DNA of 64,000 bases from Eledone cirrhosa (lineage: Eukaryota): positions 744,001-808,000 of the forward strand of contig OZ024747.1 of assembly GCA_964016885.1 (NCBI GenBank), in the 5' to 3' direction. The position numbers were made by a program, and so were the translations under genes. Below the pieces are notes generated by a model. It saw only the letters and a program-made list of their open reading frames with translations, was not told the DNA's origin and did no database searches. This document shows, piece by piece, positions 1 to 64,000 of this stretch; the stretch's first letter is position 1; every line of letters begins with the position of its first letter.

Positions 1-136
1 AACCAAATAAATATATATATATTTTTTTTAAATAAGACTCCAGTTGCATTTTCGATTTCATCTCTTTTTCTTTATACTTTCACTCGTGTAGGACACCTCG
101 GTTATTTTTCAATTTGTAAAAAAAACCTCACTTTCT

Positions 137-161
137 AATATATATATATATATACATATAC

Positions 162-205
<44 letters not shown>

Positions 206-206
206 C

Positions 207-250
<44 letters not shown>

Positions 251-251
251 C

Positions 252-291
<40 letters not shown>

Positions 292-292
292 C

Positions 293-363
<71 letters not shown>

Positions 364-370
364 CATATAC

Positions 371-467
<97 letters not shown>

Positions 468-482
468 CTCTGTATATATATA
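137..482. repeat. Compound microsatellite (TA)n interrupted by CATATACTCTG units
   Basis: Read directly. The same interrupting unit recurs at 2059-2176 and 5998-6450. Confidence 0.95.
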
Positions 483-2058
483 TAACTTTGAATAACTTTG
501 AAATGTTTTGGCCAGTATTGGCCCAGGCCATGTCTAACTTAATAGCACCACCTGGCGAAGTCTTTCAATTCAGGATTTGGGCACCATGGCCCATTCGAGA
601 AGAGAATTACTGTTTGCGGAGACATATCCGGGTGTGGGTGGTTTGTCCGGGATTACTTGGAGGAATTTGTCCAAAGACTTCTTGAATTTTGTGTGGTCAG
701 TTTCTGTTTTGACGTGTCCTGGTGTGATGTTGAAGAGAGCAGGGCCGATTGAGGTGAAATAATTGTGCCGTATTGTTGTTATGAGTTGCGATTTAGATTT
801 TTGAATGGGACGGATAGCACGGGGCCCAAGCCTTGGGTGTATCTTGAAGGCGATGCCAACATCATTTGGGCAGTGATGATGGAACATTTTCCACATCATG
901 CAGATAATATAACGCTCACGGCGACGTTGGAGTGAGTAAAGTTTCAGGTTTTCCAATCGACCCCAGTAGTCAAGGTCTGACATGCCATCTATCTTTTTCG
1001 TGATTGCCCTTTGAGGAGCTTCAAGTTTCATGATACTTTGTTTCGTGTGGGGAGACCACAGTGGACAACAGTATTCAAGGTGTGGTCGGGCGAAAGTAGA
1101 GAAGAGAAGGATAATGGTGCGGGAATCTCTCGACTGGAAGGTTCTGAGGATCCAGGAACACATTCTGCGGGCCATGTCAACTTTGCTGCTTATATGCGTG
1201 GTCCAGCTTATGTTGCTGTCCACGGTTACTCCCAAGTCTCTGATGTTGTTAGATGCCACGAGAGTTTCCCCGGAGGGAAGGGAGTACGGGAGTTTCAGAG
1301 CATCCTCTTTTCCAAAGTGGATCAGTTCGAATTTGTCTTCGTTCAGTAACATGTTGTTCTTTTCTGCCCATTGGGTAACAGCCAGTAGGTCTGACTGAAG
1401 GCTTATCCGGTCATCCACGCCATTGATGACCTTTTGGAGCTTGGAATCATCAGCGAAAATTTTAATGTTGCTGTGTTTGATGATGTCAGTGATGTCATTA
1501 ATATAGATGATGAAGAGAAGTGGGCCCAACACAGTGCCTTGTGGGACTCCACTACTGACTTTGGCTGGGCTTGATTTGACTCCCTCAACTACAACATGTT
1601 GGGTTCTGTTTGACAGGAAGCTCTTGATCCACTGCAGCAGCTTTCCAGTGACACCAATATTGGACAGCTTTCTCAGTAGAATGTTATGATCAACCCTGTC
1701 AAAGGCCTTGCTGAAATCAAGGTAGATAACATCAGTGTTGGAACCCTCTCCCAAGGCTCTCAAAATGTCATCAAAGTGATGCAGTAGTTGCGTCAGGCAA
1801 TCCCTTCCATTACGGAATCCATGCTGGTTGGAGTTCAGCATATTGTTACTCTCAAGGAAGTGGGTCATTCGCGATCTCACCACTCGCTCAAATACCTTAA
1901 TGATATGAGAGGTGAGTGAGATTGGACGGTAATTCACGGCAAGGGATTTGTTTCCCTTTTTGAAAACTGGGACAACAGACTGGGATAGAAGGTTTTCTGG
2001 CACATATCCAGCATCCAGTGAGTTCCGCCACAGATTGGCAAGAGGAGAAGCAAGTTGG
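483..2058 (-). mobile_element. 5'-truncated CR1/L2-group non-LTR retrotransposon (young copy)
   Basis: RT ORF on the minus strand, a short 3' UTR and a short tandem tail (CAAAGTTATT-like). Both ends abut (TA)n. A near-identical second copy lies at 48399-49409. Confidence 0.9.
570..2058 (-). CDS. Non-LTR reverse transcriptase (partial, no native start)
   Basis: Motifs [57 protein letters not shown], with no internal stop. The N-terminus in the ORF track is microsatellite read-through. Confidence 0.85.
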
Positions 2059-2100
2059 TATATATACTCTGTATATATATATATATATATATACATATAC

Positions 2101-2180
<80 letters not shown>

Positions 2181-3078
2181 AATGAATAATGACAGGTAGA
2201 CATCATAAAAAGGTAGTTTATTCCGTGTGCTTACAAGTGTTTCCACGGTGGTACTGCAGCCTAGTTCCGCTACGTGCAAATTCACAAGTATTTGCAGAAC
2301 TCGAATATCCAATGCTGTTCCTCAGAGCAGAATGGTAAATATACAATGTAAAAACCCTTAAGTGGGGTTGTTGGGGAAGATAGAGTGGAACAGGAAGAGA
2401 GAAAAGTAGGGAAGATGGAGAGAGAAGGAAAGATATGCAGGGGTTGGAGAAGTAGGAGAGAGTGGCTTGTAGATATCTTAATCAAAATGTTATGGTAGGG
2501 GTTTTATTAGTTACTTTTGGAGAGATGCGTAGATAGTTGAGGTCGGAATTATTTATTGCCCCAGAGGTCAAGTTCATAGATGTTGAGAGGGAGGTAGGTC
2601 AAAGGTGAGAGAGAGAGAGTGTAATGGATGTAGAGAGAGATATATAGGTAGAGAGGGGACAGATAAAGTATGTGGTGAGTGAACTTTTGGTTTTGTAGTA
2701 GTAATCTAGGAATTGTACTGAGTTACCATGTATAGTGATAAGCAGTGTATTGTCTTGTAGTGTGGGGGAGAAGAGAAGGTTGTTAGCTAGAAAGTGGTGT
2801 TGTAGTTACGGGTTCGAATGTTAAGTTATTTTATAGTGAGAGAATTTAGCTTTTAGTTTGTGGTTGCAGTATAATGATCGTTCAATTCTATCGTTAAGTA
2901 GTTTGGTTTTGGATTTTAGTATGTAAAATAGCTCAAGGTTACATAACCTGCAGTACTTCAAACCACTCCGATATGCATTTGCGCTGGAAAGTATATCCCA
3001 TTTTAAGGTGAACTGTTGGTTGTGTTCACGGAGTTGCTAGGTCTTGTTGGCGAGCGTGGTCACAAAACGGTGATTCTG

Positions 3079-5196
3079 ATGTTTGAACAGGACTTATTGA
3101 AAACTACCATGAACATTAAGTTCAACAGACATAGAAATAATGAGCTGCAGAACAACATGAAAGCACTACTCCGAAGATTGCAAAATACCAATGGAATTGT
3201 TGTGAAAGCTGACAAGACTTCTAACGTGTATACCATGGATATCGATACGTATAATAACTTCATACGCAACGAACTACACAAAAAATATAGAAAAACAAAT
3301 GAAACTACGCTAGCAAATATTAACAACGAGGCATACAAAGTGGTAAAGAATCTCAAGATAGACGATAGAACCGAGCCGATTATACCCGCTACCCCCACCT
3401 TCAACCTGAAGGACCATAAGGTAAATTTTGACTCTAACCCTAAGATTAGACTTATATGCCCTTCTAAATCAGACATAGGGAAAATTAGTAAACATATACT
3501 TGACAGAGTAATAACTCAAGTGAAAAAGAAAATTGAAATTAAATTATGGGGCAACACTAGCGAAGCAATTCGCTGGTTTAATAATGTTAAGAATAAGAAT
3601 AAATCTAAGTTTATACAATTTGACATAGACGAATACTACTCTTCCATCTCACCAAGCACTTTACGTAAGGCCCTATCGTTTGCTAAGGCCAATTCCGACC
3701 TAACGGAGGAAGAAATTAATATTATTCTCGAGGCTAGAAAAACCATTATTAAGTTCGATAACTGCTACTGGGAACGTAAGGACAGACCCACAAATTTCGA
3801 TATTACCATGGGTTCCAACGACTCGGCGGAAGTCACGGATCTCGTGGGAATTTACATAGCCCACATATTACATAGTAGATTTAGTAATCTACAGGGGGGG
3901 ATATATAGAGATGACGGGCTCTTATTAGTTAATAACTTGAATAACCAAAATCTTGAAAGGCTACGGAAAAATATTAGAAAATCTTTTAGTGAACTGGGCC
4001 TAAAAATAACATACGAATACAATCTTAAGGTAGTAAACTTTCTGGACGTAACTCTTAATTTAAATACCGGACAGATACGACCCTTCCACAAGGTAAATGA
4101 GAACCTTACGTATATTGACTTTAACTCTAACCACCCACTCTCCATGATCAAATCAGTTCCCCGGAGTATTTCTCTTAGAATCTCTCGCCTATCGTCTAAC
4201 TCTGATATTTTTAGCGAACATGCTGAATACTACAATAATGCATTAAGGAATGCTGACCACCGGGATACAATAGAATACATCGATAGTAATTTCCACAACA
4301 CACATAGCTCTACACGTAATCAAGGTATACGTAACTGGGGGACTAAAACACAAGCACACACACACTATACTACCAGACATACTAATAATAGAAGTTCACC
4401 ACCAAATAAATCACGTTGTAGAAAGTATATCTGGTATAATCCTATTTTTAATGCCTCGATTAGTACAAAACTATCTCTTTCATTCTTTAAATTAATCAAT
4501 AAACACTTCCCTAGTTCCCATAAGTACAGCAAAATTCTGAACTCCAAAACTATTAGACTATCATACTCCACGGCACCAAACCTTGAAGCATACATAAAAA
4601 AACTTAACTTAAGGCAATTAAACAACTCTACAAAACAAAACATTTTAGTAACAGGTGGGCAGAACGCAATATCTGCCTCCCAACCACTAAATGGGAGACG
4701 GGTATTGTACAACCCACCTGTACCGCTATCACAACCTATCCATGGTATACCCGCTACCCACAACAAAGCATGTAACTGCCATCTACCTGAAAGATGTCCA
4801 TTGCAGAATGAATGCCTAAAGTCCAACATTGTTTACCAATGCACGGTTGAATCGGACGACCAGAAATGGTATTATATCGGATCTACCACCACATCGTTTA
4901 AATCTCGCTGGTACCGTCATCGATTCTCAATCAATCATCAGAATCACCGTTTTGTGACCACGCTCGCCAACAAGACCTGGCAACTCCGTGAACACAACCA
5001 ACAGTTCACCTTAAAATGGGATATACTTTCCAGCGCAAATGCATATCGGAGTGGTTTGAAGTACTGCAGGTTATGTAACCTTGAGCTATTTTACATACTA
5101 AAATCCAAAACCAAACTACTTAACGATAGAATTGAACGATCATTATACTGCAACCACAAACTAAAAGCTAAATTCTCTCACTATAAAATAACTTAA
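3079..5196 (+). CDS. Penelope-like reverse transcriptase + GIY-YIG endonuclease (5'-truncated, open frame)
   Basis: KADKT, QFDIDEYYSSI, MGSNDSAEVTDLVG, YRDD, VNFLDVTL and YIDFNSNHP. Linker CNCHLPERCPLQNEC (CxCx5Cx5C). Endonuclease NIVY...YIGSTTTSFKSRWYRH and C-terminal CRLCNLE...CNH. Confidence 0.9.
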   Translation: MFEQDLLKTTMNIKFNRHRNNELQNNMKALLRRLQNTNGIVVKADKTSNVYTMDIDTYNNFIRNELHKKYRKTNETTLANINNEAYKVVKNLKIDDRTEPIIPATPTFNLKDHKVNFDSNPKIRLICPSKSDIGKISKHILDRVITQVKKKIEIKLWGNTSEAIRWFNNVKNKNKSKFIQFDIDEYYSSISPSTLRKALSFAKANSDLTEEEINIILEARKTIIKFDNCYWERKDRPTNFDITMGSNDSAEVTDLVGIYIAHILHSRFSNLQGGIYRDDGLLLVNNLNNQNLERLRKNIRKSFSELGLKITYEYNLKVVNFLDVTLNLNTGQIRPFHKVNENLTYIDFNSNHPLSMIKSVPRSISLRISRLSSNSDIFSEHAEYYNNALRNADHRDTIEYIDSNFHNTHSSTRNQGIRNWGTKTQAHTHYTTRHTNNRSSPPNKSRCRKYIWYNPIFNASISTKLSLSFFKLINKHFPSSHKYSKILNSKTIRLSYSTAPNLEAYIKKLNLRQLNNSTKQNILVTGGQNAISASQPLNGRRVLYNPPVPLSQPIHGIPATHNKACNCHLPERCPLQNECLKSNIVYQCTVESDDQKWYYIGSTTTSFKSRWYRHRFSINHQNHRFVTTLANKTWQLREHNQQFTLKWDILSSANAYRSGLKYCRLCNLELFYILKSKTKLLNDRIERSLYCNHKLKAKFSHYKIT

Positions 5197-5683
5197 CATT
5201 CGAACCCGTAACTACAACACCACTTTCTAGCTAACAACCTTCTCTTCTCCCCCACACTACAAGACAATACACTGCTTATCACTATACATGGTAACTCAGT
5301 ACAATTCCTAGATTACTACTACAAAACCAAAAGTTCACTCACCACATATACTTTATCTGTCCCCTCTCTACCTATATATCTCTCTCTACATCCATTACAC
5401 TCTCTCTCTCTCACCTTTGACCTACCTCCCTCTCAACATCTATGAACTTGACCTCTGGGGCAATAAATAATTCCGACCTCAACTATCTACGCATCTCTCC
5501 AAAAGTAACTAATAAAACCCCTACCATAACATTTTGATTAAGATATCTACAAGCCACTCTCTCCTACTTCTCCAACCCCTGCATATCTTTCCTTCTCTCT
5601 CCATCTTCCCTACTTTTCTCTCTTCCTGTTCCACTCTATCTTCCCCAACAACCCCACTTAAGGGTTTTTACATTGTATATTTA

Positions 5684-5806
5684 CCATTCTGCTCTGAGGA
5701 AACAGTGGTCACAGCATTGGATATTCGAGTTCTGCAAATACTTGTGAATTTGCACATAGCGGAACTAGGCTGCAGTACCACCGTGGAAACACTTGTAAGC
5801 ACACGG
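5684..5806 (+). ncRNA. Type I hammerhead ribozyme with extended stem II (Penelope pLTR)
   Basis: CTGAGGA (5694-5700) ... GAAAC-ACTT-GTA. Stem I is TGCT/AGCA. Stem II is closed by ACAGTGGT/ACCACCGT, with inner pairs CAGC/GCTG, AGTTC/GAACT and TGCAAAT/ATTTGCA. Confidence 0.7.
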
Positions 5807-5993
5807 AATAAACTACCTTTTTATGATGTCTACCTGTCATTATTCATTCTTTATATACACTCCGGAATACTGAAGGATCAGGAACTAAGTTTCTTGAACA
5901 ATTCTTCCATAACTCGTAGAGTAACCTCTTACCGTACGTCAACCATATCCAGTGTAGTAATTAACCATCACTGCATCTTGGATAATCCTATAC

Positions 5994-5997
<4 letters not shown>

Positions 5998-6072
<75 letters not shown>

Positions 6073-6186
6073 CTCTATATATATATACTCTGTATATATA
6101 TATATATATATATATACATATACTCTATATATATATACTCTGTATATATATATATATATATATACATATACTCTATATATATATAC

Positions 6187-6230
<44 letters not shown>

Positions 6231-6246
6231 CTCTATATATATATAC

Positions 6247-6341
<95 letters not shown>

Positions 6342-6342
6342 C

Positions 6343-6398
<56 letters not shown>

Positions 6399-6450
6399 CT
6401 CTGTATATATATATATATATATATACATATACTCTGTGTATATATATATA
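5998..6450. repeat. Compound (TA)n/CATATACTCT(G) microsatellite
   Basis: Read directly. Confidence 0.95.
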
Positions 6451-6623
6451 TTGTGTGTGTGTGTCTTTAGGAACAGCACCTCCACCGACTCTAGTGAAAT
6501 TCCTATCTTAACATCATTCATAGTCACACCACTTGACTTAGCAAATAGTACACATGTAGATACATAGTGTCACATACAACGCCGTATATAACATATTTGT
6601 GAATATTTTTAAAGCAAAGAAAA

Positions 6624-6790
6624 GCACACACACGCACGCTCACCCACTCACTCACCCACCCGCTCGCTCGCTCGCTCACCCACCCACCCACACACACGCA
6701 CGCCCACCCACACACACGCACGCCCACCCACACACACGCACGCCCACCCACTCACTCACTCGCTCACCCACCCACTCACTCACTCTCTCT
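6624..6790. repeat. Degenerate (CA)/(CACT)/(CACC)/(CGCT) microsatellite
   Basis: Read directly. Confidence 0.9.
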
Positions 6791-7167
6791 AAAGTAAATA
6801 TAACCAACAAGAGGCGTGGTTAGTTGACCCAATCTAACGGAATCAGTGATCTTCTACAAACCACATCTTACTGTCTTCTTTTTCTTGTGTATGAGACTTT
6901 TGCTGTCTCAGGTCATTCTTGTTTGTCTAATTGAGATCAGAGATCAATGTGACCCGCTGCGAGGAGGTCCACATCGTGTACCCCAATATCCAGCTGTCTT
7001 AATAAATCAACGGTGTATTGAACAATGTTGTCGTGATGGGTAACGGTTTGATAACGGTCTGACCAAACTCAGGTGAATATTCTTCGCTGATGGGACCTAG
7101 CAGGGTCGAAACATGTCCATCGCTTTAAAAAAATACATGTTGTCTTGTGGTTGATTGAATGATATAC

Positions 7168-7216
7168 ACGTCTTCTGATGACAGTTCAATAAAAACGGAA
7201 AATCGATTAAAGATGT
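7168..7216 (+). ncRNA. Minimal type I hammerhead ribozyme
   Basis: ACGTCTT-CTGATGA-[weak stem II]-GAAA-ATCGAT-TA-AAGATGT. This gives a 7-bp stem I and a palindromic stem/loop III. Confidence 0.65.
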
Positions 7217-7240
7217 CTATCATTTTCTCAATTTAAATTT

Positions 7241-7315
7241 TAATCAATTTCCGGATCTAATTGGATCCTCATCAGAAGACGTGTACATCATCCAACCAAC
7301 CATAAGGAAACATGT
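7241..7315 (-). ncRNA. Inverted degenerate hammerhead copy
   Basis: The minus strand reads ACGTCTT-CTGATGA-GGATC-CAATTA-GATCC-GGAAA-TTGATTA. Stem II is perfect, but the 3' arm of stem I is missing. It is an inverted repeat of ~7135-7209. Confidence 0.5.
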
Positions 7316-7864
7316 GATGGGTATATATACCCATTTGCTCATAGTATTATTCTGAAATGGACATACTAGTTTGCATATAATTAGCGCTTGTGTTGGTAAT
7401 TAAAATATATATTAAGATGTGTGCTAACATCCGAAATGTCCAATATACGCATCTGATGAAGGTTCAATTACATCAGAAAATCGATTACAGATGTTCATTT
7501 TTTTTAATTTACAGAAAAATTTGTATTTTCTGACATGTTTACTTACACATTGGTGTCTGTTACACACTCTGTATCTATACAGATATATCGTTATTATACA
7601 CTTCCACTGCTAGCGCACTTCTTAATCTCTCTCTCACTATCTATCTATCTATCTATCTATCTCTGGGATGGACACGTGTTAAACTTGCTCGGTAAGTTTT
7701 GTTTAAATTTCATTAGAAATTCATCATTGTGAACTTTTATTTTTATACCAATTTGTAGAGGGACTGACAGGTCAAATTTTGAGCTGGTCAGTCTCCCAAA
7801 ATATCGTGCCCCTCAGGGCAAAAACATCGAACATATTTTTGAAAAACACTTCAATTTTTAAAAA

Positions 7865-9035
7865 ATGGCCGAAGCAAAGGCACCTACTTCTTTGTCAATA
7901 CAAGAAAATGGGAAGGGAAAGCCATGCCTACTTGACCAGCAGGTAGTAGCAGACATGGACAAAGGAATGCCACCAACATTATCGCCTCAACATTTAGAAG
8001 AGGTACAAGCTTCAGTTGCTTGTAAGCAACTGAACACGCCTGATGTCACAAACGTCACATGTAACCACACACAGAAGGAAGAATGTGTAGCAAATACTAA
8101 CACCACCACAAGCAACGACAACAGCACTATAAATGAGAACAACAAAAGGAATCAGCGGCAACACAACAAATGAGACCATCATCACCACCTACAACAACAA
8201 TAATAAAATTTCATTTGCAGCAACCGTTGCTAAGCAACAGGATTTTAAATATTACCCCATGGACATTTCTCAAAGTCCCAATATTTGGAAGAAGCTTCCA
8301 ACTATGTGACGTTTGAGGGAGACACCCCACACATACACATACCCCCACAAGTAAGAGAGATGACACAGAAAAAGAAACTGATCTATAGAACAGTTGACAT
8401 AATTACCAAAAAACCCATAACGCTCCCAACAAGCACTATTGAAGCTGCACTAAAAGATATCAAGCCAGACGTGGCATACCTCCAAAGAGCTAAACAGTAT
8501 GGAAGTGTGTCAGTGCTCTTTAAGAATGAAACTCTGGCTCAAAAAACACTCAGTTCATCCAATAAAAACGGGTCAACACATCTTCTTACCCACATACACG
8601 AGAAGATCCTACAAAATAAAAATAACCAGGATCCCAGCAGAGGTCAACATATGGTGGACCCTACGCTGCATCCTGAAGAAGGGTGAGGATACCCTCCTAT
8701 CTGTAGACAGGACAGACTGGAATAACTGGTTTGGAACCTGCATCGAGGTTCTGGTACAAATGAAGCCAGAGAGAGTTGAGAAAATCCTGGAGTGGATCGT
8801 CCTTGAGGAAGATGTCATCTCCATTTTAGTGGAGGGGAAAATACTTCAGTGCCATAAGTGTAGGAAAACCACACACTTAAAGGCCTTTTGCCCTCTCTTA
8901 AACAAACCGAGGACAAACAAGGTGTTATTACCAACACCCAAGCCCCAACATCAACACCCCAAACCAAACACAACACAAAAACCTGCAACACCCACTTCCA
9001 CAGACCAGAGACAACCACACACAAAATCCCACTGA
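7865..9035 (+). pseudogene. ORF1 (gag-like nucleic-acid chaperone) of the Tx1-like element, frameshifted
   Basis: Three consecutive ORF pieces. Zinc knuckle CHKCRKTTHLKAFC (Cx2Cx4Hx4C) at 8850-8891. Confidence 0.7.
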
Positions 9036-9486
9036 AAATCTCTCCATTGCCTCCTCCCTCCCTGTCAAATATTTCCACAAACACCTGCCCCCAAACACTC
9101 CACCACATACCCCTTCCATCTACCCCTGATTCAGAAGTCTCAGACATGGGAACCTCTACATCTCCAAGTGAGAATGAAGAGGAACCCCAAAAATAAAAAA
9201 AACACAAAAACAAAAACATCTACAGAAAACATGCACACACCCAACCCCACCATAAACACACCGCCACAAACGACAAACACACCAAACACTTCAACAAAAC
9301 AAACACCCACACCACCACAATCACAAACCCCAACCACAAAAAGAAAACTACAAACAGAAACAGTACACATAAAAAACAAAACACATTACACATACATAAA
9401 AACAACAAACAAAGAACTAGTAGAAACTGTCCGAAAGGACCCTACTATCCAAACGGAAGGGAAAACCAGGACTGTGGAAAGCAGTC

Positions 9487-10854
9487 TTGGCCTATGCCGA
9501 CGACTTAACTGTAATGGTGTCGAAAACCTCGGACATTGGGGTAATCAGCAACCTATTACAGGAATACGAAATGTTGACAGAAGCAAGATTAAACCCAAAC
9601 AAGTATGTCGGTTTACAACTCGGCACATGGAGAGGCAAACCCATGCCTTCCGACAGTGTCGTTGGATGCTGGACGGAAGGACCGGTGAAATTGCTCGGGG
9701 TCTGGTTTGGTCCAGACCTCCAGGTGGATAAGAACTGGAACGAGGTCACGGCGAAGATGTTTGCACTCACCCAGAAGTGGGCTGAGTTCAAACTCTCCTT
9801 GAAAGGTCGAGCGGAGGTGGCGAACACTTACATAGCGTCCGTCATCTACTACCGCTTGACAGTTGTGCCTTGTCCCCGCGAATACCTCACCAAAATGGAA
9901 TGCCTACTCTTCAAGTTCCTCTGGAAGAAACAGGCTCCATTGGTGAGGAGATCCATCTGCTGTCAACACCCTTCTAATGGAGGGCTGGGCATGCCATGGC
10001 TGATGATGCACAAACACACGCTGAGTCTACGCCATCTCCAGGTATTCCTGACCGACGAACCGGTGTGGCTGTCGTTTGTAAGATGAGCTCTTCCACAACT
10101 CATCTCACTAACAGAGCTATAGTCCTGGGTCAAGCGAAGACCAAAAATGGGCGCCTGGCACCTCGAGTGTCTTCAGGCGCTCACAGTCCTCTACCATCTA
10201 ACGGCAATCAGCAGAGACTCCACTTCGACATTCTATAGGGGATTAGTGGAGGATAAATGCGACGACGTTCTCGGGGAGACTCTAGGCATTGAGGAAGACG
10301 AACTGACCAGTCTGTTCGGGAGGACTTTCCGTCCAAGGCCTATGGATAACTTCCAGAGGTCTCTGGCCTGGCAGTGCTACCGAGGAGCTCTACTAGTTCG
10401 AGACAAAATCTACAGGCATGGGCTCCCTGGCAGAGATCCTGCCAAAAGGACCTGTCCAAGATGCGAGCAGGACATCAAAACCGTTCTGCACGCAATTGTT
10501 CAGTGCCCAGGGGTGACCGACCTGTGGAATTATGTCGAACAGCTACTGTCATGTGTAGGACGTATCCAGTTGTCAGCCGAGTCCATCGTGAGGATCACCC
10601 CGCTGCCTTCATTTAAGAATGAAGGAGAGGCGGTCTTCCTCTGTCTGGTGGCTATGGTGAAAGTGGTTAAAAGGACTGAGGGCAAGCACCTTTCTCTCCG
10701 GACAACAACTCATCTCCTTCTTTAAGTACCACTTCAGAAGGAAGGTGAAAGTGGAGAGAGAGGTGCTACACCCCAGTAAATTCGCTGAAAGTTGGGTGAA
10801 TGTGGCGAAAATGGCCCTGGTGAATGGGCCTTCTCTATATAAACCTGTAGGTTG
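9487..10854 (+). pseudogene. C-terminal half of ORF2 (RT from YADD onward + zinc finger), disrupted
   Basis: YADD motif, stop at 10084-10086, later frameshifts. The C-terminus is homologous to 50332-50736. Confidence 0.8.
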
Positions 10855-11462
10855 AGGAAAATAAACAGAGGGAAGACGGGAACACCTACAAAATGTGTTC
10901 CTGGTGTTGAGGGTTGTTCTATCCACAGGGTGTAAAACAACCCCGCAGTAGCGTTACCCCCCCCCCCCCCCAATTGGGATTTCAATTTTATTTTTATATA
11001 GTTTGTTATTTATCATTGTTAAAGATTTTATGTAAAACCCCCACCGTCACATCTTGTAATGTCCTATTTTTGTACGACCCTGTGGCAAATAAAGAGAGAT
11101 ATCTATCTATCTATCTATCTATATATATATATATATATATATACATATATAGCACTTGATAATGTTTAAAAAAAACAAAAGCTCCCAGGAGTAGAAATAA
11201 TCCAATCGTAAACAACTCAATAAGATAAAAAAAATCTCTATCGGAGTATTGATATATGAAATATATATAATAGTGTGTTTTATATATCACATTTGGGAAG
11301 TTGGTGGAAGTACTTCTAGACAGACATGAAGTTATCGGGACATCAGAAATACACGTATACCCACAAGTTAAGGGCCTGGGTTATAAGCACTTTTATATAT
11401 ATGTAGAACAAAGGTCTTACATTAACATGTCAAATAGATTGAAGAATAACTTATTATATATT

Positions 11463-11604
11463 GCGGTATGTGGTTGACGTCTGAGAGAAAGAACTACTCA
11501 ATACTGAAGTAGAGCTTAATATTCATTTTATTAAGGCTAAATTTCATTAAGGCTCTGTAATAATCAAGTGAAACTTCAGAGTAATCAGACCCACTATTTA
11601 GTCT
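11463..11604. repeat. Member of a short fold-back repeat family (also 27468-27610, 29090-29230)
   Basis: Shares GAAACT(C/T)CAGAGTAA-C..ACTATTTAG and the CTCTACTTCAGTATTGAGT...AACCACATAC block, the latter in opposite orientation here. Confidence 0.6.
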
Positions 11605-12473
11605 CTGTCTCTCTCTCCCCACGCCCCCTCTCTCTCTCCACGCCCCCTCTCTCTCCCCCCCCCTCTCTACACGCCCCCTCTCCTCCCCCCCCCCCCTCCT
11701 CTATCTGCACACACCTATTCAGTTTCAAACCAAAGTAAAACCACCCCAATACACCTTAGACTTTACAATCTGCCTAGTGTTGTCATTATTGACAGCACTG
11801 AAACACTAGTTTATTTACCCAGCTCTGTTGTGTGACCTACTAAAATTGTGTTATATTTACATATAAAAGTACACAACATACTGCTAGAATGGTGTTGGAT
11901 GATGTATTAACGTTTCTATGTATTATTTGATTCTCTACAGCTACAGTAATACTTTTATATTTGTTGGAGAATGTTTGGAGCTTTCACTCTCAATATCTTC
12001 TCTGTCTCCGTTTTATACACCCTTCCCCAATTTTACAATGACAAACCCCTTGTTTTAAACTATTCTTATCGGAAAGACAAGTGGGGTGGCTGTTGCAGCC
12101 GGCCATTCTCTCTGCGGGGCCAAATCACCACTCAGATTAGGGTATAGAGTTGATTTCTCTCTCCCTTCGTTGCTTCATTCTCTTTTTTTCCCTTCGCTCT
12201 CCTTTTTCTTTTAGTTCCATTTAAATATTATTAAATATATAGTTACCCATTTCAAGCTATGCTCTACACACCAGCTTACTAAATATGGTTAGTTTACTAA
12301 ATTCTTTCAAATTGTTTATAATTCACAAAAATAATTGAAAAACAGGAATTGTATTTCATAATAAATATAGTAATAAAAGGGTTAAATTAGTTATTGCTCC
12401 ATATCATTAGTCTAAATGTGAAGATGTCTTGAGTCTGGAGGTTCAACAAGCTAGTGCTTATTCTAGTTTTAAT

Positions 12474-12663
12474 TGTGTGAAGCAACTAAGAGTACAAGAC
12501 TTCCTTCTTTGGATGGGATGCCAGCTATTGCATGTACTCGTTTTCTGCTCAGTATACTGACTGGATCAACGTGACATGAAGTGTTTTGCTCAAGAACACA
12601 ACATACAACCCAATCCAAGAATCAAACTCGCATTAAGTTCAACTTCCTTACCACTAGGTTATG
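12474..12663 (-). mobile_element. tRNA-head SINE, family 1 (degenerate)
   Basis: The minus strand has a box A/B-like head followed by TTGTGTTCTTGAGCAAAACACTTCAT. Similar to 26282-26557. Confidence 0.65.
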
Positions 12664-13129
12664 TTAGAAATTACCCTGTATGATTAACAAGCCCTACAAA
12701 ATGAATGGGTTAAGTTAGTACCCCATATCATTAACAGACCCTACAAAATTACTGCAGTTTTAGTTTTCAACTTATGTAGGCCAGTCTCTGTATTTAGAAA
12801 AAAAAATGGTTTGCTTTTGTTTCATAGAACCAGAGACAGTTTTAGGTACATTGGTATGAAAATGGTTGAAAGAAAGAGCATGTTAGACTATAAAGTCTTA
12901 GATATATGAAAAAGACATGGTAGCCACTCATAGCTGAAGTATTTTTAGGACTGGCAATGAATCTGGTGAGATATGCTTGTTTTTTTATTTTATCTTTAGC
13001 TCTAATGTTATGAATTCCTACAGTTTTGGTGAATTCAGTAGACCACAGGAATGAACTGACAATAAAGAAACCAAAAAACTCTGGGAAACTAAATCAGAAC
13101 AACCTGCCATCCCCTGCACATAATCATAT

Positions 13130-16045
13130 ACTAGAATCAAGGTACAAATTGTTGTCCTTGAATGCACGTAGTCTATGCAATAAGATTCATCTTTTTGACT
13201 CCTACGTCAAAAGTATCAACCCTAACTTCATTACAGTCATGGAAACTTGGGCACATCCCTTACTCTGTGATGGGGTTTTCAGCATAACTGGCTACAACCT
13301 GTTTCGTAAAGACCGCATTAATCGTGGTGGTGTAATGGTCTACGTTCGGTCAAATTTGTCGGCAATTCCTTGTGTTGATTTGAACCAATCACAGCAGGAA
13401 GTTTTTCTCTGCGATATACATATGACCATGTCAACACTGCTACTTGGAGTCGTTTACCGTCCCCCAAATTACCATCAGGACACTCAACTTTGTGATATCC
13501 TCAGAGCTGCTGCCAGGAAAACAGCCACTTATGTTTTCATTGCAGGAGACTTCAATCACCCTGAGATTGACTGGGAAACCTTTCGTTGGCCGCCAAGTGC
13601 AAATGACTTCCTTGAGCTAGTGTTGGACTCAAATTGGTCCCAAGTAGTCACCTCCCCAACAGGAGGTGACAACACTTTGGACCTACTCTTCACCACTACT
13701 CCTGAAACAGTCATTAGTGTTACTGCTGAGGAACCTTTAGGTGACTCTGATCATGCTATGATCATTGCAAATCTATCCCTCATGGGCAGTAACAAAAACC
13801 ACAACCATCTCCAAACTGCTCACTTTGACTGGAATAAAGCAGACTGGAACTGTTACTGCACCGAGCTGAAACGTCCAAACTGGATTGAGTTTTACGACTC
13901 TGGAGATGTCAACACTGTACTCCAGAACATCCTGAGCTCAATATGGACAGCATTTGCAGCATCGGTGCCACGTAAGCGGAAAACACATCCCAAAAGTGCA
14001 ATTTGGGAGACTGCAGCAGTCCGTCTTGCCAGAAAAGAACGTCGCAATGCTGAACGTGAGTACAAACTGCACAAATCATACATTAATTAATAGGAGGCGA
14101 AATAGATCGTCCAACCACCTCAAACAGGTCACAAAAAAGGCAGTGCTTCAATTTTAGCAGCGCATAGCAACCAGCCCTGACAATAAGGTGTTCTGGAAGT
14201 ATGTTCACTCAAAGCAGAGGCCTCACACTCCAGTTGGTCCTCTTCACAATCCCCACACAAGCCAGGTTACTGACGACCCCAAGGAATGCGCAGAGCTCAT
14301 TGCTGAATGCTATGCAGGCATTTTCACTATTGAAGACCAGAGTGTATCGTCTCCACCGCCTATGACACCGGATTCTATTACAACCATGGAATTTACACCT
14401 GCAATGCTGCGACATCACCTAAAAAATAAACGCAACTATGCCTCTCCTGGTATTGATCGTGTTACATACCTGCTTCTTAAATGTGGTGGGTATTTCCTTC
14501 TGCACCAGTTATCACGCTTCTTCCAATTCTGTCTGAACAACGGTGCTACTCCAGAGCAGTGGAAAACTGCCAGTGTCATTCCTCTGTTCAAAAAGGGTGA
14601 CCGCACGTCACCTGTGAACTATCATCCAGTCAGTCTTACTAGTTGCATGGCCAAACTGATGGAATCCTGTGTCAGAGAAACACTTTGGAACTTCTGGAAC
14701 TCTCACAGTCTTATCCGGCCCTCGCAATTTGGATTTATCCCCAACTCCAGCTGCTGTGATCAACTTATCAAGTTTCTTGAAGACCTCACCCGGATGACTG
14801 ATGGCGGCTCATGGGTGGATTTTGTAAAAGCTTTCAATTCTGTGCCACACAAAAGGCTTATGGCAAAACTCTCTGCAATGGGTGTGAAGGATGATCTTTT
14901 TAACTGGTTGAAGTCCTTCATTCTCATTCGAAGAGAGGTAGTCACGGTTCTGGGACAGCATTCCTCACCATATGAAATGTCATCTGGTGTACCACAGGGA
15001 TCTGTTCTTGGCCCCCTTTTGTTTGTGGCATATATTAATGACATAGATGCCAACTTAAAGAATGCCACAGTAATGAAATATGCCGATGACATCAAGCTGT
15101 ACCTTGAGATAAAAAGGACAGATCCTGAACACTATAGATCTTGCTTGCAGTCTGATCTGGACACAATGCAACAATGGATCACGGACTGGCAACTCAAGCT
15201 AGCTGTGGACAAGTGCACCACCATGTATTTTGGGAGTAAAAACCCAGCGTCCACATACTCCCTCCACAGCACTAATATCAAGAAGTCTTCTTGTGAACGT
15301 GACCTGGGCATTATGGTCAGCAGCGATTTGCGTTGGACGAAGCACGTCTCTAAAATTGTCAAGAGGGCCGAGGGTGTCTTAGTATCACTCAGCAAGACCT
15401 TTGTCAGCCGCTCTCCAGCTATCTATTTAAGGCTGTACATGGCTATGGTGCGGCCACACTTAGAATTTGCATCACCAGTCTGGAACCCCTATCTTGCTCA
15501 GAACATTGACCTCCTGGAAACTGTGCAGAGACGTGCAACCAAGCGAATACCCTCCATCAGGCATCTACCATACTCTGAGCGCCTTGCTTCCCTGGGTATG
15601 GATACATTGAAGCTCCGACGCCTGGCAACTGACTTGGTAAACACCCACAAAATTTTTAACCATCTTGCCAACAACAACCCTGAGTACCTTTTTGATTTCC
15701 ATGTGTCTAACACACGTGGGCATGCCCACAAAGTCAGAAAACAGTACAGTTCCCATGACTTTCGGAAACATTTTTCATGCTCAGAGTTGCTGAAGCATGG
15801 AACAAACTACCTGCATCAGTTGTTAGCTGTTGAGACACTGCATCCTTTAAAACCTCCATGCTTCCTGAGATTCGCAACACTACACCTAATGTTCCCCCTC
15901 CATACACATACACACATGTATATCATGACTCATACACTATTCACTTCCCTGACATTTGTGTATTATTCTATGTACTATACATGCACCTTTGACGAGTTGT
16001 AGTGCACCTGAGCACTTTACACAATAATTTCATTATTATTATTAT
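13130..16045 (+). mobile_element. CR1/L2-group LINE, ORF2 nearly complete but inactivated
   Basis: APE endonuclease motifs (LNARSL, ETW, GDFN, LDL, SDH) and RT motifs (GVPQGSVLGPLLF, YADD, RPHLEF). In-frame stops at ~14088 and ~14155. A small deletion removes the VYLD-type residues before DFVKAF. Ends in an (ATT)n tail at 16032-16045. Confidence 0.9.
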
Positions 16046-16759
16046 GATGTTTACATTTTTAACCTTCCAACAACTTGAAATAAAGCTGTTTAGTATATGA
16101 GTCATAAATGATAGTTTCTAGCACCAATATAGTCATGTGACATCTGTGGTGTTTTGTGGTAAAACTGACAGCGAGAACTAGATGGTATTTAGAGCATAAA
16201 GATTGAGGACATTAACAAAAATCATTGTGATTGTGGTTGTTGTTATCACTACTGCTTGTAGCCCGGGTTTTTTCCTTACATCACACACACATTACCAGTG
16301 AAATACTGGGATCAATATAATCCACTTTCCCCTTGTGTCAATGTCTTATAAAGGAGATAGAATGGCAGAATCAGATAAGGAGATAAAATATTTGAGATAT
16401 TTATTTACCAGTACAAAACTTTATGTCCTGAGTTTGGATTTTGCAGAGTTGACTGGTCAAGGAAATACCACCACTGACCCCTTCACCCTCCACAGGTCAA
16501 GGGGAAAAGGTACCATCAGACATGATTTTAATGGAAAATATTTGAGAAAAACAAAATAAAATGTATTTATAATTTCATTATTTCTTCCCATATACAGAGT
16601 GATGGAAATGTCCCTCCCCACTACATTTCAGTTTCTATGAGGTGTGGTACCTTGTAGTGTTTACCTCATTCCTTCTCATCTTCAGCCAGTGTAACCTTAG
16701 TCCCTAAAATACCTTTATGATAATCTTTGAACACTATTTCATTATTAATGTCTGCTAAA

Positions 16760-16890
16760 GTGACAGTGGATTGAGTCGGTAGAGTGCCAGACAACTGCCT
16801 AGTAGTGTTTGTTCAGACTCTTTATTTTTTTAGTTCAAATCCTACTAAGGTCAACTTTGCCTTTCAATTCTTCTGAGGTTGACTAGATGA
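16760..16890 (+). mobile_element. tRNA-head SINE, family 2 (degenerate)
   Basis: AGTTCAAATCC...AGGTCAACTTTGCCTTTCA motif shared with 22165-22385, 25160-25290 and 57128-57335. Confidence 0.55.
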
Positions 16891-17027
16891 AACCAATTCT
16901 CTCTCTCCTCCTCATCTCATCCATCTCTCTCCCCCTCCTTCCCTTTCTCTATTATCCGCAACCTCTCTCCTCCAGGGAGGCAGAGGGTGTGTGAGAGAGA
17001 TTGGTGAAACATGGGCAGTCTGTAGCA

Positions 17028-17228
17028 GAGTGAGAGTATGTGTGTGAGAGTGTGTGAGAGAGAGAATGTGTGTGTGAGAGAGAATGTGTGTGAGAGAGTG
17101 TGTGTGTGAGAGAGAGAGAGTGTGTGTGTATGTGAGAGAAGAAAGGTGAAACACGAGTAAGTTAGTTTGAAACTGTTTTAGATGTTACTCAAAGGTGACT
17201 TCTTTAACATAGAGAAGTACATCATACT

Positions 17229-17270
<42 letters not shown>

Positions 17271-17592
17271 CATACACACACACACACATATGTATATATA
17301 TATATATATATATATCTAACCCATGCTAGCGTGGAAGATGGACGTTATATGAAGATGATGATGATAAATATATATATTTATGTGTGTGTATATATGTATG
17401 TGTGTGTATGTGTATATATATATACGTATATATATACACACACACACACACGTGTGTGTGTGCGTGTATATATATCTATATATAATATAAAAGAAAGATG
17501 TTGGTTGAATCACACGAAAACTACACACACATATAAACACATACATACACATGTAAATAGAGAGAGAGATAGGCTGCTAGAGAGAGAGATAG
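17028..17592. repeat. Mixed (GA)/(GT)/(TA)/(CA) microsatellites with a tiny RTE 3'-end fragment (17315-17365)
   Basis: Read directly. The fragment is TCTAACCCATGCTAGCGTGGAA...GATGATGAT. Confidence 0.8.
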
Positions 17593-18033
17593 AATTAAAG
17601 TGTTAGATATTGAGAGATGTCCCACATCAGTTGAAGGTTTAACAATATTGAATTAGCTTTTATAAAGTCGTTTTACAGAACAAAGAAAAATTGATACTAT
17701 TTTAAATTAATCTACCCTCCAGCTTTTATCCATATACTACTTACAGTCCGTACTAATGAAGCAACACTTCAGAAGCAATGTTATGTGGTATATTGGTGTG
17801 TTTCAGATGACATCCTTTGGAGCTGAAAAAGATCATACTGACTATGGTTATTTCACAGTTAAAATCCAAGGCCAATGCTTCCATTTAATCGGCAGTTAAC
17901 TCCCCCAGCCTAATAAGGAAGTTTTATTATTGTTTTTTTTATGTCACACACACACACACACATTACGGTCTCACCTTATACCAGGCAACACCAATACAAT
18001 CGTTTTCTCTTTTATCCGTCTTCTCTTAACTCT

Positions 18034-18306
18034 TGTATGTATGTATGTGTGTGTGTATATTATGTATGTGTGTGTGTATTATGTATATTATGTATGTGTG
18101 TGTATTATGTATATTATGTATGTGTGTGTGTGTGTGTGTATTATGTATGTATGTGTGTGTATTATGTATATTATGTATGTTTGTGTGTGTATTATGTATA
18201 TTATGTATGTTTGTGTGTGTATTATGTATATTATGTATGTGTGTGTGTTATGTATCTTATGTGTGTGTGTGTGTTATGTATATTATGTATGTGTGTGTGT
18301 GTGTGT
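18034..18306. repeat. (TATG/TG/TATTATG) compound microsatellite
   Basis: Read directly. Confidence 0.9.
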
Positions 18307-19270
18307 ACCATCACTACCACCACCACCACCACCACTACCAACACCACCATCACTACCAACACCACCACTACCATCACTACTACCATCACTACCACTACCA
18401 CCCCCCCACCACCACCACCAGCACTACCAACACCACCAACACCACCAACACCACCAACACTACCATCACCACCACCACCAGCACTACCACTATTACCATC
18501 ACCACCAACACCACCACTACCAACACCACCAGCACTACCAACATCACCACCACCAACACCAACACCACCACCACCAGCACTACCAACACCACCACCACCA
18601 CCACCAGCACTACCAACACCACCACCAGCACTACCAACACCACTACCACTATTACCATCACCACCAACACCACCACTACCAACACCACCAGCACTACCAA
18701 CACCACCACCACCAACACTACCACTATTACCATCACCACCAACACCACCACTACCACCACTACCAACACCACCAGCACTACCAACACCACCACCACCACT
18801 ACCACCAACACCACTACCAACACTACCACCAACACCACTATCACCACTACCAACACCACCACCACTACCACCACCACCACCACTATCACCACCACCACCA
18901 ACACTACCACTATTACCATCACCACCACTATTACCATCACCACCACTACCAACATCACAACCACCACCAGCACTACCAACACCACTACCAACACTACCAC
19001 CACCACCAACACCACCACCATCACTACCAACACCACCACCACCAACACCACCACTACCACCACCACCACCACCACCAACAGCATCATCACTACCAACACC
19101 ACCACTACCAACACCACCACCACTAACATTACACATTTATAGATAGATATTAAGAGTAATGTGAATACATGCAGAAGCATGTATTCACACACACACACCA
19201 CCCACCATACACACACACACACATGCTACATCAGACACACACCATATACACACACACATCAGACACACAC

Positions 19271-19305
<35 letters not shown>

Positions 19306-21838
19306 GCTACATCACACACACCACCCACCACACACATACACACATATTCTGGACGGCATCCAAAAAAGTAAAGCTGCCCTCCAGGTGCAGAAGCTGTCCT
19401 CTCACCACCACTTCTACTACCATCACTACCATCACTACCACCACCACCACTACCATCACCACCACTACCATCACTACTATCACCACTTCTACCATCACTA
19501 CCACCAACATCACTACCATCACTACCAGCACCACTACCACCACCACTTCTACTACCATCACTACCACCACCAACACAACCACTACTACCACCACCACCAC
19601 TACCATCACCACCACTACCATCACCACCACCACTACCAACACCACCACTACCGTCACTACCAACACCACCACTACTACCACCACTACATTCACCACTACC
19701 ACCATCACTACCACCACCACCATCACCACCACTACCACCACCAACACCACCACCACCACCACTACCATCACTACTAACACCACCACTACCATCACACCCA
19801 CCACCACCACTACCATCACTACCACCACTACTACCACCACCAACACCACTATCATCACTACTAACACCACCACTACCATCACACCCACCACCACCACTAC
19901 CATCACTACTAACACCACCACTACCATCACACCCACCACCACCACTACCATCACTACCACCACCACTACCACCACCAACACCACTATCATCACTACTAAC
20001 ACCACCACTACCATCACACCCACCACCACCACTACCATCACTACCACCACTACTACCACCACCAACACCACTATCATCACTACTAACACCACCACTACCA
20101 TCACACCCACCACCACCACTACCATCACTACCACCACTACTACCACCACCACCACCACCACCACCACTACCATCACTACCACCACCACCACTACTACCAG
20201 CACCACTACCATCACTACCACCACCAACACCACCACTACCACCGCTACCACCACCACCACTACCACCGTTACCACCACTACCACAACCACCACCACTACC
20301 ACCACTACCATCACTACCACTACCACCACCACTACCAACACCACCACTACCGTCACTACCAACACCACCAACACTACCACCACTACATTCACCACCACCA
20401 CCACCACCACTACCACCATCACCACCACCACCACTACCACCACCACCATCACTACCAACACCACCACCACCACAACCACCACCATCACTACTAACACCAC
20501 CACTACCATCACACCCACCACCACCACCATCACTACCACCACCACTACCAACACCATCACCATCACCACCACCATCACTAACAATGCCACTACCAACCAC
20601 ACCACCACCACCATCACTACCAACACCACCACCATCACTACCAACACCACCACCATCACTACCAACACCACCACCATCACTACCAACACCACCACCATCA
20701 CTACCAACACCACCACCATCACTACCAACACCACCACCATTACTACCAACACCACCACCACCACTACCAACACCACCACCACTACCAACACCACCACCAC
20801 TACCACCACCACCACCACCATCAATACCAACACCACCACCACCACTACCACCACCACCACTACCAACACCACCACCATCACTACCAACACCACCACCATC
20901 AATACCAACACCACCACCATCACCACCAACACTACCAACACCACCACCATCACTACCAACACCACCACCACCATCAATACCAACACCACCACCACCACTA
21001 CCAACACCACCACCACCACTACCAACACCACCACCATCACTACCAACACCACCACCATCACTACCAACACCACCACCATCACTACCAACACCACCACCAT
21101 CACCACCAACACCACCACCATCACTACCAACAACACCACCACCATCACCACCACCATCACTACCAACGCCACCACCATCACTACCAACGCCACCACCATC
21201 ACTACCAACGCCACCACCATCACTACCAACGCCACCACTATCACCATCACCACCACCACCACCACCACCACTACCAACACCACCACCACCATCACTACCA
21301 ACGCCACCACCATCACTACCAACGCCACCACCATCACTACCAACGCCACCACCATCACTACCAACGCCACCACCATCACTACCAACGCCACCACTATCAC
21401 CATCACTACCAACACCACCACCACCATCACTACCAATGCCACCACCATCACTACCAACACCACTACCACCACCACCACCACCACTACCACCAACAACACT
21501 ACCAACACCGCCACAGTCACCAACACCGTCACTACCAATACCACCACCATCATCCATCACCACCACTACCAACACCAACACCATCAACACCACTACCAAC
21601 ACCATCAACATCACTACCAACACCACGAACACCATCACTACCAACACCACCATCACTACCAACACTACCACCATCACTACTAACACCACCACCACCACCA
21701 CTATCTCTACCAATACCACCACCATCACTACCAACACCACCACTAACACCACCACCAATACCACCACCACCACCATCACTACCAACACCACCACCTCTAC
21801 CAACACCACCAACATCACTACCAACACCACCACCACCC
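18307..21838. repeat. ~3.5 kb degenerate (ACC/ACT/ATC/AAC)n trinucleotide array in two blocks
   Basis: Read directly. Interrupted at ~19130-19403 by CA-rich and unique sequence. Confidence 0.95.
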
Positions 21839-22164
21839 AAACAACATCCATATATATTTACCCCTTGACCTCTATTCCTTTCTTCACCTCCCCGACATAC
21901 TGTTCCTAACTTCTATCAATGAGGAAGTTGTTTGGCTTGCTAGAAATAGTAATCAAATTTCTCCTTATTTACTCTAGACACATTTAATAGCTGGAATGCT
22001 TTTTGATCATAGATCTGTTTGCTATATGAAGCCTGTCCTAGGGTTAAACCATGTTTTCCTTCTCTCCTTTTCTTCTTCTTTCCTAGATCTCTCTCTGTCT
22101 CCCAACATTCCAAACTTTGTAACCAACAACAGTTATTTTAAACTCTACATTATTACACTCAAGA

Positions 22165-22385
22165 GAAGTGGTTTGGCAGTACAATCAGTAGAGCATCGAA
22201 CAACATACTTTGTGGTATATAGTTACAGCCATTATGTCCTGAGTTCAAATCTCACTGAGGTTAGCTTAGACTTTCATCCTTATGGGGTGGATTAAAGTAC
22301 CAGTAATATATTGGGTTTGATATAGACTTTCTCCTTCCCCTCCCCAAAATTGTTGGCCTTGTGCCTAAATCAGAAAGCATTAATA
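22165..22385 (+). mobile_element. tRNA-head SINE, family 2
   Basis: TGGCAG...TAGAGCA head, GAGTTCAAATCTC box B, CTTTCATCC...AAAGTACCAGT body and GGCCTTGTGCCTAA 3' part. Confidence 0.65.
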
Positions 22386-23241
22386 ACTTCACTGACCTTA
22401 TCCAAGGTTATTTCTACCACTGCAGCTGTACAGGTGAACAATACTGAAGATATCCTTTAATTTATGAAACTATTGTGTTACCAAAATTGTTGCAATGTGG
22501 AATTCTATAATGGAAAACCTATTTTTCCATTGATTTTCATGTTGGAACTTGAGATAAAATCCAATAGAATTTTTTTCCGAAGAAATAAACAAAACGAGTA
22601 ATACAAGCAATTGTATACATGAAAATAACCATTTTTCAACACAGAATATAAAAACATTTAAAATGAAATACATTAAGGAATAAGAATTATATAAGTTCAG
22701 TTTTGTTGACAATATATCTGCTACTGTATCTTTCTACAGATGAACAAAACAAAGATTTTTTTAAAACCAGTCTTATGCCTTCTTATTTTGAATCCCAAAT
22801 CACAGATTAAACTTAACATAGACCTTGAAGGTGCTTATATTCTCAGTAGGGGTTTTAGTTTCATATCAACTGCAGCATTTCTTTTGGTTTCATGTGACAG
22901 ACAAATCTTACCCATGGATAGCACATCAGTATATTGTAGGTAACTCCCTCCCTTTTGAGGAATCATATTCAGATCACTTGAAACTTATGAAATGCTTGAT
23001 TTAACAGAAATGAACTATTTCAACCTTATGGTTCTGGTTAAAACTATGAGGTCTGCTTACCATTGTTGAGATTTCAATGTTTTGGCCATACATCATCCTT
23101 ACCTAGGTGTAGAGTATGTCACCCTCTCACCTTCCCCCTTTTTGTTTCCTAGTAATCCTTGCTCTCCCCCTCCCTTTTCTCTCATTTATGGCATTTATAG
23201 TCCTTTCCAATGCTGCTTTCTTTTTCTGAACATTTTATTGA

Positions 23242-23652
23242 ACTGGTTGTGTCATATTGTGATCCCTTGACTGGTTGTCGTATTGTGATCCCTTGACTGG
23301 TTGTCATATTGTGATCCCTTGACTGGTTGTGTCATATTGTGACCCTTGACTGGTTGTCATATTGTGATCCCTTGACTGGTTGTGTCATATTGTGATCCCT
23401 TGACTGGTTGTCATATTGTGATCCCTTGACTGGTTGTGTCATATTGTGACCCTTTGACTGGTTGTGTCATATTGTGACCCTTTGACAGGTTGTGTCATAT
23501 TGTGATCCCTTGACTGGTTGTGTCATATTGTGATCCCTTGACTGGTTGTGTCATATTGTGATCCCTTGACTGGTTGTGTCATATTGTGATCCCTTGACTG
23601 GTTGTCATATTGTGATCCCTTGACTGGTTGTGTCATATTGTGACCCCTTGAC
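23242..23652. repeat. ~28-bp minisatellite (ACTGGTTGTGTCATATTGTGATCCCTTG), about 15 copies
   Basis: Head-to-tail 26-28 bp units with no spacers. Confidence 0.95.
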
Positions 23653-24012
23653 AATCTCTTTATGTTGTGAAATACCTTATGGCAACAAACAAATATTCCA
23701 GTTTTTATTTTTATCAATAGAACTGTCTCTTTACTGTTTCACTGACATTTGTACTTTTAATATAACCTAGAAACAGTCTCAATGTTTGTCAAAGCTGGTG
23801 GTTCAAATGACATCTGTACTCTCATTGGTTGACACAATGCCCTTCTATCTGATTTCTTTGGTAAATATGGGACAAGAACTAGATGGATATAGTAGAAGAC
23901 ATACAACCCAAGGTAGTGTGCCTTCTACTATCTTATAACTCATACCAAAACTGTGTATATATGTATGTTTGGTTGGTGTTCAGCTCATGAGTTCAGTTCC
24001 TGGTAATGTGTT

Positions 24013-24825
24013 GCATCCTTGAACAACACACTTTATTTCATGTTGCTCCAGTCCATTGTGTCCCTCAACAACACTTTATTTCATGTTGCTCCAGTCCATT
24101 GTGTCCCTCAACAACACTTTATTTCACATTGCTCCAGTCCATTGTGTCCCTCAACAACACTTTATTTCACATTGCTCCAGTCCATTGTGTCCCTCAACAA
24201 CACTTTATTTCATGTTGCTCCAGTCCATTGTGTCCCTCAACAACACTTTATTTCACATTGCTCTAGTCCATTGTGTCCCTCAACAACACTTTATTTCACA
24301 TTGCTCCAGTCCATTGTGTCCCTCAACAACACTTTATTTCACATTGCTCCAGTCCATTGTGTCCCTCAACAACACTTTATTTCACATTGCTCCAGTCCAT
24401 TGTGTCCCTCAACAACACTTTATTTCACATTGCTCCAGTCCATTGTGTCCCTCAACAACACTTTATTTCACATTGCTCCAGTCCATTGTGTCCCTCAACA
24501 ACACTTTATTTCACATTGCTCTAGTCCATTGTGTCCCTCAACAACACTTTATTTCACATTGCTCTAGTCCATTGTGTCCCTCAACAACACTTTATTTCAC
24601 ATTGCTCTAGTCCATTGTGTCCCTCAACAACACTTTATTTCACATTGCTCCAGTCCATTGTATCCTTCAACAACACTTTATTTCACATTGCTCTAGTCCA
24701 TTGTGTCCCTCAACAACACTTTATTTCACATTGCTCCAGTCCATTGTGTCCCTCAACAACACTTTATTTCACATTGCTCCAGTCCATTGTGTCCCTCAAC
24801 AACACTTTATTTCACATTGCTCCAG
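24013..24825. repeat. 43-bp minisatellite (TTGTGTCCCTCAACAACACTTTATTTCACATTGCTCCAGTCCA), about 19 copies, inside a SINE
   Basis: Near-identical head-to-tail units. The unit resembles the family 1 SINE body. Confidence 0.95.
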
Positions 24826-25159
24826 ACAAATTAGCTGATAAAAAAGGAGTTGTATCTGCAATTCCCAGGGCCAGCTTTGTTTCACACTCTTTCATGCTGA
24901 ATCTCCCTGAGAAATACATTAAAGGCACACATGTCTGTGGAATACTTTAATTTCATGAGTAAGCTGTTCTGTTAAAACAACTGGAACACCTGTTCTTGGA
25001 AGCAAGACAGGTCCAACAATCTATTTAAGTTTTCTACTTCTGTCCTCTTATTAGTAATCTATGTTAAGGGCTAAAATACTTGCTTGAGAAGAGTTTCTTC
25101 TCTGAAGACCTTCTGCTATCCAGCTCTCTTGCGAGTTTCTTACCACTGACTATTTGAAA

Positions 25160-25290
25160 GGTAGTAGCTTGGCAGATTCTTTAGCACATAGGACAAAATA
25201 TCTTTTGGTATATAGTTACTTCCTTTATATGATTTAAGTTCAAATCCTGCCAAGGTTGACTTTACTGTTCATGCTTCAAAGGACAATGTA
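25160..25290 (+). mobile_element. tRNA-head SINE, family 2 (degenerate)
   Basis: TGGCAGA...TTAGCAC head followed by AGTTCAAATCCTGCCAAGGTTGACTTT. Confidence 0.55.
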
Positions 25291-26281
25291 AGAAAGTTAA
25301 TCATAAAATATTTTGTGCACTTTTGTATCTTTTAACATCTAATGTGGCACATTTACACTTTGTGTTGATATTTAACTCTATTTATACCAAACTGCTTCTA
25401 TGATACTAGGCTGTTTATTTTAATGTGTTTATATTTATCTAAAAGCCTTCCATCATAATTTTATGTAAGAACACCTTTGTTAAGTTATATTCCAAACACC
25501 CCTGCTTCTATGATACTAGGCTGTTTATTTTAATGTGTTTATATTCATCTAAAAAGTTCATTTGGTACCAATTTGATGCAAAATTTATTTGTTTAAGCCA
25601 CTTCTAAATGTCAATTGAAAAATGTTTACTAAGGGTTTTAAAATGCTTATTAAGGATTTATTAATGTTTGCTAAAGGTTTATAAATGTTTACCAAGGGTT
25701 CATAAATGTTTACTAGGGGTTTATAATTACTTATTAGTTAATATATTTCAAGTTTTTGTTAAAATGTTCACTAAATGTTTATTGTAAAACTATGAAATGT
25801 CATCTAGTTGTATTGCTGTTCATGAAAATTGTTCACTAAATTATTAAATTGCTACTGCATGTTTTAAAAGTGTTAACTAGCTGTATATGTATAGTTCAGT
25901 AATTCTAAAACATTCACTAAATATTTACTTATTTTTCCTTCCTTCTCTAGTGTTCAATAACTGGCTTTCATTGTAGTTCTTCCCTGCAATTCAATAACTT
26001 CTTATCATGTAGCCCTTCTCTTTTCACTGAAACCCTTATTATTCTTGCATAGGTCCAGTTATTATAGAAACTTAATTCTTTGTCCTTCTCCATATTTGCA
26101 CCTTTCATCTCCAGCAACCCTTCATATCAATCAAACTTCTCTCTTGTTTCTCACTTCCAGTTGAAAACGTTTCCATTGCTCTCCTATCTTTGTAGTCTTT
26201 GGCAGTTTTAACAATTTCTATACTTCCACTATATGCTACAGCTAACCAGGAGCCTTCATGCTGTAGTTCTATAAAAAATTT

Positions 26282-26557
26282 AAAGTCTGTCTCGAACCTG
26301 GAGGTCAAGTCAGTACTTATCCCAGTTTCCATGGTATGAAGCAACTGACTGTACAAGACTTCCCCCTGGACAGGAAGCCAGTCCATCGCAGGGTTAGAAC
26401 CCCAGCTATTGCTGGTATTCATTTTAAGCTGAGTATACTGAAGCAATGTGAAATGAAGTGTTTTGCTCAAGAACACAACACACAACCTAATCCAAGAATC
26501 GAAACCACAACATTATGATCATAAGTCCAACACTTATCACTTGGCCACATGCCTTCA
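26282..26557 (-). mobile_element. tRNA-head SINE, family 1
   Basis: Minus strand GGTGAAGGCATGTGGCCAAGTGATAAG...GGTTTCGATTC...TTGTGTTCTTGAGCAAAACACTTCATTTCACATTGCTTCAGT...CCCTGCGATGGACTGGC. Confidence 0.7.
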
Positions 26558-27467
26558 CCAGTAGTTCAACCTACTAAAACTTGCAGTCAACCTTCCACAA
26601 ATTGTATCCTACAATCTTCAAAAAGAAGGACCACCTTATATAATATATCCTTATTAGACAACATAGTCTAAAATGTTGTAAACTCATCAGAAGACTGAAT
26701 GGTAACAGCTTCAACATGAATATCTTTCATATGACTGCTTGATCAGGATTTGCCTGGGGTTAGACAACCACAAAACAGCTAAAACTAGCCACCTGTTCAA
26801 ATCAAAGTCGATGTTTTGTTGTCTGGCATTTGATCTTTCATTATCCAGATTAACCCGGCTTGAAAACCTGTTTTATTGATATCTTCTTCTTCATTGAAAT
26901 AAAAGTTTTAATAATGGCTATTCTCTTCTCTGGTATACTTAAGTATTCCTACCCTCATCTCAATACTAACAGACATACACCATAAAAAGGCTTACCAGGA
27001 AATGCAACAATTCTCTGTAAACAAATATAGAAATCCAGGCCATTGAAGGTCTGAAATTACTTTTTATGTACTAACAGGTTTCACCTAACCCCCCCAAAAC
27101 AACAGTAAAGAATATTATTGTGCATAATACTTGAAAAAGAGTACTCAATACATATTGTAAAGTTTAATTATTCATTAGAAAGTGATGAATCAGTCACTCT
27201 ACAGTGTCTCGCTATATGTATTTCTTCAGGCAACCAAAAAAAAAAAAAGAATAATTTCTCCTCTGTTGTTTGAAGGAATGTGCAGAGAAAAAACCCCCAA
27301 AACTCTGAGTAGCAACTGTAAATCATCATCATCATTTAACACCCGTTTTCCCTGTTAACCCACTTTAAATGATGTAAATTGGTTGAAGCAGATGATTAAT
27401 TGTTGCTATTCAGAATTGTGTGCTAAGTGCATTCGTTCACACAAACCAGGAATCTTATCTCTCTCCA

Positions 27468-27605
27468 TTTATATTAAGGCTAAAAAGTGAGTCTTGTTTC
27501 TCTAGGAGAAACTCCAGAGTAACAGGACTCACTATTTAGCCTTAATATAAATAAATATTAAAACTCTACTTTGGCATTGAGCACTCCTTTTTCTCAGCTT
27601 TCAAC

Positions 27606-27610
<5 letters not shown>
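27468..27610. repeat. Fold-back repeat family member
   Basis: TTATATTAAGGCTAAAAAGTGAGTCTTGTT pairs with AACAGGACTCACTATTTAGCCTTAATATAA. Confidence 0.65.
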
Positions 27611-27644
<34 letters not shown>

Positions 27645-27764
27645 CAGGTTCATCATGGTGGGAAACATGACCAGCAAGAGCCATATATATATATATATAT
27701 ATATATGCCGAATTATTAGCCGTCGAAACGGCTTGGGCTCAGCCGTCGGGGTCCTACTCGTTCC

Positions 27765-27803
<39 letters not shown>

Positions 27804-27840
27804 CGATATTAAACAAATGGAAACTATATTTATAAAACCA

Positions 27841-27915
27841 TATTTATTTCATTATACATATTTCGGGGATACCATATTAAAAATATGGCATGCCTTCTTC
27901 AGATAAAATACAATA
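27841..27915 (-). ncRNA. Type I hammerhead ribozyme (left arm of palindrome)
   Basis: Mirror of 28046-28120. Confidence 0.65.
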
Positions 27916-28045
27916 TATAAACAGTTTTATAAATAATTTTGACGTACCATAAATATTGAGCAACCGTTATGTAGGAAGCCGGTTTCCTACATAACGGTTG
28001 CTCAATATTTATGGTACGTCAAAATTATTTATAAAACTGTTTATA

Positions 28046-28120
28046 TATTGTATTTTATCTGAAGAAGGTATGCCATATTTTTAATATGGTATCCCCGAAA
28101 TATGTATAATGAAATAAATA
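28046..28120 (+). ncRNA. Type I hammerhead ribozyme (right arm of palindrome)
   Basis: TATTTTAT-CTGAAGA-[ATGCCATAT/ATATGGTAT stem II]-GAAA-TATGTA-TA-ATGAAATA. Stem I is 8 bp and extendable by TATT/AATA. Confidence 0.7.
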
Positions 28121-28243
28121 TGGTTTTATAAATATAGTTTCCATTTGTTTAATATCGTATATATACTCCAAAACTTGTCGAGTGCTTTATATCAGTTATA
28201 AAATATTTACTTGTTGTAACCCAACAATTTTAAATAAAACTTT

Positions 28244-28275
<32 letters not shown>

Positions 28276-28278
<3 letters not shown>

Positions 28279-28736
28279 TATTTGGCAATATACTGTATGT
28301 TTAATTTAAAACATTTTGAAGACCATATACTATCGGTTTTAAAGTAGTGACTATGTCACTTCTTTTCGTCTTTTCGGCGAAAGAAGGGAGAGAAGCTAAC
28401 AGTCTGTTTCACGCTGTTTGGTGATCATCAGAGCCATGCACTCCCTGCTTTCACCGAAAATTATAGAAGCTGGATTCTTATAGAATTCCAGTAATAATCA
28501 GGAGCTGATTATACAGAGCGATTGCCAGTTCAGCAAAAGTTAGGTATTAGGATTGGTGCTCTGAAGTAGCGATGAATATATGTATAGTATATTTGGCAAT
28601 ATACCGTATGTTTAATTAAAAACATTTTGAAGACCATACACTATCGCTTTTAAAGTAGTGACTATGTCACTTCTTTTCGGCGAAAGAAGGGAGAGAAGCT
28701 AACAGTCTGTTTCATGCTGTTTGGCGATCATCAGTG

Positions 28737-28740
<4 letters not shown>
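28276..28740 (-). mobile_element. 1.5-mer tandem element with a hammerhead-like motif per repeat (retrozyme or Penelope pLTR remnant)
   Basis: 28276-28437 is repeated at 28587-28740. The minus strand reads CTGATGA...GAAACAGACTGTT-AGCT in both copies. Flanked by (TA)n. Confidence 0.55.
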
Positions 28741-28775
<35 letters not shown>

Positions 28776-28953
28776 TGTAATAAACAACATAAGATAATTA
28801 TTTCATTTACCAGTGGTTTCTTGAAAGCAAATAAATCTGCTTTCAGTTGTCAGAATGTGGATTTGAAAACAAAAATATAAGAAATATGAAAGTGAGGCTG
28901 AGGAAACAACGAGGGAAGAAAGAAAAAGGGATTATATATATATAAGTATATAT

Positions 28954-29008
<55 letters not shown>

Positions 29009-29089
29009 GATAGAACCAGTTTAAAACTAGCTATTGAAACAGCAAGAGCTCAACCGTTGGGTCCCGACTCTTTATATATATATATATAT

Positions 29090-29230
29090 ATTCATTTTAT
29101 TAAGACTAAATAGTGATAAACAAGTGAAACTCCAGAGTAACAAGCCTCACTATTTAACTTTAATAAATTGAATATTTAAACTCTACTTCAGTATTGAGTA
29201 CTCTTTTCTCTCACCTGTTAACCACATACG
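29090..29230. repeat. Fold-back repeat family member
   Basis: ATTCATTTTATTAAGACTAAATAGTGA pairs with TCACTATTTAACTTTAATAAATTGAAT. Same core as 27468-27610. Confidence 0.6.
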
Positions 29231-29819
29231 GATATATTATTTTACACACTCACTAACCATTTACCTGTTCAGCACTTTGCATATCAACCTCAAACCTCTC
29301 CACCGTTCACACTAAACTGCTTATTTATTATTCATGATCTACTTTGATGTGCTCTCACTAACAGTTTTACATTACTGTTGCAGTTGCTGCTATTGTTGCC
29401 TCTGACAACAACAACAACCTGCTATTGCTGTGTTAGCCTCGTTGCTCTAACTCTCTCATCTATCTCCAACATTAACTCTCTACTAATTATCTTCTCAAAA
29501 CTTAACTAACCAACAAACCCACTGAACAGCTTGTCAACCATCATGAATAAACATGTGAGTGAGCAGAACCATGCATCTAATTTTACTTATATATTTTATG
29601 TATTTATTTATTTTAATTTCCATTTCCCCTTTTCTCTGAAGATTTTTCCAACTTTGCCTTATACTTCATCTGTGAGGTTTTCACTGTTTATTGTTTATGT
29701 AACCCTTTAAAAGTGTGTGTGTGTCTGTGTGCTTAGTTTCTTAGAAGATTCTGTTTTGAACCTAGAGTCTCATCAGGTCGAATCTTATCTCATTGGCATT
29801 ACACAATTGAGAGTATGAG

Positions 29820-29968
29820 ATATGCCAGTCTGTTGCAGGGTTATTACTAGTGCTCTTTTTTTTCCACCTGAATGGACAGGCGCAATGAGAAAAATGTACT
29901 ACACAATCTGAGAATCAAACCCAGAACCTTATGATTATGAGCCCAACGCCCTAACCATTAGGTCATAA
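29820..29968 (-). mobile_element. tRNA-head SINE, family 1 (degenerate)
   Basis: Minus strand TGACCTAATGGTTAGGGCGTTGGGCTCATAATCATAAGGTTCTGGGTTTGATTC, a tRNA-like head. Confidence 0.55.
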
Positions 29969-30157
29969 ACCTACACAGGTTCACATGATACTAATTTGGA
30001 GATCATAAACTTACATGAGTTCACTTGATACTAGTTTGAAGATCACTCACCTACACAGGTTCACTTGATCCTGATTTGGAGGTCACACACAAAGACTCAC
30101 TTGATATTAGTTTGGAGGTCATAAACCTACAGAGGTTCACTTGATACTAGTTTGGAA
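29961..30157. repeat. ~41-bp degenerate tandem repeat, about 5 copies
   Basis: GGTCATAAACCTACACAGGTTCACTTGATACTAGTTTGGA-like units. Confidence 0.85.
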
Positions 30158-30514
30158 ATCTATGAAGTGTTTATGTATCCTGTTTCATCTAAAATATTTA
30201 TTAAATGATTGTAAAATATTTTCTAGTTGTTTGTTGATTATCAATGTATTGTTCTTGACATACTCATTATCCCAAACACCAATGTTTCACCCATGTCATA
30301 CAAATTGTATTTATCTGTAAATTGATAGCCCAGTAAATCTGATGAGAAAAGATATCTGTAGTTGACAGATCTCCACAATGTCATTTAATTACAGCTAAGC
30401 TAGCAACATTTGTCTTCCATATATATATATTTGTATTTGTCAGATAATTAACTTCTGTTTAGACATTATGTTCATATCTGTTTTAGAGAGCTTAATAATA
30501 CGGTTATTAGTTGG

Positions 30515-31399
30515 CTGGTCATCTCTACATCTGTCTGGTCATCTCCTCTACATCTGTCTGGTCACCTCCTTTACATCTGTCTGGTCATCTCCTCTACATC
30601 TGTCTGGTCATCTCCTCTACATCTGTCTGGTCACCTCCTCTACATCTGTCTGGTCACCTCTACATCTGTCTGGTCACCTCCTCCACATCTGTCTGGTCAC
30701 CTCCTTCACATCTGTCTGGTCACCTCTACATCTGTCTAGTCATCTTCTCTACATCTGTCTGGTCATCTTCTCTACATCTGTCTGGTCATCTCCTCTACAT
30801 CTGTCTGGTCATCTCCTCTACATCTGTCTAGTCATCTCCTCTACATCTGTCTAGTCATCTCCTCTACATCTGTCTGGTCATCTCCTCTACATCTGTCTGG
30901 TCACCTCCTCTACATCTGTCTGGTCACCTCCTCTACATCTGTCTGGTCACCTCCTCTACATCTGTCTGGTCACCTCCTCTACATCTGTCTGGTCACCTCC
31001 TCTACATCTGTCTGGTCATCTCCTCTACATCTGTCTGGTCATCTCCTCTAGATCTGACTGGGCATCTCCTCTACATCTGTCTGGTCACCACCTCCACATC
31101 TATCTGGTCACCTCCTCTACATATGTCTGGTCTCCTCTACATCTGTCTGGTCATCTCCTCTACATCTGTCTGGTCATCTCCTCTAGATCTGTCTGGTCAC
31201 CACCTCTACATCTGACTGGGCATCTCCTCTACATCTGTCTGGTCACCACCTCCACATCTATCTGGTCACCTCCTCTACATATGTCTGGTCACCTCTACAT
31301 ATGTCTGGTCATCTCCTCTACATCTGACTGGTCATCTCCTCTACATCTGACTGGTCATCTCCTCTACATCTGTCTGGTCATCTCCTCTACATCTGTCTG
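30515..31399. repeat. 23-bp minisatellite (TCATCTCCTCTACATCTGTCTGG) with 20-bp variants
   Basis: Head-to-tail units with no spacers. Confidence 0.95.
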
Positions 31400-31949
31400 T
31401 AGAGCTTGGTTGTATCTGTTGGTCAGTTTCTTAACAGCATTTACTTCCCAACTTGTATTGGATGATGTTTAATCTCAACGTTAGGTAGTTGACCAGTCAC
31501 AGATTATCTTCACCTCCCACCACCTCTAGCTGCTAGAGAGGAGATTTGATCTAAGAAAACTATATTTTCTTGACTGGTGTTCATACACACACACACACAA
31601 GCACATACATACACACAGACACAAGCACACATATACATACACACACACACACACACACACACAGACACACAGACACACATACACAAGCACACATATACAC
31701 AGACACACACACACATAGACACAAGCAGACATACACACACAGATACACACATGATTATATAAACCCTCAAATGAATTAACTTATCCTCTTAATTGGATTA
31801 GTGATTACCTGATAGTTACATACATACATATATATGTGTATGTATATTTACATATATATATATGTATGTATATATACATATATTTATATATGTATGTATA
31901 TGTATGTATATATACATATATGTATATGTATGTATATATACATACATTG

Positions 31950-32157
31950 TATCTGGAGATCTCTCTGCACTTGTCGTCACATGGTACAATGGGCTCAGCA
32001 CTATGTGTCAGTAATTGTCACAAGTGTAGTCTTTGTACCAGAGTTTTCAAGTCGCTGGCTGGACTAAAAAGTCACACTCGTTCAGCGCATCGGTAGGGGT
32101 TCTCCTACATGGATATAAAGTAGTGGCCGTACTCGAAAACGAGTTGGCAGCCACCAT
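31950..32157 (+). mobile_element. 3' end of a non-autonomous RTE-like element
   Basis: Near-identical to 44373-44579. Encodes a relic C2H2 finger [22 protein letters not shown]. Confidence 0.75.
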
Positions 32158-32276
32158 GTATGTATATATATGTATATATACATATATGTATGTATATATA
32201 CATATATGTATATGTATGTATATATATATATATGTATATGTATATATACGTATATATATACATATATGTATATCTA

Positions 32277-32527
32277 TGTAGGCAACACGGTAAAAACGTC
32301 CCAGTCCCACACTGTAAATGTGGTTGGTGTTAGGAAGGGCATCCAGCTGTAGAAAACCTCCCAGCCCCACACTGTAAATGTGGTTGGTGTTAGGAAGGGC
32401 ATCCAACTGTAGAAAACCCGCCAGACAGTCCTATGCGAGCAAGACAACCACTCTTGCCTCAAGTGGGAAAACTCCCGTCCAAACCCATGCAAGCGTGGAA
32501 CACGGACGTTAAACGATGATGATGATG
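32277..32527 (+). mobile_element. RTE family A 3' UTR fragment with (GAT)n tail
   Basis: Matches 46349-46541, with an internal ~60-bp duplication. Confidence 0.8.
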
Positions 32528-32643
32528 TATATATACATATATATATGTATATATACATATATGTATATGTATGTATATATACATATATATATGTATATAT
32601 ATATATATGTATGTATATATACATATATATGTATGTATATATA

Positions 32644-32720
<77 letters not shown>

Positions 32721-32755
32721 ATGTATATGTATGTATATATATATATATATATATG

Positions 32756-32800
<45 letters not shown>

Positions 32801-32803
32801 ATG

Positions 32804-32870
<67 letters not shown>

Positions 32871-32897
32871 ATGTGTATATATATATATGTATATATG

Positions 32898-33003
<106 letters not shown>

Positions 33004-33009
33004 TGTATG

Positions 33010-33121
<112 letters not shown>

Positions 33122-33150
33122 TGTATATATATATGTATATGTATGTATAT

Positions 33151-33310
33151 ATCATCATCATCATCAACGTTTAACGTCCGTGTTCCACGCTTGCATGGGT
33201 TTGGACGGGGGTTTTCCTACTTGAGGCAAGAGTTATTGTCTTGCTCGCATAGGACTGTCTGGCGGGTTTTCTACAGTTGGATGCCCTTCCTAACACCAAC
33301 CACATTTACA
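33151..33310 (-). mobile_element. RTE family A 3' UTR fragment
   Basis: (ATC)n followed by the reverse complement of the family A terminus. Confidence 0.8.
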
Positions 33311-33742
33311 ATATATATATATGTATATGTATGTATATATGTATATGTATGTATATATATATATGTATATGTATGTATATATGTATATGTATGTATATAT
33401 ATATATATGTATATGTATGTATATATATATATGTATATGTATATGTATGTATATATATATATATGTATATGAATATGTATGTATATATATATATGATAAT
33501 AATGGAGCTGCGGCGCTGCAAATGGGTTACATATGAAAAAGTTTGTCCTCATCAGTGGCCTTCCAACCGTCGTAGGCATTTCGTCGCATTAAAGGCCATA
33601 TACCTCAGGTTGGTGCGAGCAACGGCTAAAAAAAAGTCGTTGGGACACGTAAATAAGGGGGACGCTAGGGTAAACAAACAAAATGTTTAAGCAGCAGAAA
33701 GTGATGAAGAAAGAAACAAGATATATATATATATATACATAC

Positions 33743-33784
<42 letters not shown>

Positions 33785-33791
33785 GTATATG

Positions 33792-33836
<45 letters not shown>

Positions 33837-33842
33837 ATATAT

Positions 33843-33883
<41 letters not shown>

Positions 33884-33985
33884 TATATGTATGTATATAT
33901 ATATATATGTATGTATATATATATATATATGTATATCTATGTATATATATATATATATGTATGTATATATATATATGTGTGTGTG

Positions 33986-34042
<57 letters not shown>

Positions 34043-34070
34043 ATGTATGTATGTATATATGTATGTATAT

Positions 34071-35260
34071 ATCATCATCATCAACGTTTAACGTCCGTGT
34101 TCCACGCTTGCATGGGTTTGGACGGGGGTAGTCCCACTTGAGGCAAGAGTGATTGTCTTGCTCGCATAGGACTGTCTGGCAGGTTTTCTACAGTTGGATG
34201 CCCTTCCTAACACCAACCACATTTACAGTGTGGGTCTGGGAGGTTTTTACCGTGTTGCCTACATGGCCACATTACAGCGTGGACTGTGTGTTTTTTTGTC
34301 GTGACACCTACACGATCTCATTTGTTTCGACCTGGATGGCGCGGCACCAACATAACTTTACATAGAACGGGGTGGTGTGGATGGGGTGGGGGTGGTGGTG
34401 GTGGGACGGGGTGTATTTTGTTAGAGATGCCTACTGGCTGGAGTAGGTTTTACTATATATTTAGGTAAGGCGGGTCTTCTCTGTTACTGAGTACCGCCAA
34501 AGGTCTCGGTCCAGTGACATTGTCTTGGAGAGGTGTAAGTGTGTGATGTCGGAGTTTATCAGCTCGTCCCAGGTTTTTCTAGGTCTGCCTATTCCGTGAC
34601 TACCGTCTATCTTTATTGCCCTGCACTTTGTTATACAGCTATCGACTTTCATGCGCATCATGTGTCCATACCAACGTAGCCTTCTCTCGAGTAAACAACA
34701 GCTGATCCCTCTTATCTCTAATTTTTTCCTTAGTTCGTTTATGCTTTGCCGTTCACGTATATTACTGTTACACATCCAGCGGAGCATGCAAGCTTCGTTC
34801 CTCTCTAGTCTGCGTATATCCTCTGCACACAATGCCCAGGTCTCACTGCCATGCAGCATTGCTGTTCGTATGCAGGCATCGTACAACCTGCTTTTCATTT
34901 TTAGGGAGAACCCTTTAGCAGCTAATAGTGGTATAAGCTCTCTGAACTTTTTCCAACCAGTTCTGACTCTAGCTACAGTACTTTCAGAGCACCCTCCCCC
35001 ACTGCTGATTTTATCGCCCAGGTAACGGAAGCTGTCCACTATTTCTATAGAACCCTCTGCGCAATTGAAAGAGCTAGTATTTGTGGGCACTTGCTGCTAC
35101 TTATTGCACCAGAACACCGGCCACATGTAAAATCTATGTTCTTAGTTAGCTTACCTGTGATCCCACTACATCTTTTATGCACCCATACTTTGCATTTAGG
35201 ACATAAAATGGAGTTTCTACCAGAAGGGACCGCCGCCTTGTTTTCTTTCCTACAAACTAG

Positions 35261-35262
<2 letters not shown>
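34071..35262 (-). mobile_element. RTE-clade LINE family A, 5'-truncated
   Basis: [41 protein letters not shown], followed by a 3' UTR and (GAT)n tail. Inverted near-identical copy of 45313-46541, with a small deletion at ~35220 and a frameshift. Confidence 0.9.
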
Positions 35263-35357
<95 letters not shown>

Positions 35358-35359
35358 AA

Positions 35360-35407
<48 letters not shown>

Positions 35408-35413
35408 ATATAA

Positions 35414-35465
<52 letters not shown>

Positions 35466-35797
35466 GTATATGTATGTATATATATATGTATGTATATATA
35501 TATATGTATGTATATGTATGTATATATATATATGTATGTATATGTATGTATATATATGTATGTATATGTATGTATATATATATATGTATGTATATGTATG
35601 TATATATATATATGTATGTATATGTATGTATGTATATGTATGTATATATATGTATGTATGTATGTATATGTATGTATATATATGTATGTATGTATATGTA
35701 TGTATATATATGTATGTATGTATATATATGTATGTATATGTATGTATATATGTATGTATATGTATGTATGTATGTATGTATATATATATATGTATGT

Positions 35798-38700
35798 ATC
35801 ATCATCATCATCATTTTACGTCCGCTTTTCCCTGCTTGCAAGGGTGGGACGGGTCTTATTCAGCACAGCATCTCTCCACTCGTCACGGTCCCTCGTCATC
35901 TCCACCGTGAGCTTCAATGATCTGAGGTCTGTTCTCACCACCTCCGCCCATGTTTTTCGTGGTCTACCTCTACCACGTCTTCCTTCAACTGGCATTTCCT
36001 GGCACTTCTTCACCCATCGGTCATCCTCCATGCGCATCACATGTCCATACCACCTCAGTCTCCTCTCCCGTACACTACATTCTATCCCTCTCAGACACAG
36101 TTTCTCTCTCAACACATTTATGCTGGGTCGTTCACGCACATTTACACTGCACATCCAACGGAGCATGCTTGCCTCATTTCTCTCCAGCTGTCGCATATCC
36201 TCTGCGGTTGCTGCCCATGTCTCACTACCATGCAGCATCGCGCTCCTCACACAGGCATCATACAACCGGCCTTTCGTACGCAGGGAGAAACCCTTCTTCG
36301 TCAACAGAGGAAGCAGCTCCCTAAACTTCTTCCAACCCGTCCTTATTCTAGATACTATGGCCTCGGAACACCCTCCTCCCATGCTAATCTGATCTCCTAG
36401 GTACCGGAAGCTATCCACCACTTCTATAGCGCCCTCTCGCATTTGAAAAATGTGTCTATCAGTGCGACTTCTACTGTCTAATTTCCCTGTACATCTACTG
36501 CATACATATTTCTCCCTACCTGTTAGTTTGCCTGCTATCCCGCTACATCTCTTGTGTACCCAGGACCTGCATTGTGTGCATTTTATAGAATTTATGCCAG
36601 TTCCTTTTCTGCATATCAAACATGGCCATTTCCCTGACGGAATCAGAGTTTTGCCCTCTTTTCTACTCATCAACACTTTTGTCTTAGCTAGGTTTACTCT
36701 CAGTCCTCTTGCTTCCAACTGCTGTTTCCATAGCCAGAATTTATTCTCTAGCTCCTCTACTGATTCTGCTATAAGAACCAGATCATCAGCATAGAGAAGT
36801 TCCCATGGACAGCCAGTCTTAAACTCCTCTGTTATGGCTTGGAGGACTATAATGAACAAGAGCGGGCTGAGGACCAAACCCTGATGTACTCCTACTTGTA
36901 TCTGGAATTCCTCACTAAACTCCATTCCTACCCTGACTTTACTGAGAGTACCTCTGTACAAAGTTTGCACTGTCCTCACAAGCCATTCCTCAACACCTAG
37001 CTTCCTTAGGGACCACCAGATGACAGATCGGGGTACCCTATCAAACGCTAAGTATAGTGGCTTATTCTTCTCTAAGAACCTCTCTTGCATTTGTCTCACC
37101 AAGAAGAGGGCATCTGTTGTACTTTCCCAGGCACAAAACCAAACTGCATCTCATCTAGTTTGACCCTTTCTCTAATTAGTTGTGCTAAAATCCTTTCTGC
37201 CACTTTCATAACCTGATCTATCAGTTTTATACCCCTATAATTGCTCCTCTCCAAAGCATCCCCTTTACCTTTGTAGCAATTTATGAGAATACTGCTGCAC
37301 CAGTCTTTGGGTATGACACCACCATATATAGCCTGATTGATGATGCGTGCAACCAGTTTAGTGCCTACGTCCCCTGATGCCTTCAGCATCTCAGCAACTA
37401 TTCCCGATGGTCCGGCCGCCTTACCATTTTTCATTTCCCTAATCGCCTCTTGGACCCTATATTCGTCAATCTCAATAGCTGGTCCCTCTGTCGGATCTAC
37501 CAAGGGTAATTTCTCTCTCTCCCATTCGTTCTCCACATTCATCAGTCTCTCATAATGACATTTCCAGGCCTCCTTTTTCTGGTCATTCGTGACACTAAGT
37601 ACACCGGCATCATCCCGGACACATTTATCTCCAACAACATCCTGATTTGCATTGACACACTGCCTTGCAATGTGGAACACCGCACGCCTCTGATCTTCCC
37701 GTCGCAGAACACTGGCAAACCTCCTACTCTCTGCCTCCCTGCGTGCTAAGTACACCTGACGTCTAGCTTCTCTCTTAGTGGCTGTATATTCTTCCCTACT
37801 CCCACCCTTTTTCGAAGCCTTCCATGCTAGTCTTTTGTCTCTAATAGCCTTATCTACTGTGCTGTTCCACCACCAGGTCACTCTCTGTCTGGTTGGAGCT
37901 CTGCTCCAGCCACAGGTTTCATCAGTAGCCTGCAGCAAGTTGTCACGTAAGAACTTCCAGTTATTATCTATGTCATACGTCTCTAAATCGTCTTCTTTTT
38001 CGTGATATACATCTTGAAGGGCTTTCCTAAATTTGTATTTTAGTGAAAGGTCTTTTAGCTTCCAGACCTTTCTTCTCCACACCTTCCTATATGTCTCATT
38101 CCATCTCTTGCTTACTGAGATATCACTAACAACTAACCTATGCTGTGGGGGTACATTCTTCCCCAGGGTATGCCTTGGTATTAGACACTATCTGCCTGTC
38201 CTGCTGCCTAACTAGCAGGAAGTCAATCTGGCTTATGTGCTCACCAGATTTGTAGGTTATTAGGTGATTGGCAGGTTTCTGGAAGTTTGTGTTGCAAATA
38301 GTCAATGTACTCGCATCACAAAATTCAAGAAGTCTCACTCCTTCATTTCTTGAACCGTAACCGTGCCCACCATGTACCCCAGTGTAACCATCCTGGAGCT
38401 GTCCAACATGACCATTGAAGTCTCCTGCTAGCATAACGATGTCTCCGTCCTCTGTCATTGTGGTTGTTTGCAAAAGTTGCTCATAAAAGCAGTCTTTCTC
38501 ATCTTTGCCTAGGCCTGCTTGGGGAGCATAGACCGAGATGATTGTCAGTAGTCTCCTACCTACAACTAATCTAAGCTTAATTATTCGATTACTAACTCGA
38601 ACTACCTCTATTGTCTTATTGATCCATTTCTCAGCCAGGAAAATGCCTACTCCCCCTAACCCATCATCCTTACCTACCCAGAATAGCTTATAGCTAAGAC

Positions 38701-38812
38701 GCTTGCCTACGACTAGTCTCGCAGAGGCACCTCTCCATCTCACCTCTTGCACGCAGCACACATCCACCTGCCTTCTCTCCAGCATCTCCGCTATTTCAGC
38801 AGATCTACCTCT
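35798..38812 (-). mobile_element. RTE-clade LINE family C, near full-length EN+RT, frameshifted
   Basis: EN motifs ([24 protein letters not shown]) and RT motifs (NYRGIKL, QFGF, GVHQG, LYADD). Split into three ORFs by frameshifts. The stop codon is immediately followed by the (ATG)n tail. Confidence 0.92.
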
Positions 38813-38995
38813 ATATATATATATATATGTATGTATATATATATATATATGTATGTATATATATATATATATGTATGTATATATATATATATATGTATGT
38901 ATATATATATATATATATGTATGTATATATATATGTATGTATATATATATGTATGTATATATATATATATGTATGTATATATATATATATGTATG

Positions 38996-39026
<31 letters not shown>

Positions 39027-39069
39027 ATATATATATATGTATATATATGTATGTATATATATATATATG

Positions 39070-39108
<39 letters not shown>

Positions 39109-39421
39109 ATATATATATATGTATGTATATATATATATATGTATGTATATATATATATATGTATGTATATATATATATATGTATGTATATATATATATAT
39201 GTATGTATATATATATATATGTATGTATATATATATATATGTATGTGTATATATATATATATGTATGTGTATATATATATATATGTATGTATATATATAT
39301 ATGTATGTATATATATATATGTATGTGTATATATATATATATATGTATGTGTATATATATATATATATGTATGTATATATATATATATATATGTATGTAT
39401 ATATATATATATATATGTATG

Positions 39422-39452
<31 letters not shown>

Positions 39453-39609
39453 GTATATATGTATGTATGTATGTATATATATATGTATGTATGTATGTAT
39501 ATATATATATGTATGTATGTATGTATATATATATGTATGTATGTATGTATATATATATGTATGTATGTATGTATATATGTATGTATGTATGTATGTATAT
39601 ATATGTATG

Positions 39610-39648
<39 letters not shown>

Positions 39649-40170
39649 ATATATATGTATGTATGTATATATATATATATGTATGTATATATATATGTAT
39701 GTATGTATATATATATATATGTATGTATATATATATGTATGTATGTATGTATATATGTATGTATGTATGTATATATATATGTATGTATGTATATATATAT
39801 GTATGTATGTATATATATATGTATGTATGTATATATATATGTATGTATGTATATATATATATATATATGTATGTATATATATATATATATATGAATGTAT
39901 ATATATATATATATATGAATGTATATATATATATATGTATGTATATATATATATATATATGTATGTATATATATATATATATATGTATGTATATATATAT
40001 ATATATATGTATGTATATATATATATATATATATGTATGTATATATATATATATATATGTATGTATATATATATGTATATATATGTATGTATATATATAT
40101 GTATATATATGTATGTATATATATATGTGTATGTATATATATATTTATATATATGTATGTATATATATAT
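38813..40170. repeat. (TA)n/(TATG)n compound microsatellite
   Basis: Read directly. Similar arrays at 32528-33150, 35263-35797, 42483-43968 and 46854-48398. Confidence 0.95.
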
Positions 40171-40642
40171 ATCATCATCATCATCATCGTTTAACGTCCG
40201 TGTTCCACGCTTGCATGCGTTTGGACGGGAGTTTTCCCACTTGAGGCAAGAGTGGTTGTCTTGCTCGCATAGGACTGTCTGGCGGGTTTTCTACAGTTGG
40301 ATGCCCTTCCTAACACCAACCACATTTACAGTGTGGGGCTGGGAGGTTTTTACCGTGTTGCCTACACGGGCACATTACAGCGTGGACTGTCTGGCAGGTT
40401 TTCTACAGCTGGATGCCCTTCCTAACACCAACCACATTTACAGTGTGGGACTGGGACGTTTTTACCGTGTTGCCTACACGGTCACATTACAGCGTGGACT
40501 GTGTGTTTTTTTTTTGTGACACCTACACGATCTCATTTGTTTCGGTCTGGATTTTGTGGCACTAACATAACTTTACATTGAAAGGTGCCACAAAATCCAG
40601 GCCGAAACAAATGAGATCGTGTAGGTGTCACGAAAAAAAAAA
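40171..40642 (-). mobile_element. RTE family A-related 3' UTR fragment ending in a fold-back
   Basis: (ATC)n tail and an internal duplication. 40506-40562 is inverted at 40585-40642. Confidence 0.8.
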
Positions 40643-40686
40643 TATATATATATGTATGTATGTATATATATATATATATATGTATG

Positions 40687-40744
<58 letters not shown>

Positions 40745-40746
<2 letters not shown>

Positions 40747-42482
40747 AAACTATAGAGGTATAAAGTTGATGGACCAGGTCATGAAAGTAACAGAAAGAGT
40801 TATAGCACAGCTGATTAGGGACCGGGTGAATATAGACGAGATGCAATTTGGGTTTGTTCCAGGGAAAGGCACCACTGATGCGCTCTTCCTTGTGAGGCAA
40901 TTACAGGAAAAGTACCTAGCTAAAAGTAAGCCACTCTACTTGGCATTTGTCGACCTTGAGAAAGCCTTTGACAGAGTTCCACGTGCAGTAATCTGGTGGG
41001 CTCTTAGAAAACTAGGAGTAGATGAATGGCTTGTGAAAGCGGTACAAGCCATGTATAGGGGAGCAGTCAGCAAAGTTAGGATTGGCAATGAGTATAGCGA
41101 GGAATTTAGCGTACAGGTTGGGGTCCACCAGGGCTCTGTTCTTAGCCCTCTCCTGTTCATCATAGTCCTGCAGGCAATAACGGAGGAGTTTAAGACCGGA
41201 TGCCCATGGGAACTCCTGTATGCTGATGACCTCGCACTCATAGCTGAATCTATGGTAGAACTAGAGAATAAATTCCAAACCTGGAAGCAGGGACTAGAGA
41301 GAAAGGGCCTCAAAGTCAACATGACAAAGACTAAGGTCCTTATAAGTAGACGAGAAAACAGAACCCAGATCCCCTCAGGGAAATGGCCTTGCTCAGTATG
41401 TAGGAAAGGTGTAGGTAGGAACTCCATTCTTTGCCCCAAATGCAAACAATGGGTACACAAGAGATGTAGCGGGATCTCAGGAAGCTTAATTAAGAATGTA
41501 GGATTCACATGCAGCAGCTGTGCTGAAACAGCAAGCAAACAGCCACAGGAAACAAGTACCACCAATCTCTGGGAGGGCCCTGTAGAAACAGTAGACAGCT
41601 TCTGCTACCTAGGTGACCGAATTAGCAACGGAGGTGGGTGCTCAGAAAGTACAATAACTAGGGTAAGAACGGGATGGAAGAAGTTTAGGGAACTACTACC
41701 ACTGCTAGCTGCAAAAGGCTTCTCCCTCAGAATGAAAGGCAGACTGTATGATGCGTGTATCCGAACAGCGATGTTGCATGGTAGTGAGACCTGGGCGCTG
41801 AAGGTGGAAGACTTACGTAGATTAGAGAGAAACGAAGCCTGCATGCTCCGATGGATGTGTAACAGTAATATACGTGAACGACAAAGCATAAATGAATTGA
41901 GAGAGAGACTGAGCATAAGAGGAATCAAATGCTGCGTGCAGGAGAGGCGGTTACGCTGGTATGGACATGTGATGCGTATGAAGGATGACAGCTGCATAAA
42001 AAGGTGCAGAGCACTAGAAGTTGATGGAAACCGCGGAGTGGGGAGACCCAAGATGACTTGGGATGAGGTGATAAAAGCCGACCTTACCCAACTACACCTC
42101 TCAAAGTCAATGACACACGACCGTGACTTCTGGCGTCACGCAGTAATACAGGGTACCCGACCTCCCATGGGTACATGCTGAAGCATATAAACAATATGCC
42201 CCCCCCCCCCACCGCAAGGTGGTCGTGGAGGTGCCACGGCAAAAAAGCACCCAGCCCACACTGTAAAGTGGACGTGTAGGCGCCACGAAAAAGCACCCAG
42301 CACTCACTGTAAATGAGGTTGGTGTTAGGAAGGGCATCCAGCTGTAGAAATCAAGCCAGATCAGTTCCTGTATGAGCAAGGCATGGTCAGCCGACCAGAC
42401 ACTGCCCACAACAGGACAACCCGTCTAACCCATGCTAGCGTGGAAGAACGGACGTAAAACGGTGATGATGATGATGATGATG
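40745..42482 (+). mobile_element. RTE-clade LINE family B, 5'-truncated, RT frame intact (40745-42181)
   Basis: NYRGIKL, FVDLEKAFDRVPR, GVHQGSVLSP, LYADD and a Cys/His insertion. Followed by a 3' UTR and (GAT)n tail. Confidence 0.92.
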
Positions 42483-43968
<1,486 letters not shown>

Positions 43969-44579
43969 CATGTCAGGTCACCAGTTGGTGCTACTGGTAA
44001 CATGTATCCCAGTACAACCTGTCTCATAGTCGGGTCGTTGGCGACTAAACTGGCAACCCCACCAAGGTTTCTTGGTGAGGAGGGTGACTGGACATCCTGC
44101 GGGACTAAAAACAAAACCTGTCAAAGGGCAAAGGAGCTCTAAAGAGTCAATGGCCATCCAAAATCACCGGAAGAGATGACTCCTTAGCCTTTGTCAAGGC
44201 AGAATTCTAGGAGAAGGAAAACTCTGATATAACACCTGCAACCCTGATGATATGCAATGATGTTGACTTGTTCTTCTTTTTGGTAAATATCATCTTGGTT
44301 AAGAGAGTGGGACTGGCTTTGTGCAGTGCCTTTGCTCACTATAAAAGCTTCACGGCACAGGCATTGCTTTATATCTGGAGATCTCTCTGCACTTGTCGTC
44401 ACATGGTACCATGGGCCCAGCACTGTGTGTCAATAATTGTCACGAGTGTAGTGTTTGTACCAGAGTTTTCAAGTCGCTGGCTGGACTAAAAAGTGACACT
44501 CGTTCAGCGTATCGGTAGGGGTTCTCCTACGTGGATATAAAGTAGTGGCCGTACTCGAAAACGAGTTCGCAGCAACCAT
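43969..44579 (+). mobile_element. Bipartite non-autonomous RTE-like element (5' UTR joined to 3' end)
   Basis: The 5' part has RTE-leader-like motifs (GGCAACCCCACC, TAGGAGAAGGAAAACTCTGAT). The 3' part is the WRSLC...C2H2 relic shared with 31950-32157. No RT. Confidence 0.6.
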
Positions 44580-44587
44580 ATATATAT

Positions 44588-44621
<34 letters not shown>

Positions 44622-44624
44622 CGT

Positions 44625-44658
<34 letters not shown>

Positions 44659-44676
44659 TGTATCGTTATATATATA

Positions 44677-46541
44677 TCATCGTTAACTGTTATAAGGGTA
44701 AAGGAGACGCCCTAGATAGGAGTAACTATAGAGGCATTAAATTAATCGACCAGGTCATGAAGGTCACGGAAAAAGTAATAGCGCAACTAATCAGAGAGAG
44801 AATTGACCTAGATGAAATGCAGTTCGGGTTTGTGTCAGGCAAAAGTACCACAGACGCTCTTTTCATAGTACGACAACTACAGGAGAAGTACCTAGCTAAA
44901 GGTAAACCCCTCTACTTAGCTTTTGTCGACTTGGAGAAAGCCTTCGACAGAGTCCCCCGCTCCATTATCTGGTGGGCTCTTAGAAAACTAGGCGTTGACG
45001 AATGGCTTGTGAGGGCTATACAAGCCATGTATAAAGAAACAGTCAGCAAGGTTAGAATTAACAACGAATATAGTGAAGAGTTTAGCGTAAAAGTTGGCGT
45101 CCATCAGGGCTCTGTTCTCAGCCCACTACTATTTATTATTGCCCTTCAGGCTATAACAGAGGAGTTCAAGACAGGCTGCCCATGGGAACTCCTATACGCA
45201 GACGACCTGACACTCATAGCGGAATCAATGGCCGAGCTAGAGAAGAAATTCCAAACATGGAAGCACGGCCTAGAGTCAAAAGGACTTAAAATTAACCTGG
45301 CTAAGACCAAAGTACTAGTTTGTAGGAAAGAAAACAAGGCGGCGGTCCCTTCTGGGAAATGGTCGTGCTCGGTGTGTAGGAAAGGCGTAGGTAGAAACTC
45401 CATTTTATGTCCTAAATGCAAAGTATGGGTGCATAAAAGATGTAGTGGGATCACAGGTAAGCTAACTAAGAACATAGATTTTACATGTGGCCGGTGCTCT
45501 GGTGCAATAAGTAGCAGCAAGTGCCCACAAACTACTAGCTCTTTCAATTGCGCAGAGGGTTCTATAGAAATAGTGGACAGCTTCCGTTACCTGGGCGATA
45601 AAATCAGCAGTGGGGGAGGGTGCTCTGAAAGTACTGTAGCTAGAGTCAGAACTGGTTGGAAAAAGTTCAGAGAGCTTATACCACTATTAGCTGCTAAAGG
45701 GTTCTCACTAAAAATGAAAGGCAGGTTGTACGATGCCTGCATACGAACAGCAATGCTGCATGGCAGTGAGACCTGGGCATTGTGTGCAGAGGATATACGC
45801 AGACTAGAGAGGAACGAAGCTTGCATGCTCCGCTGGATGTGTAACAGTAATATACGTGAACGGCAAAGCATAAACGAACTAAGGAAAAAATTAGAGATAA
45901 GAGGGATCAGATGTTGTTTACTCGAGAGAAGGCTACGTTGGTATGGACACGTGATGCGCATGAAAGTCGATAGCTGTATAACAAAGTGCAGGGCAATAAA
46001 GATAGACGGTAGTCACGGAATAGGCAGACCTAGAAAAACCTGGGACGAGCTGATAAACTCCGACATCACACACTTACACCTCTCCAAGACAATGTAACTG
46101 GACCGAGACCTTTGGCGGTACTCAGTAACAGAGAAGACCCGCCTTACCTAAATATATAGTAAAACCTACTCCAGCCAGTAGGCATCTCTAACAAAATACA
46201 CCCCGTCCCACCACCCACACCCCCACCCCATCCACACCACCCCGTTCTATGTAAAGTTATGTTGGTGCCGCGCCATCGAGGCCGAAAGAAATGAGATCGT
46301 GTAGGTGTCACGACAAAAAAACACACAGTCCACGCTGTAATGTGGCCGTGTAGGCAACACGGTAAAAACCTCCCAGACCCACACTGTAAATGTGGTTGGT
46401 GTTAGGAAGGACATCCAACTGTAGAAAACCTGCCAGACAGTCCTATGCGAGCAAGACAATCACTCTTGCCTCAAGTGGGACTACCCCCGTCCAAACCCAT
46501 GCAAGCGTGGAACACGGACGTTAAACGTTGATGATGATGAT
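44677..46541 (+). mobile_element. RTE-clade LINE family A, 5'-truncated
   Basis: RT ORF to 46097. The premature TAA corresponds to TCA in the inverted copy, and the natural stop is at ~46151. Followed by a 3' UTR and (GAT)n tail. Confidence 0.92.
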
Positions 46542-46853
46542 GGGGGGGGGGGGCATATTGTTTATATGCTTCAGCATGTACCCATGGGAGGTCGGGTACC
46601 CTGTATTACTGCGTGACGCCAGAAGTCACGGTCGTGTGTCATTGACTTTGAGAGGTGTAGTTGGGTAAGGTCGGCTTTTATCACCTCATCTCAAGTCATC
46701 TTGGGTCTCCCCACTCCGCGGTTTCCATCAACTTCTAGTGCTCTGCACCTTTTTATGCAGCTGTCATCCTTTATACGCATCACATGTCCATACCAGCGTA
46801 ACCGCCTCTCCTGCACGCAGCATTTGATTCCTCTTATGCTCAGTCTCTCTCTC
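46542..46853 (-). mobile_element. RTE family B internal fragment
   Basis: Reverse complement of ~41900-42210, starting at the poly-C/G tract. Confidence 0.85.
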
Positions 46854-47551
46854 ATATATGTATGTATATATGTATGTATATATATGTATATGTATCAGTC
46901 TCTCTCTCATATATGTATGTATATGTATGTATATATATGTATATGTATGTATGTATATATATGTATATGTATGTATGTATATATATGTATATGTATGTAT
47001 ATATATATATATGTATATGTATGTATATATATATATATGTATATGTATGTATATATATATATATGTATATGTATGTATATGTATGTATGTATATATATAT
47101 ATATGTGTATGTATGTATATATATATATATGTGTATGTATGTATATATATATATATGTATGTATGTATATGTATGTATGTATATATATATGTATGTATGT
47201 ATATGTATGTATGTATATATATATGTATGTATATGTATGTATGTATATATATATATATATATGTGTATGTATGTATATATATATATATATGTATGTATGT
47301 ATATATATATATATGTGTATGTATGTATATATATATATATGTGTATGTATGTATATATATATATATGTGTATGTATGTATATATATATATATGTGTATGT
47401 ATGTATATATATATATATGTGTATGTATGTATATATATATATATGTGTATGTATGTATATATATATATATGTGTATGTATGTATATATATATATGTATGT
47501 ATGTATATATATGTATATGTATGTATGTATGTATATATATGTATATGTATG

Positions 47552-47584
<33 letters not shown>

Positions 47585-47649
47585 GTATATGTATGTATGT
47601 ATATATATATATATGTGTATGTATGTATATATATATATGTGTATGTATG

Positions 47650-47682
<33 letters not shown>

Positions 47683-48085
47683 ATATATATATATATGTAT
47701 ATGTATGTATGTATATATATATATATATGTATATGTATGTATATGTATGTATGTATATATATGTATATGTATGTATATGTATGTATGTATATATATATGT
47801 ATGTATATGTATGTATGTATATATATATGTATGTGTATGTATGTATATATATATATATGTGTATGTATGTATATATATATATATGTGTATGTATGTATAT
47901 ATATATATATGTGTATGTATGTATATATATATATATGTGTATGTATGTATATATATATATATGTGTATGTATGTATATATATATATATGTGTATGTATGT
48001 ATATATATATATATGTGTATGTATGTATATATATATATATATATATATGTGTATGTATGTATATATATATATATATATATATGTG

Positions 48086-48120
<35 letters not shown>

Positions 48121-48137
48121 ATGTATGTATATATGTA

Positions 48138-48206
<69 letters not shown>

Positions 48207-48398
48207 GTATGTATATATATATATATATATATATGTGTATATGTATATATGTGTATATGTATGTATATATATGTATATATATGTATATGTATGTATATAT
48301 GTATATGTATGTATATATGTATATGTATGTATATATGTATGTATATGTATATGTATATATATGTATATGTATGTATGTATATATGTATGTATATATAT
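46854..48398. repeat. (TA)n/(TATG)n/(TGTG) compound microsatellite
   Basis: Read directly. Confidence 0.95.
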
Positions 48399-49409
48399 AT
48401 AACTTTGAATAACTTAGAAATGTTTTGGCCAGTATTGGCCCGGGCCATGTCTAACTTAATAGCACCACCTGGCGAAGTCTTTCAATTCAGGATTTGGGCA
48501 CCATGGCCCATTCGAGAAGAGATTACTGTTTGCGGAGACATATCCGGGTGTGGGTGGTTTGTCCGGGATTATTTGGAGGAATTTGTCCAAAGACTTCTTG
48601 AATTTTGTGTGGTCAGTTTCTGTTTTGATGTGTCCTGGTGTGATGTTGAAGAGAGCAGGGCCGATTGAGGTGAAATAATTGTGCCGTATTGTTGTTATGA
48701 GTTGCGATTTAGATTTTTGTATGGGATGGATAGCACGGGGCCCAAGCCTTGGGTGTATCTTGAAGGCGATGCCAACATCATTTGGGCAGTGATGATGGAA
48801 CATTTTCCACATCATGCAGATAATATAACGCTCACGGCGACGTTGGAGTGAGTAAAGTTTCAGGTTTTCTAGTCGACCCCAGTAGTCAAGGTCTGACATG
48901 CCATCTATCTTTTTCGTGATTGCCCTTTGAGGAGCTTCAAGTTTCATGATACTTTGTTTCGTGTGGGGAGACCACAGTGGTCAACAGTATTCAAGGTGTG
49001 GTCGGGCAAAAGTAGAGAAGAGAAGGATAATGGTGTGGGAATCTCTCGACTGGAAGGTTCTGAGGATCCAGGAACACATTCTGCGGGCCATGTCAACTTT
49101 GCTGCTTATATGCGTGGCCCAGCTTATGTTGCTGTCCACGGTTACTCCCAAGTCTCTGATGTTGTTAGATGCCACGAGAGTTTCCCCGGAGGGAAGGGAG
49201 TACGGGAGTTTCAGAGCATCCTCTTTTCCAAAGTGGATCAGTTCGAATTTGTCTTCGTTCAGTAACATGTTGTTCTTTTCCGCCCATTGGGTAACAGCCA
49301 GTAGGTCTGACTGAAGGCTTATCCGGTCATCCACGCCATTGATGACCTTTTGGAGCTTGGAATCATCAGCGAAAATTTTAATGTTGCTGTGTTTGATGAT
49401 GTCAGTGAT
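48399..49409 (-). mobile_element. Second, shorter copy of the CR1/L2-group LINE at 483-2058
   Basis: Near-identical to 483-~1494. It has gained a TGA stop (~48981) and a 1-bp deletion near the C-terminus. Confidence 0.92.
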
Positions 49410-49416
49410 ATATATG

Positions 49417-49607
49417 CGCTTGGTGTTTGGTGCTTGGTGCTTGGTGCTTGGTGCTTGGTGTTTGGTGCTTGCTGCTTGGTGATTGGTGCTTGGTGTTTGG
49501 TGCTTGGTGCTTGGTGTTCGGTGTTTGGTGCTTGGTGCTTGGTGCTTGGTGTTTGGTGCTTGGTGCTTGGTGTTTGGTGTTTGGTGCTTGGTGCTTGGGG
49601 CTTGGTG
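49417..49607. repeat. Heptamer microsatellite (GCTTGGT/GTTTGGT)n
   Basis: Read directly. Confidence 0.95.
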
Positions 49608-50249
<642 letters not shown>

Positions 50250-50250
50250 A

Positions 50251-50850
50251 CGGGCTTTACCCGTTCGAGAAAGGCTCTACAGACACGGGCGCCCGGGTAG
50301 GGACCCCGCCAAAAAGATCTGTCCCAGATGCGTGTGCGACGAGGAAACCGTTGCACACGCATTGGTACACTGCTCGGGCGTAGCCGATCTGTGGGGCTAT
50401 GTCGAACAACTGCTGTCAAGGGTGGGACCGACCCGGTTGACCACCGAGTCTATTGTAATGATCAAGCCGCCTCCCCCCTTCAAAGATGAAGCAGAGGCGG
50501 TGTTTCTGTGCGTAATAGCCATGGCGAAAGAGGTTGTATGGTGGACGTGTCTGAAAGGACTGAGGTCAGGCACCTTTCTCTCTGGCCAACAACTGGTCCG
50601 TTTCTTCCGTTATCATTTCGGAAGAAGGATCAGGATGGAGAGAGAGGTGCTGCACCCCAGCCGTTTCTATGAAAGATGGGTGAAAGTGGCGAGAATGGCC
50701 CGTGTGAATGGGCCTTCACTCTACATCAGACTATAGGTGAGGAAGATGAAAGACGAAGGGAGCACCCCTTCTCTGTGCTCCTGAGGAGAAGGGTTGCACA
50801 CTTTTTTCGGGGGTGTGTGCGACCCCCCAAGGCGCCTCCTCTCTATTGAA
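50251..50850 (+). mobile_element. 3' fragment of an L1/Tx1-like element (related to 10380-10900)
   Basis: CPRC...[24 protein letters not shown]...EREVLHPSRF...VNGPSLYI aligns by eye to the C-terminus of the element at 7663-11097. Confidence 0.85.
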
Positions 50851-51190
50851 AAGTACAGGAAAGGCAGATTTCAAAATGATTTTTTTTGCTGGTCTAAAAA
50901 GATCTACAACTTGAGAGGTCAGACAGCTTGATAGCTGTGTGGTGTATGGGGGAGGTGTTTTTTTGCTGTTTAGATGATGATTATGCAGGTGGTCCAAAAA
51001 GATCTACAGCGTGGGAGAGAGATTGAAAGTTGGGCAATAAATGGAGACATCTTTTGCTGGATTTGTAGTGCTGAGTAAAAGCTGTCCAATTTGTAGGATT
51101 GGTGCTTTTCTTCAAGTGTTGTGTTTTGTATACATTGTGATTACAGTTTCTTGTATTATTCACTATTTTTATTTTATGTCTGTCTTCCAG

Positions 51191-51310
51191 TTTGAGCCAA
51201 CCACTGAAGAAACCAGTGACTTTCTGAAGGTGACAGCAGAACTGCAAGAGTGTGTACCTGCAGGGGTCCTTATACAGGAATTGGGGAGCTCTATATCAAC
51301 TGATATTAAA
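51191..51310 (+). CDS. MAVS-like CARD/death-domain tail-anchored protein, first visible exon
   Basis: Acceptor TCTTCCAG and donor AAA|GTTTG. 120 bp, phase 0/0, FEPTTEET...ISTDIK. Confidence 0.65.
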
Positions 51311-52684
51311 GTTTGGTACATTTATTTTATTTTTGTTCTTGTAACACATTTGTTTTACATGAACTGTCAACTAGCAACATTAGGATTGTATATGAAAGGT
51401 AATGTAGGGGCCTTAACTCCTGAAGGAGTCATACACACCATCTTTATATGACTATTAGCATGCTGAATTTATTTATGAATTGCTTCCCTTGACACTGCAT
51501 TAACGGGAGATTACTCTATCAGCGCCCAGAACGTGCTGAAGGTTAAACCTGGTGAAGCCCATTTCTCTTCAGGAAGATCATAAGCTGGTTTCTTGCAGAG
51601 AAAGAGACTTGATCCCCAGTATTTCACTGGTACTTTATTTACCAACCTTGAAAAGATGAAAGACAATGTTGACATCAGTGGGACTCGGCGTGCAGTGAGC
51701 TGGAAAAAATACTGAAGTTTGACAGCCCCCAACAATTCAGTTTAACTCCTATGATAACCTCTTATATGGGGTCTCTAAGGTTGGTGGATTGGCAGACTTG
51801 GTAGACTGTTGGATACCATTGAGATAGTTGTTCTGGAACTTTCTGAGTTCAAATATTATTTTTGTTTAGCTTTTGTTACTGTGAAGACCGGCTGACCACC
51901 CAGCCCACCACCCACCTGACCTGCTAAGGTAAACATAATGCAACTGGCAATATTAATATTTCAAGCTAACAACAGAGAATGGGGAAAACAAAGTAATATA
52001 AACACACGCACACATACACTCACTGATACACATACTCACTAACACACACACACAAAACATAATTAATTTTTTAATGACTGAAATGGTCATAAGGAGGAAG
52101 CTAATTGTTCTTCATTTATATACATCTTTGAATATGTATGTATATATGTGTTTGTGTGTGTATATATATATGCATGTGTGTTTGCATATATATATCTTTC
52201 TGGGAGATCAGTAGGTTTGCTTCAGTACTGACTTAGTCTATGTAGACTTGTTCAACCCTTGCTAACAGAGAAAGCAGGCATTAAATGGTGATGATATTAG
52301 AATAGGTGCACTGTATCCCTGCATGCCGTAAGAGGCAACTGAAAGGGTTGGCATCAGGAAGGGGATTTATCTAACTGTAAAACATTCTCAAAACATCTAC
52401 CCACCCCATGTCAACAGGGAAAAGTAAGCATAAAATGTGTAATACATACATGTGTGTGTATGTGTGTATATATATATGTGTGTGTTGGTAAAGGCGATAC
52501 AAAAGGACAAGGTAGCTATATCTGGTCTTGTTTTTGTGTGTAAAATATAGAGTGCCTGGGGTAAATGCCCTGTCTGCCCTGCTATCAATCTGTCCCTCAA
52601 TATATATTGTATGTATTCCCTCTCCCAGTTGGATCCATTGATTAGCTGTTGTAAGATAGTGAAATAAATCTCTGCTTTTCTCAG

Positions 52685-52856
52685 GACCAAATCCAATTGG
52701 AATATGAAATAAAAGAGAACGAAGCTGCTGTGAGTTGTTTACTTCAACACTTAGTATTAAGAGAGCAGTGGCAGTTGAGATTAGCTGATGCTTTACTTAG
52801 TTCAAACATCAACCTACCTGACTTAGCTGACAAATTGAAACCTGACACGCAAGAAG
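52685..52856 (+). CDS. MAVS-like protein, exon (CARD-like helices)
   Basis: Acceptor TTTTCTCAG and donor AAG|GTGAG. 172 bp, phase 0/1, DQIQ...EAAVSCLLQHLVLREQWQLRLADAL...LADKL. Confidence 0.8.
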
Positions 52857-53169
52857 GTGAGTTTATTTATGTCATTTACACAGTGTTGACTACAACCATT
52901 TGAATGTTGAAGGGTTAAATACAACCAGTTCTAAGGCCATTCTCCTGCTAAAGCAATACAGAATGCATGATAAGTTTAATTCTATCCAAAGGGTACTTCT
53001 TAAGGTAATGTTTTATAATCAGGTACATTTTCTGACACCAACCCTTTTAATCCTCCCACCCATATGACATACTAAGATAAAGTGTACTTATTCTAACCCA
53101 GATACACACAGTAAAGGGTTAAATATGAAAACAAGAATTGGTTATATTTTTGTCTTAATTTCTTGGTAG

Positions 53170-53370
53170 ATCTGGTATCTAAGAGTTACGATATTGGCAA
53201 CGAGTACATCTGTGGGAATAATAATAGATACCAATCAGAAGAAAAGGAGGTGAGCTTGAGTCTTATAGAAGAATCTAAATGGGAATCCATTCTACCAAAC
53301 CTACATGGACCCCTGAAACAATTGGACCAAGAATATCCTGACAGCTGGAGACTTTTAGCATTACATCTCG
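53170..53370 (+). CDS. MAVS-like protein, exon (start of death-like domain)
   Basis: Acceptor TTCTTGGTAG and donor TCG|GTATG. 201 bp, phase 1/1, ending LDQEYPDSWRLLALHLG. Confidence 0.8.
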
Positions 53371-54119
53371 GTATGTTGTTTATAACAAATTGTTTCGGTC
53401 ATTCATCATTTATATCTATATATTTGTAAAACTGGAACATGGCAATTAACTAACTAATTAACCTGTTAATTACTGCATAAAATTGTATATAAAAACAATT
53501 ATGTTTTAAGAGAAAGTGACCTACAACCAATTTCCTTTTGAAACCACTCCTGGTTTTATGCTACAAAACTATTTCACTGTGTTTATATCTAAAAACCTTT
53601 GCACATGAATTTGATGTAAGAACCTGTTATATTCTAGAAACAGGTTATTACCAAATCTCTCTAGATTCTTGATTTTTTTACAAAATTGTTTGGAAATCTT
53701 AGGCAATGTCTTTCATTAGAAACTTGCTAACAAAAGGGTTTTAAATGTTTGACTTTGTAATTCCTCTTGCTGCTCTAAGTATAAAGCAATTTAGACTTTG
53801 AGCTATTTAAAATACACTTTCTTTATACAATAATAATTTTAGTGATTTTTGTCGGCCATAAAAGCTAGAACTGCGAGAAAATTATGCCTTATTGATAGGC
53901 AAAACAATAGTTTTGGTAAAATTTAGACTTAACTATGGTACTTGTTTACAGCTAAACAGACAGCCATCAAGAAATGTATCATTGAAAGGAATACCTTCAG
54001 TGCCTGTCGTTACTATGTACTTCTCTTAATGGATTATATTTTACTAAAACTTAAATTTAATAGGTTCTAGAAAGATCATATGTTTTAAGATACATTAATG
54101 GGATTTCTTCTTTTTGTAG

Positions 54120-56065
54120 GTTACAATTTTGAAGAAGTATCGGAACTTGAAGTTTTAGATTTGAATACTGATTCAGGTAGCTCTCTGTTTAATCTCATTC
54201 AAAATTGGCTGATTCATACTAAATCAGATCTAGAAACTTTGTTATTTGCACTTGGAAAAATGCAGAATGCACAAGAGTTGCTGAAAAATTCTCAAATTAG
54301 TGAACACGTGCCATACACAGTTCCATTTGCTGAGGAAGGTGAGATGGAGCCTATTTTAGGTGATGGACAGAAATTAAACTCTCCTTCTAGTTTACTACAG
54401 AATATTAAAGTACAGAATGTTCAGCCAGGTGGAGAGGGAGCTATTGGTCCTCTAGATACTAACCATACATCTGACAGTTTCATAAATTCTACTTTACTTG
54501 ATCTAGACAACAATAATGATTTGCACCAACACAAATTCTCTCCAAAAGCCTTTCATGAAACCGATGTTAAGAATATCTTCCCCCATTTTGAAACTGTCCA
54601 AAATCACAGTTCTCCCAACAGTGACATTGATGAGCAAGTCCCAGAATCTGTTTCAGTGGGTATGTATGGCAATGATATGTCAGAAACAATTGGAGACACA
54701 TCAGAATTCGAATCAAGACAAGAGAGCGATGATGCAACACTTGATATTCCTGTTTTAAAGCCGGTTCCTAGACTTAGTCCCGTACTGGATGAAGTTCAAA
54801 CTGATGGCAACCTTGTTTCACCAACCTTGACTCCCGTTCATCCACCAACTTCACTTATTGAGCCAATGGTGACACCTGATTATTCATCATCTCCTACTTA
54901 CTCAAAGGAGTCATTATTATCATCATCATCAACCAATCAGGGTACTCCTGACATGTTTAACTTTTATACTAACAACGATTCTTCCGAGAAATTGGTTTCA
55001 AGTTCATTATTTGACAAGGACTCTGTTGCAGCTGATGTTTCAGACTTAATGTCTAGTTCTTCAGCTCTTCAAGATGACTGCATGTCTCCTACCACTGAAC
55101 TATCCTCTAAAATACACAAACATAAAGAAGCCCAGGAACTGAATGAAGATGATACTATAAACCGAAACAATGTCTTAATAGAACCAAGTTCCAATGATGT
55201 CCTTGAAGACTTTGATAAAAATATTATACTTGATGATGGAAATGTTGCCAAAATCCCCTTGGAGATTGCTGCAGACAATCCAAAGCCATCTGTAGAGACT
55301 ACTGAAAGAGTTGGTGACCATACAGATTCAAGTTTGAGTATGGAAGAATATAATTCTAAAGAGAAAGTGTACACAGAACAACAACAAATAACTCTGAGAG
55401 AAAGTCCACGGGATAAAGTTAAATTGACGAAGTCTACAGAAATAGAGGAACCTGCAAATTCTGAAGGTGGCATCCAAAATTATGTATCAGATATTTTAAA
55501 CAATTCTGAAGTAAATATAGGGCAAACTGAAAGCAGTTCTTTAACAGACAGCTCGTTTGAGATGATTATGAGTGAAAATGTGGCTGACTTGAAGAGTAAT
55601 GTGTGTGGAGATATTGCTATGGATCATTCTGAAGAAATGAGTCCAAAAGATGACTTCCAGGCTGAAATATCTACAGAGACTATGAATACAGATCTTAAAG
55701 AAACTCAACATGAAAATGTGCCATGTGCCTCGGTGGATGAGAAAATCTCAACTGAAATAATAGATTCTGTAAGTGGTATTGGTGTGATAAAAACCAACTG
55801 TAAAGAAATTTCAGATGAAAGCCTTAGAAATTCTGGAGAATCTGAGATTACAAACAAACACGACAGTAGCATAGAGAAATCTGCTGTTAAAATTGTTCGT
55901 TCAGCTATTGAAGCTGCCGTCCAGTTGGAATCTGAGAAGCCATCATCAGTGCCATCGGAGAAAGATCCGAAGAAACATTTTAGTTCTGAAAAAATCAGTT
56001 ATTTTGTTATAGCAGCAGCTATTCTTAGTACTACATTGATTTTAGTACATAAGTTCTGGAAATAA
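54120..56065 (+). CDS. MAVS-like protein, terminal exon (death-like domain, acidic Ser-rich region, C-terminal TM anchor)
   Basis: Acceptor TTTTTGTAG in the matching phase. 1.9 kb open frame with YNFEEV...LIQNW...LETLLFALGKM, ending ISYFVIAAAILSTTLILVHKFWK*. Confidence 0.9.
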
Positions 56066-56349
56066 AGGAAGAAATGGGACGTGAATATGATTAACTTTTA
56101 TCACTTCCTATATATATGGCAGTATTGTGTAGTTTAGTATAAGATTTTGAGACTAATTATACTTTCATGGCTTGGGTTTCGTCAAAAGTAAGATGGCTGC
56201 TCTAGGGCCTACATCTAAATATTTACTAATCATAATCCACTTAGAAATTCATATTTTTCTTTACTTCCCACCAGTTTAAATATGGATAGTTTTCTACATT
56301 TATTCTAAATTATTTACATTCCTGTATTTGTTTTTGGATTTGCTATAAA

Positions 56350-56355
56350 AATAAA
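56350..56355 (+). promoter_or_regulatory. Candidate polyadenylation signal
   Basis: AATAAA about 285 bp after the stop, followed by T-rich sequence. The background is AT-rich, so this is weak. Confidence 0.35.
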
Positions 56356-57127
56356 TAATATATTATTGGTTTTATTTGAAGAGGCACCAGTCGATGTAAG
56401 GGCAGGGTAGAGGTGAGATAAGTTGATTGAATCAGCCTCAATATATATTTTATTGATTTTTAGAGAACCAATAAACTATGAAAGTTGCTGTTTACAGGAG
56501 TGAATTTTACCCCCTCCTCCCTGCCATGATACTTAGGTCTGTGTGGACTGACAGTTAAGAATAGATTACAATACTGTTGATGAAAATGTTTGTGAGATTG
56601 TATATAACAGGAGAGGTTGTTGTCAGAGGTTTGATGTTCTGAGAAGATAAAGAGTAACCATGTAATGTGTTTTAACAGCAGTCAGTACAGCTTCTGTACA
56701 TCTATAGACACGCATGAAAGAAATGATGTGCCAGCATAAATTGGTTAAAAAATGTAAACCAAAGAGAACAATGTTGATGTGCTATGAGAAAAGGTAGAAG
56801 TTAGTATTTCTGGAGGAGTCTGTTGTTGGAAAGTCTTGTTTAACCCTTTCATTACCATATTTTGGGGAAAGAAGGATCAATAAATTAAGTTCTGGTGTAT
56901 CGATTGCTTGATCAAATCAATTGACAAGATATCGGACCTCATTCACTTACCAAGTGGGGTGGAACTTGTCAAATCGGTCCAAGGAAACAATGTTTCCATT
57001 GTTAATATCATCTGCCAATTGCAACTCCTGGCAGAAAGAGCAACAGTGTCTTGCTGAAGGACATAGCACACAGGCTGGTCTAGGAATCGAACTCGACAAC
57101 CTTTCTTCAGAAATTTGTGGGTTTGTG

Positions 57128-57335
57128 CTAGGATTGGTAGAGTAAGAAATTTGGACAAACTTCTTTGTAGTATTTAGTTCCATTGTTACTGTTCTGAGTT
57201 CAAGTCCCATCAAAGTTAACTTTACCTTTCATCCTTCTGAGGAACAAAAAGATAAAATATCAGACGAGTTCTAGAATCGATTTAATCACCAGTTCAAATT
57301 TTTTTCCTCAAGCTTATGTAAGAAATTATTATTAT
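57128..57335 (+). mobile_element. tRNA-head SINE, family 2 (degenerate)
   Basis: GTTCTGAGTTCAAGTCCC...AACTTTACCTTTCATCC, with an (ATT)n end. Confidence 0.55.
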
Positions 57336-59564
57336 TAAGTAGCATGAATGGTAGTGTTGGATTAAAATCCTTTTCTTTTTCTTTTCCATCATCATTTAAT
57401 GTCCACTTTCCCTGCTTGCTTCACAACCATACTGTTCTGGGGTCAACTCTCATACATGTTACCTTCTATTTTTAGAATGGGTACACTGTATCCCTGCATG
57501 TTACATGAGGTGATTAAAAGGCTTTTAGATAGTTGTTGGACCTCCAGATGTTCTTAACATAAGTACCATCTATCTTGTTCTTCTCTATTTCAATATACCA
57601 GTTGTTTAGTTGTTTTAAATAAACAATGAACATCTCTCATTTCGATACCAATTCATATATTGGACATTTCCTATTTCGGAGAGATTCTCTTCCTTTCAGT
57701 GTTTAATGGATTGTTAGTTCCCAGATTGCTAGTTTGTAACTCAATTCACATCTGTATATATATTTTTTAATTTTTTAAACATCTGGAGAACATTTTGTAA
57801 TTGGAATTCAGCTTCCCAGTGCACTACACACACACACCACATACCACACAGACTATACACACTACATACACATAAAAGGCAGAAAATATGGGACAGAGGT
57901 AATTGAACCCAGTATCTTTTGAATATCAACAGGTTAGCTGTTTCACAGATCTATTTAACTTATCACTGCTTCTTATTTTTTGTTTTGACTCTTAAGGTGG
58001 CTGAAGGTCAGAGGTGACCTTGGCAGGATTTGAGGAAGATCTAAGGTGGCTGAAGATCAGAGAAAAAAGAATTTTATATTTTTTACATTAGCATTGCTTA
58101 AGAAGTGTATGTATATATGTATCTGTAGAAGTATGTGTGTGTAGTTAATGTCAACAACTTGTCTTTCTCCTTACACTCCCTCAAAGAAAAGATAACTTTG
58201 CTGCGACTTATGTTTAGGGGAGCAGGAGGGGGTGTTTTAATTACCGTTTGTGCTAATTAAGGCACAAGGCCAGCAAGAGGGTGACAGTACTTTACCAACC
58301 TTGGAAGGAAGAATAGTAAACTTGACTTCTACAGGATTTCAACTCACAACATAACCAGAACACTGACACTCTTCCGACTCTCTCAAAATAGTACCAACTG
58401 TATCAGGGATTTATCTCTGGGACATGGTGATTTCTTGTTTCTTCTGTAAATATGAAACCTGAAATTGTGTAAGTTTGTCAGATAAACTATTTTTAGCGAA
58501 GGCATGAAGTATGGTATTTAGGGGAAGTTGTGAGATTTCAGAAAAGTGAAATAATAGTAACTCTACCCAAATATCACAACTGAATCATGTATTTCCAATC
58601 TTACAATAAACACTAATTATTCACCTACAAAACTAGAAATTTGTGTGGGAAGGGTTGGCCAGACAATTGTTATTCAATATTTATTGGGGTTGGAAGCGGG
58701 GGATATAAAGAATTATTCCCAGTAATATTTGAACTAAAAAACAGAAAGGGACAAAACTAAATACCGAGGTAATATTTCTGCCAGATCACCTTCAAATATA
58801 TAATAATAATAATGGTTTCTGATTTAGGCAGGGGGGAAATTGATTAAACTGATCTCAGTACTTGACTGGACATTTCATAGACCTCAGAAGGATGAAAGGC
58901 AAAGTAACTACTGCAAAGGGCTGTAACTATATATTAGAAAACGTCTGGCACTCTACCGATACTGCCAATCCATAACAATAATAATAATAATTTCTAATAT
59001 AAAAACAATGCCAGATATGTTATATATCCAGACATGATATATAATTGATTAAATCAACCCAGTATCTGATTAGGACATAATTTAACAAACTATAAAACTA
59101 AACGTTGTGTCACTCAATTGATTCTTCTAGCACCATCAACACCAAATGTTTTAAATAATAATAATAATATATTTTAGAAAACAGTTTTCTTTTTGTTGGA
59201 AAAAAATAATCACAAAATAAATTGAAAAAAAAAAGAAGAAAAATCATGTATATTTGACATAATAAAATTGTTGTGATGACAGTAAGAAAGAAGTCAGTTA
59301 TTTGTTCATTTTTTTCAATATAATATTCGGTTTGTGTTTGCAATGCTAAGTTGCTATCGAAATAACTCACTCTCTCTATATATCTATATATAGATATGAT
59401 GACCAGCAGAACCTACCCCTAGTACAGTATCGCACTCTTTCATGTCCCATCATGCACAGCACCTCTGTCTCACCACGTACACACCGAAATGTCCATGATA
59501 AACCAAAACACCACACCCCTGCAACTTACATCAAACCGTCACTATGCTCATCCACCCCACCTAT

Positions 59565-59942
59565 CACACATGCCAAACTTTGGCATTGAGAGCTGGACCA
59601 ACTCCCAAACAGGACATCACTGTGTGGTGCCAAAGGTCTTGACTTTCACATCTAAAATAAGGAGCAGATATTGCAATAGCCTGGGGTTCAAAGGCCCTCA
59701 ACTCTTCAACAAGCTACCAAGAAATTTGAGAGATCAGCATCGTGTGGACATGGCTGTTTTTCAAGAAACATCTTGACACCCTGTTTTCCAGGATCCCACA
59801 GCATGGTACTAAGGTAACCTAAGGACAACAGCAATAAACTCCCTCTTACACCAATGGCCAGCCAACACAGGCTGGAGATAGAATGTGTAGCAACAAGGGT
59901 GATGCCCCAGCATGGCCTCAGCCAGATGGCTGGAATAGGTAA
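59565..59942 (+). mobile_element. Old 3' remnant of a CR1/L2-group LINE
   Basis: SLGFKGPQLFNKLPRNLRD parallels [18 protein letters not shown] of the 483-2058 element, and the 3' UTR motif is similar. Confidence 0.65.
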
Positions 59943-62619
59943 TATATATATATATATTTCAGTGTAGCCACAGTTCTTGAGATGAAGCCATACTGTGGCC
60001 AGAAGATCTGATCTGATAATACAGACATCAGATCTGATCCCGGATTAGGTATATAATGTGTTGTAGATATATATATAAAGCATGCATTTTAAAAAGAACA
60101 GTGTAACTCACCCGATGCTTGGTTAGTACATCTATATATATTATATGACCATAATATATATCATCATCATGATATATATTTATATATATTTCTTCATATA
60201 TATTATATAATCAATATAAATATTTCTGTGTTTGGCTCATTTCGTAAAAGAGAAACAAGGAGGAAGTGTTTTGTTTTTTTTCCTTTATATTATTATAGAC
60301 TAGCGAGGAATTAACAAAAGATGTTTTTTCTTTTATGTATTAAATAATATATTTAATATCTGTAGTTAGCCTGTTTCAATATTTTGTGTCTCATCAGTAC
60401 AGAGTGTGAGATATGTTAATTGCAGAGAGCTTGAACAGTTCCCTCTGTTTAGCATTTAAACCAGCTGTATCTGACCAGAATTCTCTCACCTTTTTCTATT
60501 CAAACTGGCTGTAACTGACCGCTCATACTGATGTTTGTTTATTTGAGAACAATATCGTGTCAAAATCTCATAGATTCGATTATATGCGAGGCAAAGCCTT
60601 TACAATGAAAGTATAGAGTAATGTAAATGCTAAAGGGTTAAGTATAATATATTATTGCTAATTCCAGTTGCATGACCATCACATAACTAACTGATCTACA
60701 AAATTCATCAAAGCGTATTTTTGAAATGTATCCAGGTCAGTCAGTATGTTCTTTGTGAAAAATTTGTGCTTTGAGCAAACCCTGCTTGCATATAAAAATC
60801 ACAGAATGACAAAATGCTGAAGCAGGTTATCTAGAGAGAATCAAATATATATTACATGCTTCTACTGACAGCAAACTCACAAATGTTAAGATATATTTAA
60901 AATTTCATGTGAACTAATGAGGAAGCCTCATTAAAAGTAGCAATGATATCCATCAAATCATCCCATAAAATCTTAAAACAAGAACATCTCATTTGATAAT
61001 GTGATCCTGGATGCACACCAGAGTTGGAACACCTTTCATCTCATGTCTACTCAATCAGCTCTCACCTGGGACTAAATAACATTGAGGTATATTTTCTATG
61101 TGGTTTCAGATTCAACTCCCAATTCTTTCACAGTGAAATTTGTTAGACTTAATCTACCACCTGGTTTAACACCACCACCTAGTTTTGGGGTGACTTTATA
61201 TAAGTTCACTCTGTTGCAAGCATTTGGACAAGGTCTCCTGTACAATAACTACCTCTTTCCACCCACCAAACTAACAAAACAATACAGCTATCATATATAT
61301 GTCTTCAATTGAATCAAGCATGCAACTTGTTTAGTATTGACGACATGGTAAAATACACCTAGTACACTGTAAAGTGGTTGCTGATAGAAAGGACATGGAG
61401 CCATAGAAACTTTCCAAACGAGTAAAGAAGACTCTTTAGTTGTGTGAAAGATGTGACCTCTTTAATGTTGGTGCTAGAGTGCAGGAAATTATATAAGCAC
61501 CATTGTGTGATGGTGTGGTATATAGGATTAAATATTTTCTGTTGTTTTTATTACAATTAAGCAGTTAAGTAATGTTGATGGTAGAGAAGTAGGTAAACAT
61601 CTGCAGTGACAGATCAATAATTGTCAACTGATTCTTACAGACAGTCTCAAAAAGAGAGGGCATGCGATATGAATTATTAGAGAATCGGGCTCCTTACCAT
61701 AAAACTAGGTGTTAATAAGGGAACAATATAGGTTGAGATGATAAAAGGGTTTTTGCTAGGAATTATTTGATTAGTCAGAAATATCTCCAAATCAATTTTA
61801 AGTTCAAATTTAGACTTAGCATTAATATTTACTTCCATATTAGCCCTTATTGAGAAGGTCTATTATCAAAGGTGTTTCAAGCATGACTATCCTATCTTTT
61901 TGTACATCTAAGACTGCATTGTCCAATGTATCCTCTCTTGTATAAGACAGTAGGTATGCTTTGAGGGATATGTAGCTACTTCTATTTCTAGCAGCTTGAA
62001 TGACTGCTTAGTGTCCATGTTGTCTGGTGAAGTGAAAAAAAATATATATAAGTGTGAATGAATGTGGGATCTATTAAAATAATAAGGGAGTCAGGTGAAT
62101 GTATTCTTGAAAGTCTATGTAGGATGTCAGTGGTTTAGTGGTGTTGGTGAGGGGCCAAGTGCTAGTGCTGGGTGACAATAGAGTATGATACTTACTGAAT
62201 CCATGGTAGATAGAACAGAAAGATAGTCAACTGTCAATTTAAATATATACATGCATATACATTTATACACATTATACATATATATATATATATATATATA
62301 TTCCAAAGATGTTGGTGATATTGAAGGGCATCTAGTTGTAAAAGCCATGCCAAATAACATGAAAACATACACAAGCCATACAGGAAGGAAGTAACTCTAA
62401 ATAAGTTCTGTTACAAACAGTGGCATTCATGATAACAAAGATAGCCTGTATTCTCAGTTGTAGTGCATATCAGATAATGAAAGACTAGACACAGTAAGAC
62501 ACATCTATGGAAAAAGGCATATAAAATGTATGTGGTAGATGTACAGGGATAGTTGGCTTTTTCCAATCCTAGGAAGATTCTATAGAAGTGGTTGATAGCT
62601 TCTGATACCTAGGTGATAT

Positions 62620-63060
62620 AATTAGCAGTGCAGGAGGTTTCTTCAAGAGCAAAATAGCTGGAATAGGATCGAAAAAGTTGAGGAAGATACTGTGTTGATA
62701 ACAAAATGTTTCTTTCTATGAAGAAAGAGCCATCTGTATGATACTCCATGGAAGTGAGACATGGGCAGTGAATGCAGAGAGTTTGCAAAGGTTGAGAAAT
62801 GAAGCGAACATGCTTCAATGAATGTGCATGAACAACGCATGGAAAAATTGGGTATAAGAAGAAGCAGGTGTAGTGTGCAAAAGAAAAGACTGTGCTGGTA
62901 TGGACATGTGATATGTATGGATGATGAACACCGGGTGAAGTACCAAGTAATCTGCAGTAGAGGAAGACCTGGCTAACGATCATGAGACCTAATCCCAAAT
63001 CGTCCAACCCATGCAAGCATGGAAAAGCAAATGTAAAATGATGATGACGATGATAGTGAT
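62620..63060 (+). mobile_element. Highly degenerate RTE 3' remnant
   Basis: AGAAATGAAGC..CATGCT and AGACTGTGCTGGTATGGACATGTG, with terminus CGTCCAACCCATGCAAGCATGGAA...ATGATGATG. Confidence 0.7.
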
Positions 63061-63499
63061 GTATCATCATCACTGTTTTATGTCTATTTTCTATGTTTGT
63101 GTGGTTTAGATGGGTGCTCGTCTGGGTGTGTTTTATTGTGACACTAACACTTCCACATTCCAGTGTGACCTGAGTGTATTTTATTGTATCAATATTAGTT
63201 TATTTCAACACTAGTGCACTTACATCCTTTGTTGTGCTTTGGAGGACAGTAGTAGGGAATGGGTGACTGAGGGAAGAAGGCAGAGTTTGGGTTGCTTGTG
63301 GAGGGTGAGGCAGTGTAGCCTTAAGGCAAATGGCATCTACCAGCATTGTTGGGTGAGACCAGCTTTCCATACTAGCATGGTTGTTTAAGGAGTGGGGGAA
63401 TTGTGAGGGGGTGGTCCTAGAGATGGTCGGAAGGGAAAGAAAAAATGAGGAAACAGCGTCTAGCAATACAGTGAGGATGATGAATGGGGCAGCCTAAGT

Positions 63500-63710
63500 G
63501 TTGTTACATCTTTTTGCCTTTTACAGCCATCCCCCTCTTGCTTGTCTCATCCTACATGTTTAACGATGCAGGTCTTCAGTAATACACCATATTACCAGCT
63601 GACTTGATCCTCTCTCATCTCTTCTATGAAGTCCAACTTTGTAGGTTAGCTGTTACCACTTCGTCCCATGTTTTCCTTTGTCTTTCTCTTCCACAGGTTC
63701 CATTAACTTT
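63500..63710 (-). mobile_element. Degenerate RTE 3' remnant
   Basis: The minus strand encodes a relic G.RKTKENMGR segment (GRPRKTW region) and an RTE-like terminus. Confidence 0.45.
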
Positions 63711-64000
63711 GTGTGCCCTGCACTGTATATATTTATGTAGGTATATATGTATATATGTGTACACATAACATGGATCTCATCAATATATTAAACAGTACAC
63801 AGATACAGAACAGATATACCAGTACACAGATACACATCAGTAAATTAAACTTTTGCTATTATAGTTTTCTCATTCATGTCTTTAAACAATGTAATAACAA
63901 ATACAATGTAATAATAGATGTAATGTGATTTACATGAAATAAAACACTGCAACAATAACTTCAATGTTTCTTCTATGTCAATAATATCATCAGTTAATTG

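What the first reader, a model, noticed from the sequence alone, without database searches (positions are those of the whole stretch)
51191..56065. Candidate MAVS-like antiviral adaptor: CARD + death domain + tail anchor
Seen: four exons with canonical GT-AG sites and compatible phases splice into an 812-aa open frame. It has a helical segment resembling RIG-I/MAVS CARDs (LLxxL..xxW..L.DAL....LA.KL), a death-domain-like segment (WRLLALHLG...LIQNW...LLFAL), ~550 acidic disordered residues, and a single C-terminal hydrophobic helix followed by HKFWK. Known: MAVS is a CARD protein tail-anchored in the mitochondrial outer membrane, and bivalve MAVS carries an extra death domain. Inference: a divergent homologue that would probably be annotated only as uncharacterised.
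Basis: partly seen in the sequence, partly recalled or inferred. Interest (0 to 1): 0.75.

Follow-up and report, generated by a model that had tools for sequence, protein, structure and literature searches.

The report
Octopus MAVS-like adaptor with PKA-anchor helix
This transcribed, spliced octopod gene encodes a protein laid out like the oyster antiviral adaptor MAVS (a RIG-I-type CARD, a death domain, a long floppy linker and a predicted membrane tail), so it likely relays the alarm from a viral-RNA sensor, and it also carries a conserved helix predicted to anchor the cAMP kinase PKA, which would put a brake on the adaptor itself.

Summary
Observation confirmed. Four exons give the 812-aa frame; two of three joints appear in transcript-type contigs (37). 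The missing start is a micro-exon at 29543-29554 (MNKH, as in O. bimaculoides; 52, 57), giving 816 aa. In octopod orthologues the CARD is of RIG-I/MDA5/MAVS type (14, 72, 87) and is followed by a death domain. The best full-length non-octopod hit is a bivalve CARD+Death protein (58). The genome holds a two-CARD RIG-I-like receptor (81). The layout equals oyster CgMAVS: likely the octopod MAVS (0.75). No named MAVS sequence could be compared, and the tail does not settle mitochondria against ER. The scan made this call before on another octopus genome (e1-9913472). Two additions: (1) a helix at 55871-55918 matches 6 of 7 positions of the published AKAP consensus in 5 of 5 octopod sequences (1 of 3000 shuffles; 90); a complex with the genome's PKA-RII scored 0.40 against 0.10 for the best control, which is weak (91); (2) one transcript skips the start exon, so its first in-frame AUG is Met216, past the CARD, like miniMAVS (39, 108). 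New variant of a known kind.

The parts
29543..29554 (+). Start micro-exon, coding part (Met-Asn-Lys-His), phase-0 donor CAT|GTGAGT; possible acceptor AG at 29529-29530
   Evidence: Same four residues as the N-terminus of O. bimaculoides P0001; 1 match in the window, 0.03 expected by chance; donor 8/9 to consensus, no copy in the fetched loci. Its inclusion in RNA was not seen here.
51191..51310 (+). Coding exon: first half of the CARD (aa 5-44 of 816); weak donor AAA|GTTTGG
   Evidence: covered exactly by an X1 contig that joins it to an upstream non-coding exon; donor 5/9
52685..52856 (+). Coding exon: second half of the CARD
   Evidence: Pfam CARD_2 E 0.0043 alone, profile 39-82; spliced in X1
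53170..53370 (+). Coding exon: Asn-rich linker and first part of the death domain (domain from about 53271)
54120..54298 (+). Start of the last exon: rest of the death domain; holds Met216 (ATG at 54260), first in-frame AUG of the transcript that skips the micro-exon
   Evidence: RefSeq XP_052828638.1 of O. bimaculoides (P0006, 600 aa) starts at the matching Met
54299..55870 (+). Acidic, Ser/Thr-rich, likely disordered linker with short conserved islands (DNNNDL, LVSPTLTP, MVTPDYS, DHSE..SPK..FQ)
   Evidence: 22% three-way identity overall against 48% for the CARD and 67% for the death domain; no Pfam family
55871..55918 (+). Amphipathic helix IEKSAVKIVRSAIEAA (aa 753-768), predicted AKAP / PKA regulatory-subunit docking site
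   Evidence: 6 of 7 positions of LxxxAxxIVxxAIxxA (PMC3682517) in 5 of 5 octopod sequences; 69% three-way identity against 23% in the spacer after it; highest hydrophobic moment of the C-terminal part; weak complex support
55994..56065 (+). Single C-terminal transmembrane helix (about 18 aa), basic tail HKFWK, stop
   Evidence: GRAVY 2.1-2.6 by my 18-aa cut and tail charge +2 in 4 of 4 octopod sequences tested
56066..56900 (+). 3' UTR; runs at least to 56900, and the X1 contig has 323 further letters
   Evidence: record 4

Best explanation
This is a transcribed five-coding-exon octopod gene for an 816-residue protein with an RLR-type CARD, a death domain, an acidic linker and a C-terminal hydrophobic tail, and it is likely the octopod MAVS, which would be membrane-anchored, would take the signal from the genome's two-CARD RIG-I-like receptor by CARD-CARD assembly and would pass it on through its death domain. 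Shown: gene structure, domains, orthologues, and the presence of the receptor gene. Inferred from oyster and vertebrate MAVS: tail insertion into an organelle membrane (mitochondrial outer membrane most likely, ER or peroxisome not excluded), CARD filament nucleation by the activated receptor, signalling to NF-kB/IRF. Because TRAF and pLxIS motifs are not conserved, the output most likely runs through the death domain, the best-conserved part. Two inferred controls: the helix 25 residues before the tail likely docks a PKA regulatory-subunit dimer (about 0.55), placing a cAMP-gated kinase at the platform; and skipping of the start micro-exon would give a CARD-less product from Met216 that could damp aggregation as miniMAVS does (about 0.35).
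For: CARD_2 31.7 and 33.2 bits against a cut-off of 28.2 in P0001 and P0002, Death E 1e-3. Profile of alignment A3 against the PDB: the 17 CARD rows of 30 are RIG-I (best E 3e-11), MDA5 and MAVS (E 1e-4), with no caspase, Apaf-1, RAIDD, NOD or ASC CARD; the other 13 rows are death domains (p75NTR E 8e-6). AlphaFold model of the O. bimaculoides orthologue, CARD pLDDT 83-91; top VIA match MAVS CARD 4p4h_I Z 12.5, rmsd 2.6, 96 aligned; residues 141-235 match a Myddosome death domain (3mop_K) Z 8.2, rmsd 2.9, 91 aligned. A profile search of 1.84 billion proteins gave 4 hits; of the two non-self hits one is a 74-aa CARD fragment and one a bivalve (Solemya velum) CARD_2+Death protein that aligns over both domains, E 5.7e-5. 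Oyster and scallop MAVS are CARD+Death+TM, and CgMAVS binds CgRIG-I CARDs and TRAF6 (PMC5557890, PMC11103948). The own genome has an RLR with two CARD_2 exons, a DECH helicase and a C-terminal domain and IRF genes (7 matches). Single copy in 3 of 3 exon searches. Helix: 6/7 consensus in 5 of 5 octopod sequences, 1 of 3000 shuffles, expected 1.5e-4 per protein; the only such match in 535,700 six-frame positions. PKA RI and RII genes are present. Complex with the own RII docking domain: score 0.40, best of 3 controls 0.10, runs agree in at least 90% of contacts, partner pLDDT 66. This is weak: at 0.60 or under only 5 of 78 solved complexes and all 4 passing mismatches (of 180) fell; the mark was reached by 51 of 78 solved and 2 of 108 mismatched pairs; peptides are untested and AKAP-RII complexes are already solved, so it may show likeness only. 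Human MAVS is inhibited by PKA phosphorylation (PMC5626498).
Against: No named bivalve or vertebrate full-length MAVS was retrieved, so orthology rests on architecture, not on a tree or reciprocal hits. RIG-I CARDs outscore MAVS CARD by sequence (partly because they carry two CARDs), and by fold MAVS ties within 1 Z with Apaf-1/caspase-9, MDA5 and RIG-I; Foldseek gave no match at E<=0.001. Death stays under the Pfam cut-off in 3 of 3 orthologues, and CARD_2 does in Argonauta. The Solemya protein has neither tail nor helix and is itself unnamed. Language-model features put CRADD-like clusters first (0.84, lead level only). No PxExx-aromatic/acidic, PxQx[ST] or pLxIS motif in the window's protein, none conserved. 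The tail is hydrophobic with only +2 charge, a mix that can favour the ER (PMC5450235). The helix matched no Pfam family at E<=10 and no AKAP peptide in the PDB (chains under 20 aa are not held); the protein has no [RK][RK]x[ST] site. The only 5' joint seen in RNA skips the start codon, so the full-length form was not seen as RNA here.
Confidence: 0.75

Rival explanations
1. A tail-anchored CARD-DD apoptosis or inflammation adaptor (RAIDD/CRADD-like) that couples a death-domain platform to a CARD caspase at an organelle, with no role in RNA sensing.
For: CARD+Death order as in CRADD; ESM Atlas first hits are CRADD-like clusters at 0.83-0.84; fold ties with Apaf-1/caspase-9 CARDs; no conserved TRAF or pLxIS motif.
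Against: Pfam gives CARD_2 and not CARD (PF00619) in 3 of 3 orthologues; 0 of 30 PDB profile hits are RAIDD or caspase CARDs; the CRADD-like clusters are 225-245 aa and so lack the long linker; Atlas scores under 0.9 are leads only.
Confidence: 0.1
2. Mainly an organelle AKAP or scaffold: the common product is the 601-aa Met216 form (linker, PKA helix, tail), and the CARD-DD form is a minor or tissue-restricted isoform.
For: The one 5' joint seen in RNA lacks an in-frame AUG and has an in-frame stop three codons upstream; RefSeq XP_052828638.1 starts at the same Met; the helix is among the most conserved segments.
Against: CARD and death domain keep 48% and 67% three-way identity against 16-22% in linkers, so they are translated and selected; the MNKH micro-exon is kept between species whose proteins are only 54% identical; four short out-of-frame AUG ORFs precede Met216; contigs drop alternative paths.
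Confidence: 0.1
3. A MAVS-like adaptor whose conserved helix does not bind PKA: it docks another D/D-fold protein, packs on the membrane or mediates self-association.
For: No Pfam or PDB match to AKAP peptides; complex score only 0.40; the genome holds another RIIa-family docking domain of ropporin/SP17 type (L003; label recalled); a predicted AKAP helix of talin was not the true site (PMC10990152 passages).
Against: 6/7 match to the published consensus in 5 of 5 sequences, with the polar face varying and the aliphatic face kept; the helix lies in an otherwise disordered region, so it is exposed. This rival overlaps the best explanation: it disputes only the helix.
Confidence: 0.3

Closest known systems
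Bivalve MAVS (Crassostrea gigas CgMAVS, KY630189; Chlamys farreri MAVS)
   Same: N-terminal CARD, then a Death domain in place of the proline-rich region, C-terminal TM; single gene; CARD-bearing RLR in the same genome (PMC5557890, PMC11103948).
   Different: Not compared by sequence here. The passages read mention no PKA-anchoring helix and no start-skipping isoform; whether bivalve MAVS carry the helix is untested. The octopod CARD-DD is divergent: 25% identity to the Solemya protein.
Vertebrate MAVS (IPS-1/VISA/Cardif) and miniMAVS
   Same: RLR-type CARD fold (Z 12.5), disordered middle, tail anchor. A human coding exon ends after residue 97 (PMC5536018), near the phase-1 intron at the end of this CARD. 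A CARD-less form from a downstream Met exists (Met142; PMC11763982). PKA inhibits human MAVS (PMC5626498).
   Different: Extra death domain; acidic rather than proline-rich linker; no TRAF or pLxIS motifs found; the short form would come from exon skipping rather than from two starts on one mRNA; 'AKAP' and 'anchoring' do not occur in the PKA-MAVS paper.
A-kinase anchoring proteins (RII-binding amphipathic helix)
   Same: LxxxAxxIVxxAIxxA matched at 6 of 7 positions, conservative change at the seventh (L to I, or A to V in Argonauta); sits next to a membrane anchor.
   Different: No homology outside the 16 residues; no Pfam hit; binding not measured.
RAIDD/CRADD
   Same: CARD followed by a death domain.
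   Different: CARD class differs (CARD_2); long linker and tail are absent from CRADD-like clusters.

Membership tests
MAVS, molluscan type | Single N-terminal CARD of the RIG-I/MDA5/MAVS class | tested here: met
   (full domain tested on orthologues; the window's exon alone E 0.0043)
MAVS, molluscan type | Death domain directly after the CARD | tested here: met
   Pfam Death E about 1e-3, under cut-off; p75NTR DD E 8e-6; fold Z 8.2 and 7.9
MAVS, molluscan type | One C-terminal transmembrane helix with a short basic tail, no helicase domain | tested here: met
MAVS, molluscan type | Orthology with CgMAVS/CfMAVS (reciprocal best hit or clade) | tested here: inconclusive
   No named MAVS retrieved; best full-length outside hit is an unnamed bivalve CARD_2+Death protein
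MAVS, molluscan type | CARD-bearing RLR partner in the genome | tested here: met
   G000:C5:78.83-78.91 Mb, two CARD_2 exons (E 1.5e-6, 5.2e-4), helicase, C-terminal domain
MAVS | Mitochondrial (or peroxisomal) localisation through the tail | tested here: inconclusive
   GRAVY 2.1-2.6, charge +2: between the mitochondrial and ER classes described in PMC5450235; no imaging
MAVS | Binds RLR CARDs, forms CARD filaments, needed for dsRNA response | not testable with these tools
   Bench work; the one complex job went to the helix
Vertebrate MAVS | Proline-rich region with TRAF2/3/6 motifs and pLxIS | tested here: not met
   Pattern scans, (patterns recalled); Pro 6% in the linker. Oyster MAVS also lacks the proline-rich region.
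AKAP | Exposed amphipathic helix matching LxxxAxxIVxxAIxxA | tested here: met
   6/7 in 5 of 5 octopod sequences; strict 7/7 in 0 of 5
AKAP | Match to the curated RII-binding profile or to solved AKAP peptides | tested here: inconclusive
   0 Pfam families for 27-aa and 81-aa queries; no AKAP among 4 PDB hits; short queries and filters limit both
AKAP | Binds the PKA regulatory D/D dimer | tested here: inconclusive
   Predicted complex 0.40 vs best control 0.10, weak; may reflect likeness to solved complexes
RAIDD/CRADD | Caspase-type CARD (PF00619) plus DD in a short soluble protein | tested here: not met
   CARD_2 only; 816 aa with tail

The most novel reading that the evidence does not exclude
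Octopod MAVS is its own A-kinase anchoring protein: it tethers PKA beside its membrane tail, wiring cAMP (hormonal or neural) signals straight into antiviral sensing, and a 12-base start exon switches the gene between a full CARD-DD adaptor and a CARD-less PKA anchor that damps it.
Probability: 0.35. Interest if true: 0.8.

Novelty: new variant of a known kind. Interest (0 to 1): 0.6.

Why it matters
MAVS was reported absent from abalone and Aplysia, and both papers ask whether a divergent copy escapes detection (PMC11103948, PMC9334734). Here a divergent candidate hides under 'dentin sialophosphoprotein-like', and one current RefSeq model drops its CARD and death domain. It gives cephalopods a complete candidate RLR-MAVS-IRF axis that can be tested; cephalopods recode much RNA by ADAR (recalled), which makes self-dsRNA sensing a live question. 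PKA is known to switch off human MAVS, but the paper read names no anchor; a MAVS with a built-in AKAP helix would show one way to hard-wire that brake and gives a single-proline test.

Tried and rejected
First fold from octopod rows alone failed (pLDDT 44.9); adding the bivalve row gave 69.7. Word-index searches reached only octopods or the query itself, so no bivalve MAVS set, tree or reciprocal test was built. A CARD_2 family search of the genome found nothing, not even this gene, and is uninformative. Single-sequence PDB searches gave nothing significant. No run on record as RNA was listed; X1 is treated as transcript-type only because its contigs show GT..AG joints. Contig depth 49 on the 51191 exon against 101 on the later exons is not used as evidence of skipping. 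An ATG at 51177 in frame with the 51191 exon was rejected as start: it lies in the acceptor's pyrimidine tract and X1 splices past it. No coding match to the long N-termini of O. vulgaris, O. sinensis or Argonauta in 111 kb upstream, nor to the X1 isoform start of O. bimaculoides. Recent origin from the genome's own RLR CARD exon is not supported: hhalign probability 0.3%, and both RLR CARD hits run unbroken across profile position 39, where this gene has its intron. A shared intron inside the CARD with human MAVS (after about residue 39) is recalled only; the primary paper is not held. Scripts had off-by-one boundaries, corrected; notes 2-3 give the upstream exon end as 704136 and the Met as 213, where the correct values are 704135 and Met212 (812 frame) or Met216 (816). 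Literature searches for a cephalopod MAVS and for MAVS with AKAP listed no paper on either; three cephalopod papers mention MAVS only in a figure legend or references (figure colours not visible). Most subscription journals are not held, so print absence is not established. No supplements were read; the CgMAVS localisation figure is in one.
Full report
1. Observation. Contigs of coded run X1 show the second and third joints as GT..AG at depth about 100 and run on into a 3' UTR past 56900; run X2 covers the region without them. The first joint was not displayed, but three orthologous proteins are continuous across it. Both runs come from one study and X2 may be the source of the assembly.

2. 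Orthologues. A search with the last exon found O. bimaculoides (P0001, 823 aa) and O. vulgaris (P0002) proteins; a search with the N-terminal region added Argonauta hians (P0003). The window's protein is 54%, 52% and 36% identical to them. They are filed as dentin sialophosphoprotein-like, uncharacterized or Death domain-containing. Three exon searches found one copy each in the own genome.

3. The 5' end. The 812-aa frame has no start. A scan of the upstream 91 kb for ATG-bearing, phase-0 donor exons gave 29 candidates; one, at window 29543-29554, reads MNKH, the first four residues of P0001. It has a good start context, a donor at 8/9 of consensus and a possible acceptor 12 nt upstream; the pattern occurs once in the window against 0.03 by chance. 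The full protein is therefore 816 aa. The X1 contig over the 51191 exon instead joins it to an exon ending at G000:C7:704135, 91 kb upstream and outside the window. The 147 nt of it that were read hold no ATG and put a stop three codons before the joint; its last codons read DRKQRRI*SSK, like DRAEEPRISSSK in the O. sinensis model. In that transcript four short out-of-frame AUG ORFs come first and the first in-frame AUG is Met216, giving 601 aa without the CARD and most of the death domain. RefSeq XP_052828638.1 of O. bimaculoides starts at the same Met. Contigs drop alternative paths, so this shows that the skipping form exists, not how common it is.

4. Domains. Pfam CARD_2 passes its cut-off in P0001 and P0002 and falls short in P0003; Death scores E 0.0008-0.002, under its cut-off, in all three. 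A profile of the octopod N-terminus against 1.84 billion representatives gave 4 hits: P0001, P0003, a 74-aa CARD fragment and a Solemya velum protein with CARD_2 (E 5e-16) and Death (E 3e-13) that aligns over both domains at 25% identity. With that row added, the profile hit 30 PDB sequences at E<=1: 17 CARD rows, all RIG-I, MDA5 or MAVS, and 13 death domains. AlphaFold on the O. bimaculoides N-terminus (71-78% identical to the window's exons) gave pLDDT 83-91 over the CARD and 60-81 over the death domain. VIA-align ranked MAVS CARD first (Z 12.5, rmsd 2.6, 96 aligned), tied within 1 with Apaf-1/caspase-9, MDA5 and RIG-I; residues 141-235 matched 3mop_K (Z 8.2) and p75NTR (Z 7.9). Foldseek had no match at E<=0.001, though its top rows were RIG-I, MAVS and MDA5. 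The tail is one 18-residue helix with GRAVY 2.1-2.6 and a +2 end in 4 of 4 sequences, which by PMC5450235 (passages) does not separate mitochondria from ER.

5. Pathway context. The genome holds an RLR on C5 with a C-terminal domain, DECH helicase exons and two upstream CARD_2 exons, and 7 IRF matches. Oyster CgMAVS is CARD+Death+TM, binds CgRIG-I CARDs in a TM-dependent way, binds TRAF6 and protects against OsHV-1 (PMC5557890: passages and section 7); scallop MAVS has the same layout, while abalone and Aplysia were reported to lack MAVS (PMC11103948, PMC9334734: passages). No TRAF or pLxIS motif is present in the window's protein or conserved.

6. In a linker with 22% three-way identity, aa 753-768 (55871-55918) keeps 69% and has the highest hydrophobic moment. 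It matches 6 of 7 positions of the AKAP consensus LxxxAxxIVxxAIxxA (PMC3682517, passages) in the window's protein and in P0001, P0002, P0003 and P0008 (5 of 5, though three of these are near-identical Octopus proteins); 1 of 3000 shuffles did as well, and it is the only such match among 535,700 six-frame positions of the window and fetched loci. The test was made after the helix was noticed by eye. The genome encodes PKA RI and RII docking domains. A predicted complex with the own RII dimer scored 0.40 against 0.10 for the best of 3 controls, with run agreement of at least 90% and partner pLDDT 66: weak, since at 0.60 or under only 5 of 78 solved complexes and all 4 passing mismatches (of 180) fell (mark reached by 51 of 78 solved and 2 of 108 mismatched pairs; on eukaryotes 39 of 65 and 2 of 126; peptides untested), and like complexes are solved. 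Against: no Pfam or PDB AKAP match, no classic PKA site in the protein, and the Solemya protein lacks the helix and the tail. PKA phosphorylates and silences human MAVS; that paper does not mention an anchor (PMC5626498, passages).

7. Mechanism. Most likely (0.75): a tail-anchored MAVS. Viral or self dsRNA would free the RLR's CARDs, these would nucleate this CARD as in solved RIG-I:MAVS assemblies (PMC11874512, passages), and clustered death domains would recruit a death-domain partner towards NF-kB/IRF. The helix would hold PKA near the membrane (0.55), and start-exon skipping would supply a CARD-less form comparable to miniMAVS (PMC11763982, PMC5536018: passages) (0.35). All steps after gene structure and domain identity are inferred. 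Rivals: a CRADD-like death adaptor (0.1), a scaffold whose main product is the short form (0.1), a helix with another partner (0.3, overlapping).

8. Novelty. The kind is known from bivalves. Four paper searches listed no cephalopod MAVS study and no MAVS-as-AKAP study, but most subscription journals are not held. PMC8998645 (passages) includes O. bimaculoides RLRs but not its MAVS in the passages seen. Verdict: new variant of a known kind; interest 0.6.

Noticed in passing
G000:C7 about 703990-704135 (L006:1380-1526): Non-coding 5' exon of this gene, 91 kb upstream of the CARD exon; its end resembles sequence that O. sinensis and O. vulgaris gene models translate as N-terminus, so those N-termini may be model artefacts.
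   Followed up: partly
G000:C5:78.83-78.915 Mb, minus strand (L014-L022): RIG-I-like receptor gene with two CARD_2 exons, DECH helicase and C-terminal domain; the only RIG-I_C-RD match in the genome search.
   Followed up: partly
L005 (G000:C20:30.395-30.397 Mb, minus): A PKA RII-type regulatory subunit in one 409-codon open frame without introns, beside an intron-bearing RII on C1 (L004); possibly a retrogene.
   Followed up: no
window 54299-55870: Short islands kept from Octopus to Argonauta inside the linker (DNNNDL, LxIP, NLVSPTLTP, PMVTPDYSxSP, DHSExxSPKxxFQ); possible proline-directed phosphosites or docking motifs.
   Followed up: no
P0003 (Argonauta hians) residues 1-650: About 650 residues of acidic repeats before the CARD in a partial model; no match upstream of the window's gene.
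   Followed up: partly
P0004/P0009: Unnamed Logan protein pieces matching the second CARD exon (39% identity); may be the same gene in a more distant relative.
   Followed up: no
window 51310: The first CARD exon is 120 nt, phase 0-0, with a weak donor (5/9), and transcript contigs break at this joint; in-frame skipping is possible but was not seen.
   Followed up: partly
window 44541-46097, 48456-49314, 50251-50736: Reverse-transcriptase-like retroelement frames and long (TA)n arrays fill the large intron; the segment near 48669-49290 has a near copy near 753-1395.
   Followed up: no
window 29960-30160 and 30523-31399: Tandem arrays of 40-nt and 23-nt units just downstream of the start micro-exon.
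   Followed up: no
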